From Clostridia bacterium (lineage in GTDB: Bacteria > Bacillota > Clostridia > CAKSNL01 > HGM11501), in assembly GCA_045123995.1 (NCBI GenBank), contig JBGVKY010000026.1:7428-71427 (forward strand): 64,000 nucleotides of DNA, in the 5' to 3' direction. The notes below the pieces were generated by a model. The model worked only from the letters and a program-made list of their open reading frames with translations, did no database searches and was not told the origin of the DNA. Within the stretch, counting starts at the first letter, position 1, and each line of letters opens with the position of its first letter. Below are positions 1 through 64,000 of this stretch, in pieces. A program made the translations under genes and the position numbers.

Positions 1-464
1 GTAGCTTCAGGGAACTTGATAGGGTAAAAGAAAAATATTATCCCGAAGCAAAAGAAGTTACAAGATGGGCAACCCAGGACTGCATGACCTTAGATTCAAT
101 TCCTTATATAGGCAGATATTCAAAAGGAACAAAAGCCCTCTATGTAGCAACAGGCTTTAATAAATGGGGAGTTACATCATCTATGGTTTCAGCTATTATG
201 TTAAGTGATATGATAAAGGGAATAAAAAGTGATTTTGAAGAGCTATATACTCCAGCAAGAAACATGTTCCATCTCCAGTTGGCGGTAAATATATTGGAAT
301 CAGCGAAGGGACTTTTAACACCCACGGTACCCAGGTGTCCGCATTTAGGATGTGCACTTAAATATAACAAGGAAGAGCGTACGTGGGATTGTCCCTGCCA
401 CGGGTCGAGGTTTACCGAGGACGGAAAGCTACTTGATAATCCTGCGACTTCTGATAAAAAATAA
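1..464 (+). CDS. FAD-dependent oxidoreductase with C-terminal Rieske [2Fe-2S] domain (YhfW-like), 5'-truncated by the window edge
   Basis: Frame open from position 3; WATQDCMTLDSIPYIG and ATGFNKWGVT motifs; Rieske ligands CPHLGC and WDCPCHGSRF. Confidence 0.85.
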   Translation, partial: SFRELDRVKEKYYPEAKEVTRWATQDCMTLDSIPYIGRYSKGTKALYVATGFNKWGVTSSMVSAIMLSDMIKGIKSDFEELYTPARNMFHLQLAVNILESAKGLLTPTVPRCPHLGCALKYNKEERTWDCPCHGSRFTEDGKLLDNPATSDKK

Positions 465-466
465 AT

Positions 467-505
467 AATAAAAACGGAACAAGGGTTAATTGTTCCGTTT
501 TTTAT
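467..505 (+). terminator. Rho-independent terminator
   Basis: AAAAACGGAACAA ... TTGTTCCGTTTTTT hairpin just after the stop codon. Confidence 0.8.
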
Positions 506-566
506 TTACACAAAAAAGAATTTGTGTTATAGTGTAGATAACTTAATTTAAAGGAGGCTTAAAAAT

Positions 567-1682
567 ATGAAAAAACTCGGTTTAGGATGTATGCGATTTC
601 CGCTTTTAGATAAAAATGACCAGAAAAGCTTTGACTATCCTCAGGTTGAAAAGATGGTTGATATGTTTATGGACCACGGATTTACCTATTTTGATACAGC
701 CTATCTTTATCATAACTATGAAAGCGAAAGGCTTGTGAAAAAGGTTTTGGTTGACCGTTATCCCAGAGAAAGCTTTATTCTTGCTACGAAGATGCCTACA
801 ATGTTATTGACCAAAAAGGAGGATATGGAAAGGATTTTTTCTGAGCAGCTTGAAAAAACAGGGGCGGGATATTTTGACTACTATCTTGTTCATGCCTTAA
901 ATGAAAAATTTTACTCTCTTGCAACAGAGCTTGAAACTTTCCAATTTGTGAAAGAAAAGCTTGCAGAAAAGCTCGTAAGAAAAATGGGATTTTCATTCCA
1001 CGACGGTCCCGAACTTTTGGAAAAAATACTTACAGAGCATCCGGAGGTTTCCTTTGTTCAGCTTCAGATAAATTACTTGGATTGGGAAAGCGAAAATGTA
1101 AAATCGAGAGAGTGCTATGAGGTGGCAAGACGGCATGGCAAGGAAATTATAGTTATGGAGCCGGTTAAGGGTGGAGCGTTGGCCAATGTTCCCGCCAAGG
1201 CGAAAAAAATGTTTTTTGATAGAGATGAAAATATGTCAGTTGCTTCCTGGGCATTAAGGTTTGCGGCAAGTTTAGAGGGAGTAATTATGGTTTTAAGCGG
1301 AATGAGCAATTTGGCGCAGATGGAAGATAATATAAGCTTTATGGGAAATTTCAATCCTTTGAAAGAGGAGGAATTCAAGCTTTGCTTATCCGTGGGAGAT
1401 GTTATAAAAGCATCAGTTAATGTTCCTTGTACTTCATGCAGATACTGTGTGGAAAATTGCCCCCAAAATATTTTAATTCCCGATTATTTTTCTCTTTACA
1501 ATAAAGCCTTGGAAAAGGAAAATGTGGATTTTTCCAAAGTTAAAGACGAGTACGAAAGAACAAGTACTTCCTTTGGCAAAGCATCTGATTGTATAACATG
1601 CAGGGTATGCGAGGAAAAATGTCCTCAGAAAATAAAGATTGCAGACTTTATGAAAAATGTGAAAAATACTTTTGAGGAGTGA
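567..1682 (+). CDS. Aldo/keto reductase with C-terminal 4Fe-4S dicluster
   Basis: LGLGCMR, YFDTAYLY, MEPVKGG; CTSCRYCVENCP and CITCRVCEEKCP; AGGAGG RBS. Confidence 0.9.
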   Translation: MKKLGLGCMRFPLLDKNDQKSFDYPQVEKMVDMFMDHGFTYFDTAYLYHNYESERLVKKVLVDRYPRESFILATKMPTMLLTKKEDMERIFSEQLEKTGAGYFDYYLVHALNEKFYSLATELETFQFVKEKLAEKLVRKMGFSFHDGPELLEKILTEHPEVSFVQLQINYLDWESENVKSRECYEVARRHGKEIIVMEPVKGGALANVPAKAKKMFFDRDENMSVASWALRFAASLEGVIMVLSGMSNLAQMEDNISFMGNFNPLKEEEFKLCLSVGDVIKASVNVPCTSCRYCVENCPQNILIPDYFSLYNKALEKENVDFSKVKDEYERTSTSFGKASDCITCRVCEEKCPQKIKIADFMKNVKNTFEE

Positions 1683-1748
1683 AAAATATTGACTTTTTAT
1701 CCTTAATGTGGTACGCTTAAAAGGAAAATAAATTAAGGAGAGATTGGT

Positions 1749-3044
1749 ATGAGAGCGGCATTTTATGAAACTAATATTACACCTCCCTTGGGAGATTTTA
1801 TATGGGGATATTATAGCGAGCACTATGGTTGCGATGTGGGCGAAGATTTATATGCCAGAGCCGTAGTTTTAGAAGATGGGGGCGAAGTTGCAGCGATTGT
1901 TTGTATAGATTCGTGCACCATTCCTGAGGATATGCATGATATTGTAACGGAAAGGATTTTTAAATATACCGGAATTGAGAAAGACAGGGTTTGTATTTCC
2001 TCAAACCATACTCACAAGGGGGCTTCTATAAGCGATGCACCTGAAATAGATTGCTATGCTGATAAGGAATATAAAGACGTTTGCTACCGTCTCACTGCAG
2101 ATGCAGTTATTCTTGCTTATAAACGCCTTAAAGAGGTTTCTGTAAGCTTTGATACAGTAAAGGTTCCAGGACACACTCATAACAGACTTTCCATAGGTCT
2201 TGACGGAAAGTACTATACATGGATTTCCGATTTTGAAAAAGAGATAGAAAAGTTGGGTCCTGAAGACGATACCTATACCGTTATGACATTCAAGGACGAA
2301 AATCAAAAGCCCATTGGATGTATTTCAAGTTTTCCCTTGCATCAGGATAACACCTGTGTAACAGGTCATTACAGCGGAGATTTTACTTCGGCGTTAAGCG
2401 ACAACTTAAAGGATAAATACGGCAGGGATTTTGTGAGTGTTATGCTCCTTGGAACATGCGGAGATATAAACTGCGTTGACCATGACAGAACAAAAAACAA
2501 AGACTATACAAACTACCACAAAGTAGTAGGCAAGGACCTTGCAGAGGCGGCCATTAAAATTATCGATAATGCTGACGGCTCTGTCAAGGGCGGAATAAAG
2601 GTTATAAAGGAGCTTGTTACATTTAAAAAGAGAGTTCCTGACAAAGAGACGGCTCAAAAAGAATATGATAAGCTTATAAACAGCGACCTTCCTACCAAAC
2701 ATTTCAGAGCAAGAAACTACAAATGGTACATAGAAAACAACAAAACCGACACGGTGGACTTATATATGCAGTGCATAAAAATAGGTGATGTATGTATCCA
2801 TGTTCTTCCCGGTGAAATTTTCCTTGAAATAGGACTTGCTATTAAAGAGGGTTCTCCTTTTGAGAAATGCTTTGTTGTTGAGAATTCCAATAGCTACTTG
2901 GGTTATGTTCCTTCAAAGAGAATGTTTGATAAAGAAAAGGACATGCTCTACGAGACAGATTTGTGTTTTCACTGCTGCCTTACTCCCGATGCGGAAGATA
3001 TTTTAATCAAAAAATCCATTGAGCTTGCAGAGAAGTTAAAATGA
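1749..3044 (+). CDS. Neutral/alkaline ceramidase-like metallohydrolase of unknown substrate
   Basis: N-terminal ITPPLG..DLYARAVVL, SNHTHKG, GTCGDIN and LPGEIF..GYVP motifs typical of this family. Confidence 0.65.
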   Translation: MRAAFYETNITPPLGDFIWGYYSEHYGCDVGEDLYARAVVLEDGGEVAAIVCIDSCTIPEDMHDIVTERIFKYTGIEKDRVCISSNHTHKGASISDAPEIDCYADKEYKDVCYRLTADAVILAYKRLKEVSVSFDTVKVPGHTHNRLSIGLDGKYYTWISDFEKEIEKLGPEDDTYTVMTFKDENQKPIGCISSFPLHQDNTCVTGHYSGDFTSALSDNLKDKYGRDFVSVMLLGTCGDINCVDHDRTKNKDYTNYHKVVGKDLAEAAIKIIDNADGSVKGGIKVIKELVTFKKRVPDKETAQKEYDKLINSDLPTKHFRARNYKWYIENNKTDTVDLYMQCIKIGDVCIHVLPGEIFLEIGLAIKEGSPFEKCFVVENSNSYLGYVPSKRMFDKEKDMLYETDLCFHCCLTPDAEDILIKKSIELAEKLK

Positions 3045-3967
3045 AAGTTATAACATTAACATTAAATCCGGCATTTGATGTTCACTGCACCGGAGAGAAT
3101 TTTATTCCTTTTGCCGAAAACCTTTTTAAGGTTACCAGCCGTGATGCGGGTGGAAAGGGAATAAATGTATCTAAGGCATTAAGTTCTTTCGGAGTAAAAA
3201 CAGAAAATATTTTACTTATAGGAAAAGACAACGGGGACGAATTTTTAAATATGCTTGAAGCAGAGAATATTTCCCACAAAGAAATTTTTATAAAAGGAGC
3301 CATAAGGGAAAATATTACATTGCATAGTGGCAATAAAGAAACCAGAATAAGTTTTGAAGGGTTTCGGGCTGATGAAAAAGTTTTTCTTAAGCTTAAGGAA
3401 ATGATACTTCAGTGCATGGGTGAAAATACGGTTATAGTCATGTCAGGAAGGCTCCCTTTGGGGATTTCTTCGTCTTTAGTTACGGAGTTTCTCTCGGAAC
3501 TTAAAGATAAAGGAGCGAAGATAGTTGTTGACTCCAAATCATTTAATAAAGAGGATATATTAAAAATTAAGCCTTTTTTAATAAAACCGAATGAGGAAGA
3601 AATTTTTGAATATACCAATATTTCGGATTTGGAATACAGTTCAGTAAAGAATGCTGCGGAAGAGCTTAAAAATATGGGAATAGCCAACGTTTTGGTTTCC
3701 CTTGGTGAAAAAGGAGCTCTCTTGTGTGCTGACGAAGGCATATTTTTCGGCAATGCACCAAAGATAAAAATGATTTCTACAATCGGAGCAGGGGACAGTA
3801 TGGTTGCAGGATTTATTGCAGCAATATCAAAAGGACTCAGAAAAGAAGAAATTCTTAAAACGGCTATTGCTTCAGGCTCTGCCGCTTGCGAAAAAGAAGG
3901 AACTAATGTCCCGGGAAAAGAAGATGTAGACAGACTTATTTCTGAAATCACAATAATAAAAGGATAG
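3041..3967 (+). CDS. 1-phosphofructokinase-family (PfkB/FruK) hexose-phosphate kinase
   Basis: TLTLNPAFD, GGKGINVS, IKPNEEE, STIGAGDSMVAG; 4-nt overlap with upstream gene. Confidence 0.9.
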   Translation: MKVITLTLNPAFDVHCTGENFIPFAENLFKVTSRDAGGKGINVSKALSSFGVKTENILLIGKDNGDEFLNMLEAENISHKEIFIKGAIRENITLHSGNKETRISFEGFRADEKVFLKLKEMILQCMGENTVIVMSGRLPLGISSSLVTEFLSELKDKGAKIVVDSKSFNKEDILKIKPFLIKPNEEEIFEYTNISDLEYSSVKNAAEELKNMGIANVLVSLGEKGALLCADEGIFFGNAPKIKMISTIGAGDSMVAGFIAAISKGLRKEEILKTAIASGSAACEKEGTNVPGKEDVDRLISEITIIKG

Positions 3968-3982
3968 CTAAGCTATCCTTTT
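3958..3982. terminator. Bidirectional terminator between convergent genes
   Basis: AAAAGGATAGC-TAA-GCTATCCTTTT. Confidence 0.75.
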
Positions 3983-4595
3983 ATTTGTTTATAGATTCTT
4001 TAGAAGTATAGGGAGAAAGCTCAAGGCGTATATAAAATCCCTGGTCGTGTTTGCACACGGGACACATATCAGGAGCCTTTTTGCCGGAAATAATATTTCC
4101 GCAGTTAAGACACATCCAGTGGCAATCAATATCCGATATGAAGAGCTGATTTTTCTCCATAAGGTCAGCGTAGTATCCGAAGCGGTCGCCGTGAGCCTTT
4201 TCAATTTCTGCAATCTGATAAAATGAAGCAGCAACTACCGGGAACCCCTCTTCTTTTGCTACATCGCCAAAGCTCTTATAAACGGAGTCGTGCTCTTCAT
4301 ATTCATTGTGCTCTGCCATTCTTAAAAGCTTTATTACAGAATCTGCAATGTCAATGGGATATGTGCCGGTAATTTCGATGTTTTCTCCTGCTAAATTATG
4401 AAGATGGTTGTAAAAAACCTCTGCATGTTCCTTTTCCTGACAGGCCGTAAAATCGAAAATTGCGGAAATAACGTGTAAATTGGCAGCCTTTGCCTGGGAT
4501 GCAGCAAAGGTATAACGGTTTCTTGCCTGAGACTCTCCTGCGAAAGCCAGCATTAAGTTTTCTTTTGTTTTGGAATTATTAAATTCATTACTCAT
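3981..4595 (-). CDS. rbr: Rubrerythrin
   Basis: AFAGESQARNRY, EKEHA, EKAHG, C-terminal CLNCG..CPVC; start at ATG 4595 after AGGAGG. Confidence 0.92.
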   Translation of the reverse strand: MSNEFNNSKTKENLMLAFAGESQARNRYTFAASQAKAANLHVISAIFDFTACQEKEHAEVFYNHLHNLAGENIEITGTYPIDIADSVIKLLRMAEHNEYEEHDSVYKSFGDVAKEEGFPVVAASFYQIAEIEKAHGDRFGYYADLMEKNQLFISDIDCHWMCLNCGNIISGKKAPDMCPVCKHDQGFYIRLELSPYTSKESINK

Positions 4596-4715
4596 ATTAA
4601 AACCTCCTTTTTTATAATTATTGGCATAAATGAAATTATTATTCACTAAGAAAACTTGACAATATATTTTAATATATACTATAATATACCTAATGTTATA
4701 AGAAGGAGAAAAAAT

Positions 4716-5252
4716 ATGTATTATGTACTTTTGGCAGAGGGTTTTGAAGAAATCGAAGCCCTTACACAGACTGATGTTTTAAGAAGAGCCAATATAGAAG
4801 TTAAAAATGTCGGAGTAACGGGAATGGAAGTTACAGGCTCGCACAATATTACGGTTAAAGCTGATATAAGTATAGATGAGGCTATAAAAAACGTGCCAGA
4901 GGGAATTATTATACCTGGCGGAATTCCCGGAACACCAAATATTGCAAAATGTGACAAAGCAGTTTCCTTAATTAAAAAAGTTAACGACAATAAAGGACTT
5001 GTGGCGGCAATTTGTGCAGCCCCGTCAATACTTGGGGAACTGGGTCTTTTAGAAGGGAAAAAAGCAATTTGCTATCCCGGATTTGAAGATAAATTGAATG
5101 GTGCGAAAATCGTTAAAAAGGCTGTTGTGAAAGACGGGAATATTATAACCTCACGCGGAGCAGGAACTGCAATGGACATGGCTCTTGCGATAGCGGAATA
5201 TATAACTAAAAACCCCTCAAAGCCTTTGGCAAAATCCATGATTTATGGATAA
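4716..5252 (+). CDS. DJ-1/PfpI (YajL/ThiJ-like) glyoxalase
   Basis: GFEEIEA, IIPGG, AICAAP, ITSRGAGTA; ATG 4716 after AAGGAG. Confidence 0.9.
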   Translation: MYYVLLAEGFEEIEALTQTDVLRRANIEVKNVGVTGMEVTGSHNITVKADISIDEAIKNVPEGIIIPGGIPGTPNIAKCDKAVSLIKKVNDNKGLVAAICAAPSILGELGLLEGKKAICYPGFEDKLNGAKIVKKAVVKDGNIITSRGAGTAMDMALAIAEYITKNPSKPLAKSMIYG

Positions 5253-5796
5253 GAGGGGGATTCGTGCCTTAGGGAAGGCTTTAAGAGAAGAGGCTTTTTT
5301 ATCTCAAAAGGATTTTGAAGAAAAAATATATGATATCTTATCCGAAACCGATTTTTACAAAAAGGCAAAAAACATAATGGTTTACCTTAACATAAGAGAG
5401 GAAGCTCCCACTAAAACTCTTGCCGAAAAAATGATTTGTGACGGGAAAAAAGTTTGTGTTCCTGTAATCAATGAAAAGACACTTATGACTGCAGAAATCG
5501 GTCTTGATACGGAGTATAAAAAAGGAAAGCTGAATACCCTGGAGCCTATTAGTATACGCGAAATAAAAAAAGAAGAAATAGATATTGTTTTGGTACCGGG
5601 CTTGCTCTTTTCTGAAAAAGGACAAAGATGCGGCTACGGCGGAGGCTATTACGACCGTTTTTTAGAAAATGCAACTTCATTAAAAATAGGACTTGCCTTT
5701 GAAAAACAGGTGATAAAAAGCTTTCCTGCTGAAAAATACGATATAAAAATGGATTTTATACTAACTGAAAAAGGTTTGATAAGTTGTGAAAAATAA
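5245..5796 (+). CDS. 5-formyltetrahydrofolate cyclo-ligase
   Basis: IDIVLVPG..RCGYGGGYYDRFL, DIKMDFILTE. Confidence 0.9.
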   Translation: MDKRGIRALGKALREEAFLSQKDFEEKIYDILSETDFYKKAKNIMVYLNIREEAPTKTLAEKMICDGKKVCVPVINEKTLMTAEIGLDTEYKKGKLNTLEPISIREIKKEEIDIVLVPGLLFSEKGQRCGYGGGYYDRFLENATSLKIGLAFEKQVIKSFPAEKYDIKMDFILTEKGLISCEK

Positions 5797-6766
5797 AAAA
5801 CTGATTATTCTTTTGGCCGCCCTTATTATAATTGTGCTTTTTTTAGTAAGCGTGATTAGAGACTTTAACGGTATAGCTGGCGGAGAAATCAAGGAAATCA
5901 CCATAGATCAGGGAGAAAGCTTTTCTTCTGCTCTTGATAAACTGAAAAAAGAAAATATCATAAAGCACAAGCTTTTGTTTAAGTACTATTCTGTGAGAAA
6001 AAGTCTTGACAGAGAGATAAAAGCAGGAAACCATTTCCTTAGTGTGGGCATGGGCTATGAAAATTTGATAGAGGAACTTAAAAACGGCGGAAGTATGGAT
6101 AACACCCTGATATTCACTGTTCCCGAAGGCTATGAAATTTCGGATATCGCCAGAGAAGTGGAAAATGTATTCGGGATTTCCGCGGAGGATTTTCGGGGAG
6201 CACTTGAAAAAGACTATGATTTTCCTTTCTTAAATGATATTGGGGATAAGGAAAACTATTTAGAGGGTTATCTTTTTCCGGATTCATACGAATTTTATAA
6301 GGATGCTTCTCCTGAGGATATTATAAAAAAGATGCTGGAAGGGTTTGATAAAACCTGGACAGAAGATTTTGAAAAAAGAGCTAAAGAGCTTAATATGACG
6401 AAGGACGAGGTTATAATCCTTGCCTCAATCATCGAAAGAGAAGCAGGAAAGATAGAGGAAATGGGAAAGGTATCATCGGTTTTTCATAACAGACTTAAAA
6501 TAAACATGCCTCTGCAGTCCTGTGCAACAGTCCAGTATATATTAAAAGAAAGAAAGCCTGTTTTATCAATAGCTGATACCAAGATAGATTCGCCATATAA
6601 CACCTATCTTTACGGAGGGCTTCCCATAGGGCCTATTTCAAATCCCGGGAAAGCGGCAATAGAGGCTGCACTGTATCCCGAAAAAACAGATTATTTTTAT
6701 TTTAAGGTAAATGATTATGGAGTCACCTTATTTGCCAGAACTTTAAGCGAGCATAACTTAAAATAA
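5786..6766 (+). CDS. mltG: Endolytic transglycosylase MltG
   Basis: N-terminal TM; VPEG, LEGYLFPDSY, LASIIERE, SPYNTY..GLPIGPISNPG. Confidence 0.92.
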   Translation: MKNKKLIILLAALIIIVLFLVSVIRDFNGIAGGEIKEITIDQGESFSSALDKLKKENIIKHKLLFKYYSVRKSLDREIKAGNHFLSVGMGYENLIEELKNGGSMDNTLIFTVPEGYEISDIAREVENVFGISAEDFRGALEKDYDFPFLNDIGDKENYLEGYLFPDSYEFYKDASPEDIIKKMLEGFDKTWTEDFEKRAKELNMTKDEVIILASIIEREAGKIEEMGKVSSVFHNRLKINMPLQSCATVQYILKERKPVLSIADTKIDSPYNTYLYGGLPIGPISNPGKAAIEAALYPEKTDYFYFKVNDYGVTLFARTLSEHNLK

Positions 6767-6771
6767 TTTAA

Positions 6772-6800
6772 TCACAAAAAAATCCCTTTTACATATTATG
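6772..6800 (+). promoter_or_regulatory. Probable mother-cell (sigE/sigK-type) promoter
   Basis: AC-N16-CATATTAT upstream of the two micro-ORFs. Confidence 0.5.
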
Positions 6801-6820
6801 GTTGTGTAGGAGGGAGAGCA

Positions 6821-6970
6821 ATGCGAAAAAAAAGAAAATGCCCGCTTTTATGTTATGGTCTGGTCTTTGCTATCGGTACTATTCTGGCGTTTATCCTGCC
6901 TTTATGGTTTGTGGCGGTATTTGAGGCTATAATAATTCTTGTTTTCGGATGGATGTTGCTCTTCGGTTGA
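6821..6970 (+). CDS. 49-aa hydrophobic membrane micro-protein, missing from the ORF track
   Basis: GGAGGGAG RBS; MRKKRKCPLLCYGLVFAIGTILAFILPLWFVAVFEAIIILVFGWMLLFG*; directly upstream of the spoVM-like ORF. Confidence 0.8.
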   Translation: MRKKRKCPLLCYGLVFAIGTILAFILPLWFVAVFEAIIILVFGWMLLFG

Positions 6971-6986
6971 ATTTGGGAGGTATTTT

Positions 6987-7055
6987 ATGAAAGTTGTAGT
7001 AATTAAACCGTCAAAATTCGTGAGCACAATACTTAAGAAAGCATTTAAGATTTAA
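6987..7055 (+). CDS. spoVM: SpoVM-like amphipathic sporulation peptide (22 aa), missing from the ORF track
   Basis: GGGAGG RBS; MKVVVIKPSKFVSTILKKAFKI* resembles B. subtilis MKFYTIKLPKFLGGIV; followed by a terminator. Confidence 0.78.
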   Translation: MKVVVIKPSKFVSTILKKAFKI

Positions 7056-7056
7056 T

Positions 7057-7095
7057 AAAAAGGATGGAAACCTTCATTGGTTTCCATCCTTTTTA
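7057..7095. terminator. Bidirectional terminator
   Basis: AAAAAGGATGGAAACC ... GGTTTCCATCCTTTTT. Confidence 0.85.
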
Positions 7096-7641
7096 TTAAA
7101 GTAAATCCTTATTGTAGGAAGCCCGCTCTCCTCCGATAAATTTCGGGCGTGTACGTGCGGCAGTAACAAAAGCTTTTCCAATATAATTATTGGTAAGTCT
7201 TAAGGGAACCGCAACTTTTTTAAGATGCATGCCGATAAGTGTGGAGCCTATATCAATACCTGCATCAGCCTTTATCTCTTCTAAGACTACGGGGGAAGAA
7301 AGATTTTCATATGCACAGGACGCAAGAGAACCTCCTGCCTTGGGCTTTGGAACAACATTTACAGTTTCAAGGAAGGGGACAGCTGCTTTTTCCGTTACAA
7401 TAGCTCTATTTAAATGTTCGCAGCACTGGAAAGCGAGATAAAATTCCTTTGATGCAGCAAATTCACTAAAGGCTTTATAAATTTCCCCGGCTATATCGGG
7501 ATTTGAATCGGTTCCTATTTTAGAGCCTGCCACTTCGCTTGTGGAACATCCTACTACTAAGATACTGCCTTTGGAAAGGGAGGCTTTTTCGTATAATTCT
7601 CCAATTACGGCTAAAGCTTCTTTATATATTTCGTTATTCAA
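7096..7641 (-). CDS. TIGR01440/DUF436 (YwlG-like) protein
   Basis: VVGCSTSEV, FQCCEHLNRA, DIGSTLIGMHLK, RPKFIGGERA. Confidence 0.9.
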   Translation of the reverse strand: MNNEIYKEALAVIGELYEKASLSKGSILVVGCSTSEVAGSKIGTDSNPDIAGEIYKAFSEFAASKEFYLAFQCCEHLNRAIVTEKAAVPFLETVNVVPKPKAGGSLASCAYENLSSPVVLEEIKADAGIDIGSTLIGMHLKKVAVPLRLTNNYIGKAFVTAARTRPKFIGGERASYNKDLL

Positions 7642-7799
7642 AGGATTATCCCCCTTCGGCTTAAATTTTTTGTAATTATACTATCAAGGGTTTCTTTTGT
7701 CAATAGAAAAAGGGATTTTATTATCTCTTTTTTAAAAATGTGTAGACTAAAATGAAAAAAAGTGGTATATTATAGATAATTCAGGAAAGGGTGAAAGCC

Positions 7800-9683
7800 A
7801 TGAAACACGGATTTATTAAAGTTGCAACCGCTTTTAATGAAATCAAGGTTGCGGAAGTAAACTACAATGCAGAGAGAATTATTGAAAAAATTAAGGAAGC
7901 AGGAGAAAAAAAGATAAAGCTTTTAGTACTCCCCGGACTTTCTTTAACAGGTGCTTCTTTAGGGGATTTGTATTCCCAGGATACGTTGCTTTATGAAATA
8001 AAGGAAGCAATTTCTGAAATACTTTATGCAACAGAAGAAATTGAATGTATAACGGTTTTATCCCTGCCCCTAAAAGCTTTCGGAAAGCTTTTTATAGCAT
8101 CAGCGGTTATTTATAAAGGTGAAATTCTGGGCTTTGTTCCTAAAAGCCACCTTACAAAAACTGAAAAAAGAGTTTTTACCGAAGCGCTTCCCGAAATTGC
8201 CGAAGTTGAATTTGACGGGAAAGTGTATCCTTTCGGAAAGGATATTATATTTAAATGCCGCGATATGGAAAACTTTACCTTCGGCATAGAAATGGGGGAG
8301 GATTTGTTATCTCCTTTATCCCCGTCCTTGAATTTATCCCTTTCGGGAGCTCATATAATAGTAAATCCTGCAACTTTTCCTGAAGTTATCGGCATGGATG
8401 AAAAAATAAAGGATGCAGCAAAAGAAATGTCTAAAAGACTTTCTTCTGCATACATGATTGCAAATCCCGGCTTTGGCGAATCTACGGGAGATATGGTCTT
8501 TTCGGGATATTCCGTTATTTCTGAAAACGGAAAAGTGTTAAGCGAAAAAGAGGCTTTTTCAGATGGGCTTAACATAACCGAACTTGATCTTGATTATCTT
8601 GCAAAGGAAAGAATGAAAAGGGAAGACTATCCTCTTTTAATAAATGAAAACATAAAAGTGGTTTCCTTTTCTATGAAAAAGGATGATACAGCCCTCACAC
8701 GAAATATAGATAAAAATCCTTTTATTCCCGAGAATGAAAAAAAGGCAGATGAAATCTGTCAAAGAATTTTAGATATTCAGGCAGAAGGGCTTAAAAAGAG
8801 AATTCTCCACACGGGAGCAAAGTGTGTTGTTCTGGGAATCTCCGGGGGACTTGATTCATGCCTTGCACTTTTGGCAGCGGATTTGACAATGAAAAAACTC
8901 AAAAGAGAGGCAAAGGATATATTAGCTGTTACTATGCCCTGTTTCGGTACTACAAAAAGGACGAAAGGTAATGCCGAAATGCTCTGTGAGATACTTGGCA
9001 CAAGCTTTAAGACTATAGATATAAAAGAAGCTGTATTAAAGCATTTTTCCGACATAGGTCATGAGGATAATAAGTTAGATGTGGTTTATGAAAATTCTCA
9101 GGCAAGAGAAAGAACTCAGGTTTTAATGGATATGGCGAACAAGGAAAACGGCCTTTTAATAGGAACCGGTGACCTTTCTGAGCTTGCTTTGGGTTGGGCA
9201 ACCTATAACGGGGACCACATGTCGATGTATGGATTAAATGCATCGGTACCCAAGACTCTGGTGAAAAAAATTGTTTCCTACGTTGCAAAGAAAAGTGAAA
9301 ACGATGAACTTAAAAAGGTTTTAGAGGACATAGTATCAACACCAGTAAGCCCAGAGCTTATACCTTCTGATGGAAAGGAAATATCTCAGAAAACCGAAGA
9401 ACTGGTAGGGCCTTATGAACTTCACGATTTCTTTTTATACTACACCGTAAAATACGGATTTGCCACGGATAAAATAAAGAGACTTGCAGAATATGCATTT
9501 AAGGGATTATACGACGAAAAAGCCATTGACTTCTGGCATAAAACCTTTGTTAGAAGATTTTTCTCCCAGCAATTCAAACGTTCCTGCCTTCCTGAAGGGC
9601 CTAAGGTGGGAAGTGTAAATCTTTCACCCAGAGGAGAATTTTCCATGCCAAGTGATGCGTGTGCAGGACTTTGGCTTAGATAA
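7800..9683 (+). CDS. nadE: Two-domain NAD+ synthetase; nitrilase-fold glutaminase domain appears degenerate
   Basis: GISGGLDS, ENSQARERT, GTGDLSE, SQQFKRSCLP; alternative GTG start at 7791. Confidence 0.92.
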   Translation: MKHGFIKVATAFNEIKVAEVNYNAERIIEKIKEAGEKKIKLLVLPGLSLTGASLGDLYSQDTLLYEIKEAISEILYATEEIECITVLSLPLKAFGKLFIASAVIYKGEILGFVPKSHLTKTEKRVFTEALPEIAEVEFDGKVYPFGKDIIFKCRDMENFTFGIEMGEDLLSPLSPSLNLSLSGAHIIVNPATFPEVIGMDEKIKDAAKEMSKRLSSAYMIANPGFGESTGDMVFSGYSVISENGKVLSEKEAFSDGLNITELDLDYLAKERMKREDYPLLINENIKVVSFSMKKDDTALTRNIDKNPFIPENEKKADEICQRILDIQAEGLKKRILHTGAKCVVLGISGGLDSCLALLAADLTMKKLKREAKDILAVTMPCFGTTKRTKGNAEMLCEILGTSFKTIDIKEAVLKHFSDIGHEDNKLDVVYENSQARERTQVLMDMANKENGLLIGTGDLSELALGWATYNGDHMSMYGLNASVPKTLVKKIVSYVAKKSENDELKKVLEDIVSTPVSPELIPSDGKEISQKTEELVGPYELHDFFLYYTVKYGFATDKIKRLAEYAFKGLYDEKAIDFWHKTFVRRFFSQQFKRSCLPEGPKVGSVNLSPRGEFSMPSDACAGLWLR

Positions 9684-9731
9684 ATAGAACAAAAAAAGGA
9701 AAGCTTGTGCTTTCCTTTTTTTGTTCTATTT
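9682..9731 (+). terminator. Terminator with a perfect 23-bp inverted repeat
   Basis: AAATAGAACAAAAAAAGGAAAGC-TTGT-GCTTTCCTTTTTTTGTTCTATTT. Confidence 0.85.
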
Positions 9732-9783
9732 TTGTGTCCCATTAAATATAATCAAGTAAGACTAAGAAAAAGGCAGGGTTTTT

Positions 9784-10701
9784 ATGGACAAAGGATTAAA
9801 ATTTTTAGCAGAGGAATACTTTCCCGAAAGGCTTAAAGAAATTGCATTAAAACATGCCGCTTCCCCTGAAAGGACAGAGGAAATAAGGCTCAACGCAGGA
9901 TACGGGATTACGGCACTTAAAAGGACGGGCCTTTATTTTCTGTCCGAAGAGGGCGAGTGTGTGGAGGAAGAAAAAGCCGCATGCTTTAGGGCGGAAGAAA
10001 TAAAAGAAATCATAAAAAGGATTTGCGAAAATTCGGTATATTCATATCAGGAACAGATTAAAAAAGGATATATTCCCTTAAAGGGAGGACACAGGGCAGG
10101 AGTTACGGGAAGATGTGTAAGAGAAGGCGACGAAATTAAATATATGACGGATTTCACTTCAGTAACAATAAGAATTGCCCACGAGGTAATAGGAGCATCG
10201 GATTTTGTTTTTCCCTATATCTATAACGGAGAGGTTAAAAATACCCTTATTATATCACCCCCGGGTTGCGGAAAGACCACAATTCTAAGAGATCTTGCAA
10301 GAAAACTCGGAAGCTCAAGATGTATGAAGAAGGTTTCTTTGGTAGATGAGAGGGGGGAAATTGCCGCATCATCGGGAGGAGTTATACATAATAATGTGGG
10401 AAGCTTAACATCGGTAATTGACAATGCACCTAAACCCGAAGGTATAATGTGCGTTTTAAGAGCGATGAATCCCGATGTTATAATAACCGATGAGATAGGT
10501 ACTAAAGATGATGCAAAGGCAATTATGTCAGGTGTGTTATCGGGTTCAAAGGTAATATGCTCCGCTCACGGCAAAAATCTATCTGACGTATCTTTAAGAT
10601 ATGGAACGAAAGAACTCATACAGCAGAAAGTTTTTGAAAGAATAATCGTTTTAAGCCGCAGGGAAGGACCCGGGACAATAGAGGAAATAATAAAGCTATG
10701 A
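9784..10701 (+). CDS. spoIIIAA: Stage III sporulation ATPase SpoIIIAA
   Basis: EEIRL, GGHRAG, SPPGCGKTTILRD, VDERGEIA, DEIG; first of an 8-gene operon. Confidence 0.92.
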   Translation: MDKGLKFLAEEYFPERLKEIALKHAASPERTEEIRLNAGYGITALKRTGLYFLSEEGECVEEEKAACFRAEEIKEIIKRICENSVYSYQEQIKKGYIPLKGGHRAGVTGRCVREGDEIKYMTDFTSVTIRIAHEVIGASDFVFPYIYNGEVKNTLIISPPGCGKTTILRDLARKLGSSRCMKKVSLVDERGEIAASSGGVIHNNVGSLTSVIDNAPKPEGIMCVLRAMNPDVIITDEIGTKDDAKAIMSGVLSGSKVICSAHGKNLSDVSLRYGTKELIQQKVFERIIVLSRREGPGTIEEIIKL

Positions 10702-11132
10702 TTAAAATTTTAGGAAGCCTTTTTATAATTTTGGGGTGCATTGTTTCAGGAAGGAAATTAAATATAGCAAAAAGAAACCGTCTGGATTTTCTGGAGAAAA
10801 TGTTATATTCCGTATCGAGATTTCAGTCAGCTGTGGAAATATTCAAAAAACCCATAGAGGAAGGACTTGAATATTCCGGCATAAACGATAATGCAAAACT
10901 TCTTTCGCTTATGCATTATCCTGGTATTGAACTTGATAAAAAAGATTTTGGCGAATTTATAAAAGGACTTGATTCTGAAAGCTTAGAGGGGCAAAAGTCA
11001 AATCTGTTGCTTTACAAAATGAGACTTACAGAAGAGGAAAAAAAGGAGAGGTTAACTTATAAAAATATCTCAAAGCTTATAAAGACTTCTTCCGTCATGC
11101 TGGGCTTCCTTTTTGTGTTTCTTTTGTTTTAA
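10698..11132 (+). CDS. spoIIIAB: Stage III sporulation protein AB
   Basis: Operon position; MIKILG start with N- and C-terminal TM segments. Confidence 0.75.
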   Translation: MIKILGSLFIILGCIVSGRKLNIAKRNRLDFLEKMLYSVSRFQSAVEIFKKPIEEGLEYSGINDNAKLLSLMHYPGIELDKKDFGEFIKGLDSESLEGQKSNLLLYKMRLTEEEKKERLTYKNISKLIKTSSVMLGFLFVFLLF

Positions 11133-11145
11133 CAAGGGGGATTAT

Positions 11146-11340
11146 ATGGAGATTGAATTTGTATTCAAGGTAGCAGGGATAGGGCTGATTGTTGCCGTTC
11201 TTAACATGATAGTTGGTAAATCAGGCAGAGACGAGCAAGCACTTATCGTGACAATTTCAGGGTTAATTGTGGTGCTGGCTCTGGTAATTCCCGAAATAGG
11301 AAAGCTTTTTGAAAGCATAAAAGCGGTGTTCGGCTTATGA
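11146..11340 (+). CDS. spoIIIAC: Stage III sporulation protein AC
   Basis: FKVAGIGLIVAVLN..GRDEQA; ATG 11146 after AAGGGGG. Confidence 0.92.
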   Translation: MEIEFVFKVAGIGLIVAVLNMIVGKSGRDEQALIVTISGLIVVLALVIPEIGKLFESIKAVFGL

Positions 11341-11720
11341 TACTAAAAATCGTGGGAGTGTGTATTTTTGCAAGCCTGATTTCTGTAATGTTAAAGCAAA
11401 GCGGAAAAAGCGAAATGGCTATGCTTCTGGTTTTGACCACAACGGTTTTTGTGCTTTTTGCAGCATTTAAAGAAGCCAGTCATATTATTGAAGCGGTGAG
11501 GCTTATTACAGAAAAAACAAACCTTGATTTAAATGTTATAAAAACGGTGACAAAAATCACGGGCATTGCCTATATATCCCAGAGTGCATCGGAGCTATGC
11601 AAAGATGTGGGAGAGGGAGCTTTATCGGGAAAGGTGGAGCTTTGCGGAAAAATACTTATTTGTGCAGCGGCAATTCCTTATGTAAATGCACTTTTTTCAA
11701 TAATTTCTGATATATTGTAG
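11337..11720 (+). CDS. spoIIIAD: Stage III sporulation protein AD
   Basis: KITGIAYI..ELCKDVGE..KVELCGK. Confidence 0.92.
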   Translation: MILKIVGVCIFASLISVMLKQSGKSEMAMLLVLTTTVFVLFAAFKEASHIIEAVRLITEKTNLDLNVIKTVTKITGIAYISQSASELCKDVGEGALSGKVELCGKILICAAAIPYVNALFSIISDIL

Positions 11721-11730
11721 GTGAGTACAT

Positions 11731-12849
11731 ATGAAAAAACTAATCTTTGCCCTGATAATTTTTCTTTTTTGCATGAGGACTTTGTCACATTCTGCTTCCT
11801 TCGCAGATTTGGAGAAGGTTGAGGGGGCTATAAGCTCTGATGCTTATTCCAATATAGAAAAAGCATCAGGGAGCTTTTCCTTCAGCCATGTGGCAGAAGA
11901 AATAACAAAAGGGACTTATACCTGTGACATAAAAGGAGTACTTAAAAAAACTCTGGATATGTTTTTTTCTGAGGTCAGTGCCAACGGAAAAATCATGGCA
12001 ACTGTTGTTATTTTAGGGGTGCTTTGCTCCTTTGCATCAAACCTTTCTTCTGCATTTGGTAGCGGTGGGGTAAGTGAAGCCGCTTTTTTATGCAGCTATG
12101 CAATTTTAGCGGGAATAACCGCTGCAGGATTTTTAGAAATATCTGAAATGGCAAAAGGAGTTATAGAAGATATGGGACTTTTTGTGAAATCCCTTATCCC
12201 GGTTATGACTTCGCTTTCGGCAGCAGAGGGGAGGGTTATTTTTGCTCCCATGATGCACACCCAGATTTTACTTGCAACCTCCATTTGCTCAATAATTACA
12301 GGGAAGGTGTTAATTCCTCTGGTTTATGCCTCCTTTGCACTTAAATTCGTTAACAATATAACGTCTTCCCTGAGCTTAAGTTCATTAAGCTCAATGGCGG
12401 ATAAATTATGCAAAAGGATTTTGAGCTTTATGATGCTAATTTTCACGGCAATGCTGACATTGACAAGCTTTGCAGCAGGAACTGCAGAAAATATGGGGAT
12501 GAAAACGGCAAGATTTGCCATAAGCTCAATGGTTCCTTTTGCAGGGGGAGCTTTGGCAGATTCGGTAACCGCTCTTACGGCGTCAGCCTCCATGATAAAA
12601 AACTCCGCCGGGATAGCGGGGATAGTGGGGATAGCTCTTATGGCAGCCTACCCCGTTATAAAATGCGCCGCCATAAGCATGCTTTATAATTTTACGGGAG
12701 CAATACTTGAGCCCGTAACGGAAAAAAGGCTTTCTTCCGCAGTTACATCGGTGGGAGATTGCATGGGAATGATTTTTGCCATTGTATCGGTAAGTGCGGC
12801 ACAGTACATGATTTCTGCGGCCATTTTACTTACTTCCTTTAAGGGGTGA
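11731..12849 (+). CDS. spoIIIAE: Stage III sporulation protein AE
   Basis: Multi-TM protein; VPFAGGALAD..KNSAG..ILEP; operon position. Confidence 0.9.
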   Translation: MKKLIFALIIFLFCMRTLSHSASFADLEKVEGAISSDAYSNIEKASGSFSFSHVAEEITKGTYTCDIKGVLKKTLDMFFSEVSANGKIMATVVILGVLCSFASNLSSAFGSGGVSEAAFLCSYAILAGITAAGFLEISEMAKGVIEDMGLFVKSLIPVMTSLSAAEGRVIFAPMMHTQILLATSICSIITGKVLIPLVYASFALKFVNNITSSLSLSSLSSMADKLCKRILSFMMLIFTAMLTLTSFAAGTAENMGMKTARFAISSMVPFAGGALADSVTALTASASMIKNSAGIAGIVGIALMAAYPVIKCAAISMLYNFTGAILEPVTEKRLSSAVTSVGDCMGMIFAIVSVSAAQYMISAAILLTSFKG

Positions 12850-12852
12850 TTT

Positions 12853-13284
12853 ATGAGAGGATACATTCTGACACTTTGTGCCTCGGCACTTTTTGTTTCC
12901 TTAAGTTCCCTGATTTTACCTGAGGGGAATATAAAAAAATATGCAAGCTTGGTAAGCTCCGTTATGATTTCACTTTCTATTGTGGCGCCCCTTAAAAATC
13001 TGTTTGCAGAAAGTGATATTTTATCCTTTGAAAGTATTGAATATGAAGATATGCAATATGAAGAGGCGGAGGAAATTTACAAAAACGCCATAAAAGAAGA
13101 ATATAAAAAAAACTTGGAGGAAAGACTTTCGGTGTACGGAAGAAGCTATGTTTATCTTAACGATGACCTTTCAATTTCGCTTATCGAAATATATTCTGAC
13201 TTTCCTCTTGAAGATAAGGTAAAAGAAAAAATCAAGGAAGAATTTAATCCTGAAAGGCTAGAAATAAAATATGGAGATTATTAA
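12853..13284 (+). CDS. spoIIIAF: Stage III sporulation protein AF
   Basis: LILPEGNIKKY..IVAPL; operon position. Confidence 0.85.
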   Translation: MRGYILTLCASALFVSLSSLILPEGNIKKYASLVSSVMISLSIVAPLKNLFAESDILSFESIEYEDMQYEEAEEIYKNAIKEEYKKNLEERLSVYGRSYVYLNDDLSISLIEIYSDFPLEDKVKEKIKEEFNPERLEIKYGDY

Positions 13285-13735
13285 GGACTTTTGCGATAAA
13301 TTAAAGAATAATAAAGGTATTTTAATCATACTGATTATAGGGGCTGCTTTGCTTTTGCTTCCGTCGGGAGGTAAAAAGGAAGATGCGGTAAAGTCAGATT
13401 ATAACTATGAAGAAAGTTTGACCGAGGAAATTAAAAACACCTTGTCCAAAATAAAAGGGGCAGGAAAAACTTCCGTAATGATAACATTTTCGGATAAGGG
13501 GAAAATATATCCCCTTACGGATAAAAGCGAAACAGGGCAAAATGTAAATGAAAGGACAGTTTCTGTATCGGGGAAGGTGGCAGTCTTGAAAGAATCCTAT
13601 CCCACTGTGCGGGGAGTTGTGGTTATAGCAGAAGGTGGAGATAATGAAACGGTAAAGGAAAATCTTATAAATGCCGTTTCTGCCCTTACGGGAGCACCTT
13701 TTCATCAAATAAAAGTATTCAAAATGGAGGAGTAA
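13271..13735 (+). CDS. spoIIIAG: Stage III sporulation protein AG
   Basis: LSKIKGAG..VMIT, PTVRGVVVIAEGG..HQIKV. Confidence 0.9.
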   Translation: MEIIKDFCDKLKNNKGILIILIIGAALLLLPSGGKKEDAVKSDYNYEESLTEEIKNTLSKIKGAGKTSVMITFSDKGKIYPLTDKSETGQNVNERTVSVSGKVAVLKESYPTVRGVVVIAEGGDNETVKENLINAVSALTGAPFHQIKVFKMEE

Positions 13736-13736
13736 T

Positions 13737-14255
13737 ATGTGGAAGAAGAAACAAGTGGTTTTGTCGGCGTTGGTTTTAATGATTGGTCTGGCGGGATATT
13801 TTAACTGGTCGTATCAGAATTCAGATAACGGAACGGTAAATGACACGGAGGATATGACTTTGGGTGAAGCGAAGTTGGTCTCGGGAAGTAATATAACGGA
13901 AAAAAGAGAATATTTTTCAGAGAGCAGAACAGAAAAGGAAGTGGGAAGAAGCAAGGCACTTGAAAGTCTTAAAGGAATAGCGGAAAATCCCGAAAGCAGT
14001 CCCGAGGCTAAAAAAGAAGCTGAGATGCGGATTATAGATATGACAGGAAGAATGGAAAAAGAAGTTACGGCAGAAGCGGAGATAAAATCCAAAGGTTTTT
14101 CTGATGCTATAGTTTACATAAATGAAGATTCAGTAACCGTGGTAGTAAAAAGTGACAAAGAACTTACGGACACAGATGCCCTTAAAATCCAGGAAATTAT
14201 ATTAAAGCATAAGGAAGTTGATGTTTCAAATATAAGTATTTCAAGATATAAATAA
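13737..14255 (+). CDS. spoIIIAH: Stage III sporulation protein AH
   Basis: LVLMIGLAGYFN, YFSESR, IKSKGFSDAIV. Confidence 0.9.
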   Translation: MWKKKQVVLSALVLMIGLAGYFNWSYQNSDNGTVNDTEDMTLGEAKLVSGSNITEKREYFSESRTEKEVGRSKALESLKGIAENPESSPEAKKEAEMRIIDMTGRMEKEVTAEAEIKSKGFSDAIVYINEDSVTVVVKSDKELTDTDALKIQEIILKHKEVDVSNISISRYK

Positions 14256-14353
14256 TTAAGAAAGGCTTTAAATTTAAGCCTTTCTCTTTTTTAAATTGAC
14301 TAAATTATATTTTTATGATAGAATAAACCTGATACATGTAAAGGAGAGAGAAT

Positions 14354-14944
14354 ATGATTTCTTTTATTCGCGGAATTGTTGCATGGAAAGAAGAAACCGC
14401 TATAACGATTGAGGTTTCAGGTATAGGTTTTAAGGTCTTTGTTCCCTTAAGGGATATTGAAAAAATCAGGGTTGGAGAAGAAGCATTCCTTCACACATAC
14501 TTTTCTGTGAGAGAAGACTCGATGGAGCTTTTCGGTTTTGTTGATAAAGAGGACCTATCTATGTTCGAAAGGCTTCTTTCGGTGTCTGGCGTCGGTCCTA
14601 AAGCCGCAATAAATCTCCTGTCTGCCTTTTCCTCCTCTGAACTGGGAGCTGCCATTTTGCTTTCCGACGACAAGAAGATAGCAAAAGCTCAGGGAATAGG
14701 GGCAAAAACCGCCATGAGGATTATTCTCGAACTTAAAGATAAGATTTCTGATGATGCTTTAACGGGAGGATTTACTGATGAAGATGTTCCCGTAAATCGT
14801 GAAGTTGAAAATGAAGCCATAAGTGCCTTGGTGGCGTTAGGTTACTCAAAGGCGGAAGCGTCTTCGGCAGTAAAGAAGTCGGGAACAAAGGAAACGGTAG
14901 AAGAAACCGTAAAAGGCGCACTGGTTTCCCTTATGCGTTTTTAA
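14354..14944 (+). CDS. ruvA: Holliday junction branch-migration protein RuvA
   Basis: VRED..LFGF, VSGVGPK, GIGAKTA, ALVALGY. Confidence 0.95.
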   Translation: MISFIRGIVAWKEETAITIEVSGIGFKVFVPLRDIEKIRVGEEAFLHTYFSVREDSMELFGFVDKEDLSMFERLLSVSGVGPKAAINLLSAFSSSELGAAILLSDDKKIAKAQGIGAKTAMRIILELKDKISDDALTGGFTDEDVPVNREVENEAISALVALGYSKAEASSAVKKSGTKETVEETVKGALVSLMRF

Positions 14945-14956
14945 AGGAGATAAGTT

Positions 14957-15994
14957 ATGGATTTTGAAGAAAGACTTATAACAAGCGAGTTAACAGACAT
15001 TGATAAGGACGTGGAGGGTGGTCTTCGTCCCAGGAGTTTAGATGAATATGTAGGGCAGGAAAAAGCCAGGGAAAACCTTTCAATTTACATAGAGGCGGCA
15101 CGTCTTCGTAAAGAAGCTCTGGACCATGTGCTTTTATACGGACCTCCGGGTCTTGGCAAAACTACTCTTGCAGGAATTATTTCCAATGAGCTTGGAGTAA
15201 ACATGCGAATCACATCAGGTCCTGCCATTGAAAAGCCCGGGGATTTAGCGGCTATACTTACAAATCTTTCAGAGCATGACGTTCTTTTTATTGATGAAAT
15301 TCACCGCTTAAGTAAAAGCGTTGAAGAAGTGCTTTATCCTGCTATGGAGGACTATGCCATTGATATAATTATAGGAAAGGGCCCCTCGGCACGTTCAATC
15401 CGTCTGGATTTGCCAAGCTTTACTTTAATAGGAGCAACCACAAAGGCAGGTATGCTCACATCGCCTTTAAGGGACAGATTCGGCGTTCAGCTTAAACTTG
15501 AGCTTTATACACCCGAGGAGCTCAAACGAATAGTAAAGCGTTCTGCGGATATATTAAAAATAAAAATTTCAGATGACGGGGCAGGTGAGATTGCCTCACG
15601 TTCAAGAGGTACACCCAGAATTGCAAACAGACTTTTAAAAAGAGTCCGCGATTTTGCCCAGGTAAAGGGAAACGGCGATATAACCGCAGAAATTGCGGAT
15701 TTGGCACTTGGAAGACTGGAGATTGACAAAATAGGACTTGATGCAACGGACAAGAAGATGATAACCACAATTATTGACGTGTTCGGCGGTGGACCTGTGG
15801 GTCTTGATACTCTGGCGGCAACCATCTCTGAAGATGCCAACACAATCGAAGATGTATACGAGCCTTATTTGCTCCAGTTGGGATTTTTGAACCGAACCCC
15901 AAGAGGAAGAGTGGTAACAAGCCTTGCCTACGAGCATTTCGGTATAAAGTGTAAAGAAACCGATAATGGCGGACAGATGAAAATAGAAGAATAG
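14957..15994 (+). CDS. ruvB: Holliday junction helicase RuvB
   Basis: [38 protein letters not shown]. Confidence 0.97.
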
Positions 15995-15996
15995 AA

Positions 15997-16026
15997 GTAT
16001 AAAAGAACCCCTTTTTGCCTATAATC
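15997..16026 (+). promoter_or_regulatory. Probable sigF-type promoter of spoIIR
   Basis: GTATA-N15-GCCTATAATC. Confidence 0.5.
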
Positions 16027-16047
16027 ATGGCAGAAAGGGGATTTTTA

Positions 16048-16647
16048 ATGAAAAAATTATTTGTTCTTTCCGTAACCTTATTTGTAATAGTAAATATTCT
16101 TCACATCTATGCAGAGGGGGAAAAGGAAAAAATCGCAGAAAATGTATTAAGGCTTCATGTGGTGGCAGAAAGCAATCTGGAAAAAGACCAGAAAATAAAA
16201 ATCAGGGTGCGGGATGCCGTGCTTTCTAATTACGGAAACATTTTATCATCTGCCAAAAACAAAAAAGAAGCCATTGAACTTTTTTATGAATACGAAGAAG
16301 AAATATTGAAAACAGTAAAGGAAGAACTTGTAAAAAACGGTGCTTCTCCTCATGTTTCCGTAAGTATAGGGAAATGTCGTTTTCCAACAAAGGTTTATGG
16401 CAACTTAAGGCTTCCCGGGGGAGAATATGACGCTGTCAATATAAAAATAGGAAAGGCAAAAGGAGAAAACTGGTGGTGTGTCATGTATCCTCCCATGTGC
16501 TTTACCTCCTGCATTGACGGAAAGGTGGCAGAGGAAAATCTTGATAGGCTAAAGAAAAATTTAGGTGAGGGCAGATTTTCCCTGATAAGCGATGATTCTA
16601 AAGATATAAAAATTAAATTCAAAATATTAGAACTGTTTGCAAAATAA
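16048..16647 (+). CDS. spoIIR: Stage II sporulation protein R
   Basis: LRLHVVAES, FPTKVYG..LPGGEY, GENWWCVMYPPMC. Confidence 0.93.
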   Translation: MKKLFVLSVTLFVIVNILHIYAEGEKEKIAENVLRLHVVAESNLEKDQKIKIRVRDAVLSNYGNILSSAKNKKEAIELFYEYEEEILKTVKEELVKNGASPHVSVSIGKCRFPTKVYGNLRLPGGEYDAVNIKIGKAKGENWWCVMYPPMCFTSCIDGKVAEENLDRLKKNLGEGRFSLISDDSKDIKIKFKILELFAK

Positions 16648-16668
16648 AAGGGTGCTTACCGCACCTTT

Positions 16669-17424
16669 TTATTTTGCATTCATATGTATTTCTGAAAACT
16701 TTTTTCTGTAGCTTGAGGGAGAGATTTTTTTGTGATACTTAAAAAAATTGATACAGGAAGATAAATCGTTGCCGAAGCCTAAGAGAGTTGATATTTCCTT
16801 TAAGGAATAATTGGTGTTTAAGAGCAGATTTTCAAATTCGTCGCATAAAAGCTTGTCAATCAGCTTTTTCAAGGAAATTCCGTAAGCCTTTTTTATTATC
16901 CTTGACATATGCTCTGAGTTGTAATCGAAATGTGCAGAAACAGTTTTTGCAGTAAGACCTGCTTTGGCATTTATTCTTATCCATTCGTGTACTTCTTTTG
17001 GAAGCTTGCTTTTAAGCTCATTGATATGGGCTGATTTTATATTAAGGAGAATATGCTCGGTTATAATTCTTGAGGCTTCGTTATCTTTATTTGCTGAAGT
17101 ATCATAATGAATAAGCTCGCGGAACATTCCGGCGCCCACAAAGTTACCGGTATACCCGCAATATTCCAAGGGAAAATCACCTGTAAAGTGAAGCCAGTAA
17201 AAGGAGGTTTTCCCATAACTTTGCTTGTGACCGCCGTGGAGCACTCCGGGTCTTAAAAGCACAAGGTCTCCTTTTGTAAGTTCGTATATTTTATCTTCTT
17301 CAAAGAGAGATACTGTTCCCTCGGTAACATAAATGATTTCAAAGGTCTGTTCAATTCTTTCAGGATGAATCCACTCATGGTCAGTGGTAAAAAGCCCCAT
17401 AATTTTGAAATTTATGTCTTTCAT
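16669..17424 (-). CDS. AraC-family transcriptional regulator
   Basis: N-terminal cupin (HPER..FYWLHF) and C-terminal double HTH (..ISPSSYR); divergent from GH127; start uncertain (17424 or 17487). Confidence 0.85.
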   Translation of the reverse strand: MKDINFKIMGLFTTDHEWIHPERIEQTFEIIYVTEGTVSLFEEDKIYELTKGDLVLLRPGVLHGGHKQSYGKTSFYWLHFTGDFPLEYCGYTGNFVGAGMFRELIHYDTSANKDNEASRIITEHILLNIKSAHINELKSKLPKEVHEWIRINAKAGLTAKTVSAHFDYNSEHMSRIIKKAYGISLKKLIDKLLCDEFENLLLNTNYSLKEISTLLGFGNDLSSCINFFKYHKKISPSSYRKKFSEIHMNAK

Positions 17425-17525
17425 GTCTTGTTTTCTCAACTCTTCTCTGATTTTATATATTGTTTTTTTTCTAAAAAGAGTATACAATAAAAAATGTATA
17501 ATGTCAAGAAAAGGGGAAAGAGGAT

Positions 17526-19334
17526 ATGTCGATTAAAAATTTATCGGTTACAAAACTTAAAAAAGGATTTTTACACGATAAGGCTTTACTTAATCTTAAA
17601 ATCACAATGGATGCTGTCTGGAACCAGTTCAGAGATACAGGAAGAATTGATGCTTTTAAATGCGATTGGGAAGAGGGAATGGATAAAAAGCCCCACTATT
17701 ACTGGGATTCTGATGTGGCTAAATGGATGGAAGCCGCAGCGTATCTTTTGGGAAAAGAAGAAGATACTGAATTAAGGGAGAAAGTGGAATGGTTAATTGA
17801 CAGAATAGAGGAAAATCAGGGAGAAGACGGATATTTTAACATATATTTTACCGTTTGCGATCCTGAAAACAGATTTAAATTCCGTTCTCATCACGAGCTT
17901 TACTGTGCAGGACACCTTATGGAGGCTGCAGCGGCATATCACGAAAATACCGGAGATGAGAGATTTATAAATCTCATGGAAAAATATTCTGATTATATCA
18001 CGAAGGTTTTCGTAGAAGAAAAATCAGCGGCTTTTGCAACTCCTGGACATGAAGAAATTGAACTTGCTCTTATAAGAATGTATGAAGCTACAGGCAAAAA
18101 GAAGTTTTTAGACTTAGCAATGTACTTTATAAACACCAGAGGAGAAGAAAAGGAAAAGGATATAGAACAAATCTGTGATGATTTCTATACCCAGAGCCAT
18201 TTACCCGTAAGAGAACAGAAGGAAGCAAAAGGCCATTCTGTAAGAGCTTTATATCTTTACTGTGCAATGGCATCTGCCGCTAAAGAAACAAATGATAAGG
18301 AACTTCTTAAAGCCTGCGAGACTTTATTCCGTGATATGGTCGATAAAAAGATGCATATAACAGGAGGTCTTGGTCAGAATCACTTTGGAGAGGCATTCAC
18401 TTTGGGATATGACCTTAAAAATGAAGAGGCTTATTCCGAAACCTGTGCATCCATCGCTATGATTTTATTCTGCGAAAGAATGTTTGATATGAATCATTCT
18501 TCCGAATATACAGATATCATTGAAAAAGAGCTTTATAATGGTATGATGTCAGGTCTTTCATTAAGCGGTGACAGATTTTTCTATACAAATCCTTCGGAGA
18601 TAAACCTTAAAAATCACGAAAGAAAGAAAACGGGATGGAGAGGAAGAGAAGACTGGCTTCCCATCACTCAGAGACCTGAAATTTTTGAATGTTCCTGCTG
18701 CCCTCCTAACTTGAACAGAACTCTGGCTTCCGTTGAACGCCTGGTTTACTATAAAGACGGTAAAGACATTTACATAAATCAGTTTGCAGAAAGCGAATAT
18801 GATGACGGTGAAATCAAGGTTAAAATGACAACAGATTATCCTAATAGCGATGAAGTCAAAGTGTCAGTAGAAGGTGCGGAAAATGTATATATAAGAATTC
18901 CTGCGTTTTCCCCAAAATTTACACTTTCTGCAAAGTACAAAATGGTTAAGGGCTATGCAAAGACAACAGATAAAAAATTTACCTTGAAGCTTGATATGAG
19001 TCCAAAGTTCATGATGGCAAACGAAAATGTTTCTGAAGATATGAATAAGATTGCTGTTACCATGGGCCCTGTAGTATACTGTGCAGAGGGAATTGACAAC
19101 AAGGAAAATCTCTGGAAAATTTATTTTGATGTAAAGGGAAGCCTTAAAATCAAAAAGAATAAGGAGTTTTTACTTCCCACGCTTAAAGCTGATGCTTTCG
19201 TAAGGCAGACAAATGATGCTCTTTACTCAGAATTATCTGAAAAATATAAGAAAACGACCCTTAATATGATTCCTTATTACTGTTTTGCAAACCGTGGCGA
19301 AACAGACATGAGAATCTGGTTTTATTACAAATAA
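17526..19334 (+). CDS. GH127 beta-L-arabinofuranosidase (HypBA1-like)
   Basis: WDSDVAKW, HELYCAGH, GHEEIELAL, GHSVRA, ETCASI, CSCCPPN. Confidence 0.9.
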   Translation: MSIKNLSVTKLKKGFLHDKALLNLKITMDAVWNQFRDTGRIDAFKCDWEEGMDKKPHYYWDSDVAKWMEAAAYLLGKEEDTELREKVEWLIDRIEENQGEDGYFNIYFTVCDPENRFKFRSHHELYCAGHLMEAAAAYHENTGDERFINLMEKYSDYITKVFVEEKSAAFATPGHEEIELALIRMYEATGKKKFLDLAMYFINTRGEEKEKDIEQICDDFYTQSHLPVREQKEAKGHSVRALYLYCAMASAAKETNDKELLKACETLFRDMVDKKMHITGGLGQNHFGEAFTLGYDLKNEEAYSETCASIAMILFCERMFDMNHSSEYTDIIEKELYNGMMSGLSLSGDRFFYTNPSEINLKNHERKKTGWRGREDWLPITQRPEIFECSCCPPNLNRTLASVERLVYYKDGKDIYINQFAESEYDDGEIKVKMTTDYPNSDEVKVSVEGAENVYIRIPAFSPKFTLSAKYKMVKGYAKTTDKKFTLKLDMSPKFMMANENVSEDMNKIAVTMGPVVYCAEGIDNKENLWKIYFDVKGSLKIKKNKEFLLPTLKADAFVRQTNDALYSELSEKYKKTTLNMIPYYCFANRGETDMRIWFYYK

Positions 19335-19459
19335 AAGAAAAAAACACTCCTCTTATAAAAGATGAGTGTTTTTTTCTTTGGAAACCTTAAAAAAGTGTTG
19401 CAAAAAGAGGAAATTTTATGTATAATATAATGAAGATTATGCTATAAGGAGAATTGTTT

Positions 19460-20095
19460 GTGTTTGGATATTTTAAGTCTATAAAAGAAAGGGATCCTGC
19501 GGCAAGAGGGGCTTTAAGTATTTTCTTTAACTACCCTTGCGTTCACGCCATTTTCTGGCACAGGATTGCACACTTTTTCTATAAGATAAAATTTTACTTT
19601 TTAGCAAGATTGATTTCACAGATTGTAAGATGGTTTACCTTGATTGAAATTCACCCGGGCGCAACCATCGGTAAGAATTTACTTATCGACCACGGCTGCG
19701 GTGTTATCATAGGTGAAACAGCTGAAATCGGTGATAACTGTACAATCTACCAGGGGGTTACTCTTGGAGGTACGGGCAAGGATGTGGGAAAGAGACATCC
19801 TACCATAGGAAATAATGTTATGATTGGTGCAGGTGCTAAGGTTTTAGGGCCCTTCAAGGTTGGTGACGGGTCTAAAATTGCGGCAAATGCTGTGGTATTA
19901 AACGAGGTTCCTGAAAATTCCACCTGTGTCGGCGTTCCGGGAAGAATAGTCAAAAGAGGAGAAAAGAAAATTGACTTGGATCAGATACATATACCTGACC
20001 CGGTATCCTTGGAATTTTGCAGAATGCAAAAGGAAATTGACGATCTTAAAGAAATAATTTTGAAGTTAAAGGAGAAAAACAATGAAAGTATTTAA
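19460..20095 (+). CDS. cysE: Serine O-acetyltransferase
   Basis: RDPAA, IEIHPGA, IDHG, KRHPT; GTG 19460 best spaced from AAGGAG. Confidence 0.95.
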   Translation: MFGYFKSIKERDPAARGALSIFFNYPCVHAIFWHRIAHFFYKIKFYFLARLISQIVRWFTLIEIHPGATIGKNLLIDHGCGVIIGETAEIGDNCTIYQGVTLGGTGKDVGKRHPTIGNNVMIGAGAKVLGPFKVGDGSKIAANAVVLNEVPENSTCVGVPGRIVKRGEKKIDLDQIHIPDPVSLEFCRMQKEIDDLKEIILKLKEKNNESI

Positions 20096-21467
20096 CACCA
20101 TGACTGCAAAAAAAGAAGAGTTTGTACCCATCAAAGAAGGGGAGGTAAGCATTTATGCCTGCGGCCCCACGGTATATAACTTCTTTCATATAGGAAACGC
20201 CAGAATGTTCGTGGTTTTCGACACGCTTCGCCGCTATTTCGAATATCTTGGATACAAGGTGAATTTTGTTCAGAACTTCACGGATATAGACGATAAAATG
20301 ATTAAAAAGGCAAATGAAGAAAATACAACCGTTAAGGATATTGCTGAAAAATATATAGGAGAATATTTTACCGATGCAAAGGGGCTTAACATCAAGGAGG
20401 CAACATGCCATCCTAAAGCAACGGAGAATATTGAAGCCATCATAGATATAATAACATCTCTCATCGATAAAGGCTATGCCTACGAGGTTGAGGGCGATGT
20501 TTATTTCGAAGTTGAAAAATGCAAAAACTACGGCAAGCTCATTCATCAGAGCTTAGAGGATTTAAAAAGCGGTGCAAGAATTGATATAGATGAAAGAAAG
20601 AAGTCTCCTCTTGACTTTGCACTCTGGAAAGCGGCAAAGCCCGGAGAACCTTTCTGGAAGAGCCCCTGGGGAGAAGGAAGACCCGGCTGGCATATTGAAT
20701 GCAGTGCCATGAGCACAAAGTATCTGGGTAAAACCATTGACATTCACGGTGGAGCCATTGACCTTATTTTCCCTCACCACACCAATGAAATAGCCCAGAG
20801 CGAATGTGCAAACGGATGTGAATTTGTCCGCTACTGGATGCATAATGCTTATATTAACGTTGACAACAGAAAGATGTCAAAGTCACTGAACAACTTCTTT
20901 ACAGTAAGAGATGTATCTGAAAAATACAGCTATAATGTAATTCGCCTTTTCCTTTTGAGTGCCCATTACAGGAGCCCCATGAATTTTTCAGATGCACTTA
21001 TGGCATCTTCCAAGAATGCACTTGAAAGAATTACAACCTGCGTATCCAATCTTGAATTTTTGGAAGAAAAAGCAGAAGAAAAGGGACTCTCTTCAGAATT
21101 TGCCGCTAAAATGGATTCATTCCGTGACGCCTTCAAAAAGGGAATGGATGATGACTTAAATACGGCCGATGCGATTGCAGCTATATTCGAGGCGGTAAAA
21201 GAAGCAAACTTAAATGCTGAAAATCTTTCTAAAGAAAGCATTATATACGCGAAAGATTTGATTTTAGAGCTTTGCACTGTTTTAGGTATAGTTGTTAAAG
21301 AAGAGAAAGAAAGCTTAGATGAAATGGTTGAAGCTCTCATTCAGGAAAGAACAGAAGCCAAGAAAAATAAAGACTTTGCGAAAGCTGATGAAATCAGAGA
21401 TAAATTAAAGGATATGGGCATCATCCTTGAAGACACCAGAGCGGGCGTAAAATGGAAAAAGATATAA
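20082..21467 (+). CDS. cysS: Cysteine--tRNA ligase
   Basis: CGPTVY, HIGN, GRPGWHIECSAM, KMSKS. Confidence 0.97.
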   Translation: MKVFNTMTAKKEEFVPIKEGEVSIYACGPTVYNFFHIGNARMFVVFDTLRRYFEYLGYKVNFVQNFTDIDDKMIKKANEENTTVKDIAEKYIGEYFTDAKGLNIKEATCHPKATENIEAIIDIITSLIDKGYAYEVEGDVYFEVEKCKNYGKLIHQSLEDLKSGARIDIDERKKSPLDFALWKAAKPGEPFWKSPWGEGRPGWHIECSAMSTKYLGKTIDIHGGAIDLIFPHHTNEIAQSECANGCEFVRYWMHNAYINVDNRKMSKSLNNFFTVRDVSEKYSYNVIRLFLLSAHYRSPMNFSDALMASSKNALERITTCVSNLEFLEEKAEEKGLSSEFAAKMDSFRDAFKKGMDDDLNTADAIAAIFEAVKEANLNAENLSKESIIYAKDLILELCTVLGIVVKEEKESLDEMVEALIQERTEAKKNKDFAKADEIRDKLKDMGIILEDTRAGVKWKKI

Positions 21468-21871
21468 TGAAGGACATATCTTTTGAAAGCCCTAAAAGCT
21501 ATTCGCCCCTGGCTCTGGCTTACATTGGAGACGCGGTTCATACTATGTATATAAGAAGCCGTATTTTGGAAACAGGGGACAAAAAAGTAAACGAGCTTCA
21601 CAAACTTTGCTCTTTTTTCGTTAAGGCTAACGCCCAGAGCCGGGTTATACTTAAACTTTTGAGTGAGCTTACGAAGGAAGAGGAAGCAGTTTACAAGCGA
21701 GGTCGTAATGCCAAAAGCTATACAGTACCGAAAAATGCTGATGTTACGGACTATCGTCACGCCACAGGCTTTGAAGCCTTGATTGGATATTTATACTTAA
21801 GTAAAGATGTAGAGAGGTTGGAATATCTTCTTGACCGCTCTTATGAAATTATAAAAACGGAGGAAAAATAA
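21452..21871 (+). CDS. mrnC: Mini-ribonuclease III
   Basis: [28 protein letters not shown]; follows cysS; start may be 21467. Confidence 0.93.
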
Positions 21872-23109
21872 TGTTTACAGAAAGAGTATCAAAAATTGAC
21901 AAAGAGTTGGCTAATGCCATAGAAAATGAGGTTTCACGTCAGCAGAATAAGATAGAGCTTATTGCTTCTGAAAACTTTGTAACAAGAGAAGTAATGGAAG
22001 CTATGGGATCTCCTCTTACAAATAAGTATGCAGAGGGTTATCCCGGAAAACGTTATTACGGAGGCTGCGAGCATGTTGACGTTGTAGAAGAGCTGGCAAG
22101 AGAAAGAGCGAAAAAGCTCTTTGGTGCAGCTTTTGCAAACGTACAGCCACACAGCGGTGCTCAGGCTAATATGGCAGCTTTCTTTGCCCTTTTGGAGCCC
22201 GGCGACACTTATATGGGAATGAATCTTGCTCACGGTGGACATTTAAGCCATGGTTCTCCGGTAAATATGTCAGGTAAATATTTCAACGTTGTTCCTTACG
22301 GGGTTAACGAAGAAACCCAGATGATAGATTATGAGGAAGTAAGAAGAATCGCCCTTGAGGTAAAGCCTAAGATGATTTTGGCAGGAGCAAGTGCATACTC
22401 AAGAACCATTGATTTTAAGAAATTTTCCGAAATTGCAAAAGAAGTAGGCGCTTATTTCATGGTGGATATGGCTCATATAGCAGGACTTGTTGCGGCAGGG
22501 CTTCATCCAAATCCCTGCGAATATGCGGATGTTGTTACAACCACAACTCATAAAACATTAAGAGGTCCCAGAGGCGGTCTTATCCTTACAAATGATGAGG
22601 AACTTGCAAAGAAAATAGATAAGGCTATTTTCCCCGGAATACAGGGCGGTCCCTTGATGCACGTTATTGCCGGAAAAGCTATGTGCTTCTATGAGGCTTT
22701 AAGCGATGACTTCAAGGCTTATCAGACACAGGTGGTTAAAAATGCCAGAACTCTGGCAGAAAGCTTAGTAGAAGAAGGCTTTGACATTGTATCTGGCGGA
22801 ACAGACAATCACCTTATGTTGGTTGATGTAAGAAAGTTTAATTTAACAGGTAAGGAACTTGAAAGAAGACTGGATGATCTGGGTGTAACCTGCAATAAAA
22901 ATGCTATTCCATTTGATCCTGAGAAGCCTTTCGTAACAAGCGGTATCCGTCTTGGAAGTCCGGCGGTTACAACAAGAGGATTCAAGGAAGAGGATATGAA
23001 AGTTGTTGCTAAAATCGTAAAGATTGCAGCAGTGGGCGACGAATCTAAATATGATGAAGCAAAAGCTATGGTAAAAGCTCTTTGCGAAAAATATCCTCTT
23101 TACAACTAA
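21871..23109 (+). CDS. glyA: Serine hydroxymethyltransferase
   Basis: [30 protein letters not shown]. Confidence 0.97.
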
Positions 23110-23145
23110 GCTTTTATAAATAAAATACAGAAAGGAGGGATTTTT

Positions 23146-24411
23146 GTGGTATCAAGTCCTCTGGCAGACAGAATAAGACCTTCGGAGATTTCTCAGGTAG
23201 TGGGACAAGAACATTTGCTGTCTGAAGGAAAGGCTCTCCGTAATATTTTAGAATCAGGCAATATTCCAAATATGATTTTTTACGGGCCGTCGGGAACAGG
23301 CAAAACAACTGTTGCCAATATAGCTGCTAAAAAGAGCAATAAAAGGCTCTACCGTCTTAATGCAACCACCGCAGGAGTGGGTGATATAAAAAATATAATA
23401 GGCGACTTGGACGGAATTTTGGGTATGGACGGAGTTTTGCTTTACTTAGACGAGATTCAGAACTTCAATAAAAAACAACAGCAGTCCTTACTTGAATTTA
23501 TTGAAAACGGAAAAATCACGCTTATAGCAAGCACCACAGAAAATCCCTACTTTTATATTTATAATGCGATACTTTCTAGATGTACTGTTTTCGAATTTAA
23601 GGATATAGCCCCAAAAGAAGTGGAAAAAGCCATAAAACGCGGGGCTGGAATTTTATCTGCGGACAGGGAGTTTGAAATTGAGGATGAAGCAGTAAGCCAT
23701 ATTGCCGCAGTTTCAGGAGGAGATGTGAGAAAGGCGTTAAATGCCTTGGAGGTGTGCCTCATAGCAACAAATCCGGATAAAGACGGAAAAATCAGGGTTA
23801 CCTTATCTGATGCGGAAGCCTGCTCTCAGAAAAAGGCTATGAGGTATGATAAGGATGGAGACAGTCACTACGACATTATAAGTGCTTTTCAGAAATCCAT
23901 AAGAGGCTCTGATCCGGATGCAGCCATGCATTATCTTGCAAGGCTGGTGGCGTCTGATGATTTGCAGATTATAGCACGCCGACTTTTGGTAATTGCGGCA
24001 GAAGATGTGGGACTTGCATATCCACAGGCTATACAGATTGTAAAAGCCTGTGTTGATTCAGCTTTTCAGCTGGGCTTTCCCGAAGCAAGAATTCCTTTGG
24101 CTGAAGCCACACTTCTTTTGGCAACCGCGCCTAAATCAAACAGTGCCATTTGTGCCATTGACGAAGCTCTTTATGACCTGGAAAAAGGAAAAACAGGGGA
24201 TATTCCCTCGCACCTTAAAGATTCTCACTATAAAGGTGCTGCAAAAATGGGTCACGGAACGGAATATAAATATCCTCATTCATACCCCAACCACTATGTA
24301 TCTCAGCAATATCTACCGGATGCAATAAAGTCAAGAATATATTATAATCCGGGAGATAATAAGTTTGAGCAGGCAATAAGTGAATATCTTAAAAAATTAA
24401 AAGATATGTAA
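23146..24411 (+). CDS. rarA: Replication-associated recombination protein A (MgsA/RarA)
   Basis: PLADRIRP, GPSGTGKT, STTENP, ISAFQKSIRGSDPDAA, PKSN. Confidence 0.93.
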   Translation: MVSSPLADRIRPSEISQVVGQEHLLSEGKALRNILESGNIPNMIFYGPSGTGKTTVANIAAKKSNKRLYRLNATTAGVGDIKNIIGDLDGILGMDGVLLYLDEIQNFNKKQQQSLLEFIENGKITLIASTTENPYFYIYNAILSRCTVFEFKDIAPKEVEKAIKRGAGILSADREFEIEDEAVSHIAAVSGGDVRKALNALEVCLIATNPDKDGKIRVTLSDAEACSQKKAMRYDKDGDSHYDIISAFQKSIRGSDPDAAMHYLARLVASDDLQIIARRLLVIAAEDVGLAYPQAIQIVKACVDSAFQLGFPEARIPLAEATLLLATAPKSNSAICAIDEALYDLEKGKTGDIPSHLKDSHYKGAAKMGHGTEYKYPHSYPNHYVSQQYLPDAIKSRIYYNPGDNKFEQAISEYLKKLKDM

Positions 24412-24514
24412 AACAAAAAGAGTTCCTTTTAGGAAACTCTTTCTGTTTGCGGCATTTCTGCCGCTTAAATTGGAGAAGGGAATAATGAAAAAGACTTGTG
24501 TGTTGCCACACAGT
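24411..24514 (-). ncRNA. Candidate ~100-nt small RNA
   Basis: On the minus strand: UGUGUG-GCAA-CACACA and GCGGCA-GAAA-UGCCGC hairpins (both GNRA loops only on this strand), a C/U-rich linker, a terminator, and TTGAAT-N18-TATTAT upstream. Confidence 0.6.
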
Positions 24515-24562
24515 TATTATAATACCCTTTCTTTTAAGTTTTATTCAATTTTTGAGGTGTTT

Positions 24563-26263
24563 ATGGTAAAAAATAAAAAAATAGGATTTTTAGAGGGTGC
24601 AATAATTATTGCAGTTGCCAATATTTTGGTAAAAATAATAGGTGCTCTATTTAAAATTCCCCTTGATAATTATGTGCTCCAGACAGACGGAATGGCACTT
24701 TATAACACTTCCTATACGATTTATAATCTGCTTTTTGTAATATCGACGGCAGGACTTCCTACGGCTATTTCAAAGCTCGTGGCTGAGTCTGATTCAAGAG
24801 GAGATTTTGACGGGTCAGATAAAATACTTAAAGTGTCTTTTATGCTTCTTTTATGTATAGGCACTTTAGGAAGTCTTGTTTTGGGTCTTGGAAGTAAATT
24901 CTTTTCTGCTCTTATCGGCTATCCTGATGCTTATCTTACCATGATAGTTATGAGCCCCAGCTTACTTTTTGTAGGCTGCATGAGTGCTTTCAGAGGATAT
25001 TTCCAGGGACATGGGAACATGCTTCCTACAGCCATAAGCGAAGTTATAGAGGCCATATGTAAACTGTTTTTGGGTCTTTCGTTGGCTTACATGCTTCTGC
25101 CTAAAGGAAAGGAATATGCATCTGCCGGTGCTATTTCAGGTGTTACAGCAGGCGGACTTATAGGTATGATTTTCCTTTTCCTTTATTATCTTAAGGATAG
25201 GAAAAAACATAAAAAATCTGAAAAGTCGAAGATGTCTAACACAAAGGTCATTAAAAACATTGTGAAAATTGCAGTTCCCATTACTCTTGGAGTATCTGTT
25301 TTTACCTTAACTTCTTTTATTGATACCGCAATGGTAACAAGGCAGATGAAAGGTTATATATATAATTCCCAGGAGGCAGAGGAATCTATCCTTGGAAATC
25401 TTACAACGGAAAAAGCAGAAATCTTTTTATCTATTGAAGAAAACATGGAAGAAAACGAAGAGGAATTAAAAGCTAAGACAACCGAAAGAAAAGCCGCTTT
25501 TATCTATGGCTATCTTGTAAGGGCGATTACCCTTTTCAATATGCCTGCGGTTATAATTTCTGCCATTGCCACAAGCGTTGTACCCGCTATAGCCTCGGCA
25601 AATGCGGAAAAGGATTTTAAAAAGAGCAGAGGGGTTACAAAATCTGCACTTTTAATAGCTATTGTTCTGGCTCTGCCCTGTGCACTTGGCATGAGCTTTC
25701 TGGCAAAACCTATTTTAGCCTTTGTATATTCAGGGGATAGTAGCTTTTCGGTTCTTCTTAATATAATGGGAATAGCCGTTGCTTTCCTTACACTGGTACA
25801 GATTGTAAATGCTCTTTTGCAGTCCTGGGGTAAGGTATGGGTACCTGTTACGAATATGCTTATCGGTGGAGCGGTTAAAATTTTAGTTAACCTTATTTTG
25901 GTTGGGAAGCCGGAAATAAATATTATGGGTGCGCCCATAGGGACACTTTTGTGTTATGTAACCGTTATGGTTCTTAATATAATTTCGCTGGTAAAGTACT
26001 CAAAGATAGAACTTTCGTTAAAGGACTATTTAGTAAAACCTGTATTATGCGCAGGGATAATGGGCATATTTACTTTTGGAATATATGATTCCTTGAATCC
26101 ATTTATGGATTTTCGTTTGGCAATGCTTTTGTCTGTGGGCGTTTCGGCTATTGTATATTTCGCTGCTATAATATTTACAAAGACCCTGAAAAAGGATGAA
26201 ATTATTTTACTTCCCAAAGGAGAAAAGATATTAGCTTTATTGGAAAGCCGAAAGCTTTTATAA
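24563..26263 (+). CDS. MOP-superfamily polysaccharide/lipid II flippase (YabM/SpoVB-like)
   Basis: KIIGALFKIP, STAGLPTAISKLV, RGYFQG; synteny with mazG-hup-yabO; ATG 24563 after GAGGTG. Confidence 0.88.
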   Translation: MVKNKKIGFLEGAIIIAVANILVKIIGALFKIPLDNYVLQTDGMALYNTSYTIYNLLFVISTAGLPTAISKLVAESDSRGDFDGSDKILKVSFMLLLCIGTLGSLVLGLGSKFFSALIGYPDAYLTMIVMSPSLLFVGCMSAFRGYFQGHGNMLPTAISEVIEAICKLFLGLSLAYMLLPKGKEYASAGAISGVTAGGLIGMIFLFLYYLKDRKKHKKSEKSKMSNTKVIKNIVKIAVPITLGVSVFTLTSFIDTAMVTRQMKGYIYNSQEAEESILGNLTTEKAEIFLSIEENMEENEEELKAKTTERKAAFIYGYLVRAITLFNMPAVIISAIATSVVPAIASANAEKDFKKSRGVTKSALLIAIVLALPCALGMSFLAKPILAFVYSGDSSFSVLLNIMGIAVAFLTLVQIVNALLQSWGKVWVPVTNMLIGGAVKILVNLILVGKPEINIMGAPIGTLLCYVTVMVLNIISLVKYSKIELSLKDYLVKPVLCAGIMGIFTFGIYDSLNPFMDFRLAMLLSVGVSAIVYFAAIIFTKTLKKDEIILLPKGEKILALLESRKLL

Positions 26264-26275
26264 AAGGAGAATATA

Positions 26276-27040
26276 ATGAAAAAGAACGTGTACGAATTTG
26301 TGGAACTTATGAAAAAACTGCGTGCACCGGGCGGATGTCCCTGGGATAGGGAGCAGACTCATGAATCCATAAAAATGAACTTGCTTGAAGAGGCTTATGA
26401 AACCTTTGATGCCATAGAAGAAGGTAACGATGAAAAGACTATGGACGAGCTTGGAGATGTGCTGATGCAGGTGGTTTTTCATGCCATAATGGCAGAGGAA
26501 GAGGGAAAATATGACCTTGATGATGTGGCAGGAAATGTCTATGAAAAGATGGTAAGGCGTCATCCCCATGTTTTTGGCGAAATAACACTTGACAAAAGCA
26601 GTGAAGTTCTGGTAAAATGGGAGAGTATAAAGAAAACTGAAAAGGGCTTTACATCCTATACTGACAGCCTTAAAGATGTGGTTAAATCACTTCCTGCATT
26701 AACAAGAGCGGAGAAAATTCAAAAGAGGGCTAAAAAGGCAGGATTCGACTGGGAAAAGGCAGAGGATATAATTCCGAAAATTAAAGAAGAACTTTCAGAG
26801 GTTGAGGCATCCTTAAATGGAGACGGAAATGTTAAAGAAGAAATCGGAGATTTACTTTTTTCTGTTGTGAATTTAGCCAGAAAGCTTTCTATAGACCCGG
26901 AAGAAGCTTTGATTGATTCTAATAAAAAGTTTATTTCCCGCTTCGAAAAAATGGAGTCTTTAGCTCCGGAAAACGAGGATTTTGCCTCACTTGGCATGGA
27001 AATAAAGGACGAACTTTGGGAAAAAGCGAAAAAAATATAA
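26276..27040 (+). CDS. mazG: Nucleoside triphosphate pyrophosphohydrolase MazG
   Basis: GCPWDREQT, EEAYE, ELGDVLMQVVFH, RRHPHVF, GFDW; no N-terminal methylase domain. Confidence 0.93.
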   Translation: MKKNVYEFVELMKKLRAPGGCPWDREQTHESIKMNLLEEAYETFDAIEEGNDEKTMDELGDVLMQVVFHAIMAEEEGKYDLDDVAGNVYEKMVRRHPHVFGEITLDKSSEVLVKWESIKKTEKGFTSYTDSLKDVVKSLPALTRAEKIQKRAKKAGFDWEKAEDIIPKIKEELSEVEASLNGDGNVKEEIGDLLFSVVNLARKLSIDPEEALIDSNKKFISRFEKMESLAPENEDFASLGMEIKDELWEKAKKI

Positions 27041-27066
27041 AAAAGCAGGAAAAAAACGTTAAAAAT

Positions 27067-27093
27067 AAAGGAATTTCGCCTTTGGCGGCGAAT
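27067..27093 (+). promoter_or_regulatory. sigH-type promoter of hup
   Basis: AAAGGAATT-N11-GGCGAAT matches the sigH consensus. Confidence 0.65.
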
Positions 27094-27128
27094 TACTTAT
27101 ATTAAAAATATTTAAGGAGGAAAAACAA

Positions 27129-27401
27129 ATGAACAAGACAGAACTTGTAATGGCAATGGTTGAAAAGACAGGACTTTCTAAGAAGGACACAGAGAAGGCA
27201 CTTGCAGCTTTCACAGACGTAGTAGCAGAAACACTTAAGAAGGGTGACAAGATTGCACTTGTTGGCTTTGGTACATTTGAGGCAAGAAAGCGCGCAGCTC
27301 GTGTAGGTAAGAATCCTCAGACAGGCGCAGAAGTTAAGATTCCTGCAACAACAGTTCCTGCTTTTAAGGCTGGTAAGGCTCTTAAAGACATCGTAAAATA
27401 A
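27129..27401 (+). CDS. hup: DNA-binding protein HU
   Basis: MNKTELV, GFGTF, GKNPQTG, PAFKAGKALK. Confidence 0.97.
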   Translation: MNKTELVMAMVEKTGLSKKDTEKALAAFTDVVAETLKKGDKIALVGFGTFEARKRAARVGKNPQTGAEVKIPATTVPAFKAGKALKDIVK

Positions 27402-27458
27402 GTTGTCATTAAAATCGTCTGCCCAAGGCAGACGATTTTTTTTGAGAAAGGAACTATT

Positions 27459-27698
27459 ATGAGACTTGATAAATATCTTAAAGTATCCAGAATTATAAAA
27501 AGAAGAACAGTAGGTAAGGAGGCCTGCGAGGGTAACAGAGTTACCTTGAATGGTAGAGTTGCAAAACCCGGTGCAGATGTTAAAGTCGGAGATATACTAG
27601 AAATTACTTTCGGCGAAAAGGTGGTTAAGGTCGAAATCCTTAATGTAGCTGAAACTGTAAGAAAAGAAAATGCGGCAGATATGTATAGGGTGCTTTGA
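27459..27698 (+). CDS. yabO: S4-domain RNA-binding protein YabO/RqcP
   Basis: MRLDKYLKVSRIIKRRT. Confidence 0.93.
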   Translation: MRLDKYLKVSRIIKRRTVGKEACEGNRVTLNGRVAKPGADVKVGDILEITFGEKVVKVEILNVAETVRKENAADMYRVL

Positions 27699-27766
27699 TT
27701 TCCTTTATATAACATTGACTAAAGTTATTAAAATATGATAAACTCTTTTTAGAAAGGAGCGTATCT

Positions 27767-29425
27767 ATGAAAAAACTACTTTGTATTATACTTTCATTTG
27801 TAATGGCGTTTGGAGTTATGAGTTCTATGGGAAAAGGAGCAGAGCTTTCCGGGACGGGAACAAAAGAAGACCCCTATTTAATTGAAGATGTAAATGACCT
27901 TTTTCTTTTAAGCCAGAATGTATATGATGGTGAAAGCTATAAGGGTAAATATTTTCTCCTTAAAGAGGATATTTCCTTAAATGAAACAGAAGATTTTAAT
28001 TTCTGGGGTATAAGAGCACCTCAGAATATATGGAAACCTATCGGTGGACCGAATTATGAATTTAGCGGTATTTTTGACGGTGGAGGCCATGAAATTTCAG
28101 GTATTTATGTTAATTATGAAAAAAACTTTGCAGGACTTTTCGGCTATGTTTATGATGGCGAAATTAGAAATTTGAAAATAACTAAAAGCTTTGTAAAGGG
28201 AAAAGACAATACTGGACTTCTTTCAGGCAGTCTGATAAATTCAAAAGTTTCAGGCGTTGAAGTATCGGGAATTGCATTGGGCGAAAACAATGTGGGTTCC
28301 CTTACAGGTAACTTATATAAAAGCTCTCTTTCTATGATAAAGAGTGATGCTGATATAGAGGGTAGCTATTATACCGGTGGAATAGCAGGTAAAACCTTTG
28401 ATTCCACAGTTGATTCAGTGGTTTTTAACGGCTATATAAAGGGAGAAAAGGCAGTCGGCGGAATCCTGGGAAACAGCGAAAAAACAGAAGTTAAGAATAC
28501 CTATGAAACTTCTTCTGTTATTGGAGATGAATTTGTCGGTGGAATTTCGGGGCATAATGATGAAGAAAGTAAAATTTTTGCATCCTATTCTCTCGGGGAT
28601 ATAAAAGGAGTTATGGCGGTTGGCGGAATTGCCGGCTTAAACTACGGAATTATCGAATCCTGCTATACAAAAAGTCGTGTAGAGGGCGAAGTGAGTGGTG
28701 CTGTTACAGGTATCAATTTTCCCCTTTCTGAGGAAGATTACAGAGAACAGGGCGAAATCATAAATGCATATTACGCCTCTGATAGGACGGAGAATGCGGT
28801 AGGCTACACCGAGGACACAGAGGAGCTTGATATAGTTGACTTAAAGGGTGCGAAATTAACTCAAAGCTATATTTCTTCTTTCATTTTCGAGGGTGAATAT
28901 ATTTCAGAAGAAGACAGATTGAAAAATCCACAGAATGTCTGGGTTTTCTCCGGAGAAAAAGGTCCCAAACTGTTTTTTGAAAATGAGCTTATATTTGAAA
29001 ACACGGAAGAAAGCCCGGGAGAACCCGGAGAAAAAATAGGGGAAATAGTATCTACGGATATAAGAGCATATATTAACGGAAGCGAAATTAAAGCCTATAA
29101 TATTGGAGGAAAAATGGCAATAGCCTTAAAGGATTTAAGGGAATTTGGTTTTACCGTATCGTTTGAAGATGAAAAACGAGAGGTCTGTGTAAGCTATGCC
29201 GGTGGAGAAATAAATTCTTCTTACGTTTACGAAGAGAACAATCTTCCCGTAGGAACGTATCTTAAAGATATACTGTCCACAGATATAAAGGCTTATATAA
29301 AAGGGAACGAGACGGAGTCTTTTAATGCAGACGGATATACACATGTATATTTCAGAAGTCTTTCTTCCTTTGGAGAAATTTCTTTTGATGAAAAAGAAAG
29401 ACGAGCGGAACTTTTAATTAAATAA
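27767..29425 (+). CDS. Secreted GLUG-repeat protein with a duplicated C-terminal module
   Basis: Signal peptide; GTGTKEDPYLI; repeated VGGIxG units; two STDI(R/K)AYI(N/K)G repeats at the C-terminus. Confidence 0.75.
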   Translation: MKKLLCIILSFVMAFGVMSSMGKGAELSGTGTKEDPYLIEDVNDLFLLSQNVYDGESYKGKYFLLKEDISLNETEDFNFWGIRAPQNIWKPIGGPNYEFSGIFDGGGHEISGIYVNYEKNFAGLFGYVYDGEIRNLKITKSFVKGKDNTGLLSGSLINSKVSGVEVSGIALGENNVGSLTGNLYKSSLSMIKSDADIEGSYYTGGIAGKTFDSTVDSVVFNGYIKGEKAVGGILGNSEKTEVKNTYETSSVIGDEFVGGISGHNDEESKIFASYSLGDIKGVMAVGGIAGLNYGIIESCYTKSRVEGEVSGAVTGINFPLSEEDYREQGEIINAYYASDRTENAVGYTEDTEELDIVDLKGAKLTQSYISSFIFEGEYISEEDRLKNPQNVWVFSGEKGPKLFFENELIFENTEESPGEPGEKIGEIVSTDIRAYINGSEIKAYNIGGKMAIALKDLREFGFTVSFEDEKREVCVSYAGGEINSSYVYEENNLPVGTYLKDILSTDIKAYIKGNETESFNADGYTHVYFRSLSSFGEISFDEKERRAELLIK

Positions 29426-29426
29426 T

Positions 29427-29617
29427 AAAAAGAACACCCGATTGGATGTTCTTTTTATGGCGGACTTAAGAGGGATTCGCTTTTCTGCGGAAAAGCCATC
29501 CGGTGGCTCTGACAGTCCACCGGACTGTCATTCACTACCACCGGTTCGAATCCTTCATCAAACTAAAAAAAGAACACCCGTCTGGATGTTCTTTTTTGGC
29601 GGACAGAGAGGGATTCG
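29427..29617 (-). repeat. tRNA-associated structured element with a ~52-bp imperfect direct repeat of the tRNA 3' end plus terminator
   Basis: 29427-29479 repeats 29567-29617; nested hairpins lie between the copies. Confidence 0.75.
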
Positions 29618-29688
29618 AACCCTCGAACGGGTATTAGCCGTTACACGATTTCCAGTCGTGCGCCTTAGACCAGCTCAGCCATCTGTCC
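29597..29688 (-). tRNA. tRNA-Ser (GGA)
   Basis: GGACAGATGGCTGAGCTGGTCTAAGGCGCACGACTGGAAATCGTG...GGGTTCGAATCCCTCTCTGTCCGCCA; long variable arm; encoded CCA; TTGACA-N17-TATAAT promoter at 29728-29700. Confidence 0.96.
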
Positions 29689-29754
29689 ACAACGAGATAA
29701 TTATAACTCATTAAAAGCTTTTTGTCAAGAGTTTTTTGAATAAAATACGGACAA

Positions 29755-29827
29755 AAAGAAATCACAAAGCTTTTAAAGAAATCACAGAGTTTTTAATGTT
29801 TACTTTTATATTTTTGTGTGGTATAAT
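29755..29827 (+). promoter_or_regulatory. glnA promoter with an upstream 20-bp tandem repeat
   Basis: AAAGAAATCACAAAGCTTTT / AAAGAAATCACAGAGTTTTT, then TTTACT-N17-TATAAT with extended TG. Confidence 0.65.
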
Positions 29828-29846
29828 ATTCCCGAGGTGATAAAAT

Positions 29847-31271
29847 ATGTCAAAGACAGTTAAGGATATAATAAACTTGATAAAAGAAAAAGACATAAAA
29901 ATGGTAGACTTTAAAATGGTGGATATAAACGGACAGTTTCGCCATGTAACAATTCCTGCAGGTAATTTTTCTGAAGAAACTATGAAAAACGGAATTGGTT
30001 TTGATGCTTCAAACTACGGCTATGCCATGGTAGAAAAAAGTGATATGGTCTTTATTCCTGACCCTGAAACTGCAATAATTGACCCTTTCTGCGAAATTCC
30101 GACTCTTTCCATGACGGGTAATGCCATGATAATTGACAATCCTGAAAACCGTCCTTTGGCACACTATCCCAGAAATATAGTTCTTGCGGCAGAAAAATAT
30201 ATGAAGGATTTGGGCATTGCCGACACCATGATGATTTTGCCTGAATTTGAGTTCTATCTTTTTGACAATGTCACATGGGAAGTATCTCCCCAGAAAATCG
30301 GTGTTTCATTAGATGCCAGACAGGCCCATTGGAACAGCGATTATGAGGGAAGAGGCGTAATTGTGGACAAGCAGAAAAACTACCACGTTGCAAAGCCCTT
30401 TGACGTTTCCTATGAAGCAAGAAGCGAAATGTGTATGCTCATCGAAGAAGCAGGAATCAAGCTTAATTACCATCATCCTGAGGTGGGCGCTGCAGGTCAG
30501 TTTGAAATCGAGCCCGCTCTTGGGAAAATGTCCGAAATGGCAGATGCTACCATGATGATAAAATATATCATTCATAATACGGCCTTAAAGTATGGTCTTT
30601 CCGCAACATTTATGCCTAAGCCTGTGGCAGGTGAGGCAGGAAACGGAATGCACGTTCACATGCTTTTATTAAAAGATGGTAAGCCTGTATTTTCAGATGA
30701 TAACGGCTATTCCAATTTAAGCCGTGAAGCTCATTATTTCATGGGAGGACTATTAAAGCATATTGCATCACTCTGTGCAATTACAAACCCCTCCACCAAT
30801 TCCTTTAAGAGATTGGTACCGGGCTTTGAAGCTCCTGTTACTGTGGGCTATGCCACATCCAACAGAAGTGCTGTTATAAGAATTCCTGCCTATGCAAAGA
30901 GTCCCGAATTAAGACGTTTTGAGCTTAGAAATCCCGATGCTACCTGCAATCCCTATTTCTGCTATGCTGCAATTTTGATGGCAGGTCTTGACGGTATAAA
31001 GAATAAAATCGACCCTGAAAAAGAAGGTTGGGGTCCATATGACTTTAATCTTTATAAATTGAGTGATGAAGAAAAGGCGAAGCTTTCTCATCTTCCTACA
31101 TCCCTTCACGAAGCTCTTGATGCTCTGGAAAAGGATTATGCCTATCTTCTAGAGGGTGGAGTATTCCCGGAAGAAATGATAAAATCATTCATTGCTAAAA
31201 AAAGGGAAGAGTGCAGAGAGATGGCTGCAATTCCTCATCCCGCAGAATTTTCCAAATACTATAATCTTTAA
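29847..31271 (+). CDS. glnA: Glutamine synthetase type I
   Basis: GFDAS, PEFEFYLF, ATFMPKP, GNGMHVH, KRLVPGFEAP, NRSAVIRIP. Confidence 0.95.
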   Translation: MSKTVKDIINLIKEKDIKMVDFKMVDINGQFRHVTIPAGNFSEETMKNGIGFDASNYGYAMVEKSDMVFIPDPETAIIDPFCEIPTLSMTGNAMIIDNPENRPLAHYPRNIVLAAEKYMKDLGIADTMMILPEFEFYLFDNVTWEVSPQKIGVSLDARQAHWNSDYEGRGVIVDKQKNYHVAKPFDVSYEARSEMCMLIEEAGIKLNYHHPEVGAAGQFEIEPALGKMSEMADATMMIKYIIHNTALKYGLSATFMPKPVAGEAGNGMHVHMLLLKDGKPVFSDDNGYSNLSREAHYFMGGLLKHIASLCAITNPSTNSFKRLVPGFEAPVTVGYATSNRSAVIRIPAYAKSPELRRFELRNPDATCNPYFCYAAILMAGLDGIKNKIDPEKEGWGPYDFNLYKLSDEEKAKLSHLPTSLHEALDALEKDYAYLLEGGVFPEEMIKSFIAKKREECREMAAIPHPAEFSKYYNL

Positions 31272-31387
31272 TACAAAAACAAAAGCTGTCGAAAGATAGC
31301 TTTTGTTTTTATTTGCAAAGCGTAATTTACAAAAAAAGCTTGACAAACGGTAAAAAAAAGAGTAAAGTATATAAAGATATGATAAAA

Positions 31388-31404
31388 AGCAACCAAAAGT
31401 TGCT
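31388..31404. promoter_or_regulatory. Palindromic candidate operator
   Basis: AGCAAC-CAAAA-GTTGCT between TTGACA-N17-TAAAGT (31340-31368) and TTAATT-N17-TATAAT (31411-31439). Confidence 0.55.
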
Positions 31405-31482
31405 GTGAAATTAATTTTAGTTGGTCGAAAAAGTATAATAAATCAGATATCATATAATATAATTAAAAAAGGGTGATTTTTT

Positions 31483-33096
31483 ATGACAATCGGCGAAAAA
31501 ATAGCATATCTCAGAAGTAATTTGGATATTTCTCAGGAACAGCTTGCTGAAAAGATCAATGTATCACGCCAGTCTGTTTCGAAGTGGGAAATGGATCAGG
31601 CTCTTCCACAGATTGATAAGGTTCTTCAGCTTTGCGAACTTTTCAAAGTTACGGCAGATGAGCTTTTGCAGGATTCTGTGGAAATTAAGAAGCAGAGCCG
31701 CAAAAAGAATAAGTATTTCGGAACCGACGGATTCAGAGGGGAAGCTAACGTAAACTTAACTTCTGACCAGGCTTATAAAGTGGGAAGGTTTTTAGGCTGG
31801 TATTTTTCTTCCAAACTTTCAGGATGTGAGAAAACAGGCTACAGACCCCGTATAGTTATAGGTAAGGATACCCGTCGTTCAAGCTATATGCTGGAATATT
31901 CCATTGTTGCAGGCATCACCGCTTCGGGTGCTGATGCTTATATGCTTCATGTTACAACAACACCCAGCGTTTCTTATGTAACACGACAGGATGAATTCGA
32001 CTGTGGTATAATGATTACAGCATCTCATAATCCTTTCTACGATAACGGAATAAAGATTATAAACCGTTACGGAGAAAAGCTTGATGATGACACAACTGCT
32101 TTGATTGAAGCTTACATAGATGGTGATATGTCAGCTCTTGGTGTGGAGATGCCTGATTTACCTCTTGCTAAGAGAGAGCATATCGGTTGTATTGTTGACT
32201 ATGTGTCAGGAAGAAACCGTTATGTAGGATATCTTATCTCCCTGGCATCTAATTCTTATAAGAATTTAAGAATAGGTCTTGATTGTGCAAATGGTGCTTC
32301 ATGGATGATTGCGAAGGCTGTATTCGGAGCACTGGGTGCACAGATGGTTGTTGTTGGCGACGAGCCTGACGGTCTTAACGTAAATAATGGTTGCGGATCT
32401 ACACATATTGAAAACCTTTGTAAGGTAGTTAAGGAACAACATCTTGATTTAGGTTTTGCCTTTGACGGGGATTGTGACAGATGTATAGCTGTTGACGGTA
32501 ATGGAAAGGAAGTTGACGGCGATGCTATGCTTTATATCTTGGGCAAGAGGTTAAAGGGTAGAGGAATGCTCAACCAGAACACTGTGGTTGCAACGGTAAT
32601 GTCGAACTCAGGCTTTGTAAAGAGCCTTGAAGAAGCGGGTATGAACTGTGCACAGACAAAGGTCGGAGACCGTTTTGTATATGAATGTATGCAGGAAAAT
32701 GATTTCGGTCTTGGCGGTGAGCAGTCAGGTCATATTATTTTGAAGAAATATGCAACAACAGGCGATGGTCTTTTAACCGCAATCATGATTCTTGAAGAAA
32801 TCTGCGATTCCAAGATGACTCTTGCTGAGTTGGCAGCACCTGTTAAGCTTTATCCCCAGTATACCAGAAATATACGCGTAAAGGATAAGGCTGCGGTTAT
32901 GAGTGACGAGGCTGTATTAAACGAAGTAAAGGAAGTTGAAAAGCTTATAAATAAAAAGGGTAGAGCTCTTTTGCGAGAAAGCGGAACAGAGCCTGTTATC
33001 AGAGTTATGATTGAAAGCGAAACAAGCGAAAAATGCGTGGAATACGCAGACAGAATAGCAAGTGTTATTCTTAAAGGAGGCCACGGCGTTGAGTGA
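31483..33096 (+). CDS. glmM: Phosphoglucosamine mutase with an N-terminal XRE/Cro-C1 helix-turn-helix fusion
   Basis: aa 1-65 SQEQLAEKINVSRQSVSKWE; then KYFGTDGFRG, ITASHNP, DGDCDR, GGEQSGH, RESGTEP. Confidence 0.92.
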   Translation: MTIGEKIAYLRSNLDISQEQLAEKINVSRQSVSKWEMDQALPQIDKVLQLCELFKVTADELLQDSVEIKKQSRKKNKYFGTDGFRGEANVNLTSDQAYKVGRFLGWYFSSKLSGCEKTGYRPRIVIGKDTRRSSYMLEYSIVAGITASGADAYMLHVTTTPSVSYVTRQDEFDCGIMITASHNPFYDNGIKIINRYGEKLDDDTTALIEAYIDGDMSALGVEMPDLPLAKREHIGCIVDYVSGRNRYVGYLISLASNSYKNLRIGLDCANGASWMIAKAVFGALGAQMVVVGDEPDGLNVNNGCGSTHIENLCKVVKEQHLDLGFAFDGDCDRCIAVDGNGKEVDGDAMLYILGKRLKGRGMLNQNTVVATVMSNSGFVKSLEEAGMNCAQTKVGDRFVYECMQENDFGLGGEQSGHIILKKYATTGDGLLTAIMILEEICDSKMTLAELAAPVKLYPQYTRNIRVKDKAAVMSDEAVLNEVKEVEKLINKKGRALLRESGTEPVIRVMIESETSEKCVEYADRIASVILKGGHGVE

Positions 33097-33751
33097 TAAG
33101 TTAAAGACAAAAGAATTGTTCGAGTGTAAAAATCCTTATCTTAAAGACCTTTTTGAAACCTCGGAATATCCCTGGGATATTCTTCCCAGAATTAAGGAAT
33201 ACATAAATAATTTAATAAAAAAGGGAATTCCCGGCTATACATTGCTTAAAGAGGGTGTGCTTGTTGGCGAAAATGTTAAAATTTACGATACAGCAACAAT
33301 CGAAGCGCCTGCAGTAATCGGTTCGGGTACAGAAGTAAGACCCGGCGCATTTTTAAGAGGAAATGTAATAATCGGCGAAAACTGTGTTATCGGAAATTCC
33401 AGCGAATTCAAAAATTGTGTTCTCCTGGATAAGGTTCAGGCTCCTCACTATAATTATGTTGGAGATTCGGTTTTGGGAAATCATGCACATATGGGTGCTG
33501 GTGCAGTTTGCTCTAATTTGAAGTCCGACCAGAAGGCAGTTGTAATTCACGGCGAGAAGGACTATGACACAAATCTCCGTAAAGTTGGCGGAATTTTGGC
33601 AGATAATGCAGATATCGGATGCGGATGTGTGTTAAATCCCGGTACAGTTGTGGGTAAAAATACATCAGTTTATCCCTTGACTCCTTTAAGAGGAGTATAT
33701 CCTGAAAATTCAATAGTAAAGAGTCAGAAAGTTTTTGTAGAAAGAAAGTGA
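33089..33751 (+). CDS. GlmU-related hexapeptide-repeat acetyltransferase lacking the uridyltransferase domain
   Basis: EVRPGAFLRG, IGNSSEFKN, PHYNYVGDS, GAGAVCSN; TTG start 33089 after AAGGAGG. Confidence 0.8.
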   Translation: MSDKLKTKELFECKNPYLKDLFETSEYPWDILPRIKEYINNLIKKGIPGYTLLKEGVLVGENVKIYDTATIEAPAVIGSGTEVRPGAFLRGNVIIGENCVIGNSSEFKNCVLLDKVQAPHYNYVGDSVLGNHAHMGAGAVCSNLKSDQKAVVIHGEKDYDTNLRKVGGILADNADIGCGCVLNPGTVVGKNTSVYPLTPLRGVYPENSIVKSQKVFVERK

Positions 33752-33759
33752 GGATAATT

Positions 33760-34470
33760 ATGAATTACATAGTAACAGAAAGTTATGAAGAGTTAAGCCG
33801 TAAAGCGGCAAATATCATTGGCGCAGTGGTTATAAACAAGCCAGATGCAGTTTTGGGTCTTGCTACAGGCTCATCACCTCTCGGAACATATGGCAATCTT
33901 GCTAAAATGTATAAAGATGGTGATTTGGATTTTTCTAAGGTAACTTCCGTAAACCTTGATGAATACGAAGGTCTTGATGTTACTAATGACCAGAGCTACC
34001 GTTATTTCATGAATGAAAATCTTTTCTCCAAGATAAATATTGATATAAAGAAGACTTTTGTTCCCAACGGATGCGCAAAGGATTTAGCTAAAGAAGGCGA
34101 AGAGTATGATGCCCTTATAAAGTCCTTGGGAGGAATAGACATTCAGCTTTTAGGAATAGGTCTTGATGGTCATATCGGCTTTAATGAACCTGATGATGTA
34201 TTTGTAGGACCTACTCATGCAGTAGATTTAGATCCCTCTACGATAGAAGCAAACGCAAGATTTTTTGCATCCATCGATGATGTTCCCAAGAGAGCAATTA
34301 CAATGGGCATGATGTCTATTATGCAGGCTAAGAAGATTCTCTTAATTGCCAATGGTGCAAAGAAGAAGGAAATATGTGAAAAGGCATTCTTCGGACCCAT
34401 CACACCGAAAGTACCTGCATCAATTCTTCAGCTTCATCCTGATGTAACAGTAATTTTCAGTGAGAACTAA
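33760..34470 (+). CDS. nagB: Glucosamine-6-phosphate deaminase
   Basis: LGLATGSSP, NLDEY, GIGLDGHIGFNEP, PASILQLH. Confidence 0.95.
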   Translation: MNYIVTESYEELSRKAANIIGAVVINKPDAVLGLATGSSPLGTYGNLAKMYKDGDLDFSKVTSVNLDEYEGLDVTNDQSYRYFMNENLFSKINIDIKKTFVPNGCAKDLAKEGEEYDALIKSLGGIDIQLLGIGLDGHIGFNEPDDVFVGPTHAVDLDPSTIEANARFFASIDDVPKRAITMGMMSIMQAKKILLIANGAKKKEICEKAFFGPITPKVPASILQLHPDVTVIFSEN

Positions 34471-34471
34471 T

Positions 34472-34505
34472 AAAAAAGAGTATTGCGAAAGCAATACTCT
34501 TTTTT
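34472..34505. terminator. Bidirectional terminator
   Basis: AAAAAAGAGTATTGC-GAAA-GCAATACTCTTTTTT. Confidence 0.88.
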
Positions 34506-34506
34506 A

Positions 34507-35343
34507 TTAGTATTTTTTAGAAAGTAAGGAACGTTCGGTTTCCTTGATGGAGTGCAACGCCTTTTCGGAATGACTGAGTATAATATAATGGTAGATAACG
34601 TCAATAATCGCAAGCTGAACAATTCTGGAGTTTAAGGCTAAGATACTGTACTCTGTTTCATCTGCCGAAGTAAATAAAGGAATGTCAGTATATTTAAGGA
34701 GAGGAGATTTTCCTTTATTGGTTATAGCTATTGTGGTTGCCCCGTGTTCCTTTGCGAGTTTTACAGCATCAACAATATCTTTTGAAGATCCGGAATGTGA
34801 AATAGCAATAACCACGTCGTTATCAGACAGGTGGGAAGAGGCAATAACTTGCATATGGTTGTCAGAGTAAGCCACGGCGTTAAGTCCGGCTCTTAAAAAC
34901 TTATGACTGGCATCCATAGCAAGAGATGCAGAGTTGCCGAGACCGAATATCACGATTTTACTGGCTTCTGTTATTTTTTTACAAGCTTTTTCAAGATAAT
35001 CTGGGTGTAATGATTTTTTTGTCTTTTCCAACGAAAGATATATATCATTGCATATTTTTTCATATATTTCGGAAGGCTTATCATCAGAGGATATATTTGA
35101 ATTTATAGGAGAGGTTCCGCCTTCTGCTGCAAGAGAAATTTTAAGTTCCTGATATCCGCTTAATCCAAGACGTTTGGAAAATCTTACTATTGTGGCTTCG
35201 GAGCATTTGCATTGTTCGGCAAGCTCTACTATTGATAAAGAAATGATTTTGCCGGGATTTTCAAAAATCCAGTCGGCTATTTGTTTTTCTGCTTTGCCCA
35301 TTTCGGTGTAATGCATTTTAATGTTGAGAGATATTTTATCCAT
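34507..35343 (-). CDS. RpiR/MurR-family regulator (HTH plus SIS)
   Basis: SIVELA..SEATIVRFSKRLG..GYQELK, GLGNS, ISHSG. Confidence 0.93.
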   Translation of the reverse strand: MDKISLNIKMHYTEMGKAEKQIADWIFENPGKIISLSIVELAEQCKCSEATIVRFSKRLGLSGYQELKISLAAEGGTSPINSNISSDDKPSEIYEKICNDIYLSLEKTKKSLHPDYLEKACKKITEASKIVIFGLGNSASLAMDASHKFLRAGLNAVAYSDNHMQVIASSHLSDNDVVIAISHSGSSKDIVDAVKLAKEHGATTIAITNKGKSPLLKYTDIPLFTSADETEYSILALNSRIVQLAIIDVIYHYIILSHSEKALHSIKETERSLLSKKY

Positions 35344-35357
35344 ATTGTACCTCTAAA

Positions 35358-35497
35358 GAAAATATTTTCATCACATATTGTAACATATGACCGATTTTTT
35401 GTCAATTTGAAAAAATATTCAAAAAAGGGTTGAAAAAAGTTTCATAATATGATATAATCTACTTGTAAAAAACGGCGAAAAATAAAAATAATTTTCA
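35358..35497. promoter_or_regulatory. Divergent promoter region with 3-4 TGAAAA..TTTCA-like palindromes (candidate RpiR sites)
   Basis: GAAAATATTTTC 35358-35369; TGAAAAAATATTCA 35408-35421; TGAAAAAAGTTTCA 35431-35444 over the -35 of TTGAAA-N17-TATAAT. Confidence 0.6.
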
Positions 35498-35517
35498 AAA
35501 ATGGAGGAAGAGGATAT

Positions 35518-36921
35518 ATGCTTAATTACAAAGTAAAAATCGGTCTCGTTCCGGATGTCCGTAATCTGGGAGATTTTGCTACAAGAAAGGGCATTTTTGA
35601 ACCTGCCAAGGGTGCAGAAAACAAGGATAAGGCCATAAAGTTCATTAAAGACAATTTCTGTGATGAAATAACGGAATTTACTGACCTTGAGTGGCTTAAT
35701 GAATTGGGAGTTCTCTACAAAAACGAAGATTGCGATAAGGTTTGCGAATACTTAAGAAAAGAAAAGGTTGACGCAATATTTATCTTGAACTGCAACTTCG
35801 GTAATGAAGAGGTTTTGGGACAGGTTGCAAAGAAGATGAATCTTCCTGTGCTTTTATGGGGTCCTCAGGATATGGTTTTCGAAGCTGACGGTCAAAGATA
35901 TACCGATGCACAGTGCGGTCTTTTTGCTATCAGCAAGCAATTAAGACGTTACAAGATTCCTTTTTCTTACATAGAAAACTGTCCCGTTGAAAGTGAAATT
36001 TTCTCTCAGGGCTTAAAGAAATTTCTTTCTGTTGTAACAATGGTTAAAAATTTCAAAAACCTTACTGTAACTCAGGTGGGTACAAGACTCACTCCCTTTA
36101 AGAGTGTAATGTACAACGAACTTGAACTTACAGAAAAATTCGGAATTAACCTTAACAATGTTAATATGGCTGTGGTAGTAGATAAGTTCAACAAGGTTTT
36201 AGCTGACGAAAGCATTTCTCTTGACAAAGACTTGGCGGACTTAAAGGCGAAATATGACGTGGCAGGATTGGATGACGAAGTTTTAAGAAAGATGCTTGCA
36301 TTTGTATATGTGTACAAGAAGATTTTAGAGGAAACAAATGCTGATGTTCTGGCGTCCGAGTGCTGGTCAGCAATGCCTCTTGCGGTGGGTGCAAATCCCT
36401 GTCTTGCCATGAGCATTCTTGCTGATATGGGCTATATCGTAACTTGTGAAGCCGACATTCACGGTGCAATCACCAATGCGCTTTTACTCTGTGCGGTAAG
36501 AGGTAAGGGTGCTCCGCTTTTCGGAGAATTTACAGTAAGACATCCTGAAAATAAAAATGCAGAGTTGTTATGGCACTGTGGACCGTTCCCTTATTCAATG
36601 CATGCAGAGGATTCTAAGCCCAAGCTCTTTAATACAAAACCCAGTTTCAGAGCGAAGGATGGAGAATATACTATTGCCCGATTCCAGGGAGATGCAGGAA
36701 ACTATACTCTCTTAGTGGGCGAATTCAAAACTACAGATGGTCCTTTAACATTCGGAACCTATATGTGGGCGGAATTTAAGAACTGGTCAGAAGTAGAAAA
36801 GAAAATGATTTTTGGACCATATATTCATCATATGAGTGAATTGTACGGAAAACATGCAGAGGTTCTGGAGGAATTCTGCAAGTTCATTCCCGGCCTTGAG
36901 TTTGATCCATTAGAGAAATAA
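35518..36921 (+). CDS. L-fucose/L-arabinose isomerase-family protein
   Basis: NFGNEE, DAQCG, ECW..PC, CEADIHGA, LWHCGPFP, YIHH. Confidence 0.8.
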   Translation: MLNYKVKIGLVPDVRNLGDFATRKGIFEPAKGAENKDKAIKFIKDNFCDEITEFTDLEWLNELGVLYKNEDCDKVCEYLRKEKVDAIFILNCNFGNEEVLGQVAKKMNLPVLLWGPQDMVFEADGQRYTDAQCGLFAISKQLRRYKIPFSYIENCPVESEIFSQGLKKFLSVVTMVKNFKNLTVTQVGTRLTPFKSVMYNELELTEKFGINLNNVNMAVVVDKFNKVLADESISLDKDLADLKAKYDVAGLDDEVLRKMLAFVYVYKKILEETNADVLASECWSAMPLAVGANPCLAMSILADMGYIVTCEADIHGAITNALLLCAVRGKGAPLFGEFTVRHPENKNAELLWHCGPFPYSMHAEDSKPKLFNTKPSFRAKDGEYTIARFQGDAGNYTLLVGEFKTTDGPLTFGTYMWAEFKNWSEVEKKMIFGPYIHHMSELYGKHAEVLEEFCKFIPGLEFDPLEK

Positions 36922-36940
36922 TTAAAAGGAGAAGAAAAAA

Positions 36941-38365
36941 ATGACTGATTTTTTATTTGATGTGATTGCAACTGAACTTGAAGATGCAGTCGGAAGAGAA
37001 AACTGTTCAACAAGAACAATTGATAAGCTAACTCATAGTGTTGACTATTTTTGGCTTTCAAGAATGTGGGCAGACAGAGGTTTAAGAATGCCTGAGGGTG
37101 ATTTTATTGTTGCACCAAAGGATGCAAAGGAAGTTTCTGCAGTATTGAAGATTGCAAACTACTACAAAATCCCTGTAACAACCTGGGGTGCAGGTGGTGG
37201 AACACAAGGTGGTGCTATTCCTGTTTGCGGTGGTATCGTTCTTGATACTAAGAGAATGAATAAAATTTATGATGTAAATGAACAGGGAATGTACATAGAA
37301 TGTGGAACCGGTGCTATATATAAGCATATTGAATGGGCAGCAAACGAAAGAGGTTATGCTACAATGCATTATCCTTCTTCACTTACCTGTTCAACGGTAG
37401 GTGGATTTTTAGCACATCGCGGTATCGGTGTATCATCTACCAAGTATGGAAAGATTGACGATATGGTACTTCAGATGGAAGTTGTTTTGCCCAACGGTGA
37501 TATTATTGAAACTTCACCTGCACCTAAGCATGCGGCAGGTCCTGACTTAAACCAGATATTTATAGGATCAGAGGGAACTTTGGGTGTAATGACAAAAGCT
37601 CAGATGCGAATTTACGAGCAGCCTGAATCTCGTCAGTTCAGAGGATTTTTGTTCCATAATATGACTGATGCATTCAATGCAGGAAGAGAGCTTTTGCAGA
37701 AGTTCAAGCCTTCTGTAATGCGTCTTTACGACGAGGCTGAAACCGCATCACTTATAAAGAAAATTGTAGGTGTTGAAAAGCCGGGTGCATTTATGAACAT
37801 CGCCATTGAGGGTGTTAAAGAAATGGCAGACCTTGAAATGAAAATTCTTCTTGAAACTTTCGGCAAATACGGTGCAGAAGATTTAGGCTCTGAATACGGC
37901 GAAAAGTGGTGGAAAGAAAAAATTACATTCTTCTATCCCGGTCACATGATGGATATTCCGCAGTGCTTCGGTACAATGGATACTATTGCTCCTTATGATA
38001 AGATTGAAAAAATCTACTGGGCAATGAAAGAGTCTATAGAAACAAACTTCCCACAGGCGAAATTCATAGCACACTTTTCACATTGGTATGAGTGGGGTTG
38101 TATGATTTATGACCGCTTTATCGTTGATGGAGATAAAGTTCCTCAGGATCCTCATGAAGCATTTAGACTTCATCAGGCAATTTGGAATTGCGGTGTAAGA
38201 ACAGCACTCGCTAACGGCGGCGTTGTAAACGACCATCACGGTGTAGGAATTAAGCTTGGCAGACTTATGAAGGAACAGTATGGTCCTGCAATGCAGGTTT
38301 TTGAAGGAATAAAGAAACAGCTTGATCCTAACGGAATTATGAATCCGTTTAAGCTTGGTTTATAA
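36941..38365 (+). CDS. FAD-binding oxidoreductase (GlcD / alkyl-DHAP-synthase family)
   Basis: WGAGGGTQGG, HYPSS..STVGGFLA, GPDL..GSEGTLGV, DHHGVG, LDPNGIMNP. Confidence 0.88.
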   Translation: MTDFLFDVIATELEDAVGRENCSTRTIDKLTHSVDYFWLSRMWADRGLRMPEGDFIVAPKDAKEVSAVLKIANYYKIPVTTWGAGGGTQGGAIPVCGGIVLDTKRMNKIYDVNEQGMYIECGTGAIYKHIEWAANERGYATMHYPSSLTCSTVGGFLAHRGIGVSSTKYGKIDDMVLQMEVVLPNGDIIETSPAPKHAAGPDLNQIFIGSEGTLGVMTKAQMRIYEQPESRQFRGFLFHNMTDAFNAGRELLQKFKPSVMRLYDEAETASLIKKIVGVEKPGAFMNIAIEGVKEMADLEMKILLETFGKYGAEDLGSEYGEKWWKEKITFFYPGHMMDIPQCFGTMDTIAPYDKIEKIYWAMKESIETNFPQAKFIAHFSHWYEWGCMIYDRFIVDGDKVPQDPHEAFRLHQAIWNCGVRTALANGGVVNDHHGVGIKLGRLMKEQYGPAMQVFEGIKKQLDPNGIMNPFKLGL

Positions 38366-38379
38366 GGAGGGGACTTACT

Positions 38380-39450
38380 ATGCAATTTACACAGAAATCA
38401 AAAGAACATATAGATTCATGCCGTTTTTGCTGGATGTGCCACCATGTGTGTCCTATAGGCAATGCAACAGGCTTGGAAAGAAACACAGCAAGAGCAAGAG
38501 CGCTTGGTCTTTCTCTTGTAGCACGTGATGCTGTTGAATATTCCAATGATATTATAAATAATGTTTACGAATGTTCACTTTGTGGCGGTTGTATGACAGA
38601 CTGTGTTACAGGCTGGAACCCCGTTATGTTTACAAGGGAAGCAAGACTTGGAGCAGCCCTTGACGGAAAACTTCCCGACTATGTAATGACAATGATTCAG
38701 AATTTGAATGAAAAAGGCAATATCTATGGTGCAGACAAAAACGAAAATATCCCTGAAATCAATGGCGGAGATATACTTTTCTTCACAGGCGAAGATGTAA
38801 GAGCAAAGGGATGTGCGAAAACTGCAGTTGAACTTTTGAAAAAAGCAGGTGTTGATTTCACTCTCTTGAAGGATGAGCCTAACAGTGGATATTCAATGGA
38901 TTTCCTTATAGGTGCAGCGGCAGAAACTAAGGAAGTCATGGAAAACTGTGCAAAGACCCTTAATAATTACAAAAAGGTTATATGCTATGACCCCGCCGAC
39001 GCAAAGGTAATGATGCGTGAATATAAGGAGTGGGGAATCGAACTTAAATGTGAGGTTGTTACATTTACAGCCTTTTTAGCAGCACTTATCAAAGACGGCA
39101 AGCTCAACCTCAAGAAGCAGAAACTTAACTTCACACCTCAGGACAGTCCTCTTCTCGCAAGAGACCTTAATGAAACAGAGCCCGTTCGTGAAATTCTTTC
39201 TGCTTGCGGTGAGGTTAATGAAATGCTTCTTAACCGCCAGCACACAATGCTTGCAGGTAACCTCATAATGAATGAGTATATGCCCAATGTTATAAAAATG
39301 GTTGCAGAAAACAGATGGATAAACGCAAAAAACGCAAATGCAGAAATTCTCGTTACATCTTCTCCTGCAGAATATATGATGCTCAACAGCACAAAGCCCG
39401 AAGATATCGAGCTTATTACAATTGAGGAGGCTGTACTTAAATGCTTGTAA
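38380..39450 (+). CDS. GlcF/GlpC/HdrD-like Fe-S protein with degenerate CCG domains
   Basis: CRFCWMCHHVCP and CSLCGGCMTDC at the N-terminus; CCG positions present but without cysteines. Confidence 0.8.
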   Translation: MQFTQKSKEHIDSCRFCWMCHHVCPIGNATGLERNTARARALGLSLVARDAVEYSNDIINNVYECSLCGGCMTDCVTGWNPVMFTREARLGAALDGKLPDYVMTMIQNLNEKGNIYGADKNENIPEINGGDILFFTGEDVRAKGCAKTAVELLKKAGVDFTLLKDEPNSGYSMDFLIGAAAETKEVMENCAKTLNNYKKVICYDPADAKVMMREYKEWGIELKCEVVTFTAFLAALIKDGKLNLKKQKLNFTPQDSPLLARDLNETEPVREILSACGEVNEMLLNRQHTMLAGNLIMNEYMPNVIKMVAENRWINAKNANAEILVTSSPAEYMMLNSTKPEDIELITIEEAVLKCL

Positions 39451-40280
39451 GTTTAAAAGAAATCATTGATATAGCTGAAAAAGGCAATTTTGCAATTCCT
39501 GCTTTCAATGTTTATAACACAGAAACCATTATGGGAATCGTAAAAGCTGCAGAAGAATTAAGAGCTCCTGTGATTATTCAGGTATATCCCAGACTTCTTA
39601 ATGAAGAAGTGGGTTATTACCTTTGTCCTGCCGTAGTTGCAGCAGCAAGAAAAGCAACAGTTCCTGTTTGCTTCCACTTAGATCACGGCCCCTCGGAATT
39701 GGAGGTCCAGAAAGCCCTTCGTTGGGGGGTAACAGGCATAATGTATGACGGCTCTGTTCATCCTCTTGAAGAAAATATCGAAAATACGAAGCATATTGTT
39801 GATATTTGCGGAGCTATTGATGTTTCTGTAGAGGGTGAGCTTGGCCATGTGGGAAGTGTAAATGATGATGCAATGGAAGAATACACCGATCCCGAAGAGG
39901 CGGCAGAATTTGTAAAAAGAACTAACGTTACATGTCTTGCTGTTTTGATTGGTAATGCACACGGACACTACAAAAAAACTCCCAAGATTGATATAGAAAG
40001 AATCAAGGCTATAAGAGAAGCTACAGGAGGAATTCCTCTGGTGCTTCACGGCGGTTCTGGAATTCCCGATGACCAGGTAAAAGCGGCAATTAAGGCCGGA
40101 ATAAGAAAAATGAACATCGGAACAGATGTGTGCTGTGCCTTTGCGGAGGGAACAAAGGAGACTTTGGATGACCCTAACAGAAGTCTTGCAATCGACCTAT
40201 TTATGAAACATCCCATCGAAACGGTTAAAAAACTTGCTATAGAGAAAATAAGACTGGTTGAAGCAGACGGAAAGGCATAA
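39441..40280 (+). CDS. Class II ketose-bisphosphate aldolase
   Basis: PAFNV, HLDHG, VEGELG, GNAHG, LVLHGGSG. Confidence 0.92.
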   Translation: MLVSLKEIIDIAEKGNFAIPAFNVYNTETIMGIVKAAEELRAPVIIQVYPRLLNEEVGYYLCPAVVAAARKATVPVCFHLDHGPSELEVQKALRWGVTGIMYDGSVHPLEENIENTKHIVDICGAIDVSVEGELGHVGSVNDDAMEEYTDPEEAAEFVKRTNVTCLAVLIGNAHGHYKKTPKIDIERIKAIREATGGIPLVLHGGSGIPDDQVKAAIKAGIRKMNIGTDVCCAFAEGTKETLDDPNRSLAIDLFMKHPIETVKKLAIEKIRLVEADGKA

Positions 40281-40283
40281 GTT

Positions 40284-41195
40284 ATGGCTAAAATAGTTGG
40301 AATAGGAGCAAATGTATTTGATACACTTTATTCGGTAGATAAATATCCGGAGGAAGATACAAAAAACTCTGCAAATGCTGTAAAAGAGTGTGGCGGGGGC
40401 CCTTGTGCAACAGGCCTTGTTGCTGCATCAAAGCTTGGTGCTGATACTGCGTTTATCGGAAACTATACAAACGATAGCGCAGGAGAGTTTTTGATAAAGG
40501 ATTTTCAGAAATACGGTGTAAATACATCTTATATGATGCTTAAACCGGGATACAGTTCCTTTCGTTCTGTTTTATGGCTTGCAAAAGAAACAGCATCCAG
40601 AACTTGTGTATATTACAGGGGCAATGTTCCGCCTACCGAAATAGATGAGGAATCGGCGAAAGCTATAGAGGATGCTGAGATTTTAATGGTCGACGGAAAT
40701 GATATGAATGCGGCCATAAAGGGTGCAAAGATTGCAAAGGAAAACGGCACAAAGGTTTTATATGATGCTGGCGGTTTATATAATGGTGTAGAAAATCTTC
40801 TTCCTTATGCGGATATTTTAATACCGTCAGAGGAATTTGCTCTGGGTTATACAAAAGCAAATACTGCAGAAGATGCTGCAAAAATACTTTTTGAAAAGTA
40901 TTCCCCTGAAATCGTAGTAATTACCCAAGGGAAAAAAGGCGGAATTATTTACGACGGAAAAATAGCACGAAGCTATCCGGTTTTTGATGTTGATGTGGTG
41001 GATTCAAACGGTTCAGGAGACGTTTTTCACGGAGCATTTGCATTTTTTGTAACAAAAGGTTATAATTATTATGATGCATGTGTAATTTCAAGTGCGGTTT
41101 CTGCACTTAAGTGCACGAAAATCGGGGCGAGACAAGGGGTACCTACCTTTGAAGAAACAATAAATTTTTTAAAGGAGCGTGGAGTAAATGTATAA
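40284..41195 (+). CDS. PfkB-family carbohydrate kinase
   Basis: GGGPCATG..AASKLG, VVDSNGSGDVFHGAF. Confidence 0.9.
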   Translation: MAKIVGIGANVFDTLYSVDKYPEEDTKNSANAVKECGGGPCATGLVAASKLGADTAFIGNYTNDSAGEFLIKDFQKYGVNTSYMMLKPGYSSFRSVLWLAKETASRTCVYYRGNVPPTEIDEESAKAIEDAEILMVDGNDMNAAIKGAKIAKENGTKVLYDAGGLYNGVENLLPYADILIPSEEFALGYTKANTAEDAAKILFEKYSPEIVVITQGKKGGIIYDGKIARSYPVFDVDVVDSNGSGDVFHGAFAFFVTKGYNYYDACVISSAVSALKCTKIGARQGVPTFEETINFLKERGVNV

Positions 41196-41973
41196 GAGAA
41201 ACTGGAATAAGAAATTTGGCAAGTCCGAAATTTTCACAAAGGAAGACAGTTTCTGTCAGAACGTTGAAATAGATATGGTTAAGCTTGCAGACGGACAGAC
41301 TAAAACATATACGGAAAGCGACAAAGAGTTCGGACTGCTTATTTTGGGTGGTAAGTGCACTGTTACAGGTAAGGATTTTAATTATGAAAATATCGGAGAG
41401 AGAGAAACTGTTTTTGACGGCAATGCAACTTGTGTATACGTTCCACGAAACACAGAGTTTACAATAACAGGAGTTGGCGAAGTTTCAATGGCAGTTACCA
41501 AGTGCCCGTCAAATAAAGACCACAAGCCTGTACTTATAAAGCCTGAGGATGTTATTGCTAAAGATTTGGGTAAACCCGGTTGGCAAAGACATGCAATGTT
41601 TGTTCTTGATGAAAGAGTTGAGGCAGACCAAATATATATTGGTGAGTGCTGGATAGAGGGCGGACAATGGTCAAGTTATCCTCCGCACAAGCATGATGAT
41701 GCTAATATGCCAACAGAAGCGGCAACAGAAGAAATCTACTACTATGAATTTGATAAACCTCAGGGCTTTGGCATTCAAAAGGTTTATACAATGGAAGGTG
41801 ACATTGACGAAACTTACACAGTTAAGTCAGGTGACTTTGTAGAAATACCGAGAGGATATCATCCATTCCATTCAGCACCGGGTTACAAAAACTATATGCT
41901 GTGGATAATGGCAGGACCTGTAAGAGGATTTTATATGACGACAGATGAGGAACATGCATGGCTGAACAAATAA
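41188..41973 (+). CDS. iolB: 5-deoxy-glucuronate isomerase (IolB family)
   Basis: WSSYPPHKHD, EEIYYY, GFGIQKVY, PRGYHP. Confidence 0.88.
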   Translation: MYKRNWNKKFGKSEIFTKEDSFCQNVEIDMVKLADGQTKTYTESDKEFGLLILGGKCTVTGKDFNYENIGERETVFDGNATCVYVPRNTEFTITGVGEVSMAVTKCPSNKDHKPVLIKPEDVIAKDLGKPGWQRHAMFVLDERVEADQIYIGECWIEGGQWSSYPPHKHDDANMPTEAATEEIYYYEFDKPQGFGIQKVYTMEGDIDETYTVKSGDFVEIPRGYHPFHSAPGYKNYMLWIMAGPVRGFYMTTDEEHAWLNK

Positions 41974-42815
41974 TAACTTTAAAGAACAGATTTTTAAAAG
42001 TTTCAATATCCTCCAAAGGAGCTGAACTTAAAAGCATTGAAAAAAACGGTAAAGAAAAACTCTGGCAGGGGGATCCTGCTTACTGGGCAGGGCAGGCACC
42101 CTTAATGTTTCCTATCTGCGGAGGACTTAAAGAAGATAAGTATATTCTTGACGGAAGGGAATACACTTTGGAAAAGCATGGTTATGCCAGGTTTTGCGAG
42201 TTTATAGTTGAGTGTGCAGAAAAAGAAAAGGCGGTATTTTTACTTTGTTCTGATGAAGAAAGCTTTAAAAAGTTTCCTTTTGACTATGAATTAAGGGTTA
42301 TATACACTCTTGATAATTCCACACTTAATGTTTCGTATGAGGTAAAAAATCTTTCTGACAGATGTATGTATTTTTCCATTGGAGCCCACGAAGGATATTC
42401 ATGCCCTGAGGGGATAGAAGAATACAGTGTTTTATTTGAAAAGGAAGAAGATCTGGAAAGCACAGTGTTAAACGGAAATCTTTTAGAGCACAGAACGATA
42501 AATCTTGGTAAAAACACCTTTGAACTGCCTCTAAAGTACGAGTACTTTGCGGTTGATGCACAGGTATTTCTCAATCTCAAATCTAAAAATGTAAAGCTAA
42601 GAAACAATGAAACAGGCGATGAAGTGGCACTTTCATTTTTTGATCATGAGTATTTTTTGCTTTGGACGAAACCTGGAGCAAAATACATATGTATGGAGCC
42701 CTGGAGCGGTCATCAGGACTTTATGGACAGTAATTATGATATTACTGAAAAACCGGGAATAATCAAGCTTCAGTCAAATGAAACCTGCTCAAAAAAGCAC
42801 AGTATGACATTTTAA
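41958..42815 (+). CDS. Aldose 1-epimerase family (LacX-like)
   Basis: GAELKS, WQGDP..APLMFPICG, KHGYAR, ICMEPW. Confidence 0.9.
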   Translation: MAEQIITLKNRFLKVSISSKGAELKSIEKNGKEKLWQGDPAYWAGQAPLMFPICGGLKEDKYILDGREYTLEKHGYARFCEFIVECAEKEKAVFLLCSDEESFKKFPFDYELRVIYTLDNSTLNVSYEVKNLSDRCMYFSIGAHEGYSCPEGIEEYSVLFEKEEDLESTVLNGNLLEHRTINLGKNTFELPLKYEYFAVDAQVFLNLKSKNVKLRNNETGDEVALSFFDHEYFLLWTKPGAKYICMEPWSGHQDFMDSNYDITEKPGIIKLQSNETCSKKHSMTF

Positions 42816-42850
42816 TAAATAATTTCCTAAAAAGAAAGGAAGCGTTTTTT

Positions 42851-43498
42851 GTGTTAGAGAACTTAAAAAAACTTAATCCTCTTATAAAGTTTTTCAGCAT
42901 AAGAGATAAAGAGTTTGAAAAGTACGGACGCATAATAGATTTTGACAGTCGGGAATTCGTGACTGCGTGCGAAGAACTTGATTTTCCGGAAAACGGAAGT
43001 GCCTATGAGCCTACCGTTAAAAAACTTGAGGAGCTTACCTCAAGCAAAAAACTTAGTGAGATGGCTTTTGGCGGATGTGATACCCAGATAGGAATTTGTC
43101 ACGGCTATAACACCCTGATGAACGGTCTGGAATTTCATAAAAGCAGTGAGATAAATATAGCGGCAAAACCCCTTGTACTTATTCTTGGTCTTACATATGA
43201 GATGGAGGGAAATGAATTTTCATCGGAAAAAATCAAAGCCTTTTACCTTGAAAAGGGTGATGCGGTTGAAGTTTACGGAACAAGTCTTCATTTTTGCCCC
43301 TGCCAGGTATCCGACGATGGTTTTTCATGTGTAGTGGTGCTTCCCAAGGGGACAAATACACTTTTGGATGAACCAAGTAAAGATAAGCTTCTTTTTAAGA
43401 AAAATAAATGGCTTATATGCCACGATAAAAATGAAGCTTTAATCGAAAAAGGGGTATATCCCGGAATTCACGGAGAAAATTACGAGATTAAATACTAA
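42851..43498 (+). CDS. DUF4867-family protein
   Basis: QIGICHGYN..GLEFHKSSEIN, EVYGTSLHFCPC, LPKGTN, NKWLICH. Confidence 0.8.
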   Translation: MLENLKKLNPLIKFFSIRDKEFEKYGRIIDFDSREFVTACEELDFPENGSAYEPTVKKLEELTSSKKLSEMAFGGCDTQIGICHGYNTLMNGLEFHKSSEINIAAKPLVLILGLTYEMEGNEFSSEKIKAFYLEKGDAVEVYGTSLHFCPCQVSDDGFSCVVVLPKGTNTLLDEPSKDKLLFKKNKWLICHDKNEALIEKGVYPGIHGENYEIKY

Positions 43499-43509
43499 GG
43501 AATGTTTTT

Positions 43510-44985
43510 ATGAGATATTTATTGGGTATTGATTTTGGAGGAGGGGCATCAAAAGCTACCCTTTTAAGGGAAGACGGTCATATTGAAGCCACTCATACAA
43601 CAGAATATAAAACATCATATCCGGCTCCGGGCTACGCGGAACAAAACCCAGATGACTGGTTTGATGCCACAGTGGAAAATATAAAAGGTGTAATAGAAAA
43701 AAGTCAAATATCACCTTGTGAAATTCTGGCAGTTTCTCTGGATGCAGCCACTCATACTGCGGTTATTATGGATGAGGATTTTAATGTAATCCGACCCTCT
43801 ATATACTGGACAGATACAAGAAGTACGAAAGAGGTGGAATTCCTTAAAGAAAATTATGCGGATTTAATTGAGAAAGAAGTTTTACATAAGCCTGATACTA
43901 TATGGAGCTTACCTGAGCTTTTGTGGATAAAGAATAACGAGCCTGATAATTGGGCGAGGGTAAAGAAAATTCTTTTTGCAAAGGATTATGTAAGACATCA
44001 GCTTACCGGTGACTATGTAACTGACTACATAGAGGCAGAGGGAAGCATGATGTTTGATATAAATAAAATGCAGTGGAGCGATACTCTTTGTGGCATTTTG
44101 GATATAAAACCTGATTTGTTGCCCGAAATAGTTAAACCCACAGATATCGTGGGAACTGTAACTAAAAAGGCGGCAAAACTCACAGGACTTTCAGAGGGAA
44201 CGAAAGTTCTTTGCGGAACAACTGATACTGTAATGGAAGTATTTGCCTCGGGTGCAGTTAAACAGGGGCAGATGACCTTAAAGCTTGCTACCGCAGGCAG
44301 AATCTGCGTTGTAACTAAAAAAGCATATCCAGATAAAAACCTTATCAACTATTCGCATATTATAGATGGATTATTCTATCCTGGAACGGCAACAAAATCA
44401 TGTGCTTCTTCTTTGAGATGGTTCAGAGATACCTTCGGAGAAGATTATAAAGAGCTTGACGATAAAGCATCCAAGGTTCCGGTGGGAGCCGAGGGTCTTG
44501 TGTTTCATCCCTATCTTAATGGAGAACTTACTCCTTATGCAAACCCCAATTTATGTGCTGATTTTGTGGGCATAAGAGCATCTCATACCAAAGCACATTT
44601 TGTAAGAGCCGTTCTTGAAGGAGTGGCAATGAGTATGTTGGACTGCAAGGAAGCGTTGGAGAATTTTAACATTCCTCACGATGACTCTGCCGCTATTATC
44701 GGAGGAGGAGGAAAAAGTCCCTTGTGGAGACAAATGATATCTGATGCTCTGGGAATCAGGCTTGTGGAAATGAAAAATGCAGATTCCTCCTTTGGAAGTG
44801 CTATGCTTGCGGGTGTAGCTACGGGAATTTTTGAAACACCCGAAAAAGCTGTGGAAATATGCAATGAAGTGGTTTCGGAAACCATGCCGGATATGGAGAA
44901 TAATTCAAAATACAGAGAATTATTCAAAAAATACAAGGCGATTCAGAAGGCTTTGGAACCCATCTATAACGGTGAAAATCTATGA
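43510..44985 (+). CDS. FGGY-family carbohydrate kinase (xylulokinase-like)
   Basis: LGIDFG, EQNPDDW, WTDTRS, KDYVR, PYLNGE, RAVLEG, GGGGKS. Confidence 0.9.
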   Translation: MRYLLGIDFGGGASKATLLREDGHIEATHTTEYKTSYPAPGYAEQNPDDWFDATVENIKGVIEKSQISPCEILAVSLDAATHTAVIMDEDFNVIRPSIYWTDTRSTKEVEFLKENYADLIEKEVLHKPDTIWSLPELLWIKNNEPDNWARVKKILFAKDYVRHQLTGDYVTDYIEAEGSMMFDINKMQWSDTLCGILDIKPDLLPEIVKPTDIVGTVTKKAAKLTGLSEGTKVLCGTTDTVMEVFASGAVKQGQMTLKLATAGRICVVTKKAYPDKNLINYSHIIDGLFYPGTATKSCASSLRWFRDTFGEDYKELDDKASKVPVGAEGLVFHPYLNGELTPYANPNLCADFVGIRASHTKAHFVRAVLEGVAMSMLDCKEALENFNIPHDDSAAIIGGGGKSPLWRQMISDALGIRLVEMKNADSSFGSAMLAGVATGIFETPEKAVEICNEVVSETMPDMENNSKYRELFKKYKAIQKALEPIYNGENL

Positions 44986-46334
44986 AGATTTTAGTTTGTG
45001 TGAAGGTTGTAAACGGGGAACTGAATCCTTTTGATGAATCTGCTCTGGAGTGTGCATTAAGACTCTCTTCTGATGTAACGGTAATAACTATGGGCCCTCT
45101 AAGCAATGAGAAAGTACTTAAGGGGCTGACAAGGCTGGGAACTAAGGTTATACTTGTAAGCGATAACTTATATGCAGGCTCCGATACGCTGGCTACATCA
45201 TACGTCTTGTCAACTGCTATAAAAAGAATGGATTATGACCTGATTTTATGCGGAAGACAAAGCATAGACGGAGATACAGCACAGGTTGGCCCCATGCTTT
45301 CGGAAAAACTAGGAATTTCTCTTATTACCAATGCAATGGACGTTAAAAGTCTGGAAGATTCAGTTGTTGTATCTACCAGAACGGAAACTAAAAAAGTAAA
45401 AACTCCTATTTTGATAACAATGGAGAGGTCTTTTGTTTTAAGATTTCCCAGTATTTTTTCGAAGCAGGGAGATGTTATGGTAATAAGTAATGAAACCTTA
45501 CTCTGCAATAAAGAAAAGTGCGGTCTTTCAGGTTCTCCAACAAGGGTTATTAAAACTTTTGAAAATGAGATCGGGAAAAGAAAATGCAAATTCATATCAA
45601 TGGAAGAAATTCCTTCGTTGATTGAGGAGCTTAAAAATAAGGAAAAGACAGAAGAAAAAAGTGAAACTCCCGGAACTAAGTTGAAAAAGGTTTGGGCGAT
45701 AGGACCCGAAGTGTTGGAAAAAGCGGAAAAGGTTGCCGAAGAAGTGATTTTGATAGACAAACTTTCTCCTGAAGAGATATTCGAAAAAGCCCTGAAAGAA
45801 AAGCCTGAAGTTATATTATGGAACGCCGACTTATGGGGCAGAAAAAATGCACCTCTGGTAGCATCAAAGCTTAATACAGGTCTTTGTGCAGACTGTACTG
45901 CTCTTGAAACCGATGGGGAAAATCTTATTATGGTAAGACCTGCCCGTGGTGGAAATGTAACCGCAAAGATACTCTGTAATACAAAGCCTGTTATGGCAAC
46001 CGTAAGAACGAAGGCAGCAAGTTCTGAAATTATAGTTTCAGGAGGTAGGGGTGTTGCAGATAAAACAGATAAACTTAAGGAGTTTGCAAAAACTCTTGGA
46101 GGAGAAGTGGGAGCATCTAGAGGCCTTGTTGACTTGAATAAAATACCTTACGAAGCCCAGATAGGTCTTACGGGAAAAACAGTAAGCCCCAAAATATATG
46201 TGGCCGTAGGCATATCCGGTGCGGTGCATCATACTTGCGCCATAGAGGGAAGCGATACGGTTATAGCTATAAACCCTGATAAAGATGCAAGAATTTTTGA
46301 ATATGCAGATTATGGAGTTTTATCTGAGTTTTAA
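44982..46334 (+). CDS. Fused electron-transfer flavoprotein beta-alpha
   Basis: beta motifs NPFDESALE, GSDTLATS, GRQSIDGDTAQVG, GLSGSPT; alpha motifs GLCADC, SGGRG, QIGLTGKTV, GISGAVHH, in one ORF. Confidence 0.88.
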   Translation: MKILVCVKVVNGELNPFDESALECALRLSSDVTVITMGPLSNEKVLKGLTRLGTKVILVSDNLYAGSDTLATSYVLSTAIKRMDYDLILCGRQSIDGDTAQVGPMLSEKLGISLITNAMDVKSLEDSVVVSTRTETKKVKTPILITMERSFVLRFPSIFSKQGDVMVISNETLLCNKEKCGLSGSPTRVIKTFENEIGKRKCKFISMEEIPSLIEELKNKEKTEEKSETPGTKLKKVWAIGPEVLEKAEKVAEEVILIDKLSPEEIFEKALKEKPEVILWNADLWGRKNAPLVASKLNTGLCADCTALETDGENLIMVRPARGGNVTAKILCNTKPVMATVRTKAASSEIIVSGGRGVADKTDKLKEFAKTLGGEVGASRGLVDLNKIPYEAQIGLTGKTVSPKIYVAVGISGAVHHTCAIEGSDTVIAINPDKDARIFEYADYGVLSEF

Positions 46335-46437
46335 TCATAAAAGCAGTTGAAAACAACTGCTTTTATTTTTGTTGCCTTTTTTATCTCTTTGTGTTATACT
46401 GAATTTATGAAATTTTATTAGCAAAGGAGAGAAAAAA

Positions 46438-47808
46438 ATGAAACAGCGAGAAAAATTTTCTTCAAGACTTGGTTTTATTCTGATTTCAGCGGGCTGTGCC
46501 ATAGGGCTTGGAAACGTTTATCGTTTCCCTATTATGGCTGGTTCCTATGGTGGCGCACTTTTTGTGCTTATCTATATAGGTTTCCTCTTGCTCATGGGAC
46601 TTCCTATAATGACAATGGAGCTTTCTGTTGGAAGAGGAAGTCAGAGAAGTATAGCATCTTCTTTTGACGTTCTTGAAAAGCCGGGACATAAGTGGCATTG
46701 GCTTAAATATATGGGTATTGCCGGAAATTATCTTTTGATGATGTTCTATACGACCATTTCAGGCTGGATGCTTATTTATTTCCTTAAATATGCTACAGGC
46801 TCGATTTTAGAGTATAAAACAGCAGAAGAGCTGGGCGGTGTTTTCGGAAACGTTGTATCTGATACGGGGCTTATGACAGTGGCTACTTTTGCAGTTATTT
46901 TCATTTGCTTTGCAATCTGCTCATTGGGACTCCAAAAGGGAGTTGAGAAAATCACCAAGGGAATGATGATACTTCTTTTTATTCTCATGATTGGTCTTGC
47001 AGTTTATGCATGCACGCTTTCAAATGCGGCGGAGGGACTTAAGTTCTATCTCATACCAACTCTTGACGGAGTGAAAGAACACGGACTCTGGACTGTTATT
47101 ACAGCTGCTATGGGACAGGCTTTCTTCACCTTAAGTATCGGAATTGGTTCAATCGCTATTTTCGGAAGCTATATAAGTAAAGAAAGAAGCCTTACAGGTG
47201 AAGCTTTAAGTATTCTTTCTTTGGATACTTTGGTTGCTTTAACATCGGGACTTATTATTTTCCCTGCATGCTTTACCTATAATAATGGTGTTACTGCGGA
47301 TGCTTCAACTGTTGGTGCCGGATTTCTTTTTACTACATTGTCAAGCATTTTCAATGCAATGCCCGGAGGAAGAGTAATCGGGGCACTGTTCTTTGTATTT
47401 ATGATTTTTGCGGCATTTTCAACAGTTATTGCGGTGTTTGAAAACATTATGTCCTTCTGGCTTGAACTTACAAACATGGGAAGAAAAAAAGTAGCAATTA
47501 TAAATATAATTTTGATTGCAGTTTTATCTTTGCCTTGTATTTTGGGATTTACCGTATGGTCTGATTTCTCCGTTGCAGGAAAAGGGATAATGGATCTTGA
47601 AGACTTTACAGTATCCAACATTCTTTTGCCCCTGGGAAGTCTTTTCTATGTGATTTTCTGCACAAGCCGTTACGGATGGGGTTGGGATAACTACTTTGCG
47701 GAAGTAAATGAGGGAAAAGGATTGAAGCTTGCAAAGCGTTTAAGACCTTATCTTTCTTACATTCTTCCTGTTGCATTATTTATAGTATTTCTGATATCAG
47801 TATTTTAA
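46438..47808 (+). CDS. Sodium-dependent transporter (NSS/SNF family)
   Basis: REKFSSRLGF..GCAIGLGNVYRFP, GQAFFTLS. Confidence 0.92.
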   Translation: MKQREKFSSRLGFILISAGCAIGLGNVYRFPIMAGSYGGALFVLIYIGFLLLMGLPIMTMELSVGRGSQRSIASSFDVLEKPGHKWHWLKYMGIAGNYLLMMFYTTISGWMLIYFLKYATGSILEYKTAEELGGVFGNVVSDTGLMTVATFAVIFICFAICSLGLQKGVEKITKGMMILLFILMIGLAVYACTLSNAAEGLKFYLIPTLDGVKEHGLWTVITAAMGQAFFTLSIGIGSIAIFGSYISKERSLTGEALSILSLDTLVALTSGLIIFPACFTYNNGVTADASTVGAGFLFTTLSSIFNAMPGGRVIGALFFVFMIFAAFSTVIAVFENIMSFWLELTNMGRKKVAIINIILIAVLSLPCILGFTVWSDFSVAGKGIMDLEDFTVSNILLPLGSLFYVIFCTSRYGWGWDNYFAEVNEGKGLKLAKRLRPYLSYILPVALFIVFLISVF

Positions 47809-47843
47809 TAAAAATCCGGACACGATAGTGTCCGGATTTTTTA
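47808..47843. terminator. Bidirectional terminator
   Basis: AAAAATCCGGACAC-GATA-GTGTCCGGATTTTT. Confidence 0.85.
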
Positions 47844-48776
47844 TTTTTCACAGAAAAAATCGATGAATTTATTGCAGGCATAGGAAAGATAGTGGTTGTT
47901 CTTTTTGCAGAAATAGATGTTTCTTTTAATTTCTTCATCAGAAAGGCGGTAATAGAAAAGTCTGTTTTCCGTCTGCATATTTTTAACAAGTGTATCGCTT
48001 ACAAAGGTTATGCCCATACCCATGGCAGATGTATTATATGCAGTAACCTGTTGGTCGAAGTAAAAAACAGTTTTGGGGGAGATGTTGTGCTTTTTGAAAA
48101 TCATGTTTGCACGCCTTCCTGTATCATTTTCCGGATTCAATAAAATGAAATGATAGTCACAAAATTCCGAAAGATTTACTGAGAAGTCTTCTTTTAAATG
48201 CTTTCCGTTTTTTATATCTTTGACATTAAGGCGAAAATCTTTTAGTTTGTCATTTATTTCAAATGACAAAGGAACAGCTAAAAGAAGCATTTCCTGATTA
48301 TATGTTATAGAACCTATGGACGGATTATCTATAACGGCGTTATCTATCATGATATCAAGAGTTCCTGATGTTAATTTTTCTATAAGATTTTTCGTGCTGT
48401 CTTCAAAAACCTCGAATTTAATGTAAGGATGTTTTTTGTTAAAATGAGATATAAGGGAAGGAAGCATGAATGAAGAAAAAAGACTGCTTCCTCCTATTCT
48501 TACAGTACCTGTCAAAAGGTGGGTGGTATCGTAGATATATCTTTCAAAATCCTTTTCCTTTTCCTGAATTTTAAGGGCATATCTCACATATTCTTTGCCT
48601 GCTTCGGTTAAGGATACAGGGGTTGTATAACGATTGAATATTGGCATCTGGATTTTATCCTCGATTCTCTTAACGGAGGCACTAAGTGAAGGTTGGGAAA
48701 TAAAAAGAGACTGTGCAGCTTTTGAAAAACTGCCCTCCTGCCATATTGCCAGAATGTAATGTTTGTTAGTAAACAT
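47841..48776 (-). CDS. LysR-family regulator, divergent from aspA
   Basis: GSFSKAAQSLFISQPSLS..LTEAG; ATG 48776 after GAGGTG. Confidence 0.92.
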   Translation of the reverse strand: MFTNKHYILAIWQEGSFSKAAQSLFISQPSLSASVKRIEDKIQMPIFNRYTTPVSLTEAGKEYVRYALKIQEKEKDFERYIYDTTHLLTGTVRIGGSSLFSSFMLPSLISHFNKKHPYIKFEVFEDSTKNLIEKLTSGTLDIMIDNAVIDNPSIGSITYNQEMLLLAVPLSFEINDKLKDFRLNVKDIKNGKHLKEDFSVNLSEFCDYHFILLNPENDTGRRANMIFKKHNISPKTVFYFDQQVTAYNTSAMGMGITFVSDTLVKNMQTENRLFYYRLSDEEIKRNIYFCKKNNHYLSYACNKFIDFFCEK

Positions 48777-48888
48777 AAAACACCTCATAACTTTCGAATT
48801 ATATTAAGTATATTATAATATGTATTTGATTATAACATAGGTTTTATGTATAATCAATAAGGATTTTTTAAAAAGTGAGGTAAAAATA

Positions 48889-50268
48889 ATGGGAGAATTC
48901 AGAAAAGAATATGATTCATTGGGCGGAAAAGAAGTGCCTGCAGAGGCATATTATGGTGTGCAGTCTTTAAGAGCTGCGGAAAATTTCAGAATAACAGGAA
49001 CCATAGTTCATTCTGAAATTATTAAAAGTATTGTGGAAATTAAAAAGGCTGCGGCGATTACAAATAAAGAAGTCGGAGTACTTGAAGAAAAAGTAGCCAA
49101 CGCTATTGTTAAGGCCTGTGATGAGATTTTGGAAGGAAAGCTTTTGGATAATTTCATCGTGGATGCCATTCAGGGAGGAGCGGGAACTTCTCTCAATATG
49201 AATGCCAATGAAGTAATAGCAAACAGAGCTATAGAAATACTGGGCGGTATAAAAGGAGACTATCTGGTGGTTCATCCTAACGACCATGTAAATTGCGGAC
49301 AGTCCACAAACGACGTATTTCCCAGCGCAGGAAAGATTGCTATGATAAGACTTCTTGAAAAAGTTATGGTTGAACTGGACGGTCTTTATGAAGCCCTTAT
49401 GGAAAACGCCAATAAGTTTGAGAAGATTATAAAAATGGGAAGAACAGAAATGCAGGACGCTGTGCCTATCAGCTTCAGTCAGGTTTTTGGTGCCTGGGCT
49501 TCTGCTATAAAGAGAGATAAGAAGAGATTTCTCAAGGGAGTAGAGGCAATGTCTGAACTTAATATGGGAGGAACTGCGGTTGGTACAGGAATAAATGCCG
49601 ACCCCGAGTACATAAAAAATATTGTTCCTAATATATCCAAGGTAACAGGTCTTGAACTTACTCAAGCGGAGGACTTGGTCGATGCCACTCAAAATCTCGA
49701 CGAGTTTGTGTATGTGTCAGGAATTATTAAATCTCTGGCTGTGACATTATCCAAAATATCTAACGACTTAAGACTTATGTCTTCAGGTCCCAGAACTGGA
49801 TTCGGAGAAGTAAATCTTGCTCCCAAGCAAAACGGTTCATCCATTATGCCCGGCAAGGTAAATCCCGTTATCCCTGAAATGATGAGTCAGATTTGCTTTA
49901 ATATCATAGGAAATGACAGTACAGTTGCATATGCAGCGGAGGCAGGACAGCTTGAACTTAATGCTTTTGAGCCCATTATATTCCGTTGTATGTTTGAATC
50001 TTTAGATACTTTGTGTAACGGTATCAATATATTCACCAAAGATTGTATAAAAAATTTGACAATAAACACAGAAAAATGCAAGTACAATCTTGACAGATGT
50101 ATCGGTATAGTCACAGCACTTTGCCCTCATATAGGTTATACAAACGCAGCCCGTCTTGCCAAAAAAGCATTAAAGGAAAACAGAAACATAAGAGATATTG
50201 TAATTCAGGAAAACATAATGCCTATTGATCAGCTTGACGAAATATTGGACCCTAAAAATATGATATAA
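48889..50268 (+). CDS. aspA: Aspartate ammonia-lyase
   Basis: QGGAGTSLNMNANEV, HPNDHVN, GSSIMPGKVNP. Confidence 0.92.
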   Translation: MGEFRKEYDSLGGKEVPAEAYYGVQSLRAAENFRITGTIVHSEIIKSIVEIKKAAAITNKEVGVLEEKVANAIVKACDEILEGKLLDNFIVDAIQGGAGTSLNMNANEVIANRAIEILGGIKGDYLVVHPNDHVNCGQSTNDVFPSAGKIAMIRLLEKVMVELDGLYEALMENANKFEKIIKMGRTEMQDAVPISFSQVFGAWASAIKRDKKRFLKGVEAMSELNMGGTAVGTGINADPEYIKNIVPNISKVTGLELTQAEDLVDATQNLDEFVYVSGIIKSLAVTLSKISNDLRLMSSGPRTGFGEVNLAPKQNGSSIMPGKVNPVIPEMMSQICFNIIGNDSTVAYAAEAGQLELNAFEPIIFRCMFESLDTLCNGINIFTKDCIKNLTINTEKCKYNLDRCIGIVTALCPHIGYTNAARLAKKALKENRNIRDIVIQENIMPIDQLDEILDPKNMI

Positions 50269-50370
50269 GTAATAAAAGCAGCTAAAAAGCTGCTTTTATT
50301 GTTTTTCACTTGAAAAAAAGAGAAAGCCATGATAGAATACTTATATTAAAACAAAGGGAGGTTCTTAAAG

Positions 50371-51908
50371 GTGAATAAAATACTACAGGCTAAAATATTG
50401 GAATCTCTTTCTGCGGTTTTACCAATAACCGGCATAGTACTCATTTTAAGCATTTTTTAGTTCCCTTGGATATCGGTACCTTTGCCATGTTCATTGTGGG
50501 TGCGGTTTTACTGATAGCCGGAATGGGAATGTTCCAGCTGGGTGCAGAAACAGCCATGACTCCTATAGGAGAGGGCATTGGTGTAAGTGTTGCAAAATCA
50601 AAAAGCTTTTGTGCAGTAATCATGGTAGGTCTTCTGATGGGTGTTATAATCACCATTGCAGAACCGGACCTGCAGGTTTTGTCAAATCAGGTTCCTGCAA
50701 TTCCGAATGTGGTTATTATTTTGACCGTAGCATTAGGTGTGGGAATTTTTCTTGCTCTTGCAATTGCAAGAATTATATTTAAGATAGAATTATCCTCGCT
50801 TTTGATGATCTTATATATCGTTGTTTTAATGGTTTCTTTTTTCGTACCAAAAGAATTTCTTGCGGTGGCCTTTGATTCAGGCGGAGTTACCACAGGCCCC
50901 ATAACAGTTCCTTTCATAATGGCACTGGGTGTCGGAATTTCTTTCGTAAGAAGTGATAAAGAAGCGGCAAGCGACAGCTTTGGTCTTGTTGCCTTATCAA
51001 GCGTCGGTCCCATCCTTGCAGTAATGCTTCTGGGACTTTTCTACACTCCCGATAAAGCAAGCTATGCTGCAACGGAAATTTTTAAAGTCAACACTATGAG
51101 GGATATAGCAAAAGCCTTTGCTTATGAGCTTCCTGCTTATATCAGCGAAGTTTTTGCGGCAATGCTTCCTATATTTCTTATGTACGTTGTTTTTCAGCTC
51201 ATAAGCAGACGTTATCATCCGAGAGAAAAAATAAGAATTATAGTAGGTTTTATATATACATATATAGGTCTTGTGCTTTTCCTTTGCGGTGTGAACGTGG
51301 GATTTGCTCCGGTGGGCTCTATATTGGGAGCCTCCATAGCGGGAGACTATAAATGGTTTCTGATACCTATAGGGATGCTTATAGGCTATTATATAGTAAA
51401 GGCAGAGCCTGCTATACAGATATTAAACCGTCAGGTGCAGACTGTTACAGACGGAACAATATCGGCAAAATCCATGAACAGGGCTTTGTCAATCGGTGTT
51501 TCGGTAAGTATCGGGCTTGCGATGCTCAAGATTATTCTGGGTATTCCCATAACATATATTGTTATTCCGGGATATATTCTGGCATTGATAATGTCTAAAT
51601 TTGTGCCTAAGATTTTTGTGGGTATAGCTTTTGACTCCGGCGGTGTTGCCAGCGGGCCTATGACATCAACATTTCTTTTGCCCTTATGTATAGGTGCATG
51701 CGAAAAACTAAAAGGAAATATTATGACGGATGCTTTCGGTGCGGTGGCTTTGGTTGCTTTAACTCCGCTTATTGCAATTCAACTCATGGGCTTGGTTTAC
51801 AAGTTCAGAATGGATAAGATAGAAAAGACTGCACCCACAAGCATTATACTTGATGACAGCGATGAAATTGTTGAATTCGAGGAGGATTTTACAGATGATG
51901 CAGAGTGA
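50371..51908 (+). CDS. DUF1538 tandem-domain membrane protein with an apparent 1-nt frameshift near codon 29
   Basis: GGGAGG RBS then GTG 50371 MNKILQAKILESLSAVLPI.. stops at TAG 50458-50460; the remainder continues in another frame with two AEP..AFDSGGV..GP repeats. Confidence 0.8.
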
Positions 51909-52602
51909 TAGAAATAATCAGGCATTTAGAATATTACTGCTTATAACAGACACAAAGCTTACAGAAAAAGCGGAAAAGCTATTTAAACGCGAAGAGCTTC
52001 CGATTCATTATAAAATAAATGCCATGGGAACGGCATCCAGTGAAATGATGGATATTTTAGGACTTGGAACGCCTGAAAAAAGCTTCTTTATAAGCATAAT
52101 GACAAAAAAATTGGCAGATAAAATGATAAGAAAAGCACATAATGAACTTAAATTCAATATTCCGGGAAACGGAATAGGTTTTACACTTTTTATGACGGGG
52201 GCAAACAGTCATATATTCAAAATGCTCTGTGAAATTGAAGGAAAAGATTCTGACTTAGCCGAAAGAAAGGATGATAGACTTATGTCCGAAATTAAAAGAA
52301 CACTGATAATTGCCGTAGTAAATCACGGTTACAGCGAAGAAGTTATGAATTCTGCTAAAGAAAAAGGAGCGACCGGAGGAACAGTGATTCACGGAAAACA
52401 TATAGGAGATGAAGAAGCTTCGGCGCTTTGGGGACTTAGCATAAAGGAAGAAAAGGACCTGGTTTTAATTGTGGCAGACTTTGATAAAAAGCTTGATATT
52501 ATGAAAGCAATCGGTGAAAGTTGCGGAATTCACACAGAGGCAAAAGGCATAATTGTTTCCACACCCATTGATGCGGTGGTAGGACTTGATAATACACTTT
52601 AA
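51895..52602 (+). CDS. Tandem P-II-like protein
   Basis: GTASSEMMDILGLG..PGNGIGF domain followed by GYSEEVM..GATGGTVIHG..GIIVSTP domain; GAGGAGG RBS; next to DUF1538. Confidence 0.8.
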   Translation: MMQSDRNNQAFRILLLITDTKLTEKAEKLFKREELPIHYKINAMGTASSEMMDILGLGTPEKSFFISIMTKKLADKMIRKAHNELKFNIPGNGIGFTLFMTGANSHIFKMLCEIEGKDSDLAERKDDRLMSEIKRTLIIAVVNHGYSEEVMNSAKEKGATGGTVIHGKHIGDEEASALWGLSIKEEKDLVLIVADFDKKLDIMKAIGESCGIHTEAKGIIVSTPIDAVVGLDNTL

Positions 52603-52637
52603 TAAAAAATAACGGCATCATAAGATGCCGTTATTTT

Positions 52638-53939
52638 TTATTGTGCTCCTGCAGGCTTATCCTCCTGCAGTTTTACATCCATTGTTTTTTCTTTGCCCTC
52701 GCGGTTAACTGTGAGTTTTATTGTGTCGCCTGCCTTGAATGTGTTTCTTTTGCTTATAAATTCTGAAGCTGAGGTAACCTTTTCGCCGTTAAAGGCTATA
52801 ATGATGTCGCCAACTTCTAAGCCGGCAAGAGCAGCACTTCCTCCTTCTATGACATCGTTTACAAAAAGGCCGTAATTTACCGGGAGGTTGTAGTAATATG
52901 CAATCTGTGTGCTGATTTCAACAATGCTTATGCCGATAGAAGGTCTTCCGTGAACATAACCATCTTTTATAAGGTCTTCTATAATATCTTTTACATCGTC
53001 AATGGGAATAGCGAAACCAAGACCTTCAACACCGTCGGATGAAATTTTAACTGAATTTATGCCGATTACTTCGCCGGCTGTATTAACCAGAGCTCCGCCT
53101 GAATTACCTGAATTTATAGCAGCATCTGTCTGGATGAGATTATAAGTTGTGCCTTCAATGGTAAGTTTTCTGTTAAGGGCGCTTATTATACCGTGAGTAA
53201 CACTGCCTGCGAGCTGAAGACCCAGAGGATTTCCGATAGCAAGCACTGTGTCGCCAACCTGGAGGGAAGATGAATGACCGATTGTTGCTGCCTTTAAGTC
53301 AAGACCCGACGGGTCAATCTTGATTATTGCCATATCCGTTGCAGGGTCGCTTCCGATAAGTTTGGCATCTGCTTCGTCACCTGATGCAAGTGTGACTTTA
53401 AGCTTATTTGCATTGGAAATAACATGGTTGTTGGTAACAATATAGCCGTCTTGGCTGATTATTATACCTGAACCGACTGACTGCAGAGTGTTGATGTTAA
53501 GGAAACTATTGGGGGAGTAGCTCATATTGGAGATTCCTACTATAGAGGGACTTACTAAAGCTGCAATCTGCTGATTTGAAAGATTGTTTTGTTCAGAAAG
53601 TGTGGGAGCTGCTCCGGGGACATCCAGGGCAGGAGGGGCATAAACGCCGTTATTAACTTCCTTTAAAATTTCTTCCTTTATGGAATCTTTTGATAAATAA
53701 ACTCCTCCGGAGAAAATAACTGCGGTTATGAAAGATGCTAAAAGAGCGATTGCAATGGGTCTTTCTGAGAGTTTTTTTCTTACTTTTTTAGGCTTTTTGA
53801 CAGTCTCTTTATAAATAGCCTGATTTTCTTCAGGAAGAATTTCGCTTTCCTCTACTTCTGTATATGAAACATCCTGAATAACATCCTCTTTATCCTTATT
53901 GTTTTTGGAATTCAACTCTTCAAAAAAATCATTATTCAT
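52638..53939 (-). CDS. htrA: HtrA-family serine protease
   Basis: GSGII, VTNNHV, QTDAAINSGNSGG, C-terminal PDZ, single TM. Confidence 0.92.
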   Translation of the reverse strand: MNNDFFEELNSKNNKDKEDVIQDVSYTEVEESEILPEENQAIYKETVKKPKKVRKKLSERPIAIALLASFITAVIFSGGVYLSKDSIKEEILKEVNNGVYAPPALDVPGAAPTLSEQNNLSNQQIAALVSPSIVGISNMSYSPNSFLNINTLQSVGSGIIISQDGYIVTNNHVISNANKLKVTLASGDEADAKLIGSDPATDMAIIKIDPSGLDLKAATIGHSSSLQVGDTVLAIGNPLGLQLAGSVTHGIISALNRKLTIEGTTYNLIQTDAAINSGNSGGALVNTAGEVIGINSVKISSDGVEGLGFAIPIDDVKDIIEDLIKDGYVHGRPSIGISIVEISTQIAYYYNLPVNYGLFVNDVIEGGSAALAGLEVGDIIIAFNGEKVTSASEFISKRNTFKAGDTIKLTVNREGKEKTMDVKLQEDKPAGAQ

Positions 53940-54014
53940 GTTAAAACTCCTTTCGTTAGTTCCATGATAGCATATGTTTTTTAATATTATATGAATAAAG
54001 TGTAAAAAATACTT

Positions 54015-55625
54015 TTATTTGTGTGAAATACCTTTCTGGAGCTTCAGGGTAAAGGTAAAACGTGTAAATTCGCCCACTTTACTTTCGACATTGATACTCT
54101 CGCCGTGGAGAGACAATATATTTTTTACAAGATAAAGTCCGAGGCCTATACCTTTTTTATCCAGGCTTCTGGATTTATCTGTTTTGTAAAACTTATCGAA
54201 AATGTGCTTTAAGTCACGGGTTTCTATTCCTTCTCCGCTATTTTCTACGGAGATGTATGCTTTGCCGGAATAGTTTTTAACCGATACTTTTATATATCCT
54301 CCGTTATTTGCAAATTTAATGGAATTATCAATGAGGTTTACAAAAACTCTTGTTATAGAATCTTTGTCACAAAGGCAGATGCATTCATCTGTTTCGAATT
54401 CAACGGATACATCTAAATTCTTATCTGCAATTAAATCCTGTGATTTTATAATTTGTCTTCTTATACACTCGTTGATATCAAAAGGTTCCGATTCAAGCTT
54501 CATATTACCATTTTCAAAACGGGAAATATCTATGAGCTCTGTAGTAAGTTTTGAAAGCCTTCTGGCTTCAGACAAACAAATATCAAGATATTCTGATGCT
54601 TTTTCTTCGGGAATTGTACCGTCTAAAATGCTGTCTATAAAGCCTATAATTGAAGTCATTGGAGTTCTGAGCTCATGGGCTATACTTGCAGTAAACACTC
54701 TTTGATTTTCCTCTGAATTTTCTATAGATTCAGCCATATCGTTAAAGGTTTTTATAAGCTCGTGGATTTCGCCGATTTTATCATCCTCTGATACCCTCTG
54801 GGAAAAATCTCCCGAAGCAAGCTTAAGGGCAGCTGAGTTCATGGCTTTAAGAGGTCTGGAAATTCTGTAAGAAAGGGCATAGGAGAGTATAACCGATATA
54901 AAAAGGGAAATAGCTGCCGCTAAAATGAAATTTGAAGCTACAACGTTCAATAGGAATTTTATCTGAGGTGTAGGAATGAAAAGCACCAACATGGAAGAGA
55001 TTTCATTATTTTCGTAAAGGGGTTTCATAACGGTAAGAGAAGAGGTCTTAAACATTTTATCCATATCTCCCCAGGAAACAAAAAAATCTTCACCGCTGTA
55101 CGAAACCTTCGAGACGGACTGAGGGAAATTTCCTTTAAGCATATCCCCGAAAGATAATGGTGCGTTAAGATATTCTTCCAGCCTGCCGGTGAATTTGTCC
55201 TCCTTGGATAAAATAAGGCCGGGATTAAAACTTTCAATGTCAGCGTACCTGAAAATGATTTTTCCTTCGGGAGAAATCTGCATAAGAGAAAAGTCAGTAC
55301 TTGATGCGATAAGCGCCAATGTGTTTCTGTAGTTATGTTCAATCTGTCCCACAAGACGACTGTAATTATAGTGAACAGAAGGATTTTCTCTTTGCATATA
55401 AGAAAGTTCGTCGTATAGTTCCTCGGTACGTTTGGAAAGATCTAAAACTCTTGAAGAAGCTGTTAGAATAGAAGATACGTGCTCTGCCTTTAAGTAGGAG
55501 TTTATTCTTGAATAGCAGATAGCTGACATCAAAATGAAAGCAATTAAAATAATCGCGAGATTGATTGAGAAAATACGCAGAAACAGACTCTTTCTTTTTC
55601 TCTTTATATTTTTTTCATTTTTCAT
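54015..55625 (-). CDS. HAMP-domain sensor histidine kinase
   Basis: Two TM segments, HAMP, AHELRTP, NLIDNSIKF, GIGLGL. Confidence 0.93.
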   Translation of the reverse strand: MKNEKNIKRKRKSLFLRIFSINLAIILIAFILMSAICYSRINSYLKAEHVSSILTASSRVLDLSKRTEELYDELSYMQRENPSVHYNYSRLVGQIEHNYRNTLALIASSTDFSLMQISPEGKIIFRYADIESFNPGLILSKEDKFTGRLEEYLNAPLSFGDMLKGNFPQSVSKVSYSGEDFFVSWGDMDKMFKTSSLTVMKPLYENNEISSMLVLFIPTPQIKFLLNVVASNFILAAAISLFISVILSYALSYRISRPLKAMNSAALKLASGDFSQRVSEDDKIGEIHELIKTFNDMAESIENSEENQRVFTASIAHELRTPMTSIIGFIDSILDGTIPEEKASEYLDICLSEARRLSKLTTELIDISRFENGNMKLESEPFDINECIRRQIIKSQDLIADKNLDVSVEFETDECICLCDKDSITRVFVNLIDNSIKFANNGGYIKVSVKNYSGKAYISVENSGEGIETRDLKHIFDKFYKTDKSRSLDKKGIGLGLYLVKNILSLHGESINVESKVGEFTRFTFTLKLQKGISHK

Positions 55626-56319
55626 TTTTATAAACCTCGAAAATATATCCTACACAGTGTTTGGTTTTAAGCATCCAGTATTCATCGTGAGAGGAACCTA
55701 ATTTTTCACGGAGTCGTTTGACGTGAACATCTATGGTTCTGGATTCTCCGCCGTATTCAAAGCCCCACACCTTTTCGAGCAGCTGTTCACGGGTAAAAAC
55801 TATGTTTTTATTGGAGGCTAAAAAGTACAAAAGTTCAAGCTCTCTGGCAGGAGTATCGATTGAAATTCCGTCAACCTTAAGTTCATAATTGGCAATATTG
55901 ATTGAAAGACCGTAAAAGTTGAGGATTTCTTCCTTGGACTTTGCATCTTCTTTATTGCTACGCCTTAAAACGGCTTTAATTCTTGCTAAAAGTTCTTTTG
56001 TTTCAAAAGGCTTAACGATATAGTCATCGGCACCTAATTCCAGACCCAAAACCTTATCAAAGGTGTCGCTTTTAGCCGTAAGCATGATAATCGGGATACT
56101 GCTTTCCTTTCTTATTTCCTTACAAACCTCGATGCCGTCAATTTTGGGAAGCATAAGATCAAGTATTATAAGACAGGGTTCTTCCGTGCGGAACTTCTTT
56201 ATTGCATCCTCACCGTCATAGGATATTGCCACATCAAACCCCTCTTTTGCAAGATGAAGTCTTATAAGCTCACAGATATTGGCATCATCATCAACTATAA
56301 GTATTTTGTTCTTATCCAT
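55615..56319 (-). CDS. OmpR-family response regulator
   Basis: ILIVDDD, LDLMLP, GADDYIVKPF, RTIDVHVKRLR. Confidence 0.95.
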   Translation of the reverse strand: MDKNKILIVDDDANICELIRLHLAKEGFDVAISYDGEDAIKKFRTEEPCLIILDLMLPKIDGIEVCKEIRKESSIPIIMLTAKSDTFDKVLGLELGADDYIVKPFETKELLARIKAVLRRSNKEDAKSKEEILNFYGLSINIANYELKVDGISIDTPARELELLYFLASNKNIVFTREQLLEKVWGFEYGGESRTIDVHVKRLREKLGSSHDEYWMLKTKHCVGYIFEVYKNEK

Positions 56320-56534
56320 AAAAGCACCTCTTTTTAAAGAATTACTTTTTCTGTAACTTATTATAACACAGCTTCCCTGAAAAGGAAATCAAAAAAACAG
56401 CTTTTTACAAAAAATTTACATACTCCCGTAAAAACAGGTGTAAATATGGTTTACAAACGGATGTATATGTGCTATACTTAAAAAGATAAATTGCCGGTAT
56501 TTTAATTAGGCAAAAGGAAAGGAATTGATTACAA

Positions 56535-57629
56535 ATGAAAATGGGTATAGTGGGGCTTCCAAATGTAGGAAAGAGCACACTTTTTAATGCTATAACAAAG
56601 GCTGGGGCGGAGTCTGCAAACTATCCCTTCTGCACAATAGAGCCTAACGTGGGAGTTGTGGGTGTTCCCGATTACAGAATGGACGTGCTCTCAGAAATGT
56701 ATAATCCTGAAAAATATACTCAGGCGGTTGTTGAATTTGTTGACATTGCAGGACTTGTAAAGGGTGCATCAAAAGGAGAAGGTCTGGGAAATAAATTCCT
56801 TTCTCATATTCGCGAGGTGGATGCCATTATCCACGTTGTAAGATGCTTTGAAGACCCTGACGTTGTTCACGTTGACGGATCTGTTGACCCTATGAGAGAT
56901 ATTGAAACCATAAACTATGAGCTTATCTTTGCCGATATCGAAACTGTTGATAAACGAATTGAAAAGGCAACAAAGATGCTTAAAGGCGATAAAAAATATC
57001 AGGAAGAAATAGATGTACTTAATAAAATAAAGGAAGTTTTAGAGTCTGGTAAGCCTGCAAGAAGCACCGAATTGACTGAAGGAGAAGAATCACTGATAAG
57101 AGATATGTCCCTTCTTACCGCAAAGCCTGTGCTCTATGCGGCAAACGTTGCAGAAGACGAGCTTTCAAGCGAAGGTAAGGGAAACATATACCTTGAAAGA
57201 CTTATGGAGATTGCCGAAAAGGAGGGAAGCGAGGTACTTCCCGTATCTGCCAAGATAGAAGAAGAAATAAGCCAGCTTGAGGCGGACGAAAAGGATATGT
57301 TTTTAGAAGAACTGGGAATAACCGAATCGGGACTTGACAGACTTGTTAAAAAAAGCTATAAGCTTTTAGGACTTATAAGCTATCTTACAGCAGGACCCAA
57401 GGAAGTAAGAGCCTGGACCATTAAAAGAGGCACAAAGGCACCTCAGGCAGCAGGTAAAATTCACTCTGATTTTGAAAGAGGCTTTATAAGAGCGGAGGTT
57501 GTTGCATTTAAAGACCTTGAAGAGTGTAAGACCATGACGGCAGCTAAGGAAAAGGGACTGGTCAGAAGCGAAGGAAAAGAATATGTTATGCAGGACGGAG
57601 ATGTTGTGGTGTTCCGTTTCAATGTGTGA
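56535..57629 (+). CDS. ychF: Ribosome-binding ATPase YchF
   Basis: GLPNVGKST, NYPFCTIEPN, DIAGLVKGAS, C-terminal TGS. Confidence 0.97.
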   Translation: MKMGIVGLPNVGKSTLFNAITKAGAESANYPFCTIEPNVGVVGVPDYRMDVLSEMYNPEKYTQAVVEFVDIAGLVKGASKGEGLGNKFLSHIREVDAIIHVVRCFEDPDVVHVDGSVDPMRDIETINYELIFADIETVDKRIEKATKMLKGDKKYQEEIDVLNKIKEVLESGKPARSTELTEGEESLIRDMSLLTAKPVLYAANVAEDELSSEGKGNIYLERLMEIAEKEGSEVLPVSAKIEEEISQLEADEKDMFLEELGITESGLDRLVKKSYKLLGLISYLTAGPKEVRAWTIKRGTKAPQAAGKIHSDFERGFIRAEVVAFKDLEECKTMTAAKEKGLVRSEGKEYVMQDGDVVVFRFNV

Positions 57630-58309
57630 TGAAGTATAAAAATATAAAAGAAGGTATTTTCAAAGAGCGCCCCAACCGTTTTATTGCTTATGTGGAAATA
57701 GACGGAAAAATCGAGGTCTGTCACGTTAAAAATACCGGAAGGTGTAAAGAACTTTTAATACCCGGCACAAAGGTTTATCTTGAAAAGAGTGATAATCCCA
57801 AAAGAAAAACCTTATATGACCTGGTTTCGGTAAAAAAAGGAAAAGAGCTTTTTAATATAGATTCCCAGGCTCCAAATAATGTGGTTTGCGAGTGGCTTAA
57901 TAAAAAAATACTTTTTCCTGATATGACTTTTATAAAAAGCGAATGTTTTTATAAAAAATCCCGTTTTGATTTTTATTTAGAAACACCAAAGGAAAAATGC
58001 TTTGTCGAAGTAAAAGGTGTAACCTTGGAAAAGGAAGGAGTTTTCAGCTTTCCTGATGCTCCTACAGAGAGAGGAACCCGTCACCTTTATGAACTTTGCG
58101 AATGCGTTAAAGATGGATTTTCGGCTTATGTAATATTTTTGGTACAGTCAGAGGCGGTAAGTTATATGACGGCCAACCGTGAAAATGACGAAAAGTTTTA
58201 TAACGCTTTACTCACTGCAAAACAAAGCGGAGTTAATATAATTTGCCTTAATTCTTCGGTGAAGATAGACTCAATAACGGCAAAAGATTTTGTGCCGGTA
58301 ATTATATAA
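57626..58309 (+). CDS. sfsA: SfsA-family nuclease/DNA-binding protein
   Basis: RPNRF, HVKNTGRCKEL, SRFDF, EVKGVTL, FPDAPTERG. Confidence 0.93.
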   Translation: MMKYKNIKEGIFKERPNRFIAYVEIDGKIEVCHVKNTGRCKELLIPGTKVYLEKSDNPKRKTLYDLVSVKKGKELFNIDSQAPNNVVCEWLNKKILFPDMTFIKSECFYKKSRFDFYLETPKEKCFVEVKGVTLEKEGVFSFPDAPTERGTRHLYELCECVKDGFSAYVIFLVQSEAVSYMTANRENDEKFYNALLTAKQSGVNIICLNSSVKIDSITAKDFVPVII

Positions 58310-58323
58310 AAAGGAGAAAATAT

Positions 58324-59550
58324 ATGAAAGTTTTAAAAAGAACAATAGCTCTGTTTTTCGCTTTGCTTTTCTTATTTAACTTAACTTCAGCAAAGACATT
58401 GGAGATTACCGCGAATTTTGATGAAATACTTGTTAAAGATGGAGAAAAGGTAGGCAATATTAAATTAGATGTGGCTCCCTACATAAACGAAAAAGGAAGA
58501 ACCATGGTTTCTATAGATTTCTTCACGGAAAATCTCGGAATAAAAGGCGAGTGGAATAAAGATACAAACGAAGCAGCATTTTCTTCGGAAGACAAAACGG
58601 TTGTATTAAGTAAAGAAAGTGTAAAAGTTAATGGCGAAACCGCGTCAACTGATTCTCTTATAGAGGTAAAAGACGGAAATGTATTTGTTCCTTTGAGATT
58701 TTTGGGAGAAGCATTTGGTTATAACTTGGGTTATTCTACGGTAACAAAGAAAATAATTTTAGATAGCTCTGAGGCAGTATTGAAATCCGGAAATACCGTT
58801 ATGAATTACACGGAATTCGAAGCGCTTTTTGATATTTTCTATGGTTTTGCTTATGATGATGCGGTTAAAAGCGGAGCAAGCGAAGAGGAAATTAAATTCT
58901 ATGCATATCAGGCGGCAGCGGAAACGGCTATTTCTTTTGTAGTTATGTATAATGCATTTCCCGGAATTTCCTTAGATGCAGAAGACATAGATTTTATAAA
59001 AGGAGCAATTGAAGCAGACGGTAAAGTGATTGATTATCCGCTCCCGGGCATTTTTGCTCTTATACAGGAAAAGTATTATTTCGCAAAAGGAACTCCTATT
59101 CTCAAAAGCTTGAAAAATTCACCTGAGCTTCAGAAAAATTACGTCGAAAACTATATTTGCGCAAAGCATATATTGGTAGAAGATGTGGAGTTGGCAAAAG
59201 TAATTATTGAAAAAATCAAAAACGGAGAAGATTTTGATGCACTCATAAAGGAATATGGTAAAGACCCCGGAGCCGAAAATTATCCTGAAGGGTATATTTT
59301 CGCCAAGGGAGAAATGGTAGAGGAATTTGAAAAAGCCGCTTTTTCTTTGAAAGAAGGAGAAGTGAGCTCAGTTGTTGAAAGTCCCTACGGATACCATATA
59401 ATTAAAAGAGAGACTCTTCCTGAAATGCCTGAATATATTAAAGATTTAATGGTACAAAATAAAGCAAATGAAATTTTGGCAAAAGCCGAAAAGGCAACAC
59501 TTTTGATGGAAGAAAATATCCTTGCTCAAAAGCTGGGATTAACTGAATAA
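58324..59550 (+). CDS. Secreted protein with copper-amine-oxidase N-terminal-like domain and parvulin PPIase
   Basis: Signal peptide; APYINEKGRTMV..FVPLRFLGE; AKHILV..GEMVEEFE..SPYGYHII. Confidence 0.85.
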   Translation: MKVLKRTIALFFALLFLFNLTSAKTLEITANFDEILVKDGEKVGNIKLDVAPYINEKGRTMVSIDFFTENLGIKGEWNKDTNEAAFSSEDKTVVLSKESVKVNGETASTDSLIEVKDGNVFVPLRFLGEAFGYNLGYSTVTKKIILDSSEAVLKSGNTVMNYTEFEALFDIFYGFAYDDAVKSGASEEEIKFYAYQAAAETAISFVVMYNAFPGISLDAEDIDFIKGAIEADGKVIDYPLPGIFALIQEKYYFAKGTPILKSLKNSPELQKNYVENYICAKHILVEDVELAKVIIEKIKNGEDFDALIKEYGKDPGAENYPEGYIFAKGEMVEEFEKAAFSLKEGEVSSVVESPYGYHIIKRETLPEMPEYIKDLMVQNKANEILAKAEKATLLMEENILAQKLGLTE

Positions 59551-59575
59551 AAAAATAAAGCTGTCAAAGACAGCT

Positions 59576-60322
59576 TTATTTTTTTATTTGCCTTCCCTGA
59601 TTGTCTATGTAATAGTCCTCATGATATATATGGTCTGAAATCTTTTTAAAAGTGTAGCCTTCATCTTTAAGTCTTTTTAATATGCCGGGAAGAGCTGCGG
59701 CAGTGTGCTCGGTACCGTTATGGAAAAGAAGGATGGAACCGCTTTTGACCTTTGAAAAAATTCTTTTCTCCATTTCTTCAGGTGTTAAATTTTTCCAGTC
59801 CAGAGAATCAACATCCCATTGGATTAGTTTTTTATCAAGACTTTCTAAAGCTTCTACAACAGTATTGTTATATTCTCCGTAAGGGGAACGGAAAATGGGA
59901 ACGGTTTTTCCTGTAATTTTTTCTATGACAGTGTCGCATTTTTTTACATCAAGTATGATATCTTCTGTGCTTAATGAGTTGTAGTGGGCGTGGTTATAGG
60001 AATGACCGGCAATTTCATGGCCGTTTTCATATAAAAGTTTTACACTTTCAGGGTATTTTTCTGCCCAGGAACCCACAACGAAAAAGGTAGCAGGACAGTC
60101 AAACTCTGATAGGGTAGATGAAATCAGAGGAATATCCTCTGCAGTCCATGCTGAATCAAAAGTTATTGAAACCACCTTTTCTTCGGTTTCTACAGAATAA
60201 ATGGGTAGAAGCTTTTCGCTTGATGCAGAGGGGGAAAGCGTAGAAACCAAAAAAACAGAAAGAGCCAAAAGAGAACATATTAAAATTGAAAAATGAAACT
60301 TATTGAGAACATATATTTTCAT
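59576..60322 (-). CDS. Polysaccharide deacetylase (PdaB-like sporulation protein)
   Basis: LPIYSVET, ITFDSAW, HSYNH, FRSPYG, WDVDSLDW, ILLFHN; ATG 60322 after GAGGTG. Confidence 0.88.
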   Translation of the reverse strand: MKIYVLNKFHFSILICSLLALSVFLVSTLSPSASSEKLLPIYSVETEEKVVSITFDSAWTAEDIPLISSTLSEFDCPATFFVVGSWAEKYPESVKLLYENGHEIAGHSYNHAHYNSLSTEDIILDVKKCDTVIEKITGKTVPIFRSPYGEYNNTVVEALESLDKKLIQWDVDSLDWKNLTPEEMEKRIFSKVKSGSILLFHNGTEHTAAALPGILKRLKDEGYTFKKISDHIYHEDYYIDNQGRQIKK

Positions 60323-60466
60323 TAAATCACCTCGTATAAATATATTATGTAAAGTGAAATTTATTCTTTCATGTGCACTTTTAACGAAAAAGTATTGCAA
60401 AAAAGGTTTATTCATGGTAAAATATTAGTATATATTTGCTTTCTACTAAAGGAAAGGATGGTTTTA

Positions 60467-60817
60467 ATGAAATTATCAAAGGTTGCTGAAATTTTAGAGG
60501 CTAAAGTTCTGGCAGGAGAGGAAAATCTGGATTCGGAAGTTACATCCGCTTTCGGTTGTGATTTAATGAGCGATGTGCTGGCTTTTGTAAATGATAAAAC
60601 ATTACTCCTCACAGGTCTTATCAATCCTCAGGTTATAAGAACTGCAGAAATGATGGATATTGGGGCTATCGTGTTTGTGCGCGGTAAAGAACCCGATGAA
60701 AGTATTGTGGAAATGGCTAAAAATAAAGAGGTGGTTGTTATGACAACCGAATATAATTTATATACCGCTTCAGGAGAACTTTATGTAAACGGACTTCCTG
60801 GTAAAAAGAGGGGGTAG
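60467..60817 (+). CDS. DRTGG-domain protein
   Basis: FGCDLMSDVLA, LLTGL..IRTAEM, VRGK. Confidence 0.85.
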   Translation: MKLSKVAEILEAKVLAGEENLDSEVTSAFGCDLMSDVLAFVNDKTLLLTGLINPQVIRTAEMMDIGAIVFVRGKEPDESIVEMAKNKEVVVMTTEYNLYTASGELYVNGLPGKKRG

Positions 60818-60821
60818 TATT

Positions 60822-61253
60822 TTGGAAGCTTTGATGAAATATCACTACGAGGTGGACGGAAACGATTTCACAAGAGCTGGAGAAACATCAAGCAGCGTAA
60901 AGAAAATATTAAGAAGTGCCGGCTTTTCTCCTGACACTATAAGAAGAGTTGCTATCGCTATGTATGAAGGTGAAATCAACATGGTTATTCACGCCAACGG
61001 CGGAACCATAGATGCATACATAGACCCGGATAAAATAACAATCGTAATGAAAGATACAGGTCCGGGCATAAAGGATATTTCTCTTGCTATGCAGGAAGGT
61101 TATTCGACTGCGACCAATAAAATAAGAGAACTGGGCTTTGGCGCTGGTATGGGAATTCCCAATATGAAGAAATATTCTGATGAAATGGATATAGATACCG
61201 AAGTTGGAGTGGGTACCACTTTAACTTTAACTTTCTATCCGAACGAAAACTGA
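60822..61253 (+). CDS. RsbT/anti-sigma-like Ser/Thr protein kinase
   Basis: AMYEGEINMVIHA, DTGPGI, EGYST, GFGAGMGIPN. Confidence 0.88.
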   Translation: MEALMKYHYEVDGNDFTRAGETSSSVKKILRSAGFSPDTIRRVAIAMYEGEINMVIHANGGTIDAYIDPDKITIVMKDTGPGIKDISLAMQEGYSTATNKIRELGFGAGMGIPNMKKYSDEMDIDTEVGVGTTLTLTFYPNEN

Positions 61254-61275
61254 TTAAACAGAAACGAGGATTTTT

Positions 61276-62553
61276 ATGGATAAATATTGGCATTCAGTCA
61301 GGTTGGATAAGGACTTGTGTCACGGCTGTACAAATTGTCTTAAGTCTTGTCCCACTCAAGCCATAAGAATACAGGGAAAAAAAGCGAAAGTCTTAAAAGA
61401 ACGTTGTATTGATTGCGGCGAATGTTTAAGAAACTGTCCTTATCATGCAAAAAAAGCCGAGACTAATAAACTTTCGGAACTCCAGAACTTTAAATATAAT
61501 GTTGCACTGATAGCTCCAGCCTTTTACGGTCAGTTCACCAACGCCGAAAGTATCGATGAAATTTTGACAGCCACTCTTAAATTAGGCTTTGATGATGTGT
61601 TTGAGGTTGCAGCAGGGGCACAGATTATAAGCAAAAAGACAAAAGAGCTTTTAGATTCGGGAGAGCTTTTAACGCCCACTATATCTTCGGCGTGTCCAGC
61701 CGTGGTTAAGCTTATTGCAATTATGTATCCGAGTCTTATCGGAAATATAATTCCCTTGAAATCCCCTATGGAAATTTCTGCTTATGAAGCAAGACGTCTG
61801 GCATCGGAAAAATCCGGACTAAAGCCTGAGGAAATCGGAATTTTCTTTATAAGTCCATGTGCGGCAAAGATGACGGTTATAAGAGATGATTCTTTCGGCA
61901 CCCATTCAGATGTTGACGGGGTGTTGTCAATAAAAGATATAATGCTTGTTATGGCACAACAGGGGTTTGGAAAAATAGAGGAAATAAAGCCTTTGTCTTC
62001 GGCAGGAAAGTCGGGGATTTTATGGGCGACTACCGGAGGCGAGGCAGAATCTTCGGGTGCGAAAAAACACATATCTGTAAGCGGAATACATAATATTCTT
62101 AAGCTTTTTGCAGATATTGAGGACGGAAAGCTTTCTGATATAGAATTCGTAGAAGCCCTGGCTTGCGACGGCGGATGTGTTGGCGGTCCTTTAGTTATGG
62201 AAAATCCTTTCGTGGCATCTTCGAGGATTAAAAGACTTTGCCGTGAAGAAAAAGAGGTTTCTCATATAATTTCAGAGGAGTTAAACCTTTTCTGGGAGCA
62301 TCCTATTGTATACAGACCTGTTATGAATCTGGCTTCTGATAGAATAGAAGCTATGAAAAAAGCAGCAAAAATCGAGGAACTTTATGAAGAATTTCCAAAG
62401 CTTGACTGTGGCTCTTGCGGTTCCCCAAGCTGCAGAGCCCTGGCTGAAGATATCGTAAGGGGATATGCCGAGGAAACAGACTGCATATTCTTATTCAGAG
62501 AAAGAGTGGAAGAATTAAAAAAACAAATGGAAGAACTTGAAAAGAAAAAGTGA
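61276..62553 (+). CDS. Putative sensory [FeFe]-hydrogenase (group C/D type)
   Basis: Two N-terminal 4Fe-4S motifs; ISSACP, ISPCAAK, EALACDGGCVGGP; C-terminal DCGSCGSPSC. Confidence 0.85.
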   Translation: MDKYWHSVRLDKDLCHGCTNCLKSCPTQAIRIQGKKAKVLKERCIDCGECLRNCPYHAKKAETNKLSELQNFKYNVALIAPAFYGQFTNAESIDEILTATLKLGFDDVFEVAAGAQIISKKTKELLDSGELLTPTISSACPAVVKLIAIMYPSLIGNIIPLKSPMEISAYEARRLASEKSGLKPEEIGIFFISPCAAKMTVIRDDSFGTHSDVDGVLSIKDIMLVMAQQGFGKIEEIKPLSSAGKSGILWATTGGEAESSGAKKHISVSGIHNILKLFADIEDGKLSDIEFVEALACDGGCVGGPLVMENPFVASSRIKRLCREEKEVSHIISEELNLFWEHPIVYRPVMNLASDRIEAMKKAAKIEELYEEFPKLDCGSCGSPSCRALAEDIVRGYAEETDCIFLFRERVEELKKQMEELEKKK

Positions 62554-62565
62554 GAGGAAGATAAT

Positions 62566-62898
62566 ATGAAAGTTTCAGAATTGGCAAAAAAACTCAATCT
62601 TACATATGTAAGCGGCGAAAATTCTTTTGACAGGGAGATTTCAGGCTGCTACATAGGGGATTTATTAAGCCTTGCTATGGCAAAGCTTGACATAGAAAAC
62701 ATCTGGATTACCATTCAGACAAATATCAATGTGGTGGCTGTGGCATCGCTTAAAGATGCTTCGTGTGTAATTGTTGCAGACGGTTTTCATGTGGATGATG
62801 ATGCGAAAGCTAAGGCAGAAGCTGAGGAAATTATAATTTTAGAAACAGAGATTTCAGCTTACGAAATAGCTAAAAAGCTTGTGGAAATCGGTATATGA
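62566..62898 (+). CDS. DRTGG-domain protein
   Basis: YIGDLLS..WITIQTNINVVAVA. Confidence 0.85.
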   Translation: MKVSELAKKLNLTYVSGENSFDREISGCYIGDLLSLAMAKLDIENIWITIQTNINVVAVASLKDASCVIVADGFHVDDDAKAKAEAEEIIILETEISAYEIAKKLVEIGI

Positions 62899-63596
62899 AA
62901 CTTTATTATGATTTGCATATTCATTCTGCTCTGTCTCCCTGCGGAGATAATGATATGACTCCTAATAACATAGTTAATATGGCTATTATAAAAGGGCTGG
63001 GCGTTATAGCGGTTACTGACCATAACAGCGCGGGTAACGTAAGGGCGGTAACAAATGTGGCAAAAGATGATATTTTAGTAATTCCCGGAATGGAAGTTAC
63101 TACCAGCGAGGAAGTACATGTTCTTTGTTATTTTCCTACAGTGGACGCAGCAGAGGATATGGGTAAGCTTGTTTACGACTGCCTTCCGCAAATTAAAAAC
63201 AAGGCGGAAATTTTCGGTAATCAGTATTATATGGACGAAAACGATGTGGTAAAAAGGGAAGAGGAACGTCTTTTGATAAGTGCCACTTCATTAAATATAT
63301 ATAAAGTTAAGGAAGAGGCTGAAAAAAGAGGTGGAATTATGGTTCCTGCTCATGTAGATAAATCAAGCTACAGCGTACACTCAAACCTTGGGTTTATGCC
63401 ACCTGATCTTGAGATAAGTTCTGTTGAAATAACAGAGAAAAATATAGAGAAAATGAAAAAAATATATCCCGGATGCAATCTGTTTATAAGCTCAGATGCC
63501 CATTATCTTGAGGATATTTCAGAGCCTGAAAGAGTTTTGGATATTTTAGACAAAAAAACCGAAGATTTTGTTGAAAATTTGTCTAAAATTAAGTAA
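62895..63596 (+). CDS. PHP-domain phosphoesterase
   Basis: DLHIHSALSPC, TDHN, GMEV, PAHVD, SSDAH. Confidence 0.9.
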   Translation: MKLYYDLHIHSALSPCGDNDMTPNNIVNMAIIKGLGVIAVTDHNSAGNVRAVTNVAKDDILVIPGMEVTTSEEVHVLCYFPTVDAAEDMGKLVYDCLPQIKNKAEIFGNQYYMDENDVVKREEERLLISATSLNIYKVKEEAEKRGGIMVPAHVDKSSYSVHSNLGFMPPDLEISSVEITEKNIEKMKKIYPGCNLFISSDAHYLEDISEPERVLDILDKKTEDFVENLSKIK

Positions 63597-63634
63597 GGAA
63601 TTTTCGATAAAATTGTAGATTTTTTGTATTGATT

Positions 63635-63652
63635 TTGTTATAATTATAACGA
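63635..63652. promoter_or_regulatory. Probable Rex operator
   Basis: TTGTTATAATTATAACGA, an 18-bp near-palindrome resembling clostridial TTGTTAANNNNTTAACAA and overlapping a TGnTATAAT -10. Confidence 0.65.
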
Positions 63653-63732
63653 TGTACTTTTTTAAGTAATATTCGTGTGTTTATGTAGGTTAGATATACG
63701 AAAAGAAGAATAAATTAGCAGGAGGTATTGTT

Positions 63733-64000
63733 ATGGAAAAGAAAGGCGTTGCTTTCAACGGAACTTTAGAGCAGGAAAAGAAGCTCAAAGCTGTAATTGA
63801 GCAACATAAGGACCAGGCAGGAGCTGCAATTCCCGTACTTCATGAAGCACAGGAAATTTACGGCTATCTTCCCATCGAAGTACAGAAAATGATTGCGGAA
63901 GGACTAGGGGTATCCCTTGCAGATATCTACGGAATAGTTACATTCTATGCGAGATTTACTCTTAATCCCAAGGGTGAAAATGCCTTGGCTGTATGCCTCG
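63733..64000 (+). CDS. NuoE/HydC/HndA-like [2Fe-2S] subunit of an NAD(P)-linked hydrogenase, 3'-truncated and missing from the ORF track
   Basis: AGGAGG RBS; MEKKG..IPVLHEAQEIYGYLP..IYGIVTFYARFTLNPKG..AVCL. Confidence 0.88.
   Translation, partial: MEKKGVAFNGTLEQEKKLKAVIEQHKDQAGAAIPVLHEAQEIYGYLPIEVQKMIAEGLGVSLADIYGIVTFYARFTLNPKGENALAVCL

Follow-up and report, generated by a model that had tools for sequence, protein, structure and literature searches.

In the trigger enzymes BirA (the biotin ligase/repressor), NadR, and PutA, an active metabolic enzyme shares its polypeptide with a DNA-binding domain; their operators lie at genes of the enzyme's own pathway, and control by a ligand defines these systems. 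GlmM catalyzes the committed step toward UDP-GlcNAc and hence toward peptidoglycan, and the known controls of this pathway either act on GlmS (a ribozyme, small RNAs, and GlmR) or work through a pairing of the GlmM protein with the c-di-AMP cyclase. In the published work on BzdR of Azoarcus, this regulator is described as an N-terminal XRE-type HTH domain, a linker, and a shikimate-kinase-like effector domain that has lost catalysis and only binds benzoyl-CoA, and regulators of this kind are argued to arise as enzymes recruit a DNA-binding domain (PMC3602430).

The protein described here, HTH-GlmM, is encoded in a 64,000-nucleotide stretch of DNA from a Clostridia bacterium (the window; all positions refer to it). 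Like BirA, NadR, and PutA, it joins a metabolic enzyme and a DNA-binding-type domain in a single polypeptide and has a candidate operator at genes of its own pathway. Unlike in those systems, the enzyme is GlmM, the head is an XRE/Cro-C1 HTH domain, and the regulon seems to comprise one operator region; ligand control, which defines the known systems, is for HTH-GlmM hypothetical. With BzdR it has in common the order of XRE HTH domain, linker, and enzyme-fold C-terminal domain, but in contrast to BzdR, as portrayed in that work, its catalytic motifs are all intact and it is the only GlmM of its genome (PMC3602430). HTH-GlmM thus falls outside the BzdR subfamily, as its C-terminal part is a motif-complete GlmM. 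We found no description of such a fusion in a literature search that was weak on subscription journals.

The HTH-GlmM ORF (31483..33096, forward strand) encodes 537 amino acids and has no internal stop. Its XRE/Cro-C1 HTH domain (residues 1-62; 31483..31668) matches HTH_3 (PF01381) at residues 7-61 with 49.1 bits against a Pfam cutoff of 23. It is followed by a linker (residues 63-76, QDSVEIKKQSRKKN; 31669..31710) and by GlmM domains I to IV (residues 77-537 plus the stop codon; 31711..33096), with all four PGM_PMM domains of Pfam in order over residues 77-526 (PF02878, 77-214; PF02879, 254-341; PF02880, 345-453; PF00408, 463-526). The glmM equivalog TIGR01455 of NCBIfam matches residues 79-529 with 504.5 bits, above its cutoff of 447.55, and scored 504.9 bits in the genome-wide search. 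These concordant calls agree with the initial annotation, which had described a complete XRE domain joined in frame to a GlmM with intact motifs. Its statement that the junction has neither a stop nor a Met was also borne out by the ORF and by the nucleotides: the junction reads ...VEIKKQSRKKNKYFGTDGFRG, with no Met, and in-frame ATG, GTG, and TTG are all absent. Since the 6 residues ahead of YFGTDG contain no Met in any of 77 fused relatives either, an internal start yielding free GlmM was rejected. Misassembly of the junction, which the initial annotation had raised as a concern, was rejected because contigs of two other studies span it without indels.

The enzyme part has the sequence features of a complete GlmM. 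Residues A180, S181, H182, and N183; D328, G329, D330, D332, and R333; E413, S415, and H417; and R498, S500, E503, and R507 are invariant or nearly so among 56 fused and unfused GlmM proteins, and the TASHNP, DGDxDR, GEQSGH, and RxSGTEP motifs occur in 73, 77, 76, and 74 of the 77 fused proteins, respectively. We take these motifs to be the catalytic phospho-Ser loop, the metal site, the sugar site, and the phosphate site, in that order; the codon of the catalytic Ser181 lies at 32023-32025 on the forward strand, within the GlmM part. Solved stand-alone GlmM structures (7ojr, 9g69, 3pdk, and 6gyz) align end to end with residues 76-530 (E values of 3e-122 to 2e-113), and their chains all start at query residue 75-77, none of them with an HTH head. 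HTH-GlmM is the sole GlmM above the TIGR01455 cutoff in this 97%-complete genome. A search for a second glmM returned only one other match, of 96.8 bits, which is below the cutoff and belongs to a different PGM family, and an unfused GlmM above the cutoff was found in none of the 28 other fused genomes. With its motifs intact and no second copy, we propose that HTH-GlmM fills the housekeeping role of GlcN-6-P to GlcN-1-P mutase. At the level of sequence, a single chain thus joins a motif-complete enzyme and a DNA-binding-type domain.

The fusion is by no means confined to this genome. Of 400 genomes sampled from the class, 29, belonging to 12 families, carry it, and a FastTree phylogeny of 120 GlmM cores places the 77 fused genes without exception in a single clade, together with one unfused sequence (SH-like support, 99), so a singleton fusion, which would have undermined the initial reading, was rejected. 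The sole unfused GlmM inside this clade, P0121, indicates either that the head is dispensable in at least one lineage or that its gene call is truncated. PF01381 together with PGM_PMM_I was present in 120 of the 120 best database matches listed, and a scan with the HTH alone kept 80 loci, of which 49 are GlmM fusions. The closest unfused proteins in a library of 1.84 billion proteins are 56-59% identical. A search of the 50%-identity representatives gave no match covering the HTH among its best 150; the fused proteins there probably stand behind an unfused cluster head, and this search therefore gives no census of the fusion.

The head is under strong constraint, judging from the sequences, and is conserved about as well as the enzyme. 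Among the 77 fused proteins, pairwise identity averages 0.73 in GlmM and 0.69 in the HTH, with values of 0.91 in the recognition helix and 0.22 in the linker. A decaying HTH, the other outcome that would have spoken against the initial annotation, was rejected on these values. The recognition helix is VSRQSVSKWE (residues 27-36), in which S28, R29, Q30, S31, S33, K34, W35, and E36 do not vary among 18 fused proteins, and the SRQSVSKWE helix was found in HTH-GlmM alone in the genome. In the structural model the head comprises five helices (residues 3-13, 18-25, 29-36, 44-54, and 58-62; block pLDDT, 82-92), and its best solved matches are ICEBs1 ImmR (7t8i) and P22 C2 (1adr, 2r1j, and 3jxb), with E values of 9e-7 to 1e-4; the N-terminal domains of these two DNA-binding repressors have the same five-helix XRE fold. 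The linker forms no helix or strand in the model (block pLDDT, 64-77). Across the 77 proteins it varies from 14 to 30 residues and from -4 to +5 in net charge, so the basic linker noted initially is a property of this protein and a peculiarity of its lineage, not of the family.

Upstream of the gene lies a perfect dyad, GCAAC-N5-GTTGC, the candidate operator O1 (31389..31403). An extra pair at 31388/31404 extends it to AGCAAC-N5-GTTGCT (31388-31404), and its half-sites are 10 bp apart. Judged on the window alone, O1 does not reach significance: the 241 nt contain 14 short inverted repeats, of which it is one, and at least one match turned up in 12 of 100 shuffles. Its significance comes from comparative data. 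At least 9 of the 10 arm bases are present in 75 of 77 distinct fused loci, as against none of 7 unfused glmM loci with a dyad above 7/10, which answers the question of co-conservation that the initial annotation had left to be checked. In a first set of 29 fused loci the dyad is perfect in 25 and 9/10 in the remaining 4, and in a second set of 49 it is perfect in 36, 9/10 in 11, and 8/10 in 2. The background over 888,393 flanking positions consists of 12 sites of at least 9/10, none of them perfect. In the 1,833,866-bp genome the perfect dyad occurs once, ahead of the operon that begins with the HTH-GlmM gene; this single site and 30 one-mismatch dyads are about what base composition predicts (approximately 0.9 perfect sites estimated), and by the genome-wide count of perfect dyads no wider regulon was seen. 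Strain variants have identical O1 arms while the flanking bases vary.

The same HTH subtype is also found with other C-terminal domains, and a dyad of at least 9/10 lies upstream in 23 of 31 such loci. This pattern bears on whether the head reads DNA at all. XRE HTH domains can bind protein instead of DNA, as in RodZ, whose HTH binds MreB, and GlmM partners the c-di-AMP cyclase CdaA in Firmicutes, one DAC-domain gene being present in this genome; the head could accordingly be an interaction or localization domain, with the dyad serving another factor or another role. We regard this as very improbable, since the dyad is found only directly ahead of genes for this HTH subtype, no matter which domain is fused to it, and since the recognition helix, unique to HTH-GlmM in the genome, is the most conserved part of the head. 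The co-conservation of helix and dyad instead lends strong, if indirect, support to sequence-specific binding of the dyad by the XRE HTH.

The dyad might also act as an RNA hairpin, either in the leader of a transcript from the upstream promoter-like site P1 (described below), within which it would lie, or as a minus-strand terminator, as which a terminator scan flags it (3 G-C pairs among a total of 7, with a T run behind them). However, its arms are invariant and its 5-nt center is free to vary, and every arm change is one-sided, leaving the pair broken and never compensated, which fits recognition of DNA by a protein rather than an RNA stem. In addition, there is no minus-strand gene needing termination at this place, and in most relatives the conserved promoter P2 comes only after the dyad. 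A known RNA element in the leader was rejected: Rfam gave no match in the leader region at the gathering threshold, and the four permissive matches, all under the gathering score, fall on the terminator of the upstream gene and none at the dyad. An RNA role for the dyad is therefore scarcely to be credited, and we return to O1 as a candidate protein-binding site.

The control region is bounded at its 5' end by the intrinsic terminator hairpin of the upstream glnA (TIGR00653, 507.9 bits), which lies at 31275..31310 on the forward strand; its 16-nt arms are 94% complementary, and a T run comes after them. Two promoter-like sites follow on the same strand, P1 (TTGACA-17-TAAAGT, 31340..31368; 10/12 consensus) and P2 (TCGAAA-17-TATCAT, 31425..31453; 9/12 consensus and weak here), and an inferred ribosome-binding site, AGGGTG (31470..31475, forward strand), stands 7 nt ahead of the ATG. 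The initial annotation placed the dyad between two promoters, and it does lie between these promoter-like sites, 20 nt past the -10 of P1 and 20 nt ahead of the weak second site. Each of the five fused genomes of the genus (L003 to L007) has a site similar to P1 that precedes the dyad by 19-21 nt. P1-like sites occur in 31 of 75 fused loci, versus 14.7 expected from shuffles. At the P2 position, 39 of 75 fused loci have TTGNNN-(16-18)-TGnTAnnnT, and the spacer measures 17 bp in 34 of these; where present, this promoter has the TG extension, a -35 of 4-5/6 in 32 of 39, and a -10 of 5-6/6 in 32 of 39.

A second, weaker dyad accompanies O1 across the family. In 47 of 72 loci a dyad of at least 7/10 starts 22-24 bp past the start of O1, whereas any other three-offset window holds such a dyad in at most 2 of 72, and its end abuts the -35. 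In the window this candidate operator O2 (31410..31424) is degenerate, at 5/10, with only its right half-site AGTTGG (31419-31424) kept. The two-operator arrangement is drawn mainly from relatives, because here O2 is degenerate and P2 is weak.

Lambdoid and ICE repressors have dyad operators, a strong site being set next to a weak one. These repressors dimerize by a C-terminal oligomerization or peptidase-type domain; in HTH-GlmM the enzyme would take this part. A model built from two copies of residues 1-460 gave an ipSAE of 0.76, versus 0.00 for the best of 3 controls, and passed a mark that was attained for 20 of 30 proteins with solved structures as pairs and for 1 of 23 whose solved structures are single chains. 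Three runs had at least 97% of contacts in common, with partner pLDDT of at least 89, and the symmetric interface lies in domain I (residues 87-98, 132-147, 185-186, 228-237, and 298). As solved GlmM dimers exist, this result may simply reflect resemblance to them. No HTH residue takes part in the confident contacts, so the model does not inform HTH-HTH or HTH-GlmM packing.

Taken together, these observations make it quite probable that HTH-GlmM is a bifunctional protein, a mutase with a DNA-binding head whose occupancy of the operator sets transcription of its own operon. The GlmM core would dimerize via domain I, with an interface that starts approximately 10 residues past the fusion point, and this would hold the two XRE heads, on their 14-residue linkers, near the two-fold axis, from which they could jointly read the O1 dyad. 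In most relatives a second dimer could load the weaker O2, two helical turns downstream, the end of which coincides exactly with the start of the -35 of a strong extended -10 promoter. In the window, O1 would lie at approximately +14 to +28 from the start expected for P1. How far O1 (and O2, in genomes that have it) is occupied would then set transcription of glmM, of the gene for a GlcN-1-P acetyltransferase-like protein, and of nagB. That the enzyme controls its own operon, as initially suggested, is well supported by inference, since the dyad is co-conserved with the HTH, absent at unfused glmM loci, and present once in this genome.

As to the sign of the regulation, we lean toward repression, that is, negative feedback on enzyme dose, rather than activation, because the promoters are near consensus and O1 lies downstream of P1. 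The opposite arrangement, an autoactivator or dual switch, would have HTH-GlmM bound at O1 (approximately -65) and O2 (approximately -43), activating P2 through contact with RNA polymerase and blocking read-through from P1. Lambda CI activates PRM by contacting RNA polymerase, and we assume that lambda-type repressors act as activators from positions of about -65 and -43 with respect to P2. O2 ends at the start of the -35 and O1 is centered 22-24 bp further upstream, placements which we take to be those of class II and class I activators, respectively, and the combination of a strong distal and a weak proximal site is like that of lambda OR1-OR2 and C-protein operators. Yet P2, where present, is near consensus, with a TG extension and a 17-bp spacer in most cases, and such promoters seldom need an activator; the window itself has a weak P2 and a degenerate O2, with P1 as the better promoter. 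Activation of this kind seems unlikely to us.

The operon itself continues beyond glmM. A stand-alone LbH (left-handed beta-helix) acetyltransferase gene (33062..33751, forward strand; Hexapep and Hexapep_GlmU) begins 35 nt before the end of glmM, with which it is probably cotranscribed, and its product resembles the C-terminal half of GlmU (positions 216-389 of the 393 of Arch_glmU). A homolog lies directly downstream in 41 of 49 fused loci. The third gene is nagB (33748..34470, forward strand), encoding glucosamine-6-phosphate deaminase/isomerase (TIGR00502, 255.2 bits versus a cutoff of 236.9), with a homolog downstream in 18 of 49 fused loci. A convergent gene for a MurR/RpiR-family regulator (34507..35343, reverse strand; HTH_6 and SIS) is given as context, with no membership in the system implied.

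GlmS is absent from this genome. Among the fused genomes GlmS was above the cutoff in 10 of 29, versus 10 of 14 unfused controls, which is a trend only, as the genomes are related; the controls were picked from the unfused sampled genomes, minus G002, G006, G010, G011, G013, G018, and G025 (59-87% complete) and included G181 (77% complete). In the broader proposal given below, many gut Clostridia (19 of 29 fused genomes) would have lost GlmS and the glmS ribozyme. The weaker second dyad, the same-subtype heads with the same dyad on other proteins, the conserved LbH operon, and the absence of GlmS are new here.

Whether the enzyme's state reaches the head is a separate matter. Of the 31 loci with other C-terminal domains, 14 were scanned, and these carry Lip_C (lipase-like; 2), glyoxalase (1), or no second named domain (11). 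The cassette of head and dyad would therefore work whatever its fusion partner, and the linker, unconserved in sequence, length, and charge, argues against precise allosteric coupling. Both findings favor a cassette of a general, self-repressing kind, which would only hold GlmM levels steady with no sensing of metabolite or phospho-state. HTH-GlmM would then be autoregulated but, strictly speaking, no trigger enzyme. This reading is a subcase of the explanation preferred above, differing solely in denying ligand control, and it fits the data as well as a trigger enzyme does; we consider it a serious possibility, though short of even. Against it, the fusion point lies approximately 2 residues ahead of the YFGTDGFRG strand, which is presumably at the active site in this enzyme family, and approximately 10 ahead of the modeled dimer interface, so changes of catalytic state could reach the HTH. 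Furthermore, BirA, NadR, and PutA, the known regulators of this fused kind, are without exception under ligand control. DNA binding that follows the GlcN-phosphate level or the phospho-Ser state is what would make HTH-GlmM a trigger enzyme; such control by GlcN-6-P, GlcN-1-P, or the phospho-Ser181 state is speculative. A broader proposal is that HTH-GlmM is a flux sensor in which active-site occupancy or the phospho-Ser state, acting on the two heads through the short tether, sets transcription of the entire de novo amino-sugar operon (nagB, glmM, and the GlcN-1-P acetyltransferase gene), and that head and operator form a portable self-targeting cassette by which several unrelated enzymes regulate themselves; we hold this tentatively and think it doubtful rather than likely.

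HTH-GlmM would match the "missing link" stage of an enzyme with a DNA-binding domain, a stage that had to be built artificially in the BzdR work (PMC3602430). That lipase-like, glyoxalase-type, and other proteins share the HTH/dyad cassette points to a general route to self-regulating enzymes. A GlmM that reads DNA would, if true, be a new control point of the amino-sugar pathway, in a protein found across a large section of the animal gut microbiota that is for the most part uncultured.

The open reading frame at 31483..33096 (+) encodes a single protein of 537 aa without internal stops, in which an HTH_3 domain (Pfam PF01381; residues 7-61, E value of 5.8e-13) precedes four PGM_PMM domains (Pfam; residues 77-214, 254-341, 345-453, and 463-526), and residues 79-529 match the NCBIfam glmM equivalog with 504.5 bits, against a curated cut-off of 447.55. 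The junction reads ...LLQDSVEIKKQSRKKNKYFGTDGFRG, and neither a Met in the translation nor an in-frame ATG, GTG, or TTG in the nucleotides was found there, confirming the initial annotation of an XRE domain joined in frame to GlmM without a stop or Met at the junction. Misassembly at this point was ruled out by contigs from sequencing runs of two other studies, which span 31670-31720, extend by 31 letters or more to either side, and have zero indels there (run X2 record 2, 31378-32414; run X3 record 9, 31200-31906; run X6 record 18, 31612-32130). The fused protein is the only GlmM over the cut-off in the genome of the window (28 contigs, 97% complete), the next match scoring 96.8 bits, and a second glmM is thus absent at this threshold. 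Unfused GlmM proteins over the cut-off were likewise found in 0 of the 28 other fusion-bearing genomes, among which one carries the fused gene twice and another an additional PGM-family protein of 210.7 bits, below the cut-off. Two full-length HTH-GlmM genes, with open frames of 578 and 553 aa, are present in genome G319 (C13:46664-48256 and C24:8165-9757; contamination about 1%), which also harbors glmS.

The catalytic motifs noted as intact in the GlmM part are indeed kept in 73 to 77 of 77 fused proteins. Mean pairwise identity among these 77 is 0.69 in the HTH (residues 1-62), 0.91 in the recognition helix (residues 27-37), 0.73 in the GlmM core (residues 77-537), and 0.22 in the linker (residues 63-76), and S28, R29, Q30, S31, S33, K34, W35, and E36 are invariant across 18 diverse fused proteins. 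The head is thus under selection and the linker is not, and a decaying HTH was rejected on the same identities. The linker is basic in the protein of the window, as had been noted, but because it varies from 14 to 30 residues in length and from -4 to +5 in net charge among the 77 proteins, this is a local feature and not a general one. An AlphaFold2 model of the fused protein (mean pLDDT of 92.5, pTM of 0.83) consists of a head of five helices, a linker without structure (block pLDDT of 64-77), and a canonical GlmM.

The fusion is not a singleton. A database search scored on residues 1-140 gave 7,995 proteins at an E value of 0.001 or better, and the best 120 of these all contain PF01381 and at least PGM_PMM_I, with 76-100% identity over residues 1-140; their source names, among these 120 matches and where given, are plain "phosphoglucosamine mutase." In the order of the window, which consists of one family with 14 genomes, the fusion occurs in 5, all from the genus of the window (5 of its 12 genomes). 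Of 400 genomes sampled evenly across the class, 30 gave a match, and in 29 of these, from 12 families, a single open frame of 534-578 aa spans residues 1-140, so that the architecture is widespread. A scan with the HTH only, in species-representative genomes, identified 596 relatives. Fusions to GlmM account for 49 of the best 80, and all 49 come from metagenome-assembled genomes, many from ruminant and other animal guts; these are labeled mostly Clostridia, Acutalibacteraceae, Oscillospiraceae, Christensenellaceae, or Lachnospiraceae, with a few Bacilli. In a quick FastTree phylogeny of 120 GlmM cores (77 fused and 43 unfused), all 77 fused genes fall in one clade with an SH-like support of 99, whose sister is the unfused glmM of locus L057. 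The clade also contains a single, long-branched unfused protein, P0121, a database GlmM of 460 aa starting MGCADHKYFGTDG, which either lost the head secondarily or comes from a truncated gene call. The nearest unfused GlmMs in a library of 1.84 billion proteins are 56-59% identical. The simplest reading of these sequences is that the fusion had one origin, followed by patchy spread.

Upstream of the fused gene, the dyad AGCAAC-N5-GTTGCT lies at 31388-31404, 20 nt past the -10 of one promoter-like site (P1) and 20 nt ahead of another (P2), as initially described. By itself this dyad, designated O1, is not significant: a 241-nt stretch contains 14 short inverted repeats, of which it is one, and when the window was shuffled 100 times, 12 of the shuffled sequences contained a match. 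Its conservation was measured as the number of matching arm bases, of 10, for GCAAC-N5-GTTGC within 300 nt upstream of the gene. Among the 29 fused loci from the class sample, the dyad is perfect in 25 and 9/10 in 4, at 71-153 nt upstream of the start codon, and in a second set of 49 fused loci it is perfect in 36, 9/10 in 11, and 8/10 in 2. After removal of one duplicate (L073 = L047), 75 of 77 distinct fused regions have a dyad of at least 9/10, whereas 7 unfused glmM loci from the family of the window and the class sample reach 6-7 of 10 at best; the flanking background of the same loci (888,393 positions) contains 12 sites of at least 9/10 and no perfect one, or 0.004 per 300 nt. Dyad and HTH are therefore co-conserved, which had initially been suggested as a check. 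The 1,833,866-bp genome contains exactly one perfect dyad, at the fused gene, where about 0.9 would be expected by chance from base frequencies, and the helix SRQSVSKWE occurs there in the fused protein only. In the contigs that cover the dyad, the positions differing from the window are 31359, 31373, and 31406, none of them in the arms. The center of the dyad varies freely and the observed arm changes are all one-sided and without compensation, as expected of a DNA site read by protein and not of an RNA stem; Rfam gave no family matching at the dyad.

The same HTH subtype (helix SRQSVSKWE) is joined to other C-terminal domains in loci L102-L137 of other genomes, examples being L107:7001-8602, L109:3632-5221, and L120:7001-7594. 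Among the best 80 HTH relatives, 31 are not GlmM fusions, and 23 of these have a dyad of at least 9/10 within their own upstream 300 nt, often GCAAC-N5-GTTGA. A Pfam scan covering 14 of the 31 found Lip_C (lipase-like) in 2, a glyoxalase domain in 1, and the HTH alone in 11, some with weak, sub-threshold membrane protein-like matches. Head and operator thus travel together whatever domain is fused, which ties this type of helix to the dyad independently of GlmM. The HTH with GCAAC-N5-GTTG[CA] thus looks like a portable, self-targeting regulator cassette.

P1 (TTGACA-17-TAAAGT; 31340-31368, +) matches 10 of 12 consensus positions and P2 (TCGAAA-17-TATCAT; 31425-31453, +) matches 9 of 12. Aligned on O1, 75 regions give the consensus GCAACyt..rGTTGC.aaAaa.tcaaa...aagtTggttg..a, followed by 12 unconserved positions and tttg.tattat. 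Counting from the first base of O1, 47 of 72 regions have a second dyad, O2 (at least 7/10), with its start at offset 22-24, versus at most 2 of 72 for any other three-offset window, which gives the dyads a spacing of two helical turns. The last base of O2 is at offset 36, and from offset 37 a TTGNNN hexamer follows, which in 39 of 75 regions is part of TTGNNN-(16-18)-TGnTAnnnT (P2), with a spacer of 17 bp in 34 of the 39, 4-5 of 6 matches in the -35 in 32, and 5-6 of 6 in the -10 in 32. A P1-like site precedes O1 in 31 of 75 regions (14.7 expected from shuffles), including all five fused genomes of the genus of the window, at 19-21 nt before O1. The window itself keeps only the right half-site of O2 (5/10), and of its two promoters P1 is better, P2 being weak.

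Known GlmM structures (7ojr, 9g69, 3pdk, and 6gyz) align from query residue 75-77 on and all lack the head, for which the closest solved structures are ImmR of ICEBs1 and P22 C2. A two-copy model of residues 1-460 gave an ipSAE of 0.76 versus 0.00 for the best of three controls, passing a mark also reached by 20 of 30 proteins with structures solved as pairs and by 1 of 23 with single-chain structures; the pass may just reflect likeness to already solved GlmM dimers. At least 97% of contacts were common to the runs (partner pLDDT of at least 89), and the symmetric interface (residues 87-98, 132-147, 185-186, 228-237, and 298) begins about 10 residues past the fusion point, with no head residue in confident contact. 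Lambdoid repressors dimerize via their C-terminal domains, in whose place the GlmM dimer would supply dimerization. Near the two-fold axis, and with short tethers, a pair of heads could then reach half-sites 10 bp apart, and occupancy of O1, together with O2 in regions that have it, would govern operon transcription. Because the promoters come close to consensus and P1 lies ahead of O1, repression is moderately favored over activation by the bound protein, a less probable but still serious alternative that the positions of O1 and O2 (centers near -65 and -43 relative to P2, if transcription is taken to begin about 7 nt past the -10) would suit too. In the window, O1 would mainly obstruct transcription from P1, about 14-28 nt past the start. 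Of the initial proposal, that the fused enzyme regulates its own operon, autoregulation is well supported by the comparative data as a prediction, and modulation of binding by substrate or by the phospho-Ser181 state, the trigger part of the proposal, is a hypothesis.

The gene lies downstream of glnA and its strong terminator (31275-31310), and its stop is overlapped by 35 nt by a gene for a left-handed beta-helix acetyltransferase of 229 aa, whose match to GlmU-type enzymes is confined to their C-terminal half; nagB and a convergent MurR/RpiR regulator gene follow. Of 49 fused loci, 41 have a homolog of the acetyltransferase directly downstream, and 18 have a nagB homolog following; among the 8 loci lacking the former, two have less than 150 nt of downstream sequence. 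The acetyltransferase is likewise downstream of the unfused sister gene in L143, and the pairing is therefore older than the fusion. Searches of the 97% complete genome found no glmS ribozyme, no canonical bifunctional GlmU, and no GlmS over the cut-off (best match, 39.2 bits, the SIS domain of the RpiR regulator). Lacking GlmS, the organism would obtain GlcN-6-P from uptake or from NagB working toward synthesis, and its amino-sugar route appears to consist of nagB, HTH-glmM, and the stand-alone GlmU-like acetyltransferase, the nucleotidyltransferase possibly coming from a 400-aa frame at C23:3815-4552. GlmS exceeded the cut-off in 10 of 29 fused genomes versus 10 of 14 unfused controls, a trend only, as the genomes are related and the controls hand-chosen. 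In Firmicutes glmM is usually arranged as cdaA-cdaR-glmM, whereas the sole DAC-domain (CdaA-like c-di-AMP cyclase) gene here is at C26:206005-206358, outside the window and about 165 kb from glmM.

Elsewhere in the window, a tRNA-Ser gene (anticodon GGA; 29597-29688, -) lies between glnA and an ORF of 552 aa, and the mechanical ORF at 29442-29714 (+) is a mere translation of its region. The 552-aa protein (27767-29425, +) has a signal peptide-like N terminus and many short G-rich repeats (e.g., VGGI.G), with no NCBIfam match at an E value of 1e-10. One ORF of 450 aa (44982-46331, +) matches electron-transfer flavoprotein beta at residues 10-220 and the alpha C terminus at 348-448, a possible EtfB-EtfA fusion.

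Enzymes with a fused DNA-binding domain that act at their own pathway genes, such as BirA, NadR, and PutA, are already known as a general kind, and HTH-GlmM resembles them in uniting enzyme and DNA-binding domain in one chain, with action at its own genes predicted. BzdR has the same order of XRE domain, linker, and enzyme fold, but its enzyme domain is reported to have lost catalysis (PMC3602430), whereas the GlmM part is motif-complete. Full-text literature searches turned up no account of GlmM fused to an HTH. What sets this system apart from those known is a motif-complete, sole-copy GlmM as the enzyme, an apparent regulon of a single site, and a cassette that is shared and looks portable.
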